A DNA stretch of 64,000 nucleotides from assembly GCA_965644295.1 (NCBI GenBank), contig CBFFRP010000318.1, forward strand, positions 25,404 to 89,403, read 5' to 3'. The DNA is from Paraphysomonas bandaiensis (taxonomy: Eukaryota; Protista; Chrysophyceae). Below are positions 1 through 64,000 of this stretch, one piece after another; within the stretch, counting starts at the first letter, position 1; each line of letters begins with the position of its first letter. A model generated the notes under the pieces. That model did no database searches. It was given only the letters and a program-made list of their open reading frames with translations, and was not told the DNA's origin. Both the position numbers and the translations under genes were made by a program.

Positions 1-3000
1 ATTTCAAAAATCCTGACACAGATCGGCACACGAATGAGTGTCTACTGGTAGCCACCGACGAGAAACTCTCAGCCGACTCGAAATCTTGCAGAGTATCTTC
101 TGTCATACCCACACCAACGCAATCAATAGTGAGGTCGCTCAAATTATTTTTCACCCATGCATAAATCCGCTCATACAACAGTTCAAACCTCTTATCTTCA
201 TCCAATACTAATTCACAATTGCTGTCTAGAGTTGCTTCAAGATCTGTGGTAGACTCACCACGGCCAAGCGGAGATGCCTTTGTGTCAAAAAAAGCCTTTA
301 GTAGCTGCCGAGATGCCTCATACGGTTCCAACACATTAGCCAAATGACATGAAACCAAAAACTGGGATTGGATAACCTGCTCGTTTCGTTGCAAAAATTC
401 CGTAATTACTTTCGTCTTACCAGTTCCTTTCCCACCAACAATAACACATTTATTGGATGGTAAAATACTTTTTTGTGACCCAGAAGTGGTATAGCATTCA
501 TCTAACATACAAACTTCTTGGGTGTCAGAGTTTTCAACGCCATTAATGTACAAACTGAATGATTTTTGAAGGATTGCCATCTCTTCATCACGACCCACAA
601 AACAACCCCCACGACGTCCAGTACTCAAGAGTGCAGCCACCTCTTCCACTGTTACATAGGCCTTCGGATTTTTCCGTAGGTGCTGGAGCGAGTACACCTG
701 AACAGGGGAGTCGTAGCCTTTTGCGTTCAACTTAGGGAGTTTATCGAATATGAAATCGCTATTCACGCCTAGATACACATCACAACTAACAATTATTTGA
801 CTGTTTCGACACAATCCCATCAGTCGTGCTGCGAGATTCACACTGGAACCCATCATACAGTACTCCTTTCGACTTGTGCTCCCGACATATCCACAGTAAA
901 CCATTCCCTTGGAGACTCCAATACGACACACAATGTCATGAGCCTGGAGTTTGTTGCGGATAAGCACTGAGGCATAAACCCCCCTTAGGTCATCAGAGAG
1001 AGAGCTAAATCCGGGCACTCCGAAGGAGCATATAACAACACAGCCCTTGTCGTCAACAACATACTGCCGCAGTGCCCCACCAAGCTTCTGGAGAACCACA
1101 AGAATCTCTTCAATAGCTTTCTGTGGTTTTTCTATTTCCCCTTTATCGAACTCGTCATCCAGATTCATTATCTGAATAAACATCGTCACCACTACTCTCA
1201 GCTCAGCTAAATGTCCTGACGAATTGTGTACAATTGCTCCACGAGCGGACTCATGAACATATCGCTCTAACATCTTCCGATACTCATCTGCACTAGAGGG
1301 GCTGAGCTTCGTCAAGTGTGGGCCACTCGGACGAAACTCTATGCTATGCAAGCGGGAAGATCCTGACTCACTACACGTCTCTGCCTGCGAACCACGTGTA
1401 CGAAATGTATCTTCCTCTTCGGAGAGCCTGTCGTCAAATTTGTGCACCGCGTCGCAGAAACGTTTTTTACATGTATTATCCAGAAAGTGGAAGCCTGTCG
1501 TATTCTCAAATTTTGATGAGGATATTGCATAATCTGAAGTAGTGCTTTTGGTACTACCCGTGTAGGTATTATGGGTATTGTCAATTACATCCCTTGCTGA
1601 CACAACGAACTTATCCGATGACGACGGGGATCCCGTCTGTCCACCCTTGAAGAATGAGAAAGCCGTAGATATAGACGTGGGGGTTACTCCTGTGCTTGAG
1701 TCTACTGATCCATCACAGCCAGAGCTGTCCCCTTCATTGTCAAAGAATACCTTCGCACTTCGCCTGGAAGGGGACAAATTCTCCAGTGTTTGCACGAATT
1801 GCATCGCCGTTGTGACTAATGACAAATTTCGCGACTTTGGTGATTCTGTACCTAAGATTTTGTGGGCTTTATGTACATATGTTATACGAAAAGACCCGTT
1901 CGGCAGAGCCTGTCCAGTGCAACTGTACTTGACATACTCGTAGGCTGATTTCGAAAGACACAACTCCCCTGTCTTTGCCGCCGACTCCGCAGTCGAGAGC
2001 TCTCGTAGCTGAGGACCAGCAATCAAAAACTCCATCCTGTTCTCATTTCCCAAAGACATGCAGTGCAATTCTCCAGCGCTCATACCACAGTGCAGACGAA
2101 GGCGTATCGTGTGTCCACCTACCATTTCCTCGTACCGTCCGCAGTTGTCATTGAGCATTTCCAACACGCACTTAGTGGCCTTGTAAACTACATTCTGGCG
2201 GGCAGTTTCATCAGTATTTATGGGAGCGGTCCACACGACAAGCACAGCATCACCACAGAACTTCACCACATCTCCCCCATGCTGCTTAAACTTTCCCAGT
2301 AAATAGGTGAAAAAATGGCTATATAAGAAAGCATTAAATAAGTAGTTCTAAGCGATAGAATTTCATTACTTGATGTGATGCTTTAATTGCTCCACACTCA
2401 GCTTAGACGACAGCTTTGTGAATCCGGATATATCCGCTAAAACAACAGCAGCAAACAGCTTCTCTGACCATGCAGTACACTCCTTGTTCTCTTGACTATA
2501 AAGATATACACATATATCAGTATATACACTCATATCAGTATACACACATATATCAGTATATATACATACACATCAGTATACACACATATATATATCAGTA
2601 TATACATACATATCAGTATATACACACATATCAGTATACACACATATATCAGTATATATACAGACATATATCAGTATACATACACTCATATCAGGTTATA
2701 CACACTCATATCAGTATATATACATACATATCAGTATACACACATATATATATCAGTATATACATACATATCAGTATATACACACATATCAGTATACACA
2801 CACACATGTCAGTATATATACAGACATATATCAGTATACATACACTCATATCAGGTTATACACACTCATATCAGTATATATACACATATCAGTATATATA
2901 CACACATATATCAGTGTACATACATATATCAGGATATACACACATATCAGTATATACACACAAACATATCAGGATATACACACATATATCAGTATATATA

Positions 3001-3707
3001 CGCACATATATCAGTATATATACACATATCAGTATACATATATATCAGTATATACACAAACATATCAGGATATACACACATATAAGTATACATATATATC
3101 AGTATATACACATATCAGTATACATATATATCAGAATATATACACACCCATATCAGGATATACACACTTATATCAGTATACATATATATCAGTATATACA
3201 CAAACATATCAGGATATACACACATATAGGTATACATATATATCAGAATATATACGCACATATATCAGTATATATACACATATAGGTATACATATATATC
3301 AGAATATATACGCACATATATCAGTATATATACACACATATCACTATATATACACATATCAGTATACATATATATCAGTATATACACAAACATATCAGGA
3401 TATACACACATATAAGTATACATATATATCAGTATATACACATATAAGTATACATATATATCAGAATATATACACACCCATATCAGGATATACACACACA
3501 TATCACTATATATACACATATCAGTATACACATATATCAGTATATACACTGGCGGGCTGTTTATCCCAATATTGATAGTTACCTTCGTTTGAGTAATAAT
3601 CGCTGGGTTATAGTAGGCGTAAGTGACCGATACTCAGTGACCAGCGCCACTGCAGAGTCTGATGTACACTCTGCAGTAGATACTCTCAGAGATGATTGAT
3701 CGCTCAT
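1..3707 (-). CDS. Soluble adenylate cyclase (ADCY10/sAC-like): tandem class III cyclase domains followed by a STAND-type P-loop NTPase; 3' end runs off the window
   Basis: Manual minus-strand translation gives AAVVLADISGFTKL, GGDVVKFCGDAVLVVW, LRQYVVDDKGCVVICSFGVP, GSSVNLAARLMG and Walker A VIVGGKGTGKT (~415-445). ATG at 3707; frame-consistent GT-AG introns at 3582-2496 and 2369-2319. It is absent from the ORF track because it has no stop inside the window. Confidence 0.88.
2500..3549. repeat. Degenerate ~18-22 bp minisatellite (TATCAGTATATACACACATA-like) filling intron 1 of the cyclase gene
   Basis: Dozens of TATCAG(T/G)ATA cores separated by (TA/CA)n; lies between the splice sites at 3582 and 2496. 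Confidence 0.92.
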
Positions 3708-3839
3708 CCCGGCTGCATGTTGATACCTTCTGTTACTTTAAACAAACAGAGAAAGAAGTGATGTTAACATATCACTCCATTGAGAGACTCTGATTTATTA
3801 TGGATGGCTCTATCAGATATATATGTATATGTATGTATG

Positions 3840-3871
<32 letters not shown>

Positions 3872-4557
3872 TATGATAATCCTGCCTATATACTATACAT
3901 ACATACATATCCATAGACATGTATACAGATATACATGCATATTACAGGGACGGACAACGTACTCCGTTTGTACACTTCTCTCTCTGTCCTCTAGTACGAC
4001 TTCAAGGAATACGACATATGCCTCCGAGGAACGCGGCATCGTACGCCAATCTTCTTGTAATTATGTAGGAATTCCTACGAAGTTATATACTCCATATAAG
4101 AACTCCTAGGAATTCTATATACCAGATATACCAACACATACATATACAGCGTATACGGTATACGTATACATAGATCATCATACGGCTACAGAGTAGTGTA
4201 TACTGTAATTGGCATGTATGCATATACATAGACGTATCTCTCCTCTATACTCCACAGCTCTAACTATGTATGTATGTATGTAGGTCTTGAGCATGATGTG
4301 TCTCCTCTTCACCAATTCACAAGCAGTACAACCATATCACAACCAACTAAATTATTTCAATGCAATCTTAGTCCCGATACTAGTATACAACAATACATTC
4401 TTTCCTTGCATTGGAATAGAAGTCATTCCACTGCTCGATCCAACGATTTGATTTGATTGACAAGCTATACATCTCACATCTCATCATTAACATCTGCTCA
4501 TAATAAAGACTTTAGAATCAGATATCACCAACACATTTATATCACCAACATTCATCG

Positions 4558-4824
4558 ATGAATTCTGAATCCATTCTTCGTCTTGCTGCCGCCTCAGATC
4601 CGTTTCGACAAGAGACTAATTCGTTGAGAAGAATCACAGTGAGAGAAATGGAAGAGCAAAAAATGCGAGGTGAAAAAATATGTCTCTGGCGTAAGAATTC
4701 TCATCGCCAAGAAGCATCTGCGGTCCCGGATTCGGATGATGAGCCTTTGTATGCAGAATCAGATGCTGCATATGTTGGGACAAGTTCATGTATTTCCACT
4801 GCATCTTCTACTGAGAGTGAATAA
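4558..4824 (+). CDS. Small hypothetical protein (88 aa, acidic/Ser-rich C-terminus)
   Basis: ATG-initiated ORF with protein-like composition downstream of a CA-rich leader; no recognisable domain. Confidence 0.35.
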   Translation: MNSESILRLAAASDPFRQETNSLRRITVREMEEQKMRGEKICLWRKNSHRQEASAVPDSDDEPLYAESDAAYVGTSSCISTASSTESE

Positions 4825-5526
4825 ATTGCAGTTGACGAGGAAGGCATGAATTGCCGGATATATCCAATGTATAAATTTTTCGTGGTAGATACCAAAGTGT
4901 GTTTTTCTATTTGAGGATGCTATAGCATAGGATACCTTTTGATGTTGTTGAACGAATAGGGTCGCTGATCGATATATATGATTGTTTTTTTTCAGAGTCA
5001 TCATTTATGAAATGAATATAATCAAGTCATTTAATCAGGACTAATAATCAAGTATTGTTGAATATACTTTAGTGTGATTTGCTTAAAAACTGTAGCAAGT
5101 ACAAAAACTGTACCAAGTAGTAACAGTGTTTCAAAAAAGCTGGAAAAGCACGAGACACGCCCACAGGTCAATAGTCTTACAATGGGAAATATTATTCATG
5201 CCATTGTCATTCGTTGGTACAAGAATACCAGCACTCTATATTAGCAGCCGACATGGCGCAGGCAGGTTGACTTTGTCATCGTGCTGGTTTATTATTATAT
5301 AAATACATGATACATAGAAAAGAAAATAGTTCTGTCAAAAAGATCAAAAAACACGACGCGATATATATAATCATGAGATTGATATCATTATACGAATCTG
5401 TACAAAGGGTCCATAGGACGAAGCATAGTAGCAAGTTCATCCACCCCATAAGCATAGAGCATAGAGGCCCCATTAAACAAAGCTAGATCACCAAGTTCAA
5501 CAAATATACACACATAGCATGAGTAC

Positions 5527-7185
5527 TCAATATTGTATACACCTTGGACATAGTGGGTTCTGCGAACGAATCCACTTCAGAATATCCAAGTGGCCACCAC
5601 AAACAGCAGTAAGTGTGCAAGATTCTTCATCCCATGGACAAGGAGGATCCTGTGTACGAAGCCACTTCAGAACATCCAAGTGGTCATCACCAGCAGCCTC
5701 AAAGCAAGTGTGTTCATCCCATGGACATGGAGGGTTCTGTGAACGAAGCCACTTCAGAACATTCAAGTGACCACATCTAGCAGCAGCTTCGCAAGTACTC
5801 TTACCCCATGGACATGGAGGATCTTGTGAACGAAGCCACTTCAGAACATCCAACTGGTCATCACCAGCAGCCTCAATGCAAGTGTTCTTACCCCAAGGAC
5901 ATGGAGGGTTCTGTAAACGAACCCACTTCAGAACATTCAAGTGACCACCTCTAGCAGCAGCTCCACAAGTGTATTCATTCCATGGACATGGAGGATCCTG
6001 TGAACGAACCCACTTTAAAACATCCAAGTGGCCACCACCAGCAGCCTCAATGCAAGTGCTCTCACCCCATGGACATGGAGGGTGTTGTGTACGAAGCCAC
6101 TTCAGAACATCCAAGTGGCCACCACCAGCAGCCTCACAGCATGCAAATACACCCCATGGACATGGAGGATCCTGTGAACGAAGCCACTTCAGAACATCCA
6201 AGTGGCCACCACAAACAGCAGCTTCACAAGTTCTCTCACCCCATGGACATGGAGGGTCCTGTGAACGAAGCCACTTCAGAACATCCAAGTGGTCATCACC
6301 AGCAGCCTCAATGCAAGTGCTCTCACCCCATGGACATGGAGGATCCTGTGTACGAAGCCACTTCAGAACATCCAAGTGGCCACCTCTAGCAGCAGCTTCA
6401 CAAGTTCTCTCACCCCATGGACATGGAGGATCCTGTGAACGAAGCCACTTCAGTACATTCAATTGACCACCTCTAGCAGCAGCCGCACTGCATGCGAATT
6501 CACCCCATGGACATTGAGGGTCCTGTGAACGAACCCACTTTAAAATATCCAAGTGGTCACCACCAGCAGCCTCAATGCAAGTGCTCTCACCCCATGGACA
6601 TGGGGGATCCTGTGAACGGAGCCACTTCAGAACATCCAAGTGGCCACCGCCAGCAGCCGCACTGCATGCGAATTCACCCCATGGACATGGAGGATCCTGT
6701 GAACGAAGCCACTTCAGTACATCTAAGCGTCCACCACCAACAGCAGCTTCGCAAGTGCTCTTACCCCATGGACATGGAGGGTCCCGTGAACGAACCCACT
6801 TCAGAACATCCAAGTGGCCACCACCTGCAGCAGAAAAACAAGTGGCTTCACTCAATAAATATATGTGAATAGGGTCCTGCATATGTGGAGGTGTATACAT
6901 AAGGCTTATGATGTATTTCATCTGCTGTAGTCTGCCGTATAGAGCACATGTATTCATCATCAGTATGTGTGGGCAGCCCACAGACAGAGCCCATGAGACC
7001 ATTGAGTCCGTCATACAGTAGTGAGATGCATGTGACTGTACTCTCCTCCTATCAGTCATATCGTGAAATCTCTTACAAGTCATGAGCACAGGAAGGAGAG
7101 CCGTGTGTGGGATCATAGAGATGAGCAGACGCAACACATCATCATTAAGAACAGATACATGCGACATATACGAACACTGACTCAT
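5527..7185 (-). CDS. F-box-like N-terminus + ~14.5 tandem 29-aa CPW-type ankyrin-like repeats; intronless
   Basis: N-terminal LNDDVLRLLISMIP..LLPVLMTCKRFHDM resembles an F-box. The repeat GGHLDVLKWLRSQDPPCPWGxxTCxxAAx (87 nt) contains CPW 14 times, plus a partial copy. Confidence 0.85.
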   Translation of the reverse strand: MSQCSYMSHVSVLNDDVLRLLISMIPHTALLPVLMTCKRFHDMTDRRRVQSHASHYCMTDSMVSWALSVGCPHILMMNTCALYGRLQQMKYIISLMYTPPHMQDPIHIYLLSEATCFSAAGGGHLDVLKWVRSRDPPCPWGKSTCEAAVGGGRLDVLKWLRSQDPPCPWGEFACSAAAGGGHLDVLKWLRSQDPPCPWGESTCIEAAGGDHLDILKWVRSQDPQCPWGEFACSAAAARGGQLNVLKWLRSQDPPCPWGERTCEAAARGGHLDVLKWLRTQDPPCPWGESTCIEAAGDDHLDVLKWLRSQDPPCPWGERTCEAAVCGGHLDVLKWLRSQDPPCPWGVFACCEAAGGGHLDVLKWLRTQHPPCPWGESTCIEAAGGGHLDVLKWVRSQDPPCPWNEYTCGAAARGGHLNVLKWVRLQNPPCPWGKNTCIEAAGDDQLDVLKWLRSQDPPCPWGKSTCEAAARCGHLNVLKWLRSQNPPCPWDEHTCFEAAGDDHLDVLKWLRTQDPPCPWDEESCTLTAVCGGHLDILKWIRSQNPLCPRCIQY

Positions 7186-7852
7186 AGTTTATATGAGACT
7201 AATAGAGTGGTAATACAGCAGATGATAATGAGATCATTATGGCATAAATGCTGTGTGCTATTCCATTAATCATCGAGCCAGCAGTGCAGGCAGTGCCTCG
7301 CGATTGCCATGATAGCAACGAGTCACAAGTGTGTCCATCATAGACATTTTTAGTAGGAATCCTACCACCTTGTTACTTTTTTACTGGAAACCTGTCAGAT
7401 TCAGTAGTTTTTAGCTAATTTTGGAATAAATTCGACACGATTTCTGGATTTCTAATAAAAAATCTCACGAAAAGCCTTCATTTCATACCAATATTGTCGT
7501 CCCTGTTGTGATAGGATAATACAATGTATATAAGGTGTTTGTATCTACTGCTGTATATGGATATATCCACAGGCCTACCTCTGTACAGTAGTTTGTATAT
7601 GTAACTCCGGCAGTAGTATATCCCCACACCTCACCATATACAACACCCAACACACCCAGCACAGCACAGCACAGCATGGAGATATGAGCCCAAACACATA
7701 CACACACTCCCATAATTTGATCCTAACTTACTATCCACACCTTCATATACATACCTATACATCATTTCCTTCAATTGCATGTATCACTGCATGCCCTAAC
7801 CACAAGAGGGTCACTCTAATACATCATCTCATTATATAATTAAATAAATAAA

Positions 7853-10800
7853 ATGGAAACTGCATTAGAGAATAGCGTGTGGGTTATCTCACCAGAATTC
7901 GCTGGATATCTTATTAAAAGAGGATTTCATTGGAGGAAATTATGGAAAAAAAGATGGGTAGCATTACATGGATCTGAAATCGCGTATATGGCAGAAGAAC
8001 CGAATGAATCGAACTCAGATGATTTGGTTATAACGAAAGCACAGATAACATCCGCTACTTTTGTAGATAGAGAAGATATTGATGGGAATCCTCATGGATT
8101 TGCGATTCATATTAATGATGGTCAGTCACCTACTTGGTATTTGCGTGCTGAGTCGACTAGAGAGAAGAAAAGTTGGTTAATGCGACTCGGTCATGTTCAT
8201 ACCATTGTTCGATGGTTGGAAGAGTTTGAGAAAGTGAGAGTGCTTGGTGTTGGTGGCACAGGAATTGTGTACGAGCTTTTGCATAATGCCAATGGGCAGC
8301 GATATGCTATGAAAGAAATGGAGATAAAGAATAAAGCACAAATGCAAATGGCCGTCGCCGAAGCTGAAATGCTCAAAGAAATTATGGAGAACATATCTCA
8401 CCCCAATATTATGCATATAGAAAAAGTTTTTCAGGTCTGTAGTTAGTGTTGTAAATCGTAAACGTGTTTAATCACTCTGGTGGTGTGGTGCAGGTTGGAA
8501 ATAAATTCTACCTTGTATTTCCGCTGTGTACTGGGGGGGAGTTGTATGAACATGTTATTCGTCGCGGCCACTTCACCGAGTACGATGCTGCTAAGCTAAT
8601 GCGTGACCTCGTATCAGCTCTAAATGAGCTTCACAAACATGATATACTTCACCTGGATATCAAGCCTGAAAATATACTCTTTGAGACTGATGCTGAGGAT
8701 GCCCGAATAAAGATAACTGATTTCGGTCTGTCCAAGGTCAGTTTTCCTCAAAGTGCTCGTCATTCGTCGTTGTGCTACTGTGGACATTTATTCCTGAGTA
8801 ACTTTTATCTTAGGTTTTTCATCACACCGCTGCGTCAACAACTCAGCCGGGAAGTAACCCCACAATGGAACTGCTTAATGAGAAACTCAGAGCTTTTCAG
8901 GTCTGTTATTCTCCCCCATGTAATCAAACTTACATTCGTGTTGCGAGAGTTTATGTTTTCTACAATCATGTTGGTTTTAATGCGATTGCTCAGGAAAGTG
9001 GCGTGTTACAGCGCGACAGATTACGTGGTACGGTCGGATACATGAGCCCGGAGCTCATTCTCGCCGGCGTTAGCTCTCGAGCTACGGATGTTTGGGCTGC
9101 TGGTGTGGTACTGTACATACTTTTATGTGGCCGCCCTCCATTTCAATCAAAATCTAATAGGTTAGACCAGAGATATTATTGTATTACATATTTCATTGGG
9201 TATATGTGCATTTGTGAAAGTATTCGACAATCAGCGAAAATCATTTATACAGCTGATGCCTATATCCGTCGTGAAGTGCCATGTGCCTACAACTTTACAT
9301 TTACGTGGTTTTTCTAACGGTTTAATTAATGTGTTGCTTCAGAGATATTTTGGAAAAAAGTGCGCGGGGAGACTATACCATGGAGGGGAAAGATTGGGAA
9401 GGTGTTTCGGCAGAAGCAAAGGACTTGGTTAGTAAGATGCTAACTGTAGATCCCGAGAAAAGAATTACCACTTCAGGTATTGCTTGTTATTTTTTACATC
9501 TTATGTACGTGGAGTACATCGTACATTTGAATGAGAACCATTTTAAAGACATATTGCAGAGATATTGGCACACCCATGGATATGTATGGTCAGTGCGGAC
9601 AACAAAGCCTCGACTTTAGGAACCCCCCAGAGAGAGGCTGTAGCTAGGCGTGAGTCAGCTTCAACGACAAACCTAAACTCCGCCCTGAGAGCTCTCTCTG
9701 GGCATGTCAACGATCGCAAGCTCGAGAAGATGGCTACTAATTTCACTCGCCTAGTGTCTTTGCTGCAACAAGATGACAAGGGCGGGAGACAGAAACTTGT
9801 GAAGATGCTAAACCACCCGGACGATGAAAGTGGTGATGATTCTTCAGATAACTCTGAGATGAGCCCGATCATCAATACAGAGATTCGAGATGCTCTCATA
9901 CATGTGTTTAGAGAGTTAGGCGAGTAGATATGTCTCTTCTGTAACTTGTTGTTATGAAATGTGTTCTATTCTGACAGGAGGTGCAGACAACGGTGGGAAA
10001 TTGACGATAGAGCAATTTACTCAGGTGCTAACCCATTTTGGATACGGGGGAAAGGATGGACTGGCCGGTGGTGGAGCCATTATGCTCATATGCAGGTTCA
10101 TAGACAGGTTGGTCTTTGTTCAGTGTCTATCATGCAATTTGGTCAATTTAATACTATCTATACGAATACTGTGTGCAGTGACGGCGACGGTCTAATATCA
10201 GCTGAAGATATATTCCTCGCAGAGGTATGTATGTAGTGTTGGGTATCATCAGTTGATTTATGGACGTCTGCATGGGTTGTTTAGGCTCGTATTCTTCAAC
10301 GGAGCCCAAATTTTCTCCGGGCAATATTCCGGGTATATACCGAGGCTGTGTGGTATCCTGGACGGCAACTTAATCACATGAGCATGCAACGAACTCCTGC
10401 CAAAAATCCTGCTCGTACAGGGTGAGATCAAAATGCATGTCAAACTTTTCATGTTTTGTTTTCTCTGTGCTTTCTGTCCGTATGCTTGCCAGGTAGTTGT
10501 CTAAGTGATACATACCCATATAGAATATTGAATGACTCATCTATCGAAAATCTTGATCTGGTGGAGCCCCCAAAATATATAACCGGTATACTTTGACGAT
10601 TAAAAGTGTTATAATGACCTTAAGGCGTCTTCAATGCAGGACGCAATGTGGCATCTGTGTTTGAGCGATTAGGGTATAACCCTGATGCCGGAGTAAAGCT
10701 GTTTGGTGCACTTTGCGAAGCGCTAGCACGACGACGGGCAGGGGTAAAGCGAAGTGTATCTACTCATGCGGACAAAGATGGGGCAGAGGGTGTTCCACCT

Positions 10801-11496
10801 TCTCCGCCCACATCGCCAAGTGCGCCCAAACCAGGTTGACGTGTGATTGATGTTATTGTAAATAGATTTTACAATTTTTTAGTTGCACGAAATGCGGCCC
10901 TCTCTGCACTCGTTGGCGGGATATCTGATACGATGGCAGCGATGACAATGTCTGGTCGCGGTTCAGGTGGTGCTCTTAAATCTGCTGGTACCCCTGCTAC
11001 CCCTCCACCCCCTGGACCGGAAGAGGAAAATGTTAGTGGTGCCGAAGGGCAACTCGATGCAAGTAGAAATTATCGCATGGATGTGCAAGACTTTATGGAG
11101 TAAGTCGGTTGTTAGTTTTGTCAGTCACACGAGTCACGTTTCAATTTTGTAGTGCGGCCGAGATCGACGACGTGCTCATACAGGTGTGTTTCGCACAGAC
11201 ACTGTTTGCATATATGTAGTATTTGTTGTCATATGTCGAAATATGAAACGTGCCATCTAATTTCATATCCGTAGGTTATGCAAATGAAACCACGATCTCG
11301 AATGAAGAAGTTAATGCAAGCAACAGTTGCACAAAGGAATTCGGAGATGTCGACCCATGGAAACAGTGATGTTAGTGGCACTACTCCACCTGCTCGCAAT
11401 AGGTCGTCATCTGCGGAATCCGAATCATCATTTATCGGCGAGCAATTGACTTTGGAGTTTAAGAAAGCATTGGCACAACGGCGCCCCTCAGGCTGA
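7853..11496 (+). CDS. Multi-exon PH domain + CAMK-group Ser/Thr kinase + EF-hand protein
   Basis: PH: FAGYLIKRG..WKKRWVAL..WYLRAES..KKSWL. Kinase: LGVGGTGIVY, YAMKEM, HLDIKPEN, DFG, GTVGYMSPE, DVWAAGV. EF-hand-like: DNGGKLTIEQF and DRDGDGLISAED (spliced). Many short GT-AG introns; stop at 11496. Confidence 0.9.
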
Positions 11497-11764
11497 ATAT
11501 GTGCAGAATGCAATCAGGATAGGAATTAGAATGTTACTTCTATATTGCGTGATACTTAAAAATATGCATTGTTTATGATTAAAGTATTTTAGTCGTTCAT
11601 AGGATGAATACTAATATAAGCATTACCTCATGTTAAACGTTGAATCATACTTTGTAAAAGGTAGTTTGGATAATTACAGTGACACACTAGTTTATAGTTT
11701 GTAAAAATGTGAACAGAATCATGATACATGAGACACCAGGAACCAGTAGTGACTGTCTTACTAT

Positions 11765-12005
11765 TTCAATAGGCGTTTAAGAGTCAGAACTAAATTAGCA
11801 TTGCAATTAAACTAACTACTGCTTAACAATGAACTCTGACATCCTAGTAGCTAGTAGTGAATGTCTTCATACTAGCAATACGCGTGTAAGAGACAGGTCC
11901 AATGCAGCAAAATAATTTAACTAACTAGTGCTTAACTCTGATATCCTAGTATTTTTAGTACTACGAAAGCTCACCGCAAACACCAAGGTGCAACCACTTT
12001 CGCTC
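11765..12005. repeat. Dispersed repeat fragment shared with the elements at ~45450-45570 and (inverted) ~53625-53790
   Basis: AATAGGCGTTTAA..TAGCATTGCAATT.AACTAACT..TGCTTAAC and CTACGAAAGCT..CACCAAGGTGCAACCACTT recur at those positions. Confidence 0.65.
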
Positions 12006-12930
12006 TACCACCCAAAGCAATCGCATTGAGCAAGCAGAATGTTAATATACATGACATCTACTGACTTCAGGACTTTTGAGTTCTCGAGGTGTGCACATTC
12101 CAGGATTCCTGTTGATTCCCGTCATCAATGTCGGACTCGCACCTTTTTATGGTGCTCTGGGGGATATGTACCGGAAAGTTTACTTTTCGGAAAAATAGCG
12201 TGAGCCGCAAACATACATTGCAGATTTGTTCTCCGCAGATATTGCACAAGTTGATCGAGCCGTTTTCTAGTAGGGCCTGGTAGCTGATAACCATTAATGG
12301 CCCATTAATGGTAGTCTAGTTCCCGGCAATTATAATGGCCATTAATACCTAAGTAGATAATACGCTCATAATAGAAAGTGTTATGCTCGCTTAATTACTA
12401 ATTTAGTTTAAAATCATACTACGATTCGTAACTACTTCTCACTATCCACTCTGGCGCATCAGTATCTTCATGCAGGGCTTCATGGAGGACACATAAGCAT
12501 CCCACAACATGTAATTGGCTCGTAGGAATACCAACGATTATAGACGATATGGATTCATGTTTCTACGCTCAGGTGTCATAAAATCAACTTTGCACAACTG
12601 CAATGCCTCCCAACAACAACATTAGATTGTGCTTCGATATGAAGCAAGCAGCTGGACTCATATATAGGTACCAAGTCGAGCTCTCTTGGTGACCTCGGCG
12701 CTGCAAAATCAGTTCCTGCACTTTTGTCGTGATTTTTGTCAAATGAGAGCAAACGTCTTTAGATCTTTCATCAAGGAATGCCTTTTCTCGCTCAGTGTCA
12801 GAAAACAAACATAAAGCCCGAGCGAAGGAAGGTGGCTCGTCGGTGGTTCTGCGAAATCACTCAGAAGAAGACACTCTAAATTACACTGCCATCAACTTTT
12901 TGACCATCGTCGTTGCTTTAATATTAAGTA

Positions 12931-13223
12931 TAACAGAAGTTGACATTATTTGCTAAGGTTTTCTATTCTCAACTGATAAGATGAAATTATAAACATTACA
13001 TGATAAAGAACCTAAGTTGTGTTCGATGTGTTCAACACCATTCATTTACTACTATAGTGTACAAACCACCCACTCAGTGATCGTATCCTGTATAGTCATC
13101 CACTTCTACTTCAGTTTCATACTACATAATATAATGTACTAATTACATATATATCTTTCGATCCTTGCATCTCACATAATACTGCACTCAATTGCAAGTA
13201 TATAGAATCTTCAGATCTCAACA
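12931..13223 (-). repeat. 3' LTR of the Copia element
   Basis: Identical to 17931-18223; directly follows the polypurine tract (plus-strand ctccccctcaa at 13224-13234). Confidence 0.95.
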
Positions 13224-13348
13224 CTCCCCCTCAATTGAGTGTTGTACTTATGACGCCTCCCAGCTATTGAATGCCTGAGATAAAAAAATTCTTGACAGTA
13301 AAATAGACTCATCTCTAAGTCTAAACCTCTGTCTAAAAAACTCAGTAC

Positions 13349-15742
13349 CTACTTGCGCCTTCTTTTATCCCTTGGTCCCTCATTAATCACTTCAGTGGAA
13401 CTCTTAACTTTCTCTCCAAGATTTCTCTTTCTCTGCTCCATATATGATAAACCAACCAATGACTTTGTATAAATATCTGCTGCTTGTTGCGATGTATGCA
13501 CATGCACTAACTTAATCGTATTGAACTGATTGGGATCCACGTGCTCTCTCACCATGTGATACTTAATCTCAATGTGCTTCGACTTCTTGTGAAACACTGG
13601 GTTTTCGGCCAAATCCTGGGCACTCTGACTGTCGATGAAGAATGGTGTGGGTTTGATGAGCCTCAACTTAATCTCACCCGTCACCCCCCGAACCCATAGC
13701 ACTTCTTGGAGACCCGAGTAAATACACTGATACTCAGACTGCATGCTTGACGTTGCCACTGTCGTCTGCAGTTTGGACTGCCAGACTATAGGCCCTCCCG
13801 CTGCAAACCCAACGTACCCCGACGTGGACTTCCTGGAGAGCTGATCTCCCGCCCAATCCGCGTCAGTAAACATATGGAAGTCGAACCGTCTACTCCCATA
13901 TTGAATCCCTTTGTCAATAGAACCACGAATATATTGCCATACATGTGTTAATAGCTTGCATACTTCAATATTCACCTTATTACTGAACCGAGACAGTACT
14001 CCCACTGCATAGGCAATATCCGGCCTCGTGTTCATCGATAGATATAGTAATGCACCTATCAACGGCCGATATGGGAAGTTATCTACTATAAGCTGTTCCT
14101 CCTCGGTATGCTCATGCCGCGCCCCTTTTGCCACTAAATCCATTGCTTCCGCCGGTAGAGGACTCTTCCGTACCTTTCGCGGTGACCCAAGATACTTTTC
14201 AAACTTTTCTAAGATCTTAGCCGCATATACTGATTGGTCAAGACGAATATACTCTGGCGTTCTTGTGACTCGAACATTCAGAAAATGTTCCATCTCGCCC
14301 ATATCCTTCATATCAAACCGGGCACACAGTTGAGCTTTAATATCCTTCACTATGTTGACATCACGACCTAACACTAGGATATCATCCACATATATCGTTA
14401 ATAATATCAATTCATCGCCCTTATACTGATAATACAAACACGGGTCTAATACACATGGTTTAAAATGCATAGATCGTATGAATTTATCCAATGTTTTCCA
14501 CCACGACCGCGGGGAACTCCGAAGCCCGTATAACGACTTCTTCAACTTAAAGCAGTACCCCTCAGGCAGCTGAAAGTCCGGAGTTGCCTTCATATATACA
14601 TCCCCCTCTATATCTGCATATAGAAATGCGTTAGACACATCCAGTTGATGAATTACCATGTTCATCACGAAAGCTATGGCGATTAACAGTCGCACTGTTA
14701 CCCCCTTAACAACGGGTGCGAAATGGTTCGCCCAACCACTCGACTGCTGTCCACAACCGATTGCTACAAGACGAGCCTTATATCGGCGGACCTCTCCCTC
14801 CTTATCGTACTTCTTTCCATAGACGTACTTGGAGTGCAGTGGGACGACTCCGTCCGGTATACGAGTCACCTCCATGGTATCTCGCTTCGCCAAACCCTCT
14901 CGCTCTACACGGCGAGCTCGTCTCCACTCCCTGTGCTCGGCACTCTCCAAGGACTCACGATGTGTCTGAGGCACTGTCGACTCTTCCGCTGACATCCACA
15001 CTGAGTCTGCCTCCTGTAAAAGGTCACTCACATCACTCTCATCACTCAAATGATGGATTTGTCCTAACACCGACACATTCGTTACCGTCCTTGGAGTTCT
15101 TGCGCGTTTGCCGTGCGGATGATTCTCGGCAGGGGTCCCTTCCCCCGAAGGTAATGCTGAGTCAGCCTGGGGCTGCACCTGCCCACTTTCCGACTGCTGT
15201 GGCACCACTCCGCTGATACCGCCGTCACGGTTGTCAGTAACTCTGGCCCTAACCACCCTCTGCGCAAGATCCTCTGTCATCTTCTTGATGTCAGCAATAT
15301 GAATAGGAGTTTTATCCTCCACTTGAACCTGGTTACCAGTAACCAACGACCGGTATCCCACAATAAGTCCCTTCCTTATCACCACTCTGTTAGTCTTGTA
15401 TAGCAGACCACCATCCTCATGGTGCTTTCCGATAAGATACTCAAACTCACCCGGTTGACGAGCCTCGGGATCTATAGCCACTTGAGCCTCCTCCAGCTCT
15501 CTATAATAATCCTGAGACCTCTCAGGTACCGATTCATCAAATAATACATGTACCGAGTGTACTACGGTGTCCCCCACTAGCACCTTGTATCCTTTTCGAT
15601 CAGCTGGATACCCTATGAAATAACCTGTCATTGCTTTGTCCTCCCAGTCCTTCCTCCTGTCGGCCTTGGGTGTTAGCACATATGCTTTGCACCCCCATTT
15701 CCGTAGCCACGATAGGCTGGGAACGCTCCCCCTGGGACACAC
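13349..15742 (-). CDS. Copia pol, C-terminal part (integrase C-terminus, reverse transcriptase, RNase H)
   Basis: LRKWGCKAYV, GYFIGY, YKARLVAIG, HQLDVSNAFL, LKKSLYGL, IYVDDIL, FTDADWAG, KHIEIKYH. Confidence 0.95.
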   Translation of the reverse strand: MCPRGSVPSLSWLRKWGCKAYVLTPKADRRKDWEDKAMTGYFIGYPADRKGYKVLVGDTVVHSVHVLFDESVPERSQDYYRELEEAQVAIDPEARQPGEFEYLIGKHHEDGGLLYKTNRVVIRKGLIVGYRSLVTGNQVQVEDKTPIHIADIKKMTEDLAQRVVRARVTDNRDGGISGVVPQQSESGQVQPQADSALPSGEGTPAENHPHGKRARTPRTVTNVSVLGQIHHLSDESDVSDLLQEADSVWMSAEESTVPQTHRESLESAEHREWRRARRVEREGLAKRDTMEVTRIPDGVVPLHSKYVYGKKYDKEGEVRRYKARLVAIGCGQQSSGWANHFAPVVKGVTVRLLIAIAFVMNMVIHQLDVSNAFLYADIEGDVYMKATPDFQLPEGYCFKLKKSLYGLRSSPRSWWKTLDKFIRSMHFKPCVLDPCLYYQYKGDELILLTIYVDDILVLGRDVNIVKDIKAQLCARFDMKDMGEMEHFLNVRVTRTPEYIRLDQSVYAAKILEKFEKYLGSPRKVRKSPLPAEAMDLVAKGARHEHTEEEQLIVDNFPYRPLIGALLYLSMNTRPDIAYAVGVLSRFSNKVNIEVCKLLTHVWQYIRGSIDKGIQYGSRRFDFHMFTDADWAGDQLSRKSTSGYVGFAAGGPIVWQSKLQTTVATSSMQSEYQCIYSGLQEVLWVRGVTGEIKLRLIKPTPFFIDSQSAQDLAENPVFHKKSKHIEIKYHMVREHVDPNQFNTIKLVHVHTSQQAADIYTKSLVGLSYMEQRKRNLGEKVKSSTEVINEGPRDKRRRK

Positions 15743-17946
15743 TCATATGGAGACATCCATCCTTGCCACGTCCGAGTTGGCATTCGTCGCACAATGTAAC
15801 ATGCAGTTTGATAAGCATCAAACCAGAACGACTTTGGAAGTCCAGATGCCGTCAACATCGTCAGTGTCATCTCCCCAATTGTTCGGAATTTCCTCTCAGA
15901 CACCGCGTTGAGCTCTGGCGTGTCTCGTGTTGTATGTGACACCCGAGTCCCATATCGCTGCAACAGATACTCTCTTATCTGCTGACTAATAAGTTCGGAT
16001 CCTCCATCGGCATGATACTCCACTATACGGTTCCACCCCTCGTACTTCACTAAGTGGACCTCGCACAAGTGTCGTAGACATTTGAACACCTCCTCTCCGC
16101 TTCGAGTCCTCAATCCATATTCCCATATCATCTTTGTTGCTAAGTCCGTGAATAGGAGCACGTACTTATACCCTTGTCTGGATTCACAATTCAGGTAGAC
16201 TGAGATGTCCGCTGTCACTCGTTCCAGAAACCTGACTGCGCTTAGCTCTTCGTTGTCCCGTGATTTGAACGAATGCCTGGTTATCTTCGCCTTGGCACAC
16301 CATTTACACAGGGGTTTCTTGCAACTCTTCTCCTTTGCCTTCGAAAGGTGATGTCGTTGTAGTCCTGATCCTCTGAATAACATGTGTCGGTGAGCTTCTA
16401 ATAACTTCGATTTCGAGACATGTCCAGTACGCTCATGTAAGCGATCCAACGCATCTTGTCCTGTATTATCCGACAAATTTACCTCCTCCATCTGATTGCA
16501 CATAGACACATTTGGCAGATTTAACACCTCCATCAAGTCCACATACGGCATTCCTCCATGCTCATCGTACTCTCCAGTCAACACCTCGTTTCCAGAGTCC
16601 AATTCCACGATTTTAGGCTTTCGAAGCAGTTGTAATCCGTATCCCATTGATCTCAGCATTCCTCCTGACACAATGTTCTTCACCGCTTCCTCACTAACTC
16701 TGATGTCTCTCCATTCCCCGAATGTACCAGCCCCCTGTGTCTCCAATTGAGAACCCTTTCTAGTTAGTTGGATTGCCCCAAACTCAGGAGTAAATGACTC
16801 CAGTGCAATTTTATCCTTTACTATAAACAGTCTTTTACTTGCACAACTGTCCAGATATACACGAGGTTCTTCCGACGTATCCACCGATAGCAAAACCTCT
16901 TCTCCAAACATATTCGCTTCATCATCCGACGACTCTCCGTCGTTGACGTATTTCTTCCATTCTGTCTCGAATTTCCTGTTCGATTTTCGAGGATTCTCAT
17001 TATCCGGGTTTTTTATGTTCTTCCGTTTTTTCGACTTGCACTGTCGGGCTTTGTGACTAAAATCTCCACAGATATGACAACCAGTATAATCCTTTGATCC
17101 TGGCTGCTGCACACTCTTCGAAGCCTTTTCCTTTGTCTTCCCTTTTCTTTTGAACTTGTCCATTTTCCTTTGTCGTTCCTTAGCATAACAATTCGCTGCT
17201 ACATGTCCCTTCTTCCGACAAAATGAACAAACCACTGGCTCCTTCGACGCCGTAAAATTGATCTCTTCAGATTTGTCTCCCTTTAGTTTCTTCAGTTGCG
17301 TCATAGCCTCGTCATACTCTTCACAAGCCTCTTTCACCGAATCAAATGTAGTTGTTGCTTTAGGCATCATCGCTACCGACATCCATAAATCATGTAATTC
17401 CTCTATCTGCAGCGCTGCTTTTATCTTTGCTAATTTACTTGCCTCTGTCTGCGGTTGTCCCAATTTTATGAGCTTCTGGATTATACCGTTCAGTCGATCT
17501 ACCCCAACAGACACCTTTTCCCCCGGCCTTATTTTGAACGAATGGTATTCTGCCGTAGTCTTCTCCAATACAGTCCCAATCTCGCCTCTGAACCTATCAA
17601 CCAGTGTCTGAAGGAGCTCACTGGATAACACCTCCTTAGCAGGATCATCAGCAGGTAAAATTGCCTTCCCCTCCAAATATTGATTGGCTACCTCCAACAC
17701 ATCAGGGTCATGCTCGCAAGCCTCCCAAATAGTACTAACACAGGTATCATTACGCTCTCTCCATGACTCTAAATTCCTTCCTCCGGCTGGCGGGTCCTCC
17801 AAGCCAAGATGGTTTCGGTTTTTCTTCATTAGATGCATCTTGATTTTTCTCGCTGAATAGTCTGCTTGGTTCTTGTCAAACCGTAGCTTCTTGTCATCTT
17901 CCCCATCCCTACAACTACCATCCGCTACCATAACAGAAGTTGACAT
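15673..17946 (-). CDS. Copia gag-protease-integrase, N-terminal part
   Basis: Two CCHC knuckles (CSFCRKKGHVAANC, CHICGDFSHKARQC), protease YLDSCAS, integrase HHCC (LHERTGH..CKWC) and DDE motifs (TADIS, HADGGSEL, NAVSER). Confidence 0.95.
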   Translation of the reverse strand: MSTSVMVADGSCRDGEDDKKLRFDKNQADYSARKIKMHLMKKNRNHLGLEDPPAGGRNLESWRERNDTCVSTIWEACEHDPDVLEVANQYLEGKAILPADDPAKEVLSSELLQTLVDRFRGEIGTVLEKTTAEYHSFKIRPGEKVSVGVDRLNGIIQKLIKLGQPQTEASKLAKIKAALQIEELHDLWMSVAMMPKATTTFDSVKEACEEYDEAMTQLKKLKGDKSEEINFTASKEPVVCSFCRKKGHVAANCYAKERQRKMDKFKRKGKTKEKASKSVQQPGSKDYTGCHICGDFSHKARQCKSKKRKNIKNPDNENPRKSNRKFETEWKKYVNDGESSDDEANMFGEEVLLSVDTSEEPRVYLDSCASKRLFIVKDKIALESFTPEFGAIQLTRKGSQLETQGAGTFGEWRDIRVSEEAVKNIVSGGMLRSMGYGLQLLRKPKIVELDSGNEVLTGEYDEHGGMPYVDLMEVLNLPNVSMCNQMEEVNLSDNTGQDALDRLHERTGHVSKSKLLEAHRHMLFRGSGLQRHHLSKAKEKSCKKPLCKWCAKAKITRHSFKSRDNEELSAVRFLERVTADISVYLNCESRQGYKYVLLFTDLATKMIWEYGLRTRSGEEVFKCLRHLCEVHLVKYEGWNRIVEYHADGGSELISQQIREYLLQRYGTRVSHTTRDTPELNAVSERKFRTIGEMTLTMLTASGLPKSFWFDAYQTACYIVRRMPTRTWQGWMSPYECVPGGAFPAYRGYGNGGAKHMC
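17918..17930 (-). promoter_or_regulatory. Primer-binding site, probably complementary to the initiator tRNA-Met 3' end
   Basis: TGGTAGCGGATGG immediately after the 5' LTR; it shares TGGTAGCG with the yeast Ty1 PBS. Confidence 0.75.
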
Positions 17947-18223
17947 TATTTGCTAAGGTTTTCTATTCTCAACTGATAAGATGAAATTATAAACATTACA
18001 TGATAAAGAACCTAAGTTGTGTTCGATGTGTTCAACACCATTCATTTACTACTATAGTGTACAAACCACCCACTCAGTGATCGTATCCTGTATAGTCATC
18101 CACTTCTACTTCAGTTTCATACTACATAATATAATGTACTAATTACATATATATCTTTCGATCCTTGCATCTCACATAATACTGCACTCAATTGCAAGTA
18201 TATAGAATCTTCAGATCTCAACA
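17931..18223 (-). repeat. 5' LTR of the Copia element
   Basis: Starts TGTTGAG on the minus strand; identical to 12931-13223. Confidence 0.95.
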
Positions 18224-18479
18224 AGTAATATATGATATAATTACAAAATGTAGTTATTTTCTTTCGTTGTGTATTGCAGCTTCTTTCAACTTTGGGGAAA
18301 AATTATACTCTAGGTGAAATATGCACATTTTCAATGCTTTTTAGAGTTTTTGTATTAGAAATATTGCTTGTAAATAATTGTGTTATAGGACAGTGATCAC
18401 AAACCCAAATTCGTAGCATGATATATATCAACAAAGAATTTATTAATTACACCATACTAAAAGAATAGATCTTCATCTA

Positions 18480-21400
18480 CTAAAGAATACCAACTGAATG
18501 CATTCGCTGGCTCAAGTACTCCCTGATATAATCATCTGAAAATTCGCCAGAATACATCTCCCGAACCACATGGAAACCGTCTTGGGCTGACTGCAAATAG
18601 TCGTCTCGGCTTTGCGCAAAATATTTCATACGATTCACATGCGGATGCTTGTAAGAGAATTCAAAATTATACACATTACGATGTGTGCCCGTTTCTGGAA
18701 CTCTCTGTGCAACTATGATATCGGCTTTGAAGCCATGATAGTAAACCAAGGTCAAAACTTTGTAGTCATCTCCAAGGCCATTATCATCTAATATCTGTTC
18801 TATGCATTTTCCAAAACTAGATATCCGCGAGTTTATGACTATGCTGTGCTCATTATCTGTTGCATATTGAATCGGCTCCAAGTGCATGACATTGCTCTGC
18901 AAGGAAGACATGGAGCGTTTAATAACTTCCACAATGTCTTGCGGGAGATCCTCTTCCTTCGTGAGAACGCAAGCCAACGACCTCCACACTTTAGTGGCTG
19001 AATTTCGTTGGGATACACAACACATATCGGTCGACTCAAGCAATGCGGATGTGCGATTAACCACGCCTCTGAGTAAATCAATTGACTTGGGGAAATCTTT
19101 CGACAAAAGTCCAAGCAGGCCTACGAGGGCATACGATAAATTCGCAGGAGTGTCCTGGTTATCAGATGCAGGAATAACCTCAAGTTTATCCACAAAAGCC
19201 TTTGCTTCAGGGTGGCAATGATGTAATCCTCCGAGGCCTGAAAGGGCCATCAACTCAACGTGCCTCGTTTCAGTAAGATACTTGTCAGTTATAGCCACCA
19301 ATAATTCCCTCACGTTATCGTCGTGACTGTACTTTGAGCGCAGCCCCAACAGCATCATACCCAAATACGTGTCGGAATAATCATCTACACGAGAGTGTTC
19401 TACAAGACGTCTAGCAGCAAGCATCATATCACTCACTTCTGGACAGTCCGATGTCATACTCCGTAGCCCGTACAACACATTCGCAATGTTCATGCACGAG
19501 AATTCGGATGTACACTCGTCAATCAACCTAAACAACTTTGATAGAGTCTGCCGTACCTCAACATAGTTACAGTTCATTCTACCTATACCGGTCATAATCA
19601 TGCTGATATTATCAGGTGCAAAAGGCGGTCGAGAGGGGTTCGAGTCAACGCGATTGATAATACCCAGCAAAACTGCACGAGAAGCTTTCGTTGAGCTCCC
19701 GCCTCGAGATAGCCCATGAAACGACAGTGCCATGTGCTGCTCATTGAAACACATGTCTGGGGATGCTTCGGATATCACATTCGCTAAGATTTTTAGAAGA
19801 TCCTGAATCTCTTCTGTCTGGCTATTCATACTTCGAATCCCGTATAACATACAAGCTATGGCAACACTATCGTTCACAGAACTGCCAGATATCTGAAGAA
19901 TTTTATCGTTCAGTGTGCGAACAATTTTCGATAGCACATCGCATTCAACAGACATATTATGTAATCCGTACATGGCCTTGCCGATAGCACTCATCGCCAA
20001 CTTATCAGTACTTCGAGACAAATGAAAGGACAATATTTTCAGAATATCCATCACATATTCACTGTCATTATTGAAATGTTGTAGACCGTAGAGGGCATTG
20101 CATATATGGATCCCTCTGCACACCTCACTTCCTTTGACCATACGAGGCCCACTGGCAAGATTTATATTACCATGAGAGTCTATGTCTGGTATTTTGCTTG
20201 CAACAACTTTCAGAGCCTCATGGGCTTCAGGACAATCGGAAGACATGCCATTCAAGCTATACACAACACGACAGAGCACGGTCCCGTCAAGCGTCGTCGG
20301 GGATTTGGATAGCTTGGTCGTAAGGCACTTGAGTAGCGCAACCGGTTCTGGTTGTTTGGAAGACATGTGTTGCAGACCAGAATAGGCCTGACTGACAAGT
20401 ACTTTCGAAAGTGGTCTACTGAAAGACCTTACCTTGTCGCAGAGTGTCGATATTAACTGCTTTTCTGGAAGTGATTGGCCAGTGATATGCTGCAGAGAGG
20501 ACAATGATGTGTACACCTGATTTCCATTCCAAGCATTCGGTAGACTTGTCTGTAGCTTTTTTGTGAGACATTCAACGACTTCATCACGATTCTCATCATT
20601 CTTGAACCGAGGCAGAAATTGCAGGGCAGCAACGCAATGAAAAATGTGCTTGGCGTGGCTTAAAGGTTTCTCCGAGTCCACTAATGATCGGAAGAGAGCC
20701 AGAACAATGCCTGGGATGGCTTCAGATGATATGTGCCTTAACTCTTTTATTTCCACAATCGCTCGTCCAATATCTTCAGTTGAGTTGATTGCATTTGTCA
20801 TTGTGAGACCTGCGTCTACCTTCTCCGCACATGCACTAAGAACAGCATCCACACCAGCACTGTTTGAACCATATGGAAGGGGTTTGGATATAGCTGCCAA
20901 AGATGAGAGAATGTATTTCACTTCTATGGGTGTAGCATCTACACTTTCTACAGTGTTAGCATTTAAGGCAGGCTTACTTCTCATGCAATGAGCTATTGTA
21001 TTCATCGCAATAGTAGCACATTCCTGTCGCACATCCATCGCCACCAATCCGTCCAGAGCACGTACACAAACACGAAACGGTATATTTTCAGGGATATTGG
21101 CAAAATCATGAGTGCATAGATTGTTCAAAATTGTCAATATCTCTCGGCCAGATGAGCTATGTGAGCCAATGTGACGGAGACCATTCAGGGCCTGTAAATA
21201 CTGAATATCAGTTATAGGAGTCGTCGAGCGCCGGAGAAGCCGTAATATATTATCTACAAGAATCTTTCCCTCTTTGTGCTCCGTTGATATCCAAGAGAGA
21301 CTGGACACTATACATGTGATGTCCTCAGCGCTAAGAGGCTCGTTACAGGCAGCAACATGAGGAGTAATGATTGCCAGCAACTCTCGCACAATCTCTTCAC

Positions 21401-22064
21401 GGGAAGACATACAACTTAGCCCAGAACAGAGCATTCCTACCATTTTCGCGCTCAGGGGCTTAACTGGGCAAGGTTTGTATATATCACATAGAACTGTGAG
21501 CAGATTCCTTACATCTTTATGAGAGCCATTAAACTTTCGCATTCCGTACATCGACATGCACATCTCCTCCGGGGTGCACACAAGTTGGCCAGAGTCTGAT
21601 ACTTTCTGATGTAATGTAGATATAAAATGACGAACTTCACTAGTATGACTACTCATACACTGCATGCCATAAAGCAGGCTGCATATTGACGTGCTATCTA
21701 ACGGGTAATCAATTTTTCGAAATGCATTTTCAAGGACACCAAGAAGAGCTCTGCAGTCAGAGCGCTCAATTTCTAAGCTCAATAAACCATTCCCTAACAA
21801 CACAACATCACTCGTCTCATGCATCAGATGCGTTCCTTTAGCAGATACGATAATATTCTGAACCTCTTCAGGGGAGAGAAGAGTTCTATTAATACCCGCA
21901 GTGCTCATTGTAGACAGCACTGGTACACACGCTTGTTGTCTATTTTTTGCCCCTTGTAAAGTATACGCAGATGAAGAAATCCTTCTAGAGGAAAATGAAC
22001 TCTCATGACTGTATTTTTTATATGATAAAAATCGATTTAATCGCAATTTTCGATGAGATAACAT
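18480..22064 (-). CDS. Alpha-solenoid ~40-aa repeat protein with C-terminal RAP-like domain; likely mitochondrial RNA-binding/processing factor
   Basis: Intronless 1194-aa ORF with an Arg/Ser-rich N-terminus. xLYGLxxMxSxxxEVxxLLxxL recurs at 40-41 aa spacing. The C-terminus GFKADIIV..YNFEF..HPH..SRDDYL..GFHVVR fits the RAP pattern. Confidence 0.75.
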   Translation of the reverse strand: MLSHRKLRLNRFLSYKKYSHESSFSSRRISSSAYTLQGAKNRQQACVPVLSTMSTAGINRTLLSPEEVQNIIVSAKGTHLMHETSDVVLLGNGLLSLEIERSDCRALLGVLENAFRKIDYPLDSTSICSLLYGMQCMSSHTSEVRHFISTLHQKVSDSGQLVCTPEEMCMSMYGMRKFNGSHKDVRNLLTVLCDIYKPCPVKPLSAKMVGMLCSGLSCMSSREEIVRELLAIITPHVAACNEPLSAEDITCIVSSLSWISTEHKEGKILVDNILRLLRRSTTPITDIQYLQALNGLRHIGSHSSSGREILTILNNLCTHDFANIPENIPFRVCVRALDGLVAMDVRQECATIAMNTIAHCMRSKPALNANTVESVDATPIEVKYILSSLAAISKPLPYGSNSAGVDAVLSACAEKVDAGLTMTNAINSTEDIGRAIVEIKELRHISSEAIPGIVLALFRSLVDSEKPLSHAKHIFHCVAALQFLPRFKNDENRDEVVECLTKKLQTSLPNAWNGNQVYTSLSSLQHITGQSLPEKQLISTLCDKVRSFSRPLSKVLVSQAYSGLQHMSSKQPEPVALLKCLTTKLSKSPTTLDGTVLCRVVYSLNGMSSDCPEAHEALKVVASKIPDIDSHGNINLASGPRMVKGSEVCRGIHICNALYGLQHFNNDSEYVMDILKILSFHLSRSTDKLAMSAIGKAMYGLHNMSVECDVLSKIVRTLNDKILQISGSSVNDSVAIACMLYGIRSMNSQTEEIQDLLKILANVISEASPDMCFNEQHMALSFHGLSRGGSSTKASRAVLLGIINRVDSNPSRPPFAPDNISMIMTGIGRMNCNYVEVRQTLSKLFRLIDECTSEFSCMNIANVLYGLRSMTSDCPEVSDMMLAARRLVEHSRVDDYSDTYLGMMLLGLRSKYSHDDNVRELLVAITDKYLTETRHVELMALSGLGGLHHCHPEAKAFVDKLEVIPASDNQDTPANLSYALVGLLGLLSKDFPKSIDLLRGVVNRTSALLESTDMCCVSQRNSATKVWRSLACVLTKEEDLPQDIVEVIKRSMSSLQSNVMHLEPIQYATDNEHSIVINSRISSFGKCIEQILDDNGLGDDYKVLTLVYYHGFKADIIVAQRVPETGTHRNVYNFEFSYKHPHVNRMKYFAQSRDDYLQSAQDGFHVVREMYSGEFSDDYIREYLSQRMHSVGIL

Positions 22065-23508
22065 GACGACAAATTACATATAGAAAGGGGAGGTATATGG
22101 GGCTTAAATCAACTCAAAATACTGTGTCTTATGCACTGTAATGATGAGATGAATGTGTGTGAGAAGATGAGTGTATTTACTGGAGAGATAATGAGAGTGT
22201 TGTGATTCTAGTGGGAGTTTGATGAATGCAGTGTGGTTACTGTGGATTGCTATGGAATCACCGCACACCGTACATACACTCTGTATGTATTCTACATAGT
22301 CATACATGCATACATCTACTATACCATCTACCTACATACCTACATACAGATATATATATGGGACCATCACCACCAGACAACAGGCACTATCTCGTGGTGC
22401 AGGGTACTCTAGTGTCTAAATCTAGGAAATCATAAAAATCTGGGTATTTTTAGGATTCAACTGTCCAAAAACTGCAAAAAAACAAAACGCTAACATATAG
22501 AAACACACGTTACAATATTCACACTGAAGAGTCTTGAGCTGATGCGTCCGTTGAGCGATATGATCCAGTGACCATTATGCATAGATCATGCATTGAGACA
22601 TGCATGAATATCTTGCTTCCCAACAAGTAATCAACACCACGGGGTGACTGTCATATATATAGTCACATGGACACATAAATCTGCACGTAAACGGCTGCAT
22701 AAACGCCTAAATCTATGCATACTATACACTATTTTATAGGGAAGATTGATATGGCTGCCTATTCTTGTCCTTATCACTCAACTGCCTCATCCTTCAAAAG
22801 TATCAACAGAATAAGGATTAAATATGTATCAATGCAGTGTATATATTGGTACTATTCTGAGGCCCAAATTCAGCTATGAATTAGTTTGATGTTTCTTCAC
22901 ACTCACAGTAGGAATTGATGATCAGCATACAAGAATGATCTGCTAATATCGATATATTAGTAGCCTCCGGCAAAAAGTAATAAGAATATAAGTTAGTTTG
23001 TATTTACTCCCACACAAGTAGGCCCCAGAATATTATTGGTGGCTTCTTGCTTGTAAGACTATATTAGTTGGGTGGTAGTACGATAGTGCATTCGATTTGT
23101 CGTTGGTCCGTATAGAGTATAAAACATGAAATAACGATAACATGTTATTTAGTTAGTAGTTAATTGGACCCCTAGGGGATATATATATCACCTAACTCAG
23201 CATCTCACCGTCTAGAATTTATTTAGAATCGCGCAAATATTTTCGAGGGGTTGGTCATGTGAACAAGCAAATGACCTAGACTTATAGCTTACTATTCGTG
23301 CCATGATAACTTTATAAGTCAAGAAATATAAGTCATGATTCAATTATTATTATTAAGAGGTATAACTAATAATTAATAGCAAGTTACTGTCGCCTGGACT
23401 TTGAAGTTTAACTGCGATTAGCCACTGTATATTTCTTTTGCTGCATACTACTCACAAATATTGGGCAAAATCCACGAATGATAAGCACGTAATGATGATG
23501 AAAGCAGA

Positions 23509-25209
23509 TCATCGCCTTCTAAGAGCGCCACTTGGGGTGTAGTCAGTCTTTCTGGGGCGCCCTCTGCCTCGATAAACAGTTCCAGTGCTACTGCGAGGGC
23601 AGATGGCGGGACTGCACCTCGGCTCTGCTATACTCATTCGGTTGATTCCTCCCATCATACCTGCCATAGGATCTTCCATCATACCTCCCATTGGACTCCC
23701 CATCATACCTCCCATAGGACTCCCCATCATACCTCCCATGCCCCCACCCATCTGCATCGCCAAAAGACGCAAAATATCACTCATTCCATTGTCCATGCGG
23801 CTATAATGCTGTGGACGATTCAACTGCTCACGCAGCTGTGCCGATTCTTTGTTAGCTGCCTCAATTTGACGCTGCATACTTTTAAGGTCATCTTTAATTT
23901 TAGCCACTTCTGCTTCCGATGCCCGAGCAGACGCCTCCGCCGCTTTTTTCTCCGCCTCCAGTACCTCGTTGGCCAAGTGTTTCGTGTGTAGCTCTTTCTG
24001 AGCAAGTTCAAGACTTGACTCCATACCTTCCAGCTTCTCACCCATGGCTTTTTTTTCCTCTAATCTCTCCACCATCTCCGTGACAATGCCATCTACCTGC
24101 TCACTGATTAAAGGGAGCAGCACGCCCATATCCTGGATTACACTCAAATTTTCTAGATCACTGGACCAAGCATGTAGCCGGGCAATCATGAACTGGATAA
24201 AATCGTAATAATGTTGATCCACCGCTACACAGCGCAACACCCGTAGACCCTCAATGACTTCCAGGAAGTGATGCACTTCTGGTTCAATTCTGCGGTGCTC
24301 AAAATTATCTCTGGCCGAGTGTTCAAGAGTGGACAGCAGTGCGCCTAGGGTATTGACAGCCTCCACAGACAGGCCGACATTGAGAGAGGTGGGGGGGATC
24401 TCCTGGAAGTCTTGAAATTTCTGAATGAGGCTCAAACGGTTGATCCGCTGGTGGGTACAGTCGGAGTAGCGGTCAAGTGGGTCGTAGAACTCACAGGTGC
24501 TTGCCAAATGAGCAAACAGCTCCGCCGCATTAGGTGAGTGCGAGAATTGCCCCGAAGCTACTGCTTCACCCATGAACTCTCTTAGCTCATCTAAAGTCCT
24601 ATCAGGAGGCACTCGGGTGACCAGCAAGAGGGAAGAGCGACTGTAGAAATCCGATCTAGCGCAAAATATGGTCTCGAGCAGATTCAAGGTCTCTCGCAGT
24701 CCTCTTGCGTGGTCTGACAACAAAGCATGGTAGTTAATAATAATGACAACACCCTTCACACTGCGGGCCTTCTGAGCCATTCTGGTGAGTGCATACATGT
24801 TTGTGATGTCGAATACCACTCCTCTGTTATCCATAAACCCAGGACAATCACAGTATGTTAGATTGACTGTCGGGTCTGAGCAGGACTCTGGGAAGGAAGT
24901 CTGGCTTTGAAAACCATGTCCAATTTCCATTATTGGATTGTCACAAGTGAAGCCTTTCTCCATAGAGTTCTTTACTTTAACTTCCCTCATTTGTTTACCC
25001 ATGAGATAGTTGACAAAAGTTGATTTCCCTGCACCAGTATTACCCACAATTAGAACCAAATCTTTACCGCTTCCTCGCTGTACAGCAGCTTCATCTGCTC
25101 TTGCAATACCAGACAGCAACTCTTTAACAGTTTCTTTCTCAATCTGTGGATATTCGGGAGAAGAACCTTCAGTGGATTTGACTGACTTTGTTTTCTTAAC
25201 ACTCTTCAT
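23509..25209 (-). CDS. AIG1/GIMAP-like TRAFAC GTPase A with helical/coiled-coil region, Met-Gly repeats and C-terminal AT-hook
   Basis: G1 GNTGAGKST, G2 IGHGFQSQT, G3 DCPGF; coiled coil; MGGMMGSP repeats; RGRGRPRK. Intronless. Confidence 0.85.
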   Translation of the reverse strand: MKSVKKTKSVKSTEGSSPEYPQIEKETVKELLSGIARADEAAVQRGSGKDLVLIVGNTGAGKSTFVNYLMGKQMREVKVKNSMEKGFTCDNPIMEIGHGFQSQTSFPESCSDPTVNLTYCDCPGFMDNRGVVFDITNMYALTRMAQKARSVKGVVIIINYHALLSDHARGLRETLNLLETIFCARSDFYSRSSLLLVTRVPPDRTLDELREFMGEAVASGQFSHSPNAAELFAHLASTCEFYDPLDRYSDCTHQRINRLSLIQKFQDFQEIPPTSLNVGLSVEAVNTLGALLSTLEHSARDNFEHRRIEPEVHHFLEVIEGLRVLRCVAVDQHYYDFIQFMIARLHAWSSDLENLSVIQDMGVLLPLISEQVDGIVTEMVERLEEKKAMGEKLEGMESSLELAQKELHTKHLANEVLEAEKKAAEASARASEAEVAKIKDDLKSMQRQIEAANKESAQLREQLNRPQHYSRMDNGMSDILRLLAMQMGGGMGGMMGSPMGGMMGSPMGGMMEDPMAGMMGGINRMSIAEPRCSPAICPRSSTGTVYRGRGRPRKTDYTPSGALRRR

Positions 25210-25562
25210 TGATATTTATGCTCTAAACTTCTTAAATATACTTGTAATAATGACTGATGTGATGATGCTTATATATGCCTATATACGGTCCCTGTTCTTG
25301 TCAACTTCTCGTAAAGATTCTGGACTTTCTTGTCCAGTTTGATCCCATTTTGGACAAAAAAATCCAGAAAAAATTCCAAAGAATAGTCCAATTTTGCCCT
25401 TTCTGGTCGAATAATCTCCACAGTACAGTACAGCATGTGTCCATAATATCCAGCCATAGCATAGTACTGTATCACTCTACCCCCTTCTTCATTAATTGAA
25501 TCCCATAATAATTAACATCATTGTCCTACATTCTCACTGTCATCACAACAACAATCAACAAC

Positions 25563-27074
25563 ATGTCCTTATCTGATAAGAATCCTGATGATTTCATTAA
25601 TGAACTATCGTCCCGCTTAAAGGATGTGGATACATACACAAAACAACAAGAAGATAACAAAGAAGTTGTTCTTATTATTGGAAATACTGGTGCAGGAAAG
25701 TCAACGTTTGCTAATTATATCATTGGCAAATCCATGCGTGAAGAGAAGGTCAAGGGATCCCTCGAGAAAGGAGTTGTGTGTGATGATCCTGTTATGGAAA
25801 TTGGGCATGGGTTTATCAGTAAAACAACATTCCCACACACACACTATGATCATCATAGTAGTTTAACATTCTGTGATTGTCCTGGTTTCTTAGATACACG
25901 TGATGCTCTATTCGATATTTCTAATGTATATGCCATGACAAAAGTTTCGAGATGTGCGAAATCAATCCGTGCTATAGTTGTGGTTCTTTCATATCACTCA
26001 CTGCTCACAGATCGTGCACGTGCAATTGCGGATACTTGCCGCATGCTGGAGACACTGTTTGGTAGAAGTAACTATTCAAGGCAGTTGCACTCTGTTGTGG
26101 TGCTGATCTCCAAAGCCCCTCCTTCTATGGATATCAGAGACATTCGGTCGTTTCTTCTGGAAGGTTCCGAGGCCTCATCGGCAGAAATACGCCATGTATT
26201 TTCTCGAGCTCAGCTTTGCGACCCCCTGGAGCGTGAACCCGGATCACCTCGCCGAGTCGAATTGCTAGACACCCTTCGCTCGTGTTCTCCATTGGAACCA
26301 CATGAATTCACTTTCTGTCTCGCTCCAGAGTCACTGGAACAACTGGAGTCTGCTGTGAGAGCCTGCAGGTGTTCCTTGGTTGGTGATAAACCCTTGAACA
26401 TTGACGCTCTTTTGAATGAGACTTTTCGGTCTTCTCTCTGTCGCCTACGAAATCTGCTGAATACCTTGGAGCTATTGGGAAGCCCGCAGGTTCTGGAAAT
26501 GCGTCAAGCAGTGGAGGAATCGATCGACCGCAGTATACGCCAATTGATACGGTCTAATAGTTGGAACCCCGACGACCAATTGCTTGCAAATATTGAGAAA
26601 CTAAAACAGCGGTATTCTTTCCTCGAAGAAGCAGTGAAGTTTATCGAGGATTACGCTCTCAACCAGCTGAGGCAGCAGGCCGCCGATCGCGCTCGTGAAG
26701 AGGCTTTGGCCAAGGAGCGTGAACGAATCGAGCGAGAGGCCGCTGAAGCAGAGAAACGGCACCAAGCAGCGTTGCGGGAACGTGAGGAGCAAGAGCGCCG
26801 AGAAGCTCAGATTCGAAGGCAGCGCGAGGAGGCTGAGCGAGAGCGGCAATTACGACAGCAGCAGCTGGAGGCAGCTCAACGGGAGCGACGGGAAGCAGAG
26901 GAACGAGCTCGGCGGCGATACCACCCTGGACATATCGTTCACATGCCTGTCATGACAGTGTTTGGCCCGATGTTCGCTTCTGTATATACGTGCTGCATGC
27001 GCGATAGTGACAGCCCTGGTTGTGCGTCTGGAGGTGGTCATCAGTCGATAAGAGTTAGTTATAGAACACTATGA
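25563..27074 (+). CDS. AIG1/GIMAP-like TRAFAC GTPase B with E/R-rich coiled coil and C-terminal Btk-type Zn-finger-like motif
   Basis: G1 GNTGAGKST, G2 IGHGFISKT, G3 DCPGF; charged helix; YHPG..x..YTCC..SPGC. First ATG at 25563 (the track start at 25521 is TTG). Intronless. Confidence 0.85.
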   Translation: MSLSDKNPDDFINELSSRLKDVDTYTKQQEDNKEVVLIIGNTGAGKSTFANYIIGKSMREEKVKGSLEKGVVCDDPVMEIGHGFISKTTFPHTHYDHHSSLTFCDCPGFLDTRDALFDISNVYAMTKVSRCAKSIRAIVVVLSYHSLLTDRARAIADTCRMLETLFGRSNYSRQLHSVVVLISKAPPSMDIRDIRSFLLEGSEASSAEIRHVFSRAQLCDPLEREPGSPRRVELLDTLRSCSPLEPHEFTFCLAPESLEQLESAVRACRCSLVGDKPLNIDALLNETFRSSLCRLRNLLNTLELLGSPQVLEMRQAVEESIDRSIRQLIRSNSWNPDDQLLANIEKLKQRYSFLEEAVKFIEDYALNQLRQQAADRAREEALAKERERIEREAAEAEKRHQAALREREEQERREAQIRRQREEAERERQLRQQQLEAAQRERREAEERARRRYHPGHIVHMPVMTVFGPMFASVYTCCMRDSDSPGCASGGGHQSIRVSYRTL

Positions 27075-27520
27075 AATAATGCCATAATATATGCTAAATA
27101 AGGGCTAGGGAACAGTATACCTGTAGTTTATAGTGAGTAAAACAAAGTTTTATCAGCTGAAACCTCGAAATTATGTCGAGATAACTAATGAAAACATGGT
27201 TATTTCGCTGATTTAAACTCACTTTATTATTACAGCATAAAAGTAACAGATATGATCATAACTCATTTAATGACAGGTTTGAAATAACGTTAATAATATT
27301 TAAATCCGACTAAACTGGAAGGCAATTTGTGTAAAATCCATACACTCCACAACACTTATTTCAAGAACAATTAATACCATGCTTTTCAACCGACAACGAC
27401 AATAAGAAACGAAAAGCTTAGACGACTTTGTCGGAAACAATTATGTTCGAGGAGCAGTAACTTTAGTACTCAGGGTCGGCCCAGGGAGAAGTCTCATAGA
27501 AATTATAGGAAACGAGCCCC

Positions 27521-27860
27521 TCATGCTGACCCCTTGACCACTAAAACGTCACCATTAGGGATGTATAGAGTACCCTGACCGTGTTTCATCCCTTCTCTCC
27601 ACTCTCCATCATATGTCATGCTTGTGCCACTAAATAAAACTTCCCTTTGCCTGTTCGCAGACATGAAGCTCTCATGGAATAGCAGAGCAAGGAACTCACC
27701 ATCAGGAAATCTTTCATGTAGTGATAGTGAGGAGAATAGCTGATGGAATAACGGATTCCATGATCTTTGAGCTTCTGGTCTTTTCGCAGTTGCAAATAAA
27801 TGTATACTGATTACAAATCCTCCATACTGTCTCATAGCATCCATATATATATCCATACTC
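27521..27860 (-). pseudogene. Short MORN-repeat fragment (truncated gene or pseudogene)
   Basis: TYDGEWREGMKHGQGTLYIPNGDV is a canonical single MORN repeat, followed soon after by a stop. Confidence 0.5.
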
Positions 27861-28338
27861 ACATATCCTCCTGTAGCTAGACTGCTATTGCTTATGATCA
27901 TAGCTAACCCTACACAGTATATACGTACAGTATACGGTATACCTCTACCCACATAGACGTAGCTAGGCTTTGTTATTGCTTTCTATTGGTATACGTCATA
28001 TACAGCAGAGTACTACGTACCGCCGTCCTCATGTACTTGTCAAAAGTTCACTGCGATAGGATACCTATGCATACAGTATACAGGACTACTCGTACAGCAG
28101 TATACATATGTTCAATGATACATACAGCAGTACACTCCACACCTACACGGCATACATAAAGTACCTACACCCCACAGCTACACGCACATATTCTTCTACT
28201 TAGGCCCATATGATCATACACACACCTCACATACTCACATAGTTATCCCACTCACATACATACACATCTATCTCCCATTAATCTATCTAACCTCATGTTA
28301 ATCCCCTCCCCCTCTCCCCTCCTATAACCCCTCTCATA

Positions 28339-29523
28339 ATGTCCATCATATCCTCTAATCTCGCCTTTAAAATCGGTCTCTTTGGGGTCCTCATCTTCAC
28401 CATCGTCTTATCTCTCGGCATCTTCTCACGTATACATGCTATTAACAAATACACAAAGCGTGTCTTTCTTCTCTTATGTATCTCAGCAATATTCGAGCTC
28501 CCTCGTTACTATCACATGGTTATACATAGAGTGTATTCAGGTCAAGTGGTTTATTCCATGCATTTAGTTGCAAATTTATTTTATTTTGCATCATTTTCAT
28601 GTCTTTGCTTTTGTTGGGGTGATGCATTACGTGCAATGGATTTAGAGGAACTTTTTGCTGCAAAACAACGACGAAATATGCGTATTGTTATAGTGGCGGC
28701 TAATATCATATTCATGGCACATACCTTATATGTCATATATGTATGTCTCACTGTTGATAATCTTGAGGCATTCTTTGACGAGAGGATATTTCGTGTATAC
28801 ACGATATCCGATACATTTAAAAACTTCATTATGGGGTTATTTATTGCCAAATTTGGTGGTCAACTGTATGCCCGTGTGGAGAACTATTCGGCTTTCTACT
28901 CTCGTAATTCCACAGATGTCGTGGAAAGCACCAAACACCTTCTGACAGCAGCTGGAAAGCTGAAATATTTGGTTATTATTATTAATTTGTGCTTTACACT
29001 ACGTGTTCTGGCAGTGACTTTGTGGATGGCAAGTAACCGGACCACTGAAAATCAAGAACCTACCTCTTTCCCGTCCTGTAGTTTCATATATTGGATTGTA
29101 TTTGAGATTGTTCCGGTTGTGGTACCTGCCCTGGCACTTTGTTTTACCATGGGATGGTTAGCAAGGCTATGGGGGGGAGTGTTCATTGACAGAAACAAGC
29201 CTAAAGCTGAACCGGTGCAGAGATGTTCTAGGTACAGCTCCGACTCCAATATCATTAGTGACGATAGTAGCCTAGAAGCCAACTTGCGCACAATGGCGCA
29301 GCCGTTCTTGACGGCTCCTATTGATGAGGAGGATGGGGAGAAAGGGGTTTTTAATCGATTAAGTAGCGTGAGTGGTGAGTTTGTAGATGTGGATATTGAT
29401 CGCAACAGCAATGGAGCACCTCTTTCAGCTCGCGGTGCAACAAGCGATCAATCTAAGGAGTCTAATGAAAAGTGCAACAACGGAGGGAAGCTGTCGATTA
29501 ATAGTATATTTTCATTCCTTTAA
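28339..29523 (+). CDS. Seven-transmembrane protein (TOM1/THH1/GPR137-like)
   Basis: About 7 hydrophobic segments; motifs LFYFASFSCLCFCWGDAL, CFTLRVL, IVFEIVP; Ser-rich cytosolic tail. Confidence 0.7.
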   Translation: MSIISSNLAFKIGLFGVLIFTIVLSLGIFSRIHAINKYTKRVFLLLCISAIFELPRYYHMVIHRVYSGQVVYSMHLVANLFYFASFSCLCFCWGDALRAMDLEELFAAKQRRNMRIVIVAANIIFMAHTLYVIYVCLTVDNLEAFFDERIFRVYTISDTFKNFIMGLFIAKFGGQLYARVENYSAFYSRNSTDVVESTKHLLTAAGKLKYLVIIINLCFTLRVLAVTLWMASNRTTENQEPTSFPSCSFIYWIVFEIVPVVVPALALCFTMGWLARLWGGVFIDRNKPKAEPVQRCSRYSSDSNIISDDSSLEANLRTMAQPFLTAPIDEEDGEKGVFNRLSSVSGEFVDVDIDRNSNGAPLSARGATSDQSKESNEKCNNGGKLSINSIFSFL

Positions 29524-29974
29524 CATGATCACAATTCGTGGTAGAATTGCCTTGTATTTGTCAAAGATATCTATAGTTCTGGATGAAGTTACTTCTGTGA
29601 TGACTATTTTGTGTAAAGTATTGTTTTATTGGTCGCTTGTACTGTGCACAGAGTTGTCGGTTATGTACATAATATTTTGAAATAGTAACATCTTAATTAG
29701 TGTCATAATAGAATTTCCATGTATTCGTTGTATTTCTAGTGACGTCGTTTCATCAATATAATACATACCATGGTACATGGTTAGCATGTCAGCATCATAT
29801 GAGCTTAATGTTAGGCAATGTGAGTCTCCACAGGCACGATGAAGATGATTGTTTTGAGCACTATTACACTTCCCAGGCAACGACCTATTTGTCTTTGCGC
29901 GAACTTAGTTATAATATTGGCCTTATTCAATTGTCGTCACACGTCGTATTTCTGAGTTTTGAGAGGTGAGATGA

Positions 29975-30670
29975 CATATTATTAAACCTCGTCAATTAAG
30001 TGGAAACCCCTGTAGTCAAATGGTTGAAAAATCTAGTCATTCAATGGTTCACATTATCATTTACCAATTGATGGTATAAATAGAAATTTCACAATTGTAG
30101 GATAGGCAAGGATGTCTTCAGGGCAGCATAGACAACCGACACTACCATCGAATAATACCATTCAGGTACAGAAGTTGACGCAATATCTTTCAAGATATAC
30201 TTTGGTTTCGAAACAACCGTTTTCGGATATTGTTTTTGTGTGTAAGGAGAGGTTGCTGCGCGATGTTTTGACTTTATAGATTGATACTAACATGAGAACA
30301 TGAGTGACACTGGAAACTCCCCAGACACCAAGATTTTTTCATGACGTTTACAAAAAAGGAACTTCAGGATATATATATACATTATGATTGCGTTAAGAAA
30401 ACGAAGCGTCTAGATACCTAATTGAGCGGTGAAGTCCTGCCTATTATGGTTCTATATATCTCTAACTGCTTCTAGACCTGACCTATTCAACCTCAATGTT
30501 CTGTAATATTATATACGTAGCTACATTCATGCCAGTACAATTTTGTGACTGGGTTTTGTAATTAAAAATGGCTATAGGTTCTTCTTTGACTAAGGTTTTA
30601 CACCAAAGTTATAGTGTGACAATAGGTAACTCCACGAAATAAATTGACTAGAGGCTAAATTATATTTCCC
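29975..30670. mobile_element. Degenerate MITE-like element with TGACTAG subterminal motifs; a related end lies at ~36600-36745
   Basis: The reverse complement of the left end (ATGACTAGATTTTTCAACCATTTGACTA..TTAATAATATAT) resembles 36697-36742. 30530-30665 resembles 36600-36740. No clear TSD. Confidence 0.45.
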
Positions 30671-31290
30671 TTTCTAGGGGTCTCTAATTCTAAAAGTACA
30701 CCAACAAACACTACATACGATATATATTATACTGGCCTCATGTATATATATGGAGTATTTTATTATTGGCAGTAGATATGTAAGCATGGAGAAACTAGAC
30801 AGAAATAATCTGTTAAATACTAAAATCTATATTTCTGCTATTTTTAGCACTACGAGAACTACTTGTGCGCCACAAGTACCAAGGTGAGACTATATCGTCG
30901 CTGGCAATCATGCAGTGCGCAGGCAAAATGGTGATACATGTATATGTGGCAACGTTAGTTTTTCTTCGGTGCTTACCTACCAAAACACCACCAAAAAGTG
31001 CCTGTCCATCTTAGTTGAGGGATCTACTATATATATATCTACTGACCTCTATCTAAAGAGTAACAAGGAGAGAGAGAGGAAGACAACATTTTTCCCAAAC
31101 CCCAACAATTATATATAGTATCTTCTTGGCATTTTAATTAGGATATATATGGAGAAGATTATTTGAAGTTGTTTGAAACGTAAGGGTGTGGACTGTCTGT
31201 TTGTTTTTTTTGCAAACATCCTCCGCGCTGTAGACTTATGTTCCGTACAGACTTGATACTAGCCATGAATTCCAACAACCTACTAGTACA

Positions 31291-31347
31291 CAGGCTTGCG
31301 TAACAATTAATTGGTTTTCATTTCTTGCCAATTAATTGGATGGCTTA
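31291..31347 (+). repeat. Truncated copy of the hAT-type MITE at 45850
   Basis: CAGGCTTGCGTAACAATTAA.TGGTTTTC matches 45850 onward. Confidence 0.7.
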
Positions 31348-31943
31348 AGATGTATAGTGATTAGTGACTAGTAACCAAACGTCAACAATGTTGACCTCAA
31401 ATATATATCATGTGACTACACTACAGCTAATAAAAGTAGAAAACGATGCATACCATACCTTAACACACACTTTTCACGTTGGCGCCACATTTCAACTTCT
31501 TTGTGTGAACGAAAGAACTTATTAATACAATACTATTATACATTCTATCTAACTAAACCCAAGGTAATACTGTAACACCAAAATGGAGGATATACGAGTG
31601 TACCCCGAAAAGATAACATTCACAAAATTATTGTATGTATAGCAATATACCTTACTCAACAATAGATATACCATGTATAATTGTATATGTAGACACTGTG
31701 CACCATATATCGCAAAAAAACAGTACAAGCCGAACAATACGAGTTGCAAAAAATACACCAATGTATGCACACATTGGTTCAATGAAAGACAATAGGGATT
31801 CGAAAACCCGATAAGATTGTATGATCGAACACAATAAGAACGCTAGCAGTACTAGTCGTCCTATAATAAAACAAGGATATAGTATATAGTATGTCATATT
31901 TAGCATGACTCAAAGAAGGGTACATCCTTCACAAAACAATAGT

Positions 31944-33482
31944 TTACATGTGGTGTAGGTGATAGGGTGAACTACTCGGTGCGTGGGATGCGTAGTCTAT
32001 ATTTTGTACCACACTCGAAGCATTATTAGCAGTAGTTTGGCGTTGAGACACTGCGTGATGCAAGTGATCACGGTGTGCGATATCCAGATGGGATATAGGG
32101 AAGAGAGGGATATTATTTGCAATTCCAATAGCATCTGTTGCCCAATTCGGCGTCTCAAAAGGGTATGGTGAATAATATGAAACGGGGACATGGGGTGGTT
32201 GACGAGAACGATAAGCAAAAGAATGCGGGTACAGGTACTCTGGATGAATTGGATACTCAGGCGGTGGGGTCCCGGAATTCCATGCAGCAGGACTTGACTC
32301 ACTCCCTGCGTGCAAAAGTTAAAACCAGAGGGTAGACACATTTGTTAAATATTAGATCCGCATTATTACCTCCATTGGAGTCTGCTTTATCATTGCCACT
32401 ATCGGCCCCTTGTGTCTCTGAATCTTCGGTATCTCCACCTTCACTCCGGAGGCGCCTGGCCGCCTGACGGCGACGTGCCTTCTCTTCTTGTAGACATCCT
32501 CGTCTTGGGGATACCCTGAAGTAACCGCAGTACGCACCGACACCGGTGCTATGTTGGAACGGACGCCCTTCAGAAGGAGGGCGATACTTCCCAAGTATAC
32601 CACACCTACTACATGCAGCAACCCATCCTACGATTATACAACACACAGTTAGCTCTATAAGATTATACTAGACTGAGAATATTATACCAATACTGCAAAA
32701 TGCAATACAATCTACACGTGCACCACAAATACTATTACAGTAAAGCACATGTGGCACAGTCGGACAGTGTTAGGGCAGACACAGTTACCTGTTTGCTGAG
32801 AGTGTGGTGATACTTTCGCATCATCTTTCTGCTTCTCATTTTTCTGTTCGCTCCTCTGTACTCGCCGTTTCTTTTTACCGCTCTTATCATCTGCAACACT
32901 AGCACCGTCCACGCATCGCTTGATACCCGATCGGCACTTGGGTCTCTCCCCATCACAAATGTTAGAGGTAGAGTTCTCACGGCATGTGTTTTCCGCCGAA
33001 GGCAGGGGGGCTTCGGTATCAGTAGCCTCTGAAACTTTAGACCGGACAACTTCTTTTGAGTCTAAAGGAATATCACCCCGCCCATCCCCACGAATATATC
33101 GTCTATAAGAATCCTCTTTCTGTCGACCTGTAGATTTACCTGGCTCATCCATATTTACATGTTGTTCCCGATAACGGGACGACGGGTGATGTATCCCTAA
33201 TTGTCGGTATGACGCCAGGAATTCATCTACAGACAACCCTGCAGAGCGAGCTGCCTCTTCGAGAGGTAGATGAGCCAATCTACGAATATGAGAGGCATCA
33301 GGTGGCAATGCAGAGGTTTGCGGGCAATCCACAGGTCTCTCTCGAGGTCCTGAATGAGTACATGAGACGCGAGAAGTGTGATGCCTCCTCATCCCCATCG
33401 ATTCAATTGGTGGAGTTTTCTGGAGTAAGAGAAGTGATGTAAGAGCGTCATCAACACCACTCTGCTGGTCACTATCATCCAT
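31944..33482 (-). CDS. Putative transcription factor with a degenerate RWP-RK domain and a small Cys/His motif; probably 3 exons
   Basis: HLPLEEAARSAGLSVDEFLASYRQLGIHHPSSRY resembles RWP-RK. A frame-consistent intron at 32788-32628 joins to GWVAACSRCGILGKYR..FQH..YCGYFR. NLS-like KKKRR; Pro/His-rich tail. The second junction is uncertain. Confidence 0.6.
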
Positions 33483-36395
33483 ATCAGTGTTTGCTGTGAT
33501 AGAGATGTGCTATACGTATATATTCATATGATGACTGTGTGTATGTATGTATGTGTATGTGTGTTACTGCAGACTGCAGGACACGTTGAGAGGATGTGAG
33601 TGTGTGTGAGGGGGTTGAGAGGAGGGTAATCAAGTGGGAAGAGTGTTGATATGAGATGCTCTCATATATGGTGTGAGGAGTTGCATGGAAATGACCATGA
33701 CACACAGAGCGTGTCTATTGCTGTATACATACATACACATACACGCACATACACACACATACCTCTCTATGTATGGACTATAGTATATGGGGATACACGT
33801 ATATGTATACATGCCTCTCTTTGTACCATTTATTGGACTGTGACGTCTACGTATATACAGCAGTATACCGTATACTCCACCATTGCTTCTAAGAATTCCA
33901 TTCCTAGAAATTGCATAAGGAGAGCTGCAATTTTCCTCTGCCCCAAACACACTCCCCTAAAAATTAACATTTTATCAGTCAAAAATGACTTCTATTTATA
34001 GAAAACCAGGATTTTTATATATTGGTACAGACTCTACTGTATATTTGCCTGTACAGTGGAGTGTCTTCACATCATAGCTATGAACTGTGGAGTATAGATG
34101 TACTTTAAAGCATATATATACAGTACAGTGTTATTTCCTGTATTGTCAAGTGTGTTTGAAAGCTCATCTTCTTATCAACCTATCAGATCAGATCACCATA
34201 CGACTGAAGCATACATACATACAGAGACAGTGTCCCTACAGAGCATGCTCATGTATCTTCATGTCGATCTAAAGCATCTGATCTGTATGAGAGTGCATTC
34301 ATTCATTGGGTACAACAACTCGTGCAGTTGATCTCTCATATGATCAAGTGGCACCCATTTTAAAAGGACGTAACGATTCTCTGTAGAATATTACGAGAAT
34401 TTTCTCTCAATGGAAACATAATCATGCTATGGAATGAAAAGATGATCGTACAGCGTACCCGATATTGTTTGAAGAGTGGAGGTCCCACTTCAAAGCAGCA
34501 GATGTGCCACGACCGTAGCTGGGAATCTATGTTCCATGTTCCATGTTCCATATTATAGCGGCCACTCAGTCATCCCGAATGAAGCGTCGTTTGCGTGGAG
34601 ATTACTTCATCGTTTTTTCTTTGTTGGTCGCAAAGTTTGTGGTAATTTTTTGAAACATTAACTCTGTCCCTTGCTCTCGAGGTGATATAGGACTGTGCTC
34701 CTTACAATCGATGAAGACTGGTACATCACATCGTGTGTATGTTCCCTACAGTGTGTTGCGCTGCTGTTAATATATGGTGTGCACCAAATGGCGAAACTGC
34801 AATGCATCTCGTCACTTGAATTAAGCAATGTTTTAATGAAGTTGACGATGGTATGTATGATGTAGATTTGTGGCAGCGGTGGGAGAAACGTGGTGCATAT
34901 TTGTATTGCTTTCGTGTGAATTATTTTTTCAATAAATATATTTTACAGTACTGCAATTAAATACCAAGCCGTGATATATACTATACTGATGAACCAATCT
35001 TAAAGCATTACAGCTACTGTGGAAAGTATAAAGCCAGAGTTATACGCTCAAAGATATCATATACATGATTCATGTTTCAAATATCAAATAAGAGGAGAGA
35101 CAATAGAAGAGTACACGTTAGGAAATTATTAAAAAGGGTTTTACTAAATTTTGTAGAATGAAAATTAAGGGAATGATGAATACTAGAGCATAGTTTAAAA
35201 GTTGTGAATTAATTTTATTACTTGTAACCATTACTTGCCTTGAATAATACAGTAGTTAGAGACAGTACTATATCACTTTGTTTGCTATGGCATACTGCAG
35301 TAAGTTTCAGAGCTATTTTGAACAATTAAAATCTGTATTTTGAGTTTTATCAATCACAACCGTTATCACATTGTGAATAATAAAGTAGAGTGAGAGACAG
35401 TGTCATTTCAAAATAGTTCATTACAGCTAGCTGCATGTATGTCACCAAAGATTTAATAATATTGATAGGTAGTAGTGAATGGCTGTAGCAAAAATAGGTC
35501 ATTTATGAAGCTGTAATGTACAAGAATAAGGATAAAGTAGTGAAGATTGTAGTATAATATGTGTTGAGTTCTGCCGTATGATGCAGTATATATTGTGCTA
35601 TTGAAGTGCGTTAATAGTGTGCAATAGGTGAAGTCAACTCGTAGGTTTAACGGGTGAGTAGAGTTTTACAAAGGAATTAAATTCAGTTACTGGCGTGCGA
35701 CTATATTAGATATAGGAGTGACTGGTGAACATATTATGATAAACATATGTTGCTGATAACAGATGTTTCATCAGATGTTACATGAATATGTCGTGGAGTG
35801 TTCAGATTGATAATTATATTTCTTACCTGAGAGTACATTGTGTTCAACAAAGCAAGGTTAAGGATTAATTGCAGAGCAAAGTTAACTTCAGTGAAATGTC
35901 CAATTCTAACATGGTAGCGAGTGATATATCGCATCATACTTCAGAACTCAGCAATATGAGAAGTAGATAGTAGTCATGATCATTTTTTGAAGTTTTGAGT
36001 AAAAAGATCATATATAGGGTTGGAAATTATCGGGACTATAGGGACATAAGGGCATCGCCCGAACAGTATTGAAGTTATCGTAGTATACATAGGAATTCTG
36101 TAGAGGGCAAAATTGGAGTGGATAGCAGGATGTTACAGAATTTTTATATGAATATTTTTAAAGGTCGAAAACTAACTGTATATTGCTGGGAAACTATTTA
36201 TAGTTTTAGCTATGTGGATTAGGTCCGCAGACTAGATGGAATTGGGTATTCACCTCGTCTAACAGGGGAGCATACTGTAGCCATAAATTCAAAAATTCAA
36301 ATGATGTATGTCTCACACTTCGTCGTCACAGTCGAATGAAAATTGGGCTGTTTCTGATGACCAAGTCCGGTGTAGCTCCATAGCAATCTTCATTT

Positions 36396-36470
36396 CATGG
36401 GAATCGAACCCCACAATCTTCGGATGAGCTAGGATGTGATCAGGAGCATCAGAAACCGACACTGCCAGCG
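36396..36470 (-). pseudogene. tRNA-like remnant (3' half, possibly intron-containing)
   Basis: The minus strand has TCGG..ATCCGA AGATT GTGGGGTTCGATTCCCAT (anticodon stem, variable loop, T-arm). No convincing acceptor stem or D-arm. Confidence 0.3.
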
Positions 36471-37077
36471 AAGAATTTTATCATTTCTGTATGTTGCATT
36501 GGTTCTACGTCACCTGCTATTACCTCACGCTTCTGTAATGCGTAGCTATATGCCTGTAATGTGTAGTGTGTAGTTATAGGCCTGTAATGCGTAGCTATAT
36601 GCGAGTACAATTCATGACTAGGTTTAGTATTTAATACTATAATTGGCTAGATTGAGTCATTTATTGCTTTGACTAGGTTTTTACACCGAAAATAGTATGA
36701 CTAGGAAATTCAACCAAATTGACTAGGTTGAATAATATATCTCAAGAGCGTTTTTAGATATAACCAAAAAAATGTGGCTTATAAGCAATTCGATATATAG
36801 TTCTACGTTTGTAAATGATGAACGTGGGAGGCGTAAGAGACGACAGAGAAGTCACTACTTCATTTGATTGAAGTTATATATATTACTACTCCAGGTTCCA
36901 GGTAGTAATCGACAAAATGAACACACAGATAAGAAATTAATAGGCAAACAAACTATATTTGACAACTACAACAGCCTACACTAAACAAAACTTCAAAAAT
37001 AATCCGCAGTCATGCCAGCAGCAATATACGGTATACTCCATTTACTTTAATTCATTCTGTAATGGTGTGTGATATCA

Positions 37078-37785
37078 TTACAGGGTTATGTTATCATCTT
37101 CACCGCGGTCTGTTAACTCATTATCAAAAGGTATTATTTTAGAAGGATGGGGGGCTGGCATTGAATTAAAGGATCCACCAAAAATATTTGACTTCAAATA
37201 CCGAATCTCCTCTGCGGTAAAATTTGTGGAACCGCCAAAATTGTCATCAATATAATCATCTGGAATTTTATCTAACTTAAACGAAAAATTGTGGGATGAT
37301 TGCCGTGAAGTCATTCCCGAGCATGGAGTAATGGTGGAAATATTGGTAGATATATTCGAGGAAAGATAACTGGAAGACCCGCTATGTGAGGCCCGAAGTC
37401 CCAACATTGAGAAAGACACTCGCGACGGACTCATAAGAACCGATGGTGCCACATTCATGACAGATAAATTATCTATGGAGTCCGATATATCATCACCGGC
37501 ACTGGCAGGTGAATCATTTTGTTCGATTTCATTCTGTTCATGACCATTGTCTATATCCATATCTCTCTCAGTATCAGTTTCATTACTAACTCTGGGTGTT
37601 TTCTCTGAATATCGAGGTGAACACTTCTCACTTGTACACATATCTGTCGTAGTGCATCTCGATAGTGGTAAACTAGTGCGTAATTTATCAAAGTTTTTGA
37701 TTTTAACAGCACGGGAAACACTTTCGATTGGATCGGATGGATTCACAACAGAGTTTACAGTCATTTTGTTTCCACACTGGCCCAT
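37078..37785 (-). CDS. Hypothetical Ser-rich, probably disordered protein with an N-terminal myristoylation/palmitoylation-like motif
   Basis: 235-aa ORF starting MGQCGNK. Confidence 0.65.
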   Translation of the reverse strand: MGQCGNKMTVNSVVNPSDPIESVSRAVKIKNFDKLRTSLPLSRCTTTDMCTSEKCSPRYSEKTPRVSNETDTERDMDIDNGHEQNEIEQNDSPASAGDDISDSIDNLSVMNVAPSVLMSPSRVSFSMLGLRASHSGSSSYLSSNISTNISTITPCSGMTSRQSSHNFSFKLDKIPDDYIDDNFGGSTNFTAEEIRYLKSNIFGGSFNSMPAPHPSKIIPFDNELTDRGEDDNITL

Positions 37786-38431
37786 ATTTTACAGACAGAA
37801 TTAGTGTGTGTGTCTATACAGTCATTTACAAGGGCATGTATGTAATCATAGCTATGTATATGTCTTAATGAAATGATGAGTGTGTTGAGCTCGATTAGAA
37901 CCTCCAGATGCTGCTTGAATTGTGTGTAATCGTGTTAATATATAGAGAGAGTGAACTGAGATCTATCTAGAATATGCTGCATGAGCGATAACATATGAAA
38001 CGATGCGTATGACAGCAGGAGTAGGGGGGGGATAGCAGGTACATGCAACTACAGACAAGTCTATGACTGCTATAGTATCGCACGGTAGGGGTAAGTGGGA
38101 GTAGATGTAAAGTATGAAAATATCCATATCATCCATTGGAATACGTTTTATAATACTGTATTTTTGTTTGGTAGAGTTGAGGTACGTACATGTTGAGGGA
38201 AATTGGGGAAATACTTCAACATTCACGTAGCTGTAACATGTACATCACCAGCAGCAGTGCATGGTCTATATAATGGGGTAAACAGTACGACTCTGATTGG
38301 AGTTCTGACTACTGTGTATGTAGTGAGCTGTGCTGGTGTTTCGAATATTTGAATAGAGATGCGGGCATATCTATACATTAACAGAATCAACCAAGAAACA
38401 TTGCTACAGGTGCTTACCACTACATCTACAT

Positions 38432-39065
38432 ATGCCACGAGGTCTTCCATTTATAGTTGCTGCACCCAGTGGGGCAGGAAAGACTACACTAGTGAATAAT
38501 GCTCTATCAGAGTTGCAAAGCACTCACTCTATTGAACGCATGATTACATATACAACAAGGTGAGTATTGACCTCTATGACTTGTGATATGTAACTGACGA
38601 TACATCAGACCGATCCGTAAGAATGAAGTAAATGGAGTGGATTATCATTTTGTTGATAAGGAGAAATTTAAACATTTACAAAGTCAGAATTTCTTTTTTG
38701 AGGTTACTGAATACAATGACAACTGTTATGGGTCACCTAGAAGTTTAATTGATCAAACGAAAGAGGGGAAGTCTTTTCTTGCAATCACTGATCGCCCGGG
38801 AATTGTTTCTTACCGTAATTTATGTGATAAGATTGTAGCTATATGGATAAATCCACCATCAATTGAAGTCCTTTCTGAGCGCCTTATTGCACGAGGCAGT
38901 GAGACTGATGCTGGATTACAGAAGCGACTTAACCTTGCAACAGAAGAAATGCGTGCGGAGCAGGAGAACCCACTTTGCGAGTTCCACATCACCAATTTAG
39001 ATGTTTCAGATGCCACTATGGAGTTGGTCAATATTGTGAAGTCATCGCTGGCTGCAGAGTCTTAG
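38432..39065 (+). CDS. gmk: Guanylate kinase
   Basis: FIVAAPSGAGKTT, YTTR|PIRKNEVNGVDYHFV (intron 38560-38608), PPSIEVLSERLIARGSET. Confidence 0.9.
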
Positions 39066-40582
39066 CTTTATAATTATCGAATACATTAGGTTGATAATAT
39101 ATAATTTTAGTAGCGTTTATATAGTTCAACTCGTGTAAGAGCGGGGTGCTGGTGTGGGCGAGGTGCCGTATTCAAGAAATGGTTATATTATCTATACTAT
39201 CATTACCAGAGCTACTTTCGAAAAATCTATTTGTTAATTACATCTATTTGTTAATGATGTCGTGAAAGATATATATATCTGTAGAGAAAAACTTCTATGT
39301 TATCTGTGGCTACATTACACCGTTACACAACCGCCAAGGACGTTAGAAGTTAGAGCCGATCATGTAATTTATGTTGCCTACAGTATTGTTATCTCTTAGC
39401 TCTTAGAAAAGGTCGCCTGAACCTTATGCACACAACTAAGTAAAATTAAAATTCCAAGTGTACAGTTGTACCCTACTTGTATTTACAATATTGCTGCCCT
39501 TTATTATAAACAAAAGCAAAATTACTTGAGTAGTTTCGTACAGATTACAGATTATATCCTAGTAGTATTCCTCCAAAGCACCTAAAATTGCATGTTTGTC
39601 GTTCATCTCTTTCTGTAAATATTCTTCCTGCAATTTATATTCTTGATTTATATATATGTCGTGTCGTGGTATCAGAGTTTACTCATTAAAAATAGAGTGG
39701 CTATGTTCACATGTTCACTATCATTGTGCTCAACTTAACATGAATTATAAACTGGAGCTCCTCACTACATATTTTATATAATTTGATATGATAACTACAA
39801 AACTTCAAAACGGAAGTGAATAACTGTGCGTTACTCAATGAACTAGCTGGAAAGAGACCTACTTTGTGGTGAAGTATGCATCCGTATATATATGCTGCTT
39901 CAATAGATCTTTAAGTGCTAACAAGCTTGAGTAACCATTACTCTAAAAAAATGAATACTCTATTAACTATAAATCAGCTTATTCGGATTGGGACAAATTT
40001 CTACAAGGAGTTACATTCTCTCTATATCTATAACTGTAAATACTACACATCACATTCATACTGATATAGCATGAAATTAGCGATATTGGATATTGGGACG
40101 AGTGGAAGTAGGACTATCGTGCATAGTAGAAAACATCATTGCATAAAAGGGACTTGGGAGAATAGGCCGACTCCGAGTGAGCAAGAGTGTGCATGCAAGG
40201 TGGATACAATGGACACAATGGACAGTTCAACTGAAAGCTGGATTATATACACTGTACTCTGTAATACGGTATCATCTGCTGCACTGCTGTGCTTCGTACA
40301 CAGCGCATTCTATAGTACATATATAATGTATGTGTAGACTGCTGCTGTACTGCACTATTACGTATATGTGTACACTATATTCTGTACTCTGCAGCTATAT
40401 GGTACAGCTCTATGTGTACAGCAGTACTGCACTGTACTGCACTACTCTATACTACGTCGACTATACTATACTATACTATGGTGTGCCCTGTAGATAGCAG
40501 ACACATACATACACTCCTTGCTATCCCCTCGTATATACCCCTCCATATAGTACATTAACCAACCCACCACCATCCACACACC

Positions 40583-41600
40583 ATGGGGGAAAAACACGAT
40601 GTCTTCGTTGGCAATCTTGCTTATAATACCACACCAGAAAACCTTCAGGAAATATTCTCTAAGGTGGGCAATGTATCGAATATACGCATAGTCACAGACA
40701 GAGAGACGGGTCGACCTAAAGGCTATGGGTTTGTTGAATATGAAGATGCTGCAACAGCATTAAGTGCTATTAGAAATTTAGATTCACATGAATTGCATGG
40801 ACGGAAGGTGAGGGACGTGTGTTTACTATAGGAGATATACGTGTATATATTTGTATGTTATGAGTGGTATGTGTGTGCTATATGAGTAACGTTATCAGGG
40901 GGTGTATATTTACTATGTTATGTATATAGTGTGTGCTATGTGAGTAACACTATGTTTACGCAGTTACGAGTGAGCTATTCCAACAATAGCAATTTGAAAG
41001 ATGTTGCGCGGCAGATGGGACAAGTCGTGCATGATAGCTACCAGTCAGGTATGTGTAGTATATTTATTATTTGCTGGCTTTTATATATGAATAGGAAGTG
41101 CATGTGCGAAAGATGCAGAGTCTGTTGTGGGAAGTCTGAAACTTCATGAAGCGTATGATATATTAGATGCCATGAAGCGCATTGTAGAGGAGGATAAAGG
41201 GGAGAGAGCCAAGAGTATTCTGGAGGCACACCCACAGCTAGTGAACGCTCTGCTGCTTATCCAGGTGACAGTGAAACTCAATATGTGGTGCTGAATTAAC
41301 GCACGTTGACTCTCAATTATATAGAAACGCTTGGGAATGGTAGTATCATCTTCGCTGCTCTCGGGGGATGATGCAGAGGGAATGGACGTCGGGGACAGTG
41401 CACCGGAAGCGACTGCTGCACCAGATGCCCAACCTGGAACCCAACCATCTAATCCCCAAACACAGCACCAGCAGCATCTGTTTCAGCAAGTTATGCGTAT
41501 GAGCGACGAAGATTTAGCGAAGCTCACTCCTGAGGGAAGACAGCGGATGCTTGCTCTCAAAGAGCAACTTATGGGCGCGGCAGGGAGTGGGCAGACGTAG
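40583..41600 (+). CDS. CSTF2: Cleavage stimulation factor 64 kDa subunit (CstF-64/Rna15)
   Basis: RRM VFVGNLAY..DRETGRPKGYGFVEY..ALSAIRNL; hinge ARSILEAHPQLVNALL; C-terminal QQVMRMSDEDLAKLTPEGRQRMLALKEQL; short introns. Confidence 0.88.
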
Positions 41601-42399
41601 TCGTGTGATAAAGCGATAGTAAGAGAAATAATAAGTGGTGTGTATATAGTACAAAAGAGAAGGTGTGCTGATAGTTAATGCGCGAAAAAGGGCATAGTAG
41701 CAGTTGCGGTGTTTCAAAGTAATGATAAAAATATGGTTGATGATACTTGTTTCAACCACTATGATGTAGATACAGATACTGAGTGTATTTACCTATGTAC
41801 TTATTTACCTATGTATTTCTTCCTGAGATCGCTGCAGGAAAGACAAAAAGAAAAAACTGACAACTGTGTGATATCGGTAATTAAAAATTACTTCGAAACA
41901 AGAAAGCATTACAAGTAATAGAATATGGCTTAGTTTTTATAAAAATCAAATAAATGGACGCCAGGGTATTGACTTTTAACATTCTGTTAGTTTATATAAA
42001 AGTTATGTCGTTAGACTAGGTAGATTATTATTATTGCATAGGAGATTGTGCGTTGTCATAAAAAAGGTAAAACATATCGACAACATAATGTTATATGTTA
42101 TATATCTTTCATGTCTACCACTGATATACTTCCGTATCTTGAATAGTCATGATACTTATGTTTCACAGTTATAGCTATATAGTATTTTTGACTACGTAGT
42201 ACAGTTTTTCACATTATATTTAACGTCTTAGAGAAACATAAGTATTCCAACATTCCAACATAACAAAAGCCAGTGGATGTATTCGAATAAACAGTGCCAA
42301 AATTAGTTAGTATTGCCGTATTATCCATACAAATACACCAACATGCAGTCCTCAACAAATCCACAGCCATTAAACAAATACACGTCAAAAATAATACAA

Positions 42400-43626
42400 T
42401 TACTTGTTGAATAATCCGAGCTGTTTGGCAGCTAGATCCTTCATTATTTCTGTAGAGCCACCACCTATCTCCAGTACCTTGGTCTCTCTGTAAAGCCGCT
42501 CAACCATATGCCCCCGTATAAACCCACTTCCACCCATTACTTGGACTGCAGCATTGGCACAGAAGTGAAAACACTCTGTGCAAACGTTCTTCAACATTGA
42601 TATGTCAGCCACGCAGTCTTCCCCTCTGGAGTACTTCTCAAGAACAGTGTTCAAATAAGCTTCTGCTGCAGAAGCTTTGGTCACCATATCAACAATTAAG
42701 TGTCGCATTGCTTGATGTTCAATAAGACGTTTTCCAAAAGTTTTTCTTTGTCCTGCATATTCAGAAGCTTGCTTAATCAGTTCTTTCGAAAAATAGACAC
42801 ACTGTCCAGCAATGAATATTCTCTCCCCATTAAAGTTTTTCATGACCCATGAGAAGCCTTTATTCTCTTCCCCAAGAAGGTTAGAAGCGGGGACCCGACA
42901 GTTATCAAAGTGCAACGTAGCAGTGTCAGAGCATAACCACCCCATTTTATCCAAGCGTGTACGAGTAAAGCCTGGGGTATCTCGCTCAACAAGAAGAAGG
43001 GAAACTCCACTCGCTCCAGGTCCACCAGTGCGAACAGCCAATGTAAAGTACTCCGCTTGCATGCCTGACGTAATAAAAGTTTTTTCGCCATTCAGTATAT
43101 ATTCATGCCCATCTCTACGAGCGGTAGTGGTCAAATTTGCCACGTCAGAACCCCCACCCGGTTCTGTAATACCAAGTGCACAAACAGATGTCCCTGCGAG
43201 AACCTCAGTTGCAACTTTCTTCGCAAGTTCCGGTCGAGCAAGTGCAATCACCGGATGAAGTGATATACTTAGTGTACACAAAGAAGCAATCAGTCCCCCT
43301 GATCCAGCTCGACATAGCTCTTCTACTACAATCATGTTAGCTCTTAAGTCTTTACTATCATTCCCTAAACCACCAAACTCAACTGGAAATCCAGGAGCCA
43401 ATACACCGATATCAGCCGCTTGTTTATAGAGGTATCGTGGAAGTATTCCATCTTCTTCCCATTTGTTTATATTGGGAGTTATTTCTTTAGCCACCCATCG
43501 CCTAATAGAGTCTCGAAAGGCTGTTAGTTGTGAGATATCGGGGCTGCTGGAGTAGGCAGAGGAGGGTAGGAGGACTGGTCGGAGGAGATGGAGAGAGGAG
43601 AAGGATGTTCGTTTGATTAGAGGCAT
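42400..43626 (-). CDS. Acyl-CoA dehydrogenase with mitochondrial-type presequence; intronless
   Basis: ITEPGGGSDV, LNGEKTFITSG, QRKTFGKRL, AVQVMGGSGF, IGGGSTEIMK. Confidence 0.95.
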   Translation of the reverse strand: MPLIKRTSFSSLHLLRPVLLPSSAYSSSPDISQLTAFRDSIRRWVAKEITPNINKWEEDGILPRYLYKQAADIGVLAPGFPVEFGGLGNDSKDLRANMIVVEELCRAGSGGLIASLCTLSISLHPVIALARPELAKKVATEVLAGTSVCALGITEPGGGSDVANLTTTARRDGHEYILNGEKTFITSGMQAEYFTLAVRTGGPGASGVSLLLVERDTPGFTRTRLDKMGWLCSDTATLHFDNCRVPASNLLGEENKGFSWVMKNFNGERIFIAGQCVYFSKELIKQASEYAGQRKTFGKRLIEHQAMRHLIVDMVTKASAAEAYLNTVLEKYSRGEDCVADISMLKNVCTECFHFCANAAVQVMGGSGFIRGHMVERLYRETKVLEIGGGSTEIMKDLAAKQLGLFNK

Positions 43627-44066
43627 GATTGTGGGTATATGAGAGTGAGAGGTGTGTTACATAAGTATGCATAGATACAATGATACACCCAACTGCCTCT
43701 AGCTCTACAGTACTGTACTATGGGTATGCCTGTATGTGTACAACCATACCATACACAACATAGCTGCAGTTTCCCAGTGCATACTGTATGTAGATATGCA
43801 CTGTATGTGTATATAGCAGCCAATTACATACACATATCCTGATTTTTGAGGTGAAAAAGCAGCCTTTTTTCGTAGTTTGTATGCATAGCAGCACCAGTAT
43901 GTGTATAGACTGCTAAAAAACTCCTAATTTTGAGTTCATTTGTACGATGAAGGACACACAGTTCCACCGTAGCTATAGATACCCAGCCCAGTCCACCATA
44001 CATACATATATATGAGAACACAGAGCCTCTGCTCTAGTAGATCTCCATAACAATCAACATAATAGC

Positions 44067-44875
44067 ATGTATCATTACACCTTCACAACCGCCTATGAGA
44101 CACAACAACAGAGTAACTTAAAGCCTTCAAGGTGAATCTTATCATACATATATGCTATACACACAGCATGTAACCAACTCCTGTATGCAGCTATGGTACA
44201 GTCATATATCTACCACAAGACGCACGGGTTGATTTCGGACAGTCCACATATCCCTCTAGATATGACAAGAAGACCGTGTGTCCTCGAGTACTTCTAGTGT
44301 CTACTTGGACGGATGGGAAGTATGGACTGGTTGGAGGTGGAGTGAAAGCAGGTGAAACACCAGTAGCTGCTCTCAATAGAGAATTTCTTGAAGAGATTGG
44401 CACGGAAGTTTTATTTGATGAGAATGATTTTTGCTTTTCTCATAGTACAGACAAAAGAATTGCTCATGTGTTTTGTCGTATAACTCATGATGTAAATCTC
44501 TTCGAGAATTTATTGAAGTCTTTCTTTTCTTTGGATAGAAAAGCATATGTTGATGAGATTTTATCTGTTGTTGGCTACCCTCTTTGGATAGAAGGTCCAG
44601 ATCGAGTTGAGGACGTTTCTTGGAACAACAATGTCTGGGGTCTGCCGCGACATCTCACTTTTCAAGGAGGTATGATAACTCCAACTCTTGGAGGCACGAA
44701 TTTCCCTCGGGAATCTTTGATTCTGATACTTATGATGAAGAGTGTTATTAGTCCAGAATTAATGCGTCGAGTATTTGAACTCGCATCCTACTTCGATAAA
44801 ACCAGCTGTCCGCTAGATTCCTTCGACGAATTTGTGACAAGAACTGGTTTACGTGGAACCAATATTGTAAAGTGA
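44067..44875 (+). CDS. Nudix hydrolase, NUDT16-like
   Basis: Nudix box DGKYGLVGGGVKAGETPVAALNREFLEEIG; ATG at 44067; frame-consistent intron 44132-44190. Confidence 0.75.
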
Positions 44876-45115
44876 TAGATTATACATTGAGGACGTGTAT
44901 GCTCTAAACGAAATCATTCTCCATTGGTGAGAGTGCATAGCATATACATTGATACTTCAGCGTTCGTAAATCAAGTACTAATGTACTACTTTCACGTATG
45001 CGCGCATTAAATCCTTTCAGTAGTTTATTCATGTATTCACAAGTGGAAGACTTGTGTAGTTAGGAATTTGAAATTTGCTACTACTCCATGAACTAAGTAA
45101 TGTCACAGTGTAGTT

Positions 45116-45840
45116 CAGGGTCCGGTAACAATATATTCCAATTTTATAGTTAGATTGCTTTCCATCAGTATATTGACTCTTGATCTATTGATGGAGGTTG
45201 GAAACGGTCCAACAATACATTCAAATATAGTAGTATTATTGAGCAGTAAGCAAACACATAGGTAGATTCCATATTTTGTACTAGTCATTAAGATCACATG
45301 ATAACCAAGCCCACTTCGCACTTCGCTGGCTACTGTTAGCTAAATAGCTAATCACAGCTTTCCTCATATTCGGTGATATCACCATATTCAGTTGCAACTG
45401 TCGATTTGCTTTCAGAAACAACGTCATATTAAGTGTAGTAGAATTAGTAAATAGGCGTTTAACAGTTCAACCTAATATAGCATTGCAATTTAACTAACTG
45501 GTGCTTAACTCTGATATCTGATATCCTACTCTTAAGCGCTACGAAAGCTGCTTGTGCGTCACCGCTAACATTTCGTTTCTTAGTATGTTGAGCTGATATT
45601 TTTCCGCAGAGCTAGCATCAGCTTCATCACCCTCTGTATCTATGTATTGTTGCAATCACTGCCGGAACACGGAATTACACTGTGCATCTACACTTAAACA
45701 GCTCTCGGTATATGACTTTAACATATTGATGCACAACATATTGATCGGTATATGTTGTGAGCTACATTTACAAAAACAAAATTGATGGAATTTTTGGCCG
45801 GACCATCAATCGATTAATTGTTACCAACTACCGAACCCTG
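45116..45840. mobile_element. Degenerate non-autonomous hAT-like element related to 52811-53893
   Basis: Ends CAGGGTCCGGTA / TACCGAACCCTG; flanks TGTAGTT / TGTAATT; internal TAGTCATTAAGATCACATGA and AAACGGTCC.ACAATAC are shared with 52880-52995. Confidence 0.65.
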
Positions 45841-45849
45841 TGTAATTCT

Positions 45850-46021
45850 CAGGCTTGCGTAACAATTAACTGGTTTTCTATTTAATAATTACCAATTAAA
45901 TTAATTGGTTTTAAATGTGATAATTTCAATTATTCTTATTGGCTATTGTTGCCAATTAATTGGCTGGCTAAATTGGACATCTGTCACTAATTAATTGCCA
46001 ATTAATTGTTTCGCAAGCCTG
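45850..46021. mobile_element. 172-bp hAT-type MITE
   Basis: TIR CAGGCTTGCG(T/A)AACAATTAA; 8-bp flanks GTAATTCT / GTAATTAT; internal CCAATTAATTGG motifs. Confidence 0.8.
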
Positions 46022-46423
46022 GTAATTATCCTAGTAGAGGAGATCTGTGCAAAATCATTTCAAATTCTAATGTTTTACTCCATTATGAAGAACTACCACT
46101 ATTAATATACAAGAAGAGTGCATAGTATATGGTATATGCCAAGTTGAATCGCTCTTAATATAATTTAGCTCCCGTATACCCAGTGCTAAGTGCTAAGGAG
46201 TATAGTCACACGGGCTCATGAGGTGAAGTAAGACATGCGGAAGTCTAACATGCACTAGTAACAAATAGACTTCTGTATCATGCTCAATGGGGTACTACTA
46301 ATCTGCCAAAACTATATTATATACACTACAGAAAATTGAAACCCGCAAGACTCAAAATATAAATTACGACGTTTCTTTATTATTTCGCTACCTATGAATG
46401 AACCGCGATTCTGAATCTCAGTA

Positions 46424-47855
46424 TCATTTACGCATAAATTCCTCGTGGAACGCCAGCAGGGCAGATGTCACGGAGCTGTGGAACCCGTTCGATTGCGACG
46501 AGTTTTTGACATATTTGTTCACCACTGCTGTGCTATCAGCGTCCCCTTTCTTGGTAATCTGCACTCCTGGTCACAAACAACGCTAAAAGCCACGTGCAAA
46601 AGTCACTTACCGTTGGCTGGATTTCGTATTCTCTATCACCGGAGATGTCTTCGATTTGGTAGGTGCCTGCTGCATCATCCGCACCCTCCATCTCAAGCAC
46701 CCAGTCACCACTAGCGCTAAAGTCGTATATATGTTTCACACGCCCGCGAGCCATTGTGACCTGAAGGCCCAATTAAACACGTTAATACGCATCTGCGCAA
46801 ATCTATATTCACAAATCTATATTCACACTAGATTTACCTGAGCATCTCCTGTTAGTGTAGCAGACTTGATATAGAGTGTACCCCCGCCGTATTCGGTCAC
46901 AGGAATACGCACACCCTGCAGCAGCTCTTTGAGCCTTTCCAGTGCCCACGGTGTGTGCACTCTCTCCTCCCAGGTGCCAGCCTTGTTCCACACGCTTTCT
47001 CCAGACCCTGATGACGGAGCTGCAGTCACTTCGGCTACGGTGGGGTCGATTTTTTTCGGCGCTATATCCCCAATAAGTGCTTTAGTTTCTTCATCAAGAT
47101 CATTGTTAAAAAAAGTGGTAACACGCCCGTCAGCAGTCTTTTTGTATCCACGGAACGAGGTCGCCCCGCCATCGTATTTGTCATCATTGTCAACGTCCTC
47201 AGTCTTATCGACAACGGGCTTGGGGGCTTTGGGCTTTTCAGTAACTGGTCTGGTAGTCGTTTTAACAGCTTTAGATGTCGAAGGAGTAGATGCAGGTGCA
47301 TCTTTGGGCATAGTTTGCAACTTATCCAATTGTGCAATGAAGCTCTTGTCCCCGGGTGCCAGAGCCAGGCCCTGCTCAAATGTAGTCTTCGCGTTCTTGT
47401 ATTGCTTCAAGTGTACCTGCGCATTCCCTTTCCTAAAATACGCCTTGGCATAACTATTGTCGTATTCAATAGCTTTCTCTGCATCGCTTAAGGCGTCCTG
47501 TCCGTTACTCATCTGTAGGTGACACATACTGCGATTGGCATAAAGAATAGCATCACAGGGCTTCAACTCAATGGCTTTGTTATACAGCTGAATAGCTTCC
47601 GGATAGTTTCTGGAAGATATGCTGCCCTTTGCACGATTTTTTATTTCTTCCACTAGTCTGATCTTTCCCTCCTGTATAAGTGTGCATGTGAGTGTATATA
47701 AGTATATATATGTGTGTATATAAGTACATGTACCTATATATAAGTGCATATACATATACATACATATACATATGCATGTGTGTGTGTACCTCATCAGCTG
47801 GCTCTGCATTTAATACATCCGAGTGAAAAGAACCTAGTCCAGCACCACCAAACAT
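46424..47855 (-). CDS. TPR + Aha1 N-terminal-domain Hsp90 co-chaperone-like protein (multi-exon)
   Basis: Three TPRs (YPEAIQLYNKAI, LYANRSMC, YAKAYFRKG); SVWNKAGTWEER..WALERLKELL, TGDAQ|VTMARGRVKHIYDF. Confidence 0.85.
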
Positions 47856-48448
47856 TGTGATAGTCAAGAATGAACTTGTATCAGTGAGGCAGTTGAGTTG
47901 TTTAGTGAATGAGATGTTTCACTATGCTATGAGTATGTATGTATGTATGTACAGAGAGTGTGTATGGAATGAGTGCATAGAAACAACTGACTGATCTGTG
48001 TGGCTCTTTTTGTATAGGGATTATGTGTACCTCTCATGTACGGTCCTTCTGGAACATTGCCTGGAGGTGATGTACCTCTCTCTGTCCTCCGTTTGTACGG
48101 ATGTATAGTACTCGACCACACACTGAGGTGTATGTCTATACGGGGTGTATGTGTACGGTATGTGTACATCTGAAGGAAGTCTAGAACGTGTACCCAACTC
48201 TGTACATATGTACATACGCTGTACGTACATATCTCCCACGATCATGCATAGGATACATATGTCATGTACCGCAGTATGTATGGTGCGGATGTTTCATACG
48301 TTATTCGCCGCCCTATGCATTCACAGGTACATATACTAACCATATTACACATCCATAACTGTACACCATCACATTCACGTGATTAATTTGATAGTACGAA
48401 CACCTACCCAATGTTTCATTTGATAGATACAATCAAATCGTCTGTACA

Positions 48449-49504
48449 ATGCTCCCAAAGAAGCAATGCATGACCATAGTTAGCTCCGCCATGAGCATGA
48501 GGCCATATAGAGGCCGTCTGGCGCCAACTCCGTCTGGAGATATGCATATTGGACATGCACAGACCTACTACATTGCATGGTATAGAGCAAGGTATTTTGG
48601 AGGCTCGCTAGTGTTGCGGGTAGAGGATTTAGACACGCAACGGTATATTTCATAATTAGTTCCACTGTACGTTACTTATACATGTGATTTGAATTTTTGA
48701 AGGTGCAAGCCTCATTTCATCAAAGGTATCATCGAAGATTTACAGTGGTTCGGACTGTCTTGGGATGAAGGGCCGGGTTCTCAACCCTGCTCTACTGTTA
48801 CTCCTCTCGACTGTGGGCCGTACGAACAGCAACAGAGAATGGACTTATATATTAGTGCCTGGAAGAGGTTATATGAAGGGGGTTACATATATCCTAGCCC
48901 TTACAGCAGAAAAGACGTTGCCCGCGCTTTATCTGCCCCCCACGAAGAGCATAATGGAGAACCCATCTTTCCCGTTAGCCTGCGCCCGGATATGTCAACA
49001 CTGCCCACTGGTCTGGAAGGACCGGGTAAGCAGACGTGGCGATTTCGTGTACCGGATGACCGAGTGCTTTCCTTCACCGATGGCTACATGGGAGAGTGCA
49101 GCTACACCGCCGGGGTTGATTTTGGTGATTTTGTGGTGTGGAGGGCCGACGGTTTCCCAAGTTATGAAATGGCTGTCGTCGTAGACGATATTCATATGCA
49201 GATTACAGAGGTTGTGCGAGGCGGTGATCTGCTCATGAGTACCGCGAGACAGATACTGCTATACGAAGCCTTAGGACAAGCGGGTGTGTTGCCTGCATTC
49301 TTCCATTGCCCACTGGTTCGGGACGGAGAGGGGAAAAGGCTAGCAAAGAGGAGTTTACCTTCAAGCTTATATACTTTGCGCGGACGAAGTACATCCAACG
49401 AGACAACACCGTGGACGGCAGAAAGAATCCGTGAGGAGCTGCTGCCTGATCTACAACCTGTCATTGACAGCATAGATGCCAAGTTGAAGCCTTTGATAGA
49501 ATGA
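48449..49504 (+). CDS. gluQ: Glutamyl-Q-tRNA(Asp) synthetase-like protein (GluRS catalytic domain only), one intron
   Basis: YRGRLAPTPSGDMHIGH, LRVEDLDTQR|C (intron 48643-48702), SWDEGP, GDFVVWRADG..SYEMAVVVDD..ITEVVRGGDL, KRLAKR. No anticodon-binding domain. The start may instead be 48491. Confidence 0.85.
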
Positions 49505-49981
49505 TTGAGGGGTTACCGACATAATAGTGTTTGTTGTAGGTTGTAGGCATGTAGTTAAGATACTATATTACCTAGGGAATAGTAGGAAATATTTACTAGG
49601 TAGCATAACTCTTTGAATTATTACACATCGAAGCTTCAGTGTGGCTTTATTCACTCGCACCAATTTTCATCATCCTGACAGTTCCTATACTTTTGCATTA
49701 GATGTAGCTTTGTGCTAATGAAACAAGGTAAAATGAATACAATTAGCGCCGCTATTTCTTGATTAATTTAACCTCATAGACCTCAAAGCGCATAATTTTA
49801 ATTGGAACAAATGAGTAATCACTCAGTTGAAATTAATTTTCAGTAAAAGTTGATTCTTGCCATATTGGCATCTCTTTAGTTATATGATCTTGTACAAGAC
49901 CGTGAAGGGCAACTCTATATATTCCCAAACTAATAATCAGTTGTGATAAAGAAAAAATGAAAATCCAGTCACCCAACGACT

Positions 49982-50542
49982 CTAGTGACTATTTCCCAAT
50001 TTAAAATATGGCCTATATGTAGTATCCATGAATTCATCAACCATTTTATCAATCGGTGATATGATGAACGGTATGGTGAAGAGACCGAGTGCAGTAGGTG
50101 AGTACTTCAACAGAGTGTGGCTAAATTTTTTCTGGAGGGCGGCCGATTGGCACACGGCACTAGCTGTCTTAGCAACAGCTTTTATAGTTAATCCTGGAAT
50201 TATGACACTAGCTAACATTTGCCACACCATCACATCACCTGCTTCAATGAGCAGCTTGCTGCATTTGACCTTAAAGAATAAGTTAATTGCCAACTCTGAG
50301 TCACACATATATACTACCTTATTAACATCTTTTTGAGATTTGTAAGCTATTAATGTTTTATCAATGGTATCTCCGAGCACATAAAGAACGCTCACGCCGT
50401 AAGACGGAAGCAAAAACTTGGGGAAAAGTGGTGCAAATGCTTCGCCAACCTCATTACAGTAACCTGCAAGGCGTAGAGGGCTGTCGCGCCATATGTCTGT
50501 TTTCATGGGTTCAATTAGGGATTTATGTTGTTGTTCAGTCAT
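49982..50542 (-). CDS. MTFP1: Mitochondrial fission process protein 1 (MTP18)
   Basis: DIWRDSPLRLAGYCNEVGEAF, YVLGDTIDK, WQMLASVIIPGLTI, PTALGLFTIPFIISPID; probable in-frame intron ~50270-50317. Confidence 0.9.
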   Translation of the reverse strand: MTEQQHKSLIEPMKTDIWRDSPLRLAGYCNEVGEAFAPLFPKFLLPSYGVSVLYVLGDTIDKTLIAYKSQKDVNKVVYMCDSELAINLFFKVKCSKLLIEAGDVMVWQMLASVIIPGLTIKAVAKTASAVCQSAALQKKFSHTLLKYSPTALGLFTIPFIISPIDKMVDEFMDTTYRPYFKLGNSH

Positions 50543-51060
50543 GATGAATTGTGTTTAAGTACAATATGAATGCTTTTAGTCTCGATGGTATGACTAGAAT
50601 GGGTGTGGCTATTACATATGGCTGTGGTAACGGTATCTCCACAACTTACGTGGTTTTTGTGGACGACAGATAATGGAAGATTCTGAATGATCATGTGCAG
50701 AGAAAAAGTCCACTTTCTCAGGAAATAGATGACTTTTTAGACGGTTTTCTTAGAAAATGATGATTTTGGGTATAATATTCGTATTTTTCGCACTACGGTA
50801 TACAATACGTACCTATCAAATGGCTTCCAACCAATCAGAGTAGATTGATCAGTGATTCACCTCACCAATTGGATATACTGAGCATTATTCAGGCATACTT
50901 TGCCTGTAACGAGACAGAGATATCAGGCATCTCAAACTCGACACAATGGACTGGCATACATAGTATGAGAAGTATGAGAGACCGGAAGATGAATCAAACT
51001 GAAAGGAAACACTCCCACACAATGAGTTGAATTACTCCACAGTTTTTTTATTGAATTAAT

Positions 51061-52596
51061 ATGAAATTTGACTCATTTTTGTGTGATTTTTTCATATGTA
51101 GTCTGGTCTGTAGTTTCATAGGGAGGGTTTTGGGATCACTCACACTTCATCGGCATCACGTAAGTGATTTCAGAGCGATATGTTTGGATGGTACACGCGC
51201 TAGTTACTACAAAAATAATCATATGGGATCTAACAGTAGATGGCATATATGGATAGAGGGGGGAGGATGGTGCTATGATAAATACTCCTGTAGTTATAGA
51301 GCCACTACTAATTTAGGTAGTACAAAGTATGATTTACAGAATACGCATTGTGTATTCGAGAAGTTTCTACAGGATTTATACTCCAATATAAGCGATATTA
51401 CAGTAGTTCATATAAGGTACCACATACGAGATATAGCCACAGGGTCTTTATACATGTATATTTAGGTATTGTGATGGCGGATCTTTATCTGGAAACTCCG
51501 TTTTTTCTTATATGGTATGTTAATACGGGTGTCATTATACAGCAGAATATACTGATATGATACTAGAAAAAGACCTACAAAAGTCGAGGAGCGTTTATTC
51601 GTAATAGCATTATAAAAGACTTATTACAGTGAGTAGTTGTCTGTATTTTTACATATTTATTAATATTTTTTTTACATTTTTTCATATTTTTTTTAAAATA
51701 TTTTTTTAAATTTTTGTATATGTGTATATGCGTATAGTTTGCATGGTATGAGAGAGGCACAGGAGGTTATTGTCTCTGGTACATCTGCAGGAGGTTGTAT
51801 GTCATTGATGTCATGGATCCGTTAAACGATATTCTGTGGTATAGGGCTGGCGGTTTTGTTGGGTTTGGATCATATTGCACAAATAATACACACCGCTTCT
51901 CCGGAGACAGTTGTTGGGGGCATAGTTGATGCTGGATACTTTCCTGCCTATAAATCTTCCAGGAAGTATGGAATAGATGTCAGTGTGTGGCCCAGGGATA
52001 GCAAACATAACTTGCTCTGATTGTAGGAATTACGATTTCAACATGAGACAGTCGTTCAATTTTCTCAACATGTCTGCTGGTGCAGACATTAAGTGCACTG
52101 CAGTAGCTGATGTGTTGTCGGACTGCGCCTTTGCATCAAATTTAATTCCACGTATTCACACCCCTCATTTCCTAATGCAGGTTGTACTCGATATTATATT
52201 TTGCAACTCATACTGATTACTAAATCACAGTCACGATTTGATAAGTGGCAAATCGTGAATGAGTTAGGTCTTGGTGCAGACAGCACTGATATCGTTAACA
52301 TGTATGGAAATTTTGTCATGACATCTATTTTCAAAACAGTTGAAAAAAATTCAAAAGCGACATTGTTTTTGGATTCGTGCACCCACCACGTCGTTATTCC
52401 GAATACTAATCTGGCTAGTACTATTATCGATGGAAAAGGTGTGGCAGTGACAGATAGTCTCCGTGTGTGGATGTGGAAACTTGGTAGGTATCACAGTTAC
52501 TCCACTGATTTTCCTCAAATTCGGAGTCAAATATTCGTATACCCTTGCAGTGACTGCTGTTTCAATAAATCTATTGCATTCACTACTAATTCGTAA
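51061..52596 (+). CDS. Pectinacetylesterase/Notum-family hydrolase (multi-exon, signal peptide)
   Basis: AICLDGTRASYY, WHIWIEGGGWC, RYCDGGSLSG (spliced), nucleophile motif SGTSAGG, QSRFDKWQI, LDSCTHH. Confidence 0.85.
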
Positions 52597-52810
52597 CTTC
52601 GGTGTGCATGATGCTGATAGTACGATAGTACCTATCCCACTGATGAAGTGCTGAAAAGTGTTCGTGATAATGGTCGTGATGATACATAACATAAATATAA
52701 ATATAAAATTTAAAGATTAAAGGCATGATGAGCTTGTATGCCGCCAGTAGGAAGACATTTCTCAGCTTTTAAAACATTCAATGTACTACGTGTTTTATTG
52801 TACTCTCAAT

Positions 52811-53893
52811 CAGGGATAGGGAACAATATATTGCAATACTATTGTTAGATAGCGTTCCATCAATAGTATTGATGGATTTAAAAAAACGGTCCTACAATAC
52901 AATTACAATATATTGCAATATATTGTATGACTTATCAGTAGGTAAACACATCCGTAGATTTTATTTTTAGTATTAGTCATTAAGATCACATGACAACCAA
53001 ACCAACTGCTGCTTATAGCTACTAAAAATCCATCTCGTCCTCATCCTCTGAGCCATCATCGGTGACGTCAACATCACCATATTCATTCACAAAATTAATT
53101 GAAATATGCTAGTATCCGGCCATAACTGTCGAATAGCTTTCAGAGACAACAGTATATTAAGTAGGATGAATACTTTTGGCAACACTGATATAATATGTTT
53201 AGCTGTGCTGAACAGACGTTCCCATGTATTGGAAGTACATAGCAGGGACAGGCAACCGTTAATGACTCGTGGATCTGTACGTTTCTTTTTTTTGAGCTGA
53301 CTGAAGATTTTTAGTCGCATATAGTCAACATCAGCTTCATTATCCTTTGTAATGTTGTAATCTATTTCTCGGTTATTTATATCCATTTTGCACCCTACAG
53401 TTGAGAATCTTCTCTTATATGACTATCATAATATCTCAGAAGGGCATATTACTGTTTCCCCTAACTGCCATAAGGCTAATAAGTCAGTCCCCGTGAGGTA
53501 CATAAGGCTATCTATCATATAGCGAGTGGAGTCTCATCCCAAGAGGAGACCTCCAGATCACACGCGCCGGTGAGTCCCAGGACACACGATCATGGCGAGC
53601 CTCATAACACACACTAAGAACGGAAGTGGTTGCACCTTGGTGCTTGCGGCGACGCACAAGCAGCTTCTGTAGCGTTAAATAGTAGGATAAAAGAGTTTGT
53701 ATTGATTAGTTACGGGTAGTAGTCTAACTAGTATGACTAGCATTCTTCTAGCCACTAATTGGTGCAGGCTTTCAACGCCTATTGCTAAATAATCAGACAT
53801 TCAATATGGAATATTTGACCAGTCCACCAATCAATATATTTTACAATATATTTTACAATGTATTGTAATACAATATATTGTTCCCTATCCCTG
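52811..53893 (-). mobile_element. Non-autonomous hAT DNA transposon (1083 bp) carrying a transposase remnant
   Basis: Perfect 23-bp TIR CAGGGATAGGGAACAATATATTG; perfect 8-bp TSD CTCTCAAT. The internal ORF 53087-53386 has TSNTWERLFSTAK, resembling the hAT dimerisation motif. Confidence 0.92.
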
Positions 53894-54140
53894 CTCTCAA
53901 TATACTTCAACCATTATAGCTGCAATAAAACTGAATATGTATCTATAAAATCTATTGAGGGTGCTAGTAAAATATGTGCTGCAAATTCAGAACAATTGAA
54001 AGTATATAATACAAGCAGGCCATCAAAATAGAGACGAAACTATATTAAAAACTTATTTGAAGAAAAAGTCATAGATAGTATGCAATAGCATCATTCAAAG
54101 AAGTTGTTCATAAAGTTATATTTACGACATAGTAGTGGAT

Positions 54141-57100
54141 CTAAAGATGATTACCTCGAGTGCTACCAGGAGGGGAAAGAGACATCTTAAGGCCGTTATC
54201 AGGGTTATAGCCAGACCGCCAGCTATCCAACGAGCATCTTCACACACCGCATTTATACTACATACACCTCCAACATCGTAACATACCTGGTCAGCATCTG
54301 TTGAACAACGTCGTCCTCCACCATCTCCGCTTCCACCATTTCCTGTAGTCTATCTTGGGATGTCGGCATTAAAAGTGAAGCAACGCGTTCCACAACAAAA
54401 TCAAGCATGGCGATAGTGGTTGGTATAAGCAATATTGCAAACCAGAAAGTACCCTGAAATATATTAAGCCAATATTGTCATCATATTGACTTCCCAACCT
54501 GTCGAAAACTGAAATCTACAACCTTATACCAATCGTACACTTCATCAAACTGAGAGTATACTGAAACAAAGAGAACGTATCCTGAGGTGTACTGTAAGAA
54601 TGGCTGCATTACAATTGCTCAACACCAACCAGCTAGAGAGAGAAGCCAAAATGCAGCGTGAATGACAGTCCAAGTGCATGTGACCGCCGCAACCTTGTAC
54701 ATCATGGCAATAACTACGCAACAAAACAGAAGAAACCCTTCGGCATAAATTCCCCCCGCCATTCCATGGGCGTTGTTCACACCAACGCCCTGAATATTTC
54801 TTCCGTCCTCTGCAGTAAAACATTCCCATTCAACATCCCTTAGAGTTCGGCATCATAACTCCAACTTACCCATTGAGTTCCTCGTCCGTCCGCCGACAAA
54901 TCGAATAGCCAAAGCAAACAATGCCAACCCCTCGCAAAATGCCAGGGTGCACCATCGTCCCATGCTAGAAAGATTAAGCAATTCTCTATTTCTCCCCGTC
55001 ATGTACGCTAACCGAGGAAACTTTAACACTGAGCTGTATGGTACATCCTTATCCATCAATCCTAAGAAGCTATTAGAGGACACTGCAATACACACTCACA
55101 ATGCAACTCACCAATAGCAATTATGGGTAAGCCCAAATAGAAATTAAACCCTGATACCACAATGGATTCCATTGGCATTGTACCAGAAAATCCACTAAGC
55201 AATGATATGTATCAATGGCGAATGAACTACGCAACACATCAATATACCTGTATAATTGGTAATAGAATAAGGCACTGACTAACACCAAGTTTTTAAAGAA
55301 TGAGTACAACACGAGTTTGCTGGATCTAATGTAATTGTAACGTCCGTGCTTCAGTAACAGAGGGGTCAAAAATCTAAAGAACAATCAGCATTCATACTGA
55401 AACTGATTCTAAATATACCTAAATTGACCTATCGCAAAATCTGCTGAGTTCGCTGCATGTCGTCCTTCATTTCCACATATTCCCACTCCTGTGTATGTCT
55501 TACATGCAGTCAATATCACTATTAACTTCATACCTATTTTCGCCTCGTGTATCATGCCGATATCATTCGCACCTGCAAGAGGTAAAGTTAGACCCAAAGT
55601 CACAAACGGGGACTAAGCCTATACCGTCTCCAATTGCGAGTGTGACTGGATTTCCTTCTCCTGTTTTAATCATTCTAACCAATGACGACTTTTGCAATGG
55701 TGAAACGCGACAAGCAACCACTGTCGGAACCAGCCTAGCAACTTTCACAAACAATTGAAGCAGTCCTTTGTCACGCCAAATTTCTGTATAGATTGTTAGC
55801 GCGTTTGCACAGGAACTGCACCACAATACCTTCCAGCGTCAGCCCATCTACGACAAGCGCAATGTGGTCAAATTTTCCCTTGACTCTTCGTTCACCTAGA
55901 GTACGCTGCTTATCTCGGCTAGACATCTGACGCACTAAATTAAAATTTCCACGTAACAATTGATGCACACCACCCACCGGATGTGGCTGTACGGTAGACC
56001 CAATGTTGTCGCCGCCGCTACTGTCTCTATATCGATTATACAGAGAAGACGAGTCCGTCTCTTCCTTGGAATTCTTGAAGGACGTCGACAAGCCGTGCGA
56101 ACTGACTGGTTGGGACACTATCTCCGCCCTCCCACCAGAACTTTCGTGTGACCGTTCCGACGGCGCATTGCCGTCGTAAGCATTTAGATATGCCATCGCT
56201 TTCTTCAAAGCTTTCGATACATGACTGGATACACTTCGAGACGGTACCGGCGTTTCCTTTTTCTGTTCATGTTCTGCAGATATTCGCTCCAGGTATACGA
56301 CCAAATCACTTAATCGTTGTCCTAGATTATCTCCAGAATTTTTTAGCAGTAACTCCAGCTCATGTTCCGGTCTCAAGAGTCCACACATTTGACCTGATAC
56401 ACCGGGTTACTCACTAAGCACACTCTATGCACCGTAGTACCAATGGCAATGGCTGTTTCCGCTTTGTCTCCTGTGATCATCCATAGATTCAGTCCAGCAG
56501 CATTCATTGTCTCGATTGCATCGTAAACCCCATCCTATATCACAGCAGTGTTAGTAGGCTACTGCAACTTTTACCGAACATGTAACCTGCAACTCGTCTT
56601 CTATCCCGACTGCTCCCAATAGATCCATGTCGACTTCAAGCTCTTCCGCACATCTATTCGAAAAATATGATAATATCAGAGATTAGTTCTGTGGTTACTA
56701 CACCTTTGCAACATATCCTTTCTATTAGACAAACTGCTCGCTGCAGTTTTGTATTTCTGCAACCATTCACTGAACTCTGCGTCAGATAAAGTTCGCCTAG
56801 AGCATAACGAGAAATTATGTCACACTTCCACGATACCCATGAATCTTACTTAGCCATGACTAATGTGCGTAGTCCCGTGCTCGCGAACTCGTCTACGTGT
56901 TCTTTGCACTACAGTTCATCGCATTACAGAAAGCTATAATTTTGGATCTCTGAACCTGTGTTGTATAGGGTCCATTCACACACACCGAAAACATTGCAGA
57001 GTCGGCACCCTTGCACAATACAACAGGGTTTCCCCCATCTATTCGAACCACAACGGACATACGCTTCCTGAGAAATTTTCATGTGAGAAAAAGAACTGTA

Positions 57101-59742
57101 CCAACGGATAATATCCTGCCTGTTGCTGTCGAATTCATTCACAGCTAGGATCTCAAAATTTTCTGCGGTGTTGTCACCAGGAACCTCAGTGGCATCAGAA
57201 TCCCTTATACCCTTCAGACCAAGTACTCCTGTGGAATAAAGAAGTTCAATGCAAGAAAGATTTAAATGAAATAACATACTTGCAGAGTCAGAGTCGCGCT
57301 TCACAAGAACTACATCAGAGTGCTCTGCTGCTGCAATAACCAGGGCAACTTCATCCGCAGACTCCGCCTACAAAAGGACATGATAAATATAGTTACTTCT
57401 TCAATATCATAAACCTCTAAACAAGCTTCAAGAGACTCTCGGTCAGTGACATGCAATTCGCCTGCAAAAAAATCCAATATCGGTAAGAAATGTTCAGTTG
57501 GCATGCACTTATCGAACCAGTAATTTGATCCGGCATGAGCATTACTGTATTGCACACAGAGAGTGTCCTCATAAAATTTAGCAAAAGATCACGATCGGTT
57601 CCGTCGGGAAGCGTCTTAAATCTCGTAAGTGACGTTAGTGGGGTCCATATTCCTGCGAACATTGTCAGGCACTACAAAGGACACGACGTGACAGCAAAAC
57701 CAGAGTCCGTAACGAGGCTGTCAAAGCTCTTGGACGTCCGTGCGGCCGATTTTTCTGTCTGTTTGTTCTCTGTGTTGACCGTACTCGTATCCTGATTCGT
57801 ACTGCTATCCATGGGGGCACCATATATCATTCCCGCTACAGAACACCTCCGCAACTTCATTACATTTTTAGTCAATGTTCCGGTTTTGTCCGACAGCACG
57901 TACTGAACCTACGGACATCGCAATATGAATGCCGTATGTCTCACAAATAATTCATACGCCCCACCTGTCCAAGATCGGCACACATACCGGATGTGTGGGC
58001 TTCGGCTGGGGAGTCTGACTTCGAATCATACATCGACAAATCCTGCAAAAATACAACAGTCAGAAAAGACAAAAGACACTAGATGTACGCCAGCCCCACC
58101 TGGGATATGAAGAATGCTTGCCACAGGTATATCATCTCCAGTGAGACATACATACTACGACACAAAATTATACTACGATTAGACAAGAGATATTATATTG
58201 ACTCCCCATCGTACCTGATGCACACGAAGTTGTTGAAGAGAGTAGCAAAGGTCAATATCGTGAGTGCAGAGTTGGTAGATCCTGTCTCACAACCACCACC
58301 TGAATGAACCAACCGAAATCACACGTATAACGCATACAGCAGCACCACATTACCATTATAGCGTTTCTCTAAATCGTCTTCGTTAATGCATAGGTAACTG
58401 GCCTCGTTGTTGTTGATTTCCCATACAATGCTAATTGCATGTCATACATAATACACACATGTGAGAATGCATTACCTTGCAATTGCGCTAAACACGCATA
58501 CTATTAGCATCGCAGATATTGCAATAATAAGAGTTCTATTTACAACCCCGTCCACGACACTAAGCTTAGATGGTGGCGACTTAGAGTTGAGCGAGAGTTT
58601 GGTGTCTCTGCCTGTGTACACCACAACGCAAATTGCCCTGAGTAAAAGAAGTGCCCGGTTACAAGAAGACATAACTGCAATATACCTTACCATTCCGAAG
58701 CCCGTATTATGGACCCCCGCAGACAGATATTTTTCTCTGTGAGGGTATACTCCGACCTTGCGTGCCTGTCCTCAACCTCTGTGAATTCTATCAAACCACT
58801 GAATATAAATATGTACTGTTGCAATCACGCACCGTACAGTTCCATCGAACCCTCAAACCTGTGAATAGATCCATTGGGAAGCTCCACGTGGAAGACCATC
58901 CTAAATTGTATAAATCTATCAGACACAGGTAGTAACACACATGAATCATAGCACCGGTAGTCCTCCAGTCCCGACACCCGAGTTTTATCTGTCGACACGG
59001 TAATTCCAGTACCCTCCCTACCACTGCTAGTTACGCGGGGAAGAGAAGGAAGGCGAATCTTCAGGTTTGTTTCTCCATCAATAGCTGCAGTCTCCACGTA
59101 AGTTGTGGGTCCTTGAATACCCCCACATTCCACCACGACACAATCAGCGGGCACCTCGTCGTCCCCAAGCAACAATAGTACACTATAACGTGAGCATTAC
59201 TATTGGCGCAAGTCTTAAGAGAGGGGCGTACCTTCCGACGACTATATTTTTCCACTCTGTGGTTCTCACTGTTCCCTGTGGGTATATTACATACATAATA
59301 CAAATACAACGCCTTGCATACTTACATCACTGTCGACCACTCTCGCAATTCTATTGTTGGTTCGATCATCTGCTCTATGTCGCTTAACATCTTCAATCCC
59401 ATCTTTAATAATCGATATTGTTACAACAATTGTCATAGGAATAAGTAATCCAGCGGGCTCTACAGCTGTGTCATAGAAGTGTGTGTTCGCGCCTATAGCG
59501 GCAATAATCCCAAGCACTAAAAAATAAACATTCGCCAGTCTTCTGAACTGCTCAAATATACTCTTTGGAATAAATGAAAATATATTGTATCGACTTGTTA
59601 TGATTATATTTGGAGGATATGAAGGGTCGGTAGAGGTGAAGGGCTCGACTATACGCTCCTCGACCTCACTGATATTGTCACTGTTAAGGAGAGGAGCATT
59701 GACTCCACTGGAGTCTGAGCTCTTACTTGTGCAGTCAAACAT
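54141..59742 (-). CDS. P4-type ATPase (phospholipid flippase), many exons
   Basis: [77 protein letters not shown]|[15 protein letters not shown]. The 3' end is approximate. Confidence 0.93.
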
Positions 59743-59861
59743 GATTATAGAGATACATGTATGTGATTATAGGAAGAGAAAATTAGAGGGCTCAATGTGT
59801 AGTATGAATATAAGTATATAGTAAGATCTGCCAATACATATGACTATATCATAACACATAC

Positions 59862-60221
59862 ACATACATACATACATACATACATACATACATACATACA
59901 TACATACATACATACATACATACATACATACATACATACATACATACATACATACATACATACATACATACATACATACATACATACATACATACATACA
60001 TACATACATACATACATACATACATACATACATACATACATACATACATACATACATACATACATACATACATACATACATACATACATACATACATACA
60101 TACATACATACATACATACATACATACATACATACATACATACATACATACATACATACATACATACATACATACATACATACATACATACATACATACA
60201 TACATACATACATACATACAT
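59862..60221. repeat. Perfect (TACA)n microsatellite, about 90 units
   Basis: Directly visible in the sequence. Confidence 0.98.
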
Positions 60222-60433
60222 CGTATCGGCAGTCAGCATCTTATTTTTCGGTAATTAATTGAAGTAAAACTACTCTATATGACTTACATACAACTACGGC
60301 TGTAATACACATAATTATTGTCTCAATATTAGAGGCATATGTGAACAAAAATATACACAGGATGCCGATACGATACATGTACTGATCTTATAGATATTCA
60401 AATTAGGATGGGATATTTCACTGTCTCATTGAT

Positions 60434-61061
60434 ATGACGCTCACCATAAATCCAGAGTTTGAGAACTCTGTAGTTCATGCTGTTTTATCACGATCTGATG
60501 ATCCAGAAAGGAATCATGTGAGGATATGATACGATGTATATTAATATGCTGATGTTATTAATTGACTTGTAGATGTGTTGTATTGGAGAGTCCAAACTCA
60601 CAGGTGCAGGGTTAGGGTTGTTTGCTAAGCGACTCATACGGTGTGGAACTGTTGTGTGCGTCTACTCCGGTGATGTCTTGCGGACAACCGAAGCGATGAG
60701 GTGAGGAATAGTTTTTGTTTTTTATATATTCTTACAAATTGTATAGATTAGAGGATAAGTCGTACTTAATGCGCTTGGGATGCCAGGTATGATGTATTTG
60801 TTACTCATGTATTAGTACAACTTATACTTTTGGTAGTGTTATGTCGATGCAAGGTGTCATCTTAGTACAATTGCACGATATATCAATGACTGTAGAAATC
60901 AGCACTGTTACAACGTTAGATTTTTTAAATGTCCCTCCGAGCGTTGTGCTTATGTTATTGCCACCAGAGACATTGCATGTGGAGAAGAGCTATATGTTGA
61001 CTATGGCAGGTGGTATTGGGTGGGCAAGAAACCCAGCCGTCTTCTATATGTTCCGTCATGA
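60434..61061 (+). CDS. Small stand-alone SET-domain protein (4 exons)
   Basis: Spliced translation: ESKLTGAGLGLFA..VVCVYSG, SYLMRLG, YVDA..IARYINDCRN, ATRDIACGEELYVDYGRWYW. Confidence 0.85.
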
Positions 61062-61761
61062 TTGATATTATGTATTATATGTAAAATAACATTTTTGTTC
61101 CTTTGGCTGTAGTGATTCGTGAATTAAATCTATTATTTAGTGTTTTTATGGGTATATACTCGACTAATTTCCTATTTTTCATTTTATATATTTATGAGAG
61201 AAACATATACTCACAGAGACAACAATTACACATATCTACTCTTATAATACATTTCCTTTAGCTTCAAGCCGATAAATAATGAGTCTCTCGGAGTGGTATT
61301 TATGCATTTGCAGATTTGAAAAATCCTATATTGATTAATATGAACAACAGTTAATGAAATTTTTCGAAGCCTTGATGGCTTGATGCTTGATGGCAATGTA
61401 AAAATGAAACTGAAGAAAGAAAGCTTCTTATGAAGCATAGCGGAATGGTTGAAGAAGAGACGGCAATCCTTAATAGCCCCTTGAGTCGTTGTTATTATTG
61501 TGTGAATGGTCATTCCGTCATAAGCATTATTATTTACTAATAATTTATATAATCACTGTAAAACTTACATCTCACAATAACATCAAAACAATAACTAATA
61601 CGGTGTGTATTTCCAAATATAAGTACTCCATTTTCCATTAAATGAAATAGAATTTAAATGTCAAGGCCAGGTTTCTCTGTACTATTTCATAACAGTACCA
61701 TCAATAACGTCCGCAGTATAACACCGCTTGGCGATAGAGACGCTTCTTAGCACAAGAATAA

Positions 61762-62207
61762 CTACTCCCTTAGGGGGCCACGAATTCTTCTTGCAAGTTG
61801 TATATCTTTTGGCATAACCGTTACCCGCTTAGCATGTATGGTGCATAAGTTTGCATCTTCAAATAAGCCAACGAGGTGACTTTCTGCGGCTTCTTGTAAA
61901 GCTATCAGCGCATCAGCTTGCCACCTAGAGCAATAATAAATGAAGCCTTATGGCAGAAAATTATATACCTATATTCCTTCCGTGAAAAGTAGGTCTGAAT
62001 TTCCCTCACAAGTCTAGCGAAAGGTAGTTTTCTGATCAAGAGGTCAGTGTTTCGCTGGTAAAATCTTATCTCTCTTAATGCTTTTTGACCGGGCCTATAT
62101 CTTCTTCTCTGTTGACTATCTATCGAACGGTGTTGTGCAACAGGAGATTTGCGAGGACTTGTATTTTTTCTGCCTCCAATCATTCTGTCGGTCTTACTTC
62201 TAGCCAT
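61762..62207 (-). CDS. CENH3: Centromeric histone H3 (CenH3/CENP-A)
   Basis: H3 fold ([36 protein letters not shown]) with CenH3 hallmarks: PFARL (Q68 replaced), RW (F84 replaced), EDANL (T107 replaced), longer loop 1 and a divergent tail. Intron 61968-61925. Confidence 0.9.
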
Positions 62208-62933
62208 ACTCAGCCTATAACCCTGTACACCGCAATACAATAACGGTTACAAATATAAATACATTACGAGACTAAAGATTCAAGATTCATTGACCTAGAA
62301 GGTCACAGTGGGTAGATGGATTTCAACGCCCGAATACTAATTATAGTGGGCGAGTCAAACAAGAATCTGTCCAATAGATATGGCTGGTATGATATATATG
62401 GGCAGTATGGTGGTCTGTGATCTGGCGATTGGCTGCATGTTAACATGCATAATTGGGATACAGTATGCAAAAAAATCGTATACAACAAATACCGCGTATT
62501 AATATTACAGGCCTGTATTTCGTGGTACGTATTTGGTGGGAAACAACTGTATACTTTCAAATATTCAAATGTAGAATGGTATAGTATATGTATGTATACT
62601 GCTGTATACGCAGGAGAATAGAGGAAGGAAGTGACATATGCAAGCCAATAGGATACAAGAGGATAGAAATGAAGTGATACAACAGGTGCCCAGATACAAC
62701 ATATACACATATACACTGTAGTATAGTATAGTTAAGCTTCTATTCTATCTCATGTATATATACATATATCTGAGAGTGAAGAGGCACTGTCACTGTTTCC
62801 TCCATACAAACAATATCGCTAAGTATATATTGATGTATCCTTATTGAATATTGTGATGAATCTCCATGTCCTCATTGCACATGTATGTGTTCCATATAGC
62901 GTATAGCACAGCAAGCACAGTATATATACATCA

Positions 62934-64000
62934 ATGAGAAAAGCTTTAACTAAAACATTTTTCAAGAAAAAAAAGGCTAGAACTATCGATGAACTCATAC
63001 CAGCCATCCAGCACAAGCTGAATCGCGAGGCAGGTGGTCGCGAGGCAAGTCGGAACAAGTTGAAGGCATTGTTTGCAGACTTGGACACAGATGATAGTAA
63101 GACTGTAGATCTCACTGAGTTTCGCAAGGGTCTAGATTCATTGGGTTTGGATTTGAGTGAGGAGGAGGTCTCAGTGGTGTTTAGGCACTGTGATTCCACG
63201 AACGATGGCGAGATAGATTATTTGGAGTTTCTTGATTTACTTGACGGGAAGCCTTCAGGCAGTGGTTCTGGTAAGCGTGCTCGCAGTTTTGAAGAGTTGA
63301 TACCAGCCATCCAGCACAAGCTGAATCGCGAGGCAGGTGGTCGCGAGGCAAGTCGGAACAAGTTGAAGGCATTGTTTGCAGACTTGGACACAGATGATAG
63401 TAAGACTGTAGATCTCACTGAGTTTCGCAAGGGTCTAGATTCATTGGGTTTGGATTTGAGTGAGGAGGAGGTCTCAGTGGTGTTTAGGCACTGTGATTCC
63501 ACGAACGATGGCGAGATAGATTATTTGGAGTTTCTTGATTTACTTGACGGGAAGCCTTCAGGCAGTGGTTCTGGTAAGCGTGCTCGCAGTTTTGAAGAGT
63601 TGATACCAGCCATCCAGCACAAGCTGAATCGCGAGGCAGGTGGTCGTGAGGCAAGTCGGAACAAGTTGAAGGCATTGTTTGCAGACTTGGACACAGATGA
63701 TAGTAAGACTGTAGATCTCACTGAGTTTCGCAAGGGTCTAGATTCATTGGGTTTGGATTTGAGTGAGGAGGAGGTCTCAGTGGTGTTTAGGCACTGTGAT
63801 TCCACGAACGATGGCGAGATAGATTATTTGGAGTTTCTTGATTTACTTGACGGGAAGCCTTCAGGCAGTGGTTCTGGTAAGCGTGCTCGCAGTTTTGAAG
63901 AGTTGATACCAGCCATCCAGCACAAACTGAATCGCGAGGCAGGTGGTCGTGAGGCGAGTCGGAACAAGTTGAAGGCATTGTTTGCAGACTTGGACACAGA
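62934..64000 (+). CDS. Tandem EF-hand-pair repeat protein (101-aa unit); runs off the window
   Basis: Open + frame from ATG 62934. Each unit has DTDDSKTVDLTEF and DSTNDGEIDYLEF loops plus a GSGSG linker. Period 303 bp (62997, 63300, 63603, 63906). Confidence 0.88.
   Translation, partial: MRKALTKTFFKKKKARTIDELIPAIQHKLNREAGGREASRNKLKALFADLDTDDSKTVDLTEFRKGLDSLGLDLSEEEVSVVFRHCDSTNDGEIDYLEFLDLLDGKPSGSGSGKRARSFEELIPAIQHKLNREAGGREASRNKLKALFADLDTDDSKTVDLTEFRKGLDSLGLDLSEEEVSVVFRHCDSTNDGEIDYLEFLDLLDGKPSGSGSGKRARSFEELIPAIQHKLNREAGGREASRNKLKALFADLDTDDSKTVDLTEFRKGLDSLGLDLSEEEVSVVFRHCDSTNDGEIDYLEFLDLLDGKPSGSGSGKRARSFEELIPAIQHKLNREAGGREASRNKLKALFADLDT

Follow-up and report, generated by a model that had tools for sequence, protein, structure and literature searches.

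A head-to-head pair of paralogous, putative GIMAP/Toc-class GTPases with different C-terminal tails in Paraphysomonas bandaiensis

Described GTPase systems and an unnamed protist family

In GTPases of the GIMAP/AIG1 group (IAN), such as human GIMAP7, GIMAP2, and GIMAP4, the G domain is followed by helical extensions and the C-terminal tails vary; their paralogues lie in gene clusters. GIMAP7 stimulates GIMAP2. A GIMAP6-GIMAP7 complex has been reported (PMC9111091). For chloroplast import, the titles of PDB entries describe two paralogous Toc GTPases cooperating via G-domain dimers with an interface arginine, and the title of entry 2j3e states that dimerization of Toc33/Toc159 matters for GTPase activity; Toc34 additionally has a C-terminal membrane anchor. 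IRG (p47) and GBP proteins have helical domains on either side of the G domain. A GTPase domain related to GIMAP/AIG1 has also been described in Amoebophilus effectors (PMC3417536), and plant sensor/helper NLR pairs are two paralogous NTPases that diverge from a shared promoter.

We analyzed a stretch of 64,000 nucleotides from P. bandaiensis (hereafter the window), in which an initial annotation had reported two AIG1-like genes arranged head to head. Gene A (566 aa; 23509 to 25209, minus strand) and gene B (503 aa; 25563 to 27074, plus strand), both including the stop codon, are intronless according to their open reading frames and RNA contigs, together with orthologues for A and a match to the public protein P0001 for B. 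They belong to a large protist family that lacks a Pfam model of its own, and both carry all of its invariant columns. The family profile (about 358 positions) matched 5833 representatives at E ≤ 1e-3 and at least 600 clusters at E ≤ 1e-30, with profile positions 3 to 356 covered in hundreds of proteins, and its signature reads GNTGAGKST...N / IGH..S.T / DCPGFLDNRG. Alignments and an AlphaFold2 model (pLDDT 91.5) place the G domain of A at residues 46 to 260 (24430 to 25074, minus strand), with the P-loop GNTGAGKST at 56 to 64, the IGH/S/T switch region at 94 to 104, and DCPGFMDNRG at 121 to 130, including the family-invariant Arg129. Column-by-column comparison and the AlphaFold2 model place that of B at residues 31 to 235 (25653 to 26267, plus strand), with the P-loop at 40 to 48 and DCPGFLDTRD at 105 to 114, in which the invariant Arg113 is flanked by the B-specific changes N112T and G114D. 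The catalytic motifs (P-loop, switch, and DxPG) are intact and invariant in both proteins. At the G4 position, A has TRVP and B has SKAP, in keeping with a family consensus of T/S-x-x-P (Pro about 93% conserved) from which the guanine-reading Asp of (N/T)KxD is absent; because of this missing Asp, GTP is a putative nucleotide for A and B.

The fold of the A model is closest to GIMAP and Toc proteins. The top Foldseek matches were GIMAP7 (E 1e-6), GIMAP1, Toc34, GIMAP5, and GIMAP2, with an E of 1e-5 for the Toc proteins, and the neighbors of the model in the Atlas were AIG1/MMR_HSR1 clusters. VIA Z scores were 13.9 for GIMAP7, 13.6 for GIMAP4, and 12.9 for Toc33, compared with 13.4 for EngB and 12.8 for RagD, so that the margin of GIMAP over other TRAFAC GTPases (11 to 13.4) is small. 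The Pfam AIG1 model (PF04548) scored 13.5 bits on A and 19.4 bits on B and did not reach its gathering cut-off of 27. The label AIG1-like therefore stands at the level of superfamily and fold, but not as membership of the Pfam family. Pfam and NCBIfam scans of the whole proteins returned only generic P-loop or weak MMR_HSR1 matches, and a PDB sequence search with A alone or with the family profile returned only P-loop-level matches.

Each described system resembles the pair in part. GIMAPs share the DxPG-F-D switch II and are the best structural matches, but their identity to the family is only 13 to 16%, and the family has invariants of its own (N after the P-loop, IGH, Cys in DCPGF, Arg in DxR) as well as a conserved N-terminal helix and a helical domain of about 120 residues within a 350-residue module. 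Toc proteins have a similar fold, whereas A and B show no sequence-level membership in that family, have other tails, and have no evident plastid targeting or transmembrane anchor. IRG and GBP proteins are lower-ranking fold matches with an unlike helical domain; IRGB10 matched the family profile (E 3e-4) in a similar P-loop context, and sequence matches to this group are confined to the P-loop. NLRs are STAND ATPases, and their likeness to A and B, which have no integrated decoy, is an analogy of layout only.

The family module also occurs in genomes of intracellular bacteria of protists (Amoebophilaceae, Chlamydiota, Caedibacter, Odyssella, Finniella, Coxiellaceae, and Rickettsiales). The bacterial proteins differ from A and B in their length of about 1100 to 1200 aa, with other, unannotated regions, and the described Amoebophilus effectors may belong to the same family. 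Elsewhere, the module is joined to ankyrin, LRR, HEAT, EF-hand, and patatin domains. Both the fusions and the uptake of the module by obligate intracellular bacteria of protists suggest a part in cell-autonomous defense or in scaffolding of membranes or organelles, and not in ribosome biogenesis. An assignment to ribosome-biogenesis GTPases (MMR_HSR1, EngB) was rejected because of the weakness of the matches and because neither the domain architectures nor the taxonomic range agrees with it. We favor the reading that A and B are P-loop GTPases of the GIMAP/Toc/septin class (TRAFAC) from an uncharacterized protist-wide family, with a probability of about 50% that applies jointly to the whole explanation developed below.

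Divergent transcription and conservation of the pair

A and B are paralogues: BLASTP aligns them at 32% identity over 422 residues (E 2e-65), far beyond chance, and the alignment contains the common G motifs quoted in the initial annotation. Among 75 other family members, the two form one clade (SH-aLRT 100). The open reading frame of B spans 25521 to 27074 on the plus strand, and its TTG at 25521 is no more than the start set by the ORF tool; the first ATG, at 25563, matches the start of P0001, which is also 503 aa long. RNA contigs from two polyA metatranscriptome runs (one sample) and two culture-type runs cover A from about 23330 to 25239 and B from 25510-25585 onward. The 3′ UTR of A (23330 to 23508, minus strand) is delimited by contigs that begin at 23329 to 23394 and by loose poly(T) ends at 23329 and 23333 (runs X8 and X10), which mark the polyA site of the minus-strand mRNA near 23330. 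In the four runs, no contig lies over 25240 to 25509 and no joints were reported across A or B, indicating two separate, divergent, intronless transcripts. The shared intergenic region measures 353 bp from ATG to ATG (25210 to 25562), of which about 270 bp are untranscribed, and is presumably a bidirectional promoter. The spacer of about 350 bp between two intronless genes was thus correctly described at the outset, and the two genes are co-expressed, each of the four runs containing transcripts of both.

Conservation of the layout in relatives, which the initial annotation had set as a test, was observed at six related metagenomic places (L001, L002, L007, L060/61, L063, and the P0090 contig), five verified by sequence and the P0090 contig by gene calls only. 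Among them, A identity falls to about 42%; A orthologues as a whole range from 73-79% (L001) down to about 40%. At two further places, B does not adjoin A, namely, L006 (A identity 52 to 58%, no B within 6 kb) and L008 (39.6% by tblastn), showing that A can exist without a neighboring B. A 543-aa gene upstream of the L006 orthologue was ruled out as a diverged B (hhalign probability 0.1). A metagenome scan with the A alignment found, in the tool's table, only relatives at ≤36% identity and no further A/B pairs. The spacers of orthologous pairs (about 80 to 490 bp) are not alignable, and no convincing common motif emerged when four of them were aligned. A shared promoter could by itself keep the two copies of an inverted duplicate adjacent. 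We found no paper that describes the A/B head-to-head arrangement, in agreement with the initial annotation, which knew of none.

Both genes are single-copy per genome, without lineage-specific expansion, and evolve under purifying selection (dN/dS 0.09 for A and 0.20 for B), B changing about twice as fast as A; synonymous sites are saturated, with a dS of about 1.5 even to the nearest relative. The helical domain of B (residues 236 to 351; 26268 to 26615, plus strand), delimited by the dN/dS comparison and the AlphaFold2 model, is its fastest-evolving folded part (dN/dS about 0.37 versus L001). That of A (residues 261 to 385; 24055 to 24429, minus strand) lies within the conserved family module of about 350 residues, with helices at 263 to 360 in the core model.

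A pair of independent paralogues left by an inverted tandem duplication, each with a diverged tail and acting as a homodimer or monomer, in which interleaved promoters within the 80- to 490-bp spacer alone maintain the layout, is a possible but less probable explanation. Local duplication in any orientation is common in the family, as seen in same-strand tandem pairs of related genes (L009, L010) and, by gene numbering, in the adjacent A-type duplicates P0173/P0174. Moreover, B itself has been duplicated again in L002, and the A genes without an adjoining B also fit independence, as does the weak prediction of an A-B complex (see below). However, the pair has survived while A diverged to the extent seen at the six places and synonymous sites became saturated, and its tails and rates differ consistently in every lineage seen. 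Such persistent differences fit a division of labor within one function better than drift.

C-terminal tails of A and B

The tails have the composition given in the initial annotation, namely, a coiled coil, a Met/Gly stretch, and RGRGRPRK in A, and an E/R helix and a His/Cys motif in B; the two domain types assigned to them fared less well. In A, the helical domain is followed by a coiled-coil region (residues 386 to 475; 23785 to 24054, minus strand) that is kept in orthologues and has a hydrophobic fraction of 0.65 at heptad positions a/d. Next come a Met/Gly-rich low-complexity stretch (about 485 to 521) and the sequence CSPAICPR (532 to 539), together at 23581 to 23784. The G/M-rich stretch is present in all A orthologues, and the Cys-x5-Cys element of CSPAICPR is restricted to the window and L001. 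The protein ends in a basic, AT-hook-like tail, TVYRGRGRPRK..., at residues 544 to 566 (23512 to 23580), delimited by Pfam score and tail alignment. RGRGRPRK (547 to 554) contains the R-G-R-P core of an AT-hook, but the tail scores 13.8 bits against Pfam AT_hook (PF02178), below the cut-off of 17.4. The GRP core is limited to the A tails of three close lineages (the window, L001, and L060/61) and absent from those of L059, P0067, P0090, P0148, L008, and P0175. In more distant orthologues, the same position in the alignment is taken by a basic motif of the GPRGG-YY type. We therefore downgraded the reading as a true AT-hook. Two distant tails show a weak resemblance to the PBCV-specific basic adaptor domain (PF08789, cut-off 20.4), at 16.4 bits (E 0.0099) in L059 and 14.7 bits in P0175, and no match was found on the A tails of the window or L060. 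In chloroviruses, this domain occurs in two proteins recovered among virion DNA-associated proteins (PMC3281028).

These results bear on the cell-autonomous immune sensor/helper pair initially envisaged, in which A would sense AT-rich (for example, viral) DNA by its AT-hook and signal with B, a model that we consider improbable. The nearest folds are those of immunity-associated GIMAP, IRG, and GBP GTPases, LRR, ankyrin, and patatin fusions occur elsewhere in the family, and copies in intracellular bacteria of protists are as expected for mimicry of a host defense or trafficking factor (PMC3417536); the A tail is basic, and the weak likeness of related tails to the chlorovirus domain also speaks for the model. 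Against this stand the narrow distribution and low score of the AT-hook core, as well as single gene copies under purifying selection, with no diversifying selection seen at this resolution and no obvious arms race. In addition, both genes appear in ordinary polyA metatranscriptomes and culture runs and are therefore not visibly infection-dependent, neither protein has an effector domain, and PADLOC returned for the pair only coiled-coil (LmuB, DndD, JetC) and P-loop noise, without a defense-system match.

The tail of B begins with a long E/R-rich helix (residues 352 to 450; 26616 to 26912, plus strand), modeled by AlphaFold2 as a single helix with a pLDDT mostly of 84 to 96, falling to 76 at 431 to 440 and 51 at 441 to 450. 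Residues 366 to 452 consist of 28% R, 25% E, and 18% A (E+R 53%), contain opposite-charge i/i+4 pairs at 24 of 83 positions, and have a low heptad hydrophobic fraction (0.44). By composition and the predicted helix, this segment agrees with ER/K single alpha-helices (SAH) and is probably a single-alpha-helix spacer of about 100 residues. The remainder (26913 to 27071) contains YHPGH, a hydrophobic stretch with FGPMF, TCCM, and SPGC (453 to 487), and a Gly/Ser-rich end. The His/Cys motif, including the pattern CC-x8/9-C, is present in four of six B orthologues (window, L001, L002, and L007), whereas L060 and L062 retain the hydrophobic end alone. In Btk, the His and CC are 10 residues apart; the spacing is 22 in the window and appears shorter in L007, and B lacks a PH domain. 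No Pfam family, including the Btk zinc finger (PF00779), matched the B tails of the window, L001, and L002 at E ≤ 10, although HMMER filters may hide very weak matches. A word search with residues 440 to 503 returned B itself alone, by a method that needs shared 5-residue words and is thus very insensitive. AlphaFold2 gave this region a pLDDT of 42 to 61, with a low-confidence hairpin at 457 to 476. The proposed Btk-type finger was consequently downgraded.

The same tail raises the possibility that B is a membrane-anchored, receptor-like GTPase, as Toc34 and GIMAP1/5 are, with A as its soluble client and the Cys cluster as a site of S-acylation rather than zinc binding. All six B tails end in hydrophobic or aromatic residues, four with the Cys motif, the most hydrophobic 19-residue window of B (461 to 479, Kyte-Doolittle 1.34) runs directly into the CC, and the E/R helix would serve as a spacer. 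This anchoring is nonetheless doubtful, as the hydrophobic stretch is short, interrupted by Gly-Pro, below the usual transmembrane threshold, and part of the low-confidence hairpin.

A possible two-GTPase module and its significance

The initial annotation had further proposed a heteromeric module. Prediction of a complex between the A and B cores gave an ipSAE of 0.51, compared with 0.00 for the best control, with runs agreeing in at least 90% of contacts and a partner pLDDT of at least 77. The result was rated as weak support for a heteromer. Heterodimer and homodimers are inseparable by this score, which may reflect memory of solved GIMAP, Toc, or septin dimers. Among solved complexes, 51 of 78 pass the ipSAE mark, as do 2 of 108 mismatched pairs, and values of ≤0.60 among those passing come from only 5 of the 78 solved complexes and from all 4 passing mismatches of 180.

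Under the reading that we favor, A and B arose by an old inverted duplication and are kept side by side, transcribed outward from one short promoter region, and work together, the last because of the conserved pairing and the asymmetric rates, with B carrying its own changes beside the invariant Arg. Each protein would comprise an N-terminal helix, the G domain, the helical domain, and a long C-terminal helix that keeps a small tail module at a distance from the rest of the protein. By analogy with GIMAP7/GIMAP2 and Toc33/Toc159, the proteins may form nucleotide-dependent dimers across the G interface, with the family-invariant Arg of DCPGFxDxR as a candidate interface or catalytic arginine. 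We suggest that slow-evolving A and fast-evolving B cooperate, most simply as a heterodimer. A would supply the coiled coil and, beyond a flexible Met/Gly linker, a basic tail whose composition suits binding of polyanions (DNA, RNA, or acidic lipid). B would supply a single E/R helix of about 15 nm ending in a hydrophobic, Cys-rich peptide that, judging from its residues, could bind membrane, carry lipid groups, or bind metal.

A more elaborate version, which we regard as very unlikely, is a GTP-dependent tether of two GTPases that is confined to diatoms and their relatives, with A on a DNA- or RNA-containing body and B on a membrane. B would be bound to membrane or metal by its Cys-rich end, its G domain carried on the single-helix ruler of about 15 nm, and A would bind nucleic acid via a tail that descends from the basic adaptor domain, known elsewhere in chloroviruses. 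Heterodimerization through the invariant switch II arginine would then link a virus, nucleoid, or organelle to the membrane. If true, this would represent a new kind of GIMAP-like heterodimer and a domain that host and giant virus have in common.

The A/B pair gives access to a very large GTPase family that still lacks a name, a Pfam model, a solved structure, and a tested member, despite at least 600 divergent clusters, fusions to many signaling and lipase domains, and repeated uptake by obligate intracellular bacteria of protists. Automatic annotations of family proteins as "EcfA2" or "EngB" are corrected by the present assignment. As a conserved, minimal, and intronless two-gene version from a culturable protist, the pair is a practical entry point to the family, allowing one to ask which nucleotide these G4-less enzymes use, whether they dimerize with themselves or with a paralogue, and what cell process is mimicked by the bacterial copies.

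The A/B gene pair, its transcripts and its relatives

The two divergent GTPase genes lie head to head, with gene A on the minus strand (coding sequence 23509-25209, 566 aa) and gene B on the plus strand (open reading frame 25521-27074, with a first ATG at 25563 giving 503 aa), leaving 353 bp between their start codons. A public 503-aa protein, P0001, starts exactly where B does at that ATG. BLASTP aligns A with B over 422 residues at 32% identity (E = 2e-65), with near-identical P-loop, IGH and DCPGF blocks, which bears out the paralogous relationship proposed in the initial annotation.

Transcription was assessed over 22900-27700 using RNA contigs from two polyA metatranscriptome runs (one sample) and two culture-type runs, which report the presence of transcripts and allow neither expression ranking nor co-regulation to be read from them. 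Contigs cover A from ~23330 to 25239, with a poly(T) loose end at 23329/23333 that corresponds to the polyA site of the minus-strand A mRNA, and coverage of B begins at 25510-25585 and runs onward. In all four runs, contig coverage was nil between 25240 and 25509, and no joints corresponding to introns were reported in A or B. Both genes are thus expressed, intronless and transcribed outward from a gap of ~270 bp as two separate transcripts, in agreement with the layout first proposed. In runs X8 and X10, the B-covering contig (2.3 kb) extends beyond 27699, and the polyA metatranscriptome contigs end at 27118-27276; this extension may represent a long 3′ UTR or overlap a convergent transcript, for example from the minus-strand open reading frame at 27521-27952. 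The neighboring 1194-aa gene (18480-22064, minus strand) matched no Pfam family at E ≤ 0.1.

The divergent layout was also found at six related metagenomic places, five by sequence and one by gene calls only. Relative to A of the window, the A proteins are 73-79% identical at L001 (where B is 62% identical), 69-70% at L002 (which carries two B copies in tandem), 69% at L063, 56% at L060/L061, 44% on the contig encoding P0090 (gene calls, with a 127-aa fragment with GTPase matches as the divergent neighbor) and 42% at L007 (where B is ~40% identical in the G domain). No B was found within 6 kb at L006 (A 52-58% identical), where an upstream 543-aa gene considered as B proved unrelated, or in the 2 kb upstream of A at L008 (~40%), and the DNA upstream of A at L059 is too short to judge pairing. 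The two B copies at L002, a TARA contig, are direct tandem repeats (1036-2496 and 2609-4069) with identical 486-aa products, as would follow from a very recent duplication or from an error in assembly. Other arrangements include same-strand tandem pairs of related GTPase genes, 36-42% identical to A, at L009 (467-2212 and 2243-4393) and L010 (4001-5068 and 6110-6811), as well as two A-type genes that are adjacent by gene numbering in one EukProt genome (P0173/P0174). The L009 genes share an extra N-terminal domain of ~130 residues and of unknown kind, and an LRR-like gene adjoins them.

A quick maximum-likelihood tree of 85 core sequences joined the orthologues of A and of B in one clade against the other 75 sequences, with an SH-aLRT of 100 that applies to this clade and not to the order inside it. 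Branches are much longer for B, at 1.36 leading to its clade and 2.61 for B of L007. Comparison of the window with L001 gave rough dN/dS values, dS being saturated at ~1.5, of 0.09 for A and 0.20 for B, with a maximum of 0.37 in the B helical domain. Both genes are under purifying selection and retain every catalytic-motif residue. The N112T substitution occurs in B only and G114D in three of the four B orthologues, beside an invariant Arg.

A separate family in the GIMAP/Toc/septin-like group

Pfam detected MMR_HSR1 weakly in A and B (28.6 and 25.0 bits) and AIG1 below its cut-off of 27 (13.5 and 19.4 bits), and an NCBIfam scan of both proteins returned nothing meaningful. An AlphaFold2 model of A residues 20-380, built from an 84-sequence alignment, reached a pLDDT of 91.5 and a pTM of 0.88. 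Foldseek ranked GIMAP7 first in the PDB (E = 1e-6), followed by GIMAP1, Toc34, GIMAP5, GIMAP2 and Toc33, with GBPs, IRGs and mitofusins lower. A second, independent aligner gave Z scores of 13.9 for GIMAP7, 13.6 for GIMAP4, 13.4 for EngB and 12.9 for Toc33, with many further GTPases of the TRAFAC class at 11-12.8. The GIMAP7 alignment spans residues 30-309, including helices after the G domain, and the named Atlas neighbors of the model are AIG1/MMR_HSR1 clusters. In sequence searches, a family profile matched GIMAP4, IRGB10, septins, GIMAP7 and Toc33 in the PDB via the P-loop region only (E = 3e-4 to 1e-3). The "AIG1-like" label first given to the pair is thus the right superfamily placement, as shown by the fold rankings and Atlas neighbors, and does not hold as membership of Pfam AIG1. 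Within the GIMAP/Toc/septin-like group, A and B belong to a separate family, of which no structure has been solved.

The family profile spans 358 positions of the conserved core, from the N-terminal helix through the G domain to the helical domain. Among 1.84 billion representative proteins, it matched 5833 at E ≤ 1e-3, a number that drops to 3596 at E ≤ 1e-10 and to 600 at E ≤ 1e-30. The module is embedded in proteins of 290 to 2500 residues, with additional domains such as ankyrin, LRR and EF-hand (P0010), HEAT repeats (P0037), or ankyrin and a patatin phospholipase (P0018). Four eukaryotic GTPases (P0002, P0090, P0170 and P0172) bear the source name [quoted passage not shown] or "EngB", misannotations that trace to P-loop similarity. 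Throughout the family, the P-loop GNTGAGKST with an Asn after it, IGH..S.T..P, DCPGF.D.R and a G4-position Pro are invariant; the G4 motif reads T/S-x-x-P instead of NKxD (TRVP in A and SKAP in B). The guanine-reading Asp is therefore missing in A and B, making GTP no more than their presumed nucleotide.

Besides A and B, the host assembly (62.6 Mb in 669 contigs, with several silicon-transporter genes above the Pfam cut-off) contains a single remote family member, and no family expansion was found in it. The third member, on contig C159 (88776-92249, match at 90276-90749), has the P-loop GLSGSGKST and a DMPGLNDNRG motif within an open frame of 833 aa that is Gly/Pro-rich and collagen-like toward its C terminus (GNPGSPGNPGG...). 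Elsewhere, the 434,601-bp contig of the A orthologue P0067 also encodes two identical copies, ~29 kb apart (L064 and L065), of a MORN-repeat protein with the family module (P0181, 663 aa). Each copy adjoins Ty3/gypsy-type reverse transcriptase and integrase genes, with a lipase_3-GTPase gene nearby, and the arrangement looks like a retroelement-associated segmental duplication.

The family includes an NCBI protein from a Chlamydiota bacterium, and a scan of bacterial and archaeal genomes (loci L018-L058) found that the specifically named matches are mostly obligate intracellular associates of protists, namely, Amoebophilaceae, Chlamydiota (including a Dictyostelium symbiont), Caedibacter, Odyssella, Finniella, Coxiellaceae and Rickettsiales. 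The remaining carriers are unclassified Gamma- and Alphaproteobacteria, other Bacteroidota and Cytophagales, and Bacteriovoracia; two Clostridioides difficile records and one Heimdallarchaeota bin also match and look out of place. Two large bacterial family proteins (1178 and 1086 aa) contained no Pfam domain at E ≤ 1e-4. This spread fits the Amoebophilus effectors whose GTPase domain has been described as related to GIMAP/AIG1 (PMC3417536), a likeness drawn through that description.

Divergent C-terminal tails

The tail of A runs from a coiled coil (heptad hydrophobic fraction of 0.65) through a Gly/Met-rich stretch, of the same character in all A orthologues, to a basic end. The AT-hook initially assigned to this end was overstated, its RGRP core scoring 13.8 bits against a Pfam AT_hook cut-off of 17.4 and being limited among A orthologues to the window, L001 and L060/61. 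The aligned position reads ...YRGPRGG-YY....GNKRYV in L059 and P0175, GKRGGVYEKK... in P0067 and YTRSNGT.V..YYRKSRK in P0148, L008 and P0173/4. PF08789, the PBCV-specific basic adaptor domain, matched the L059 and P0175 tails weakly (16.4 bits, E = 0.0099, and 14.7 bits, respectively; cut-off 20.4), and two kinases bearing this domain are among the virion DNA-associated proteins of PBCV-1 (PMC3281028). From these alignments, we read the putative AT-hook as the local form of a short basic tail module of older origin. Polyanion binding by the A tail is plausible on its composition, and no support was found for a specific sensing of AT-rich DNA.

In B, residues 352-450 form a single helix in the AlphaFold2 model; its block pLDDT is mostly 84-96, with lower values of 76 at 431-440 and 51 at 441-450. 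Over residues 366-452, Arg makes up 28%, Glu 25% and Ala 18%, i/i+4 pairs of opposite charge are numerous, and there is no hydrophobic seam. Such features point to an ER/K single alpha-helix, a type that serves as a stiff spacer, and away from a coiled coil. The last 50 residues contain YHPGH, a hydrophobic stretch around FGPMF, CC and another Cys eight residues later, and were modeled as a low-confidence hairpin (pLDDT of 42-61). The FGP...CC...P-x-C pattern is retained in the B tails of L001, L002 and L007 and is gone from those of L060 and L062, which finish in a short hydrophobic peptide. Neither a Pfam Btk match in the B tails nor a PH domain was found, and His and CC lie about twice as far apart as in Btk; the Btk-type zinc finger suggested for B was downgraded. 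Zinc binding, S-acylation and membrane insertion are possible roles for this tail.

Predicted A-B complex and overall reading

The predicted complex of the A and B cores scored an ipSAE of 0.51 (best control 0.00; verdict, "weak support"), with runs sharing at least 90% of contacts and partner pLDDT values of at least 77. Of 78 solved complexes, 51 reached the mark applied, against 2 of 108 mismatched pairs; scores of at most 0.60 came from just 5 of these complexes and from all four passing mismatches (of 180). The score cannot separate a heterodimer from homodimers and may echo solved GIMAP, Toc or septin dimers. The prediction shifts the odds of A-B binding only slightly.

Taken together, what stands of the initial annotation is a pair of paralogues with a GIMAP/Toc-like fold in a conserved, divergent and co-transcribed arrangement; it went too far on all of the AT-hook, Btk finger, heteromer and immune role. 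The most likely mechanism is that of a dimerizing pair, in which A and B would dimerize as G4-less GTPases and tail tasks would be split between them. The A/B pair is a variant inside a known superfamily, and it offers a tractable entry into a very large uncharacterized GTPase family.
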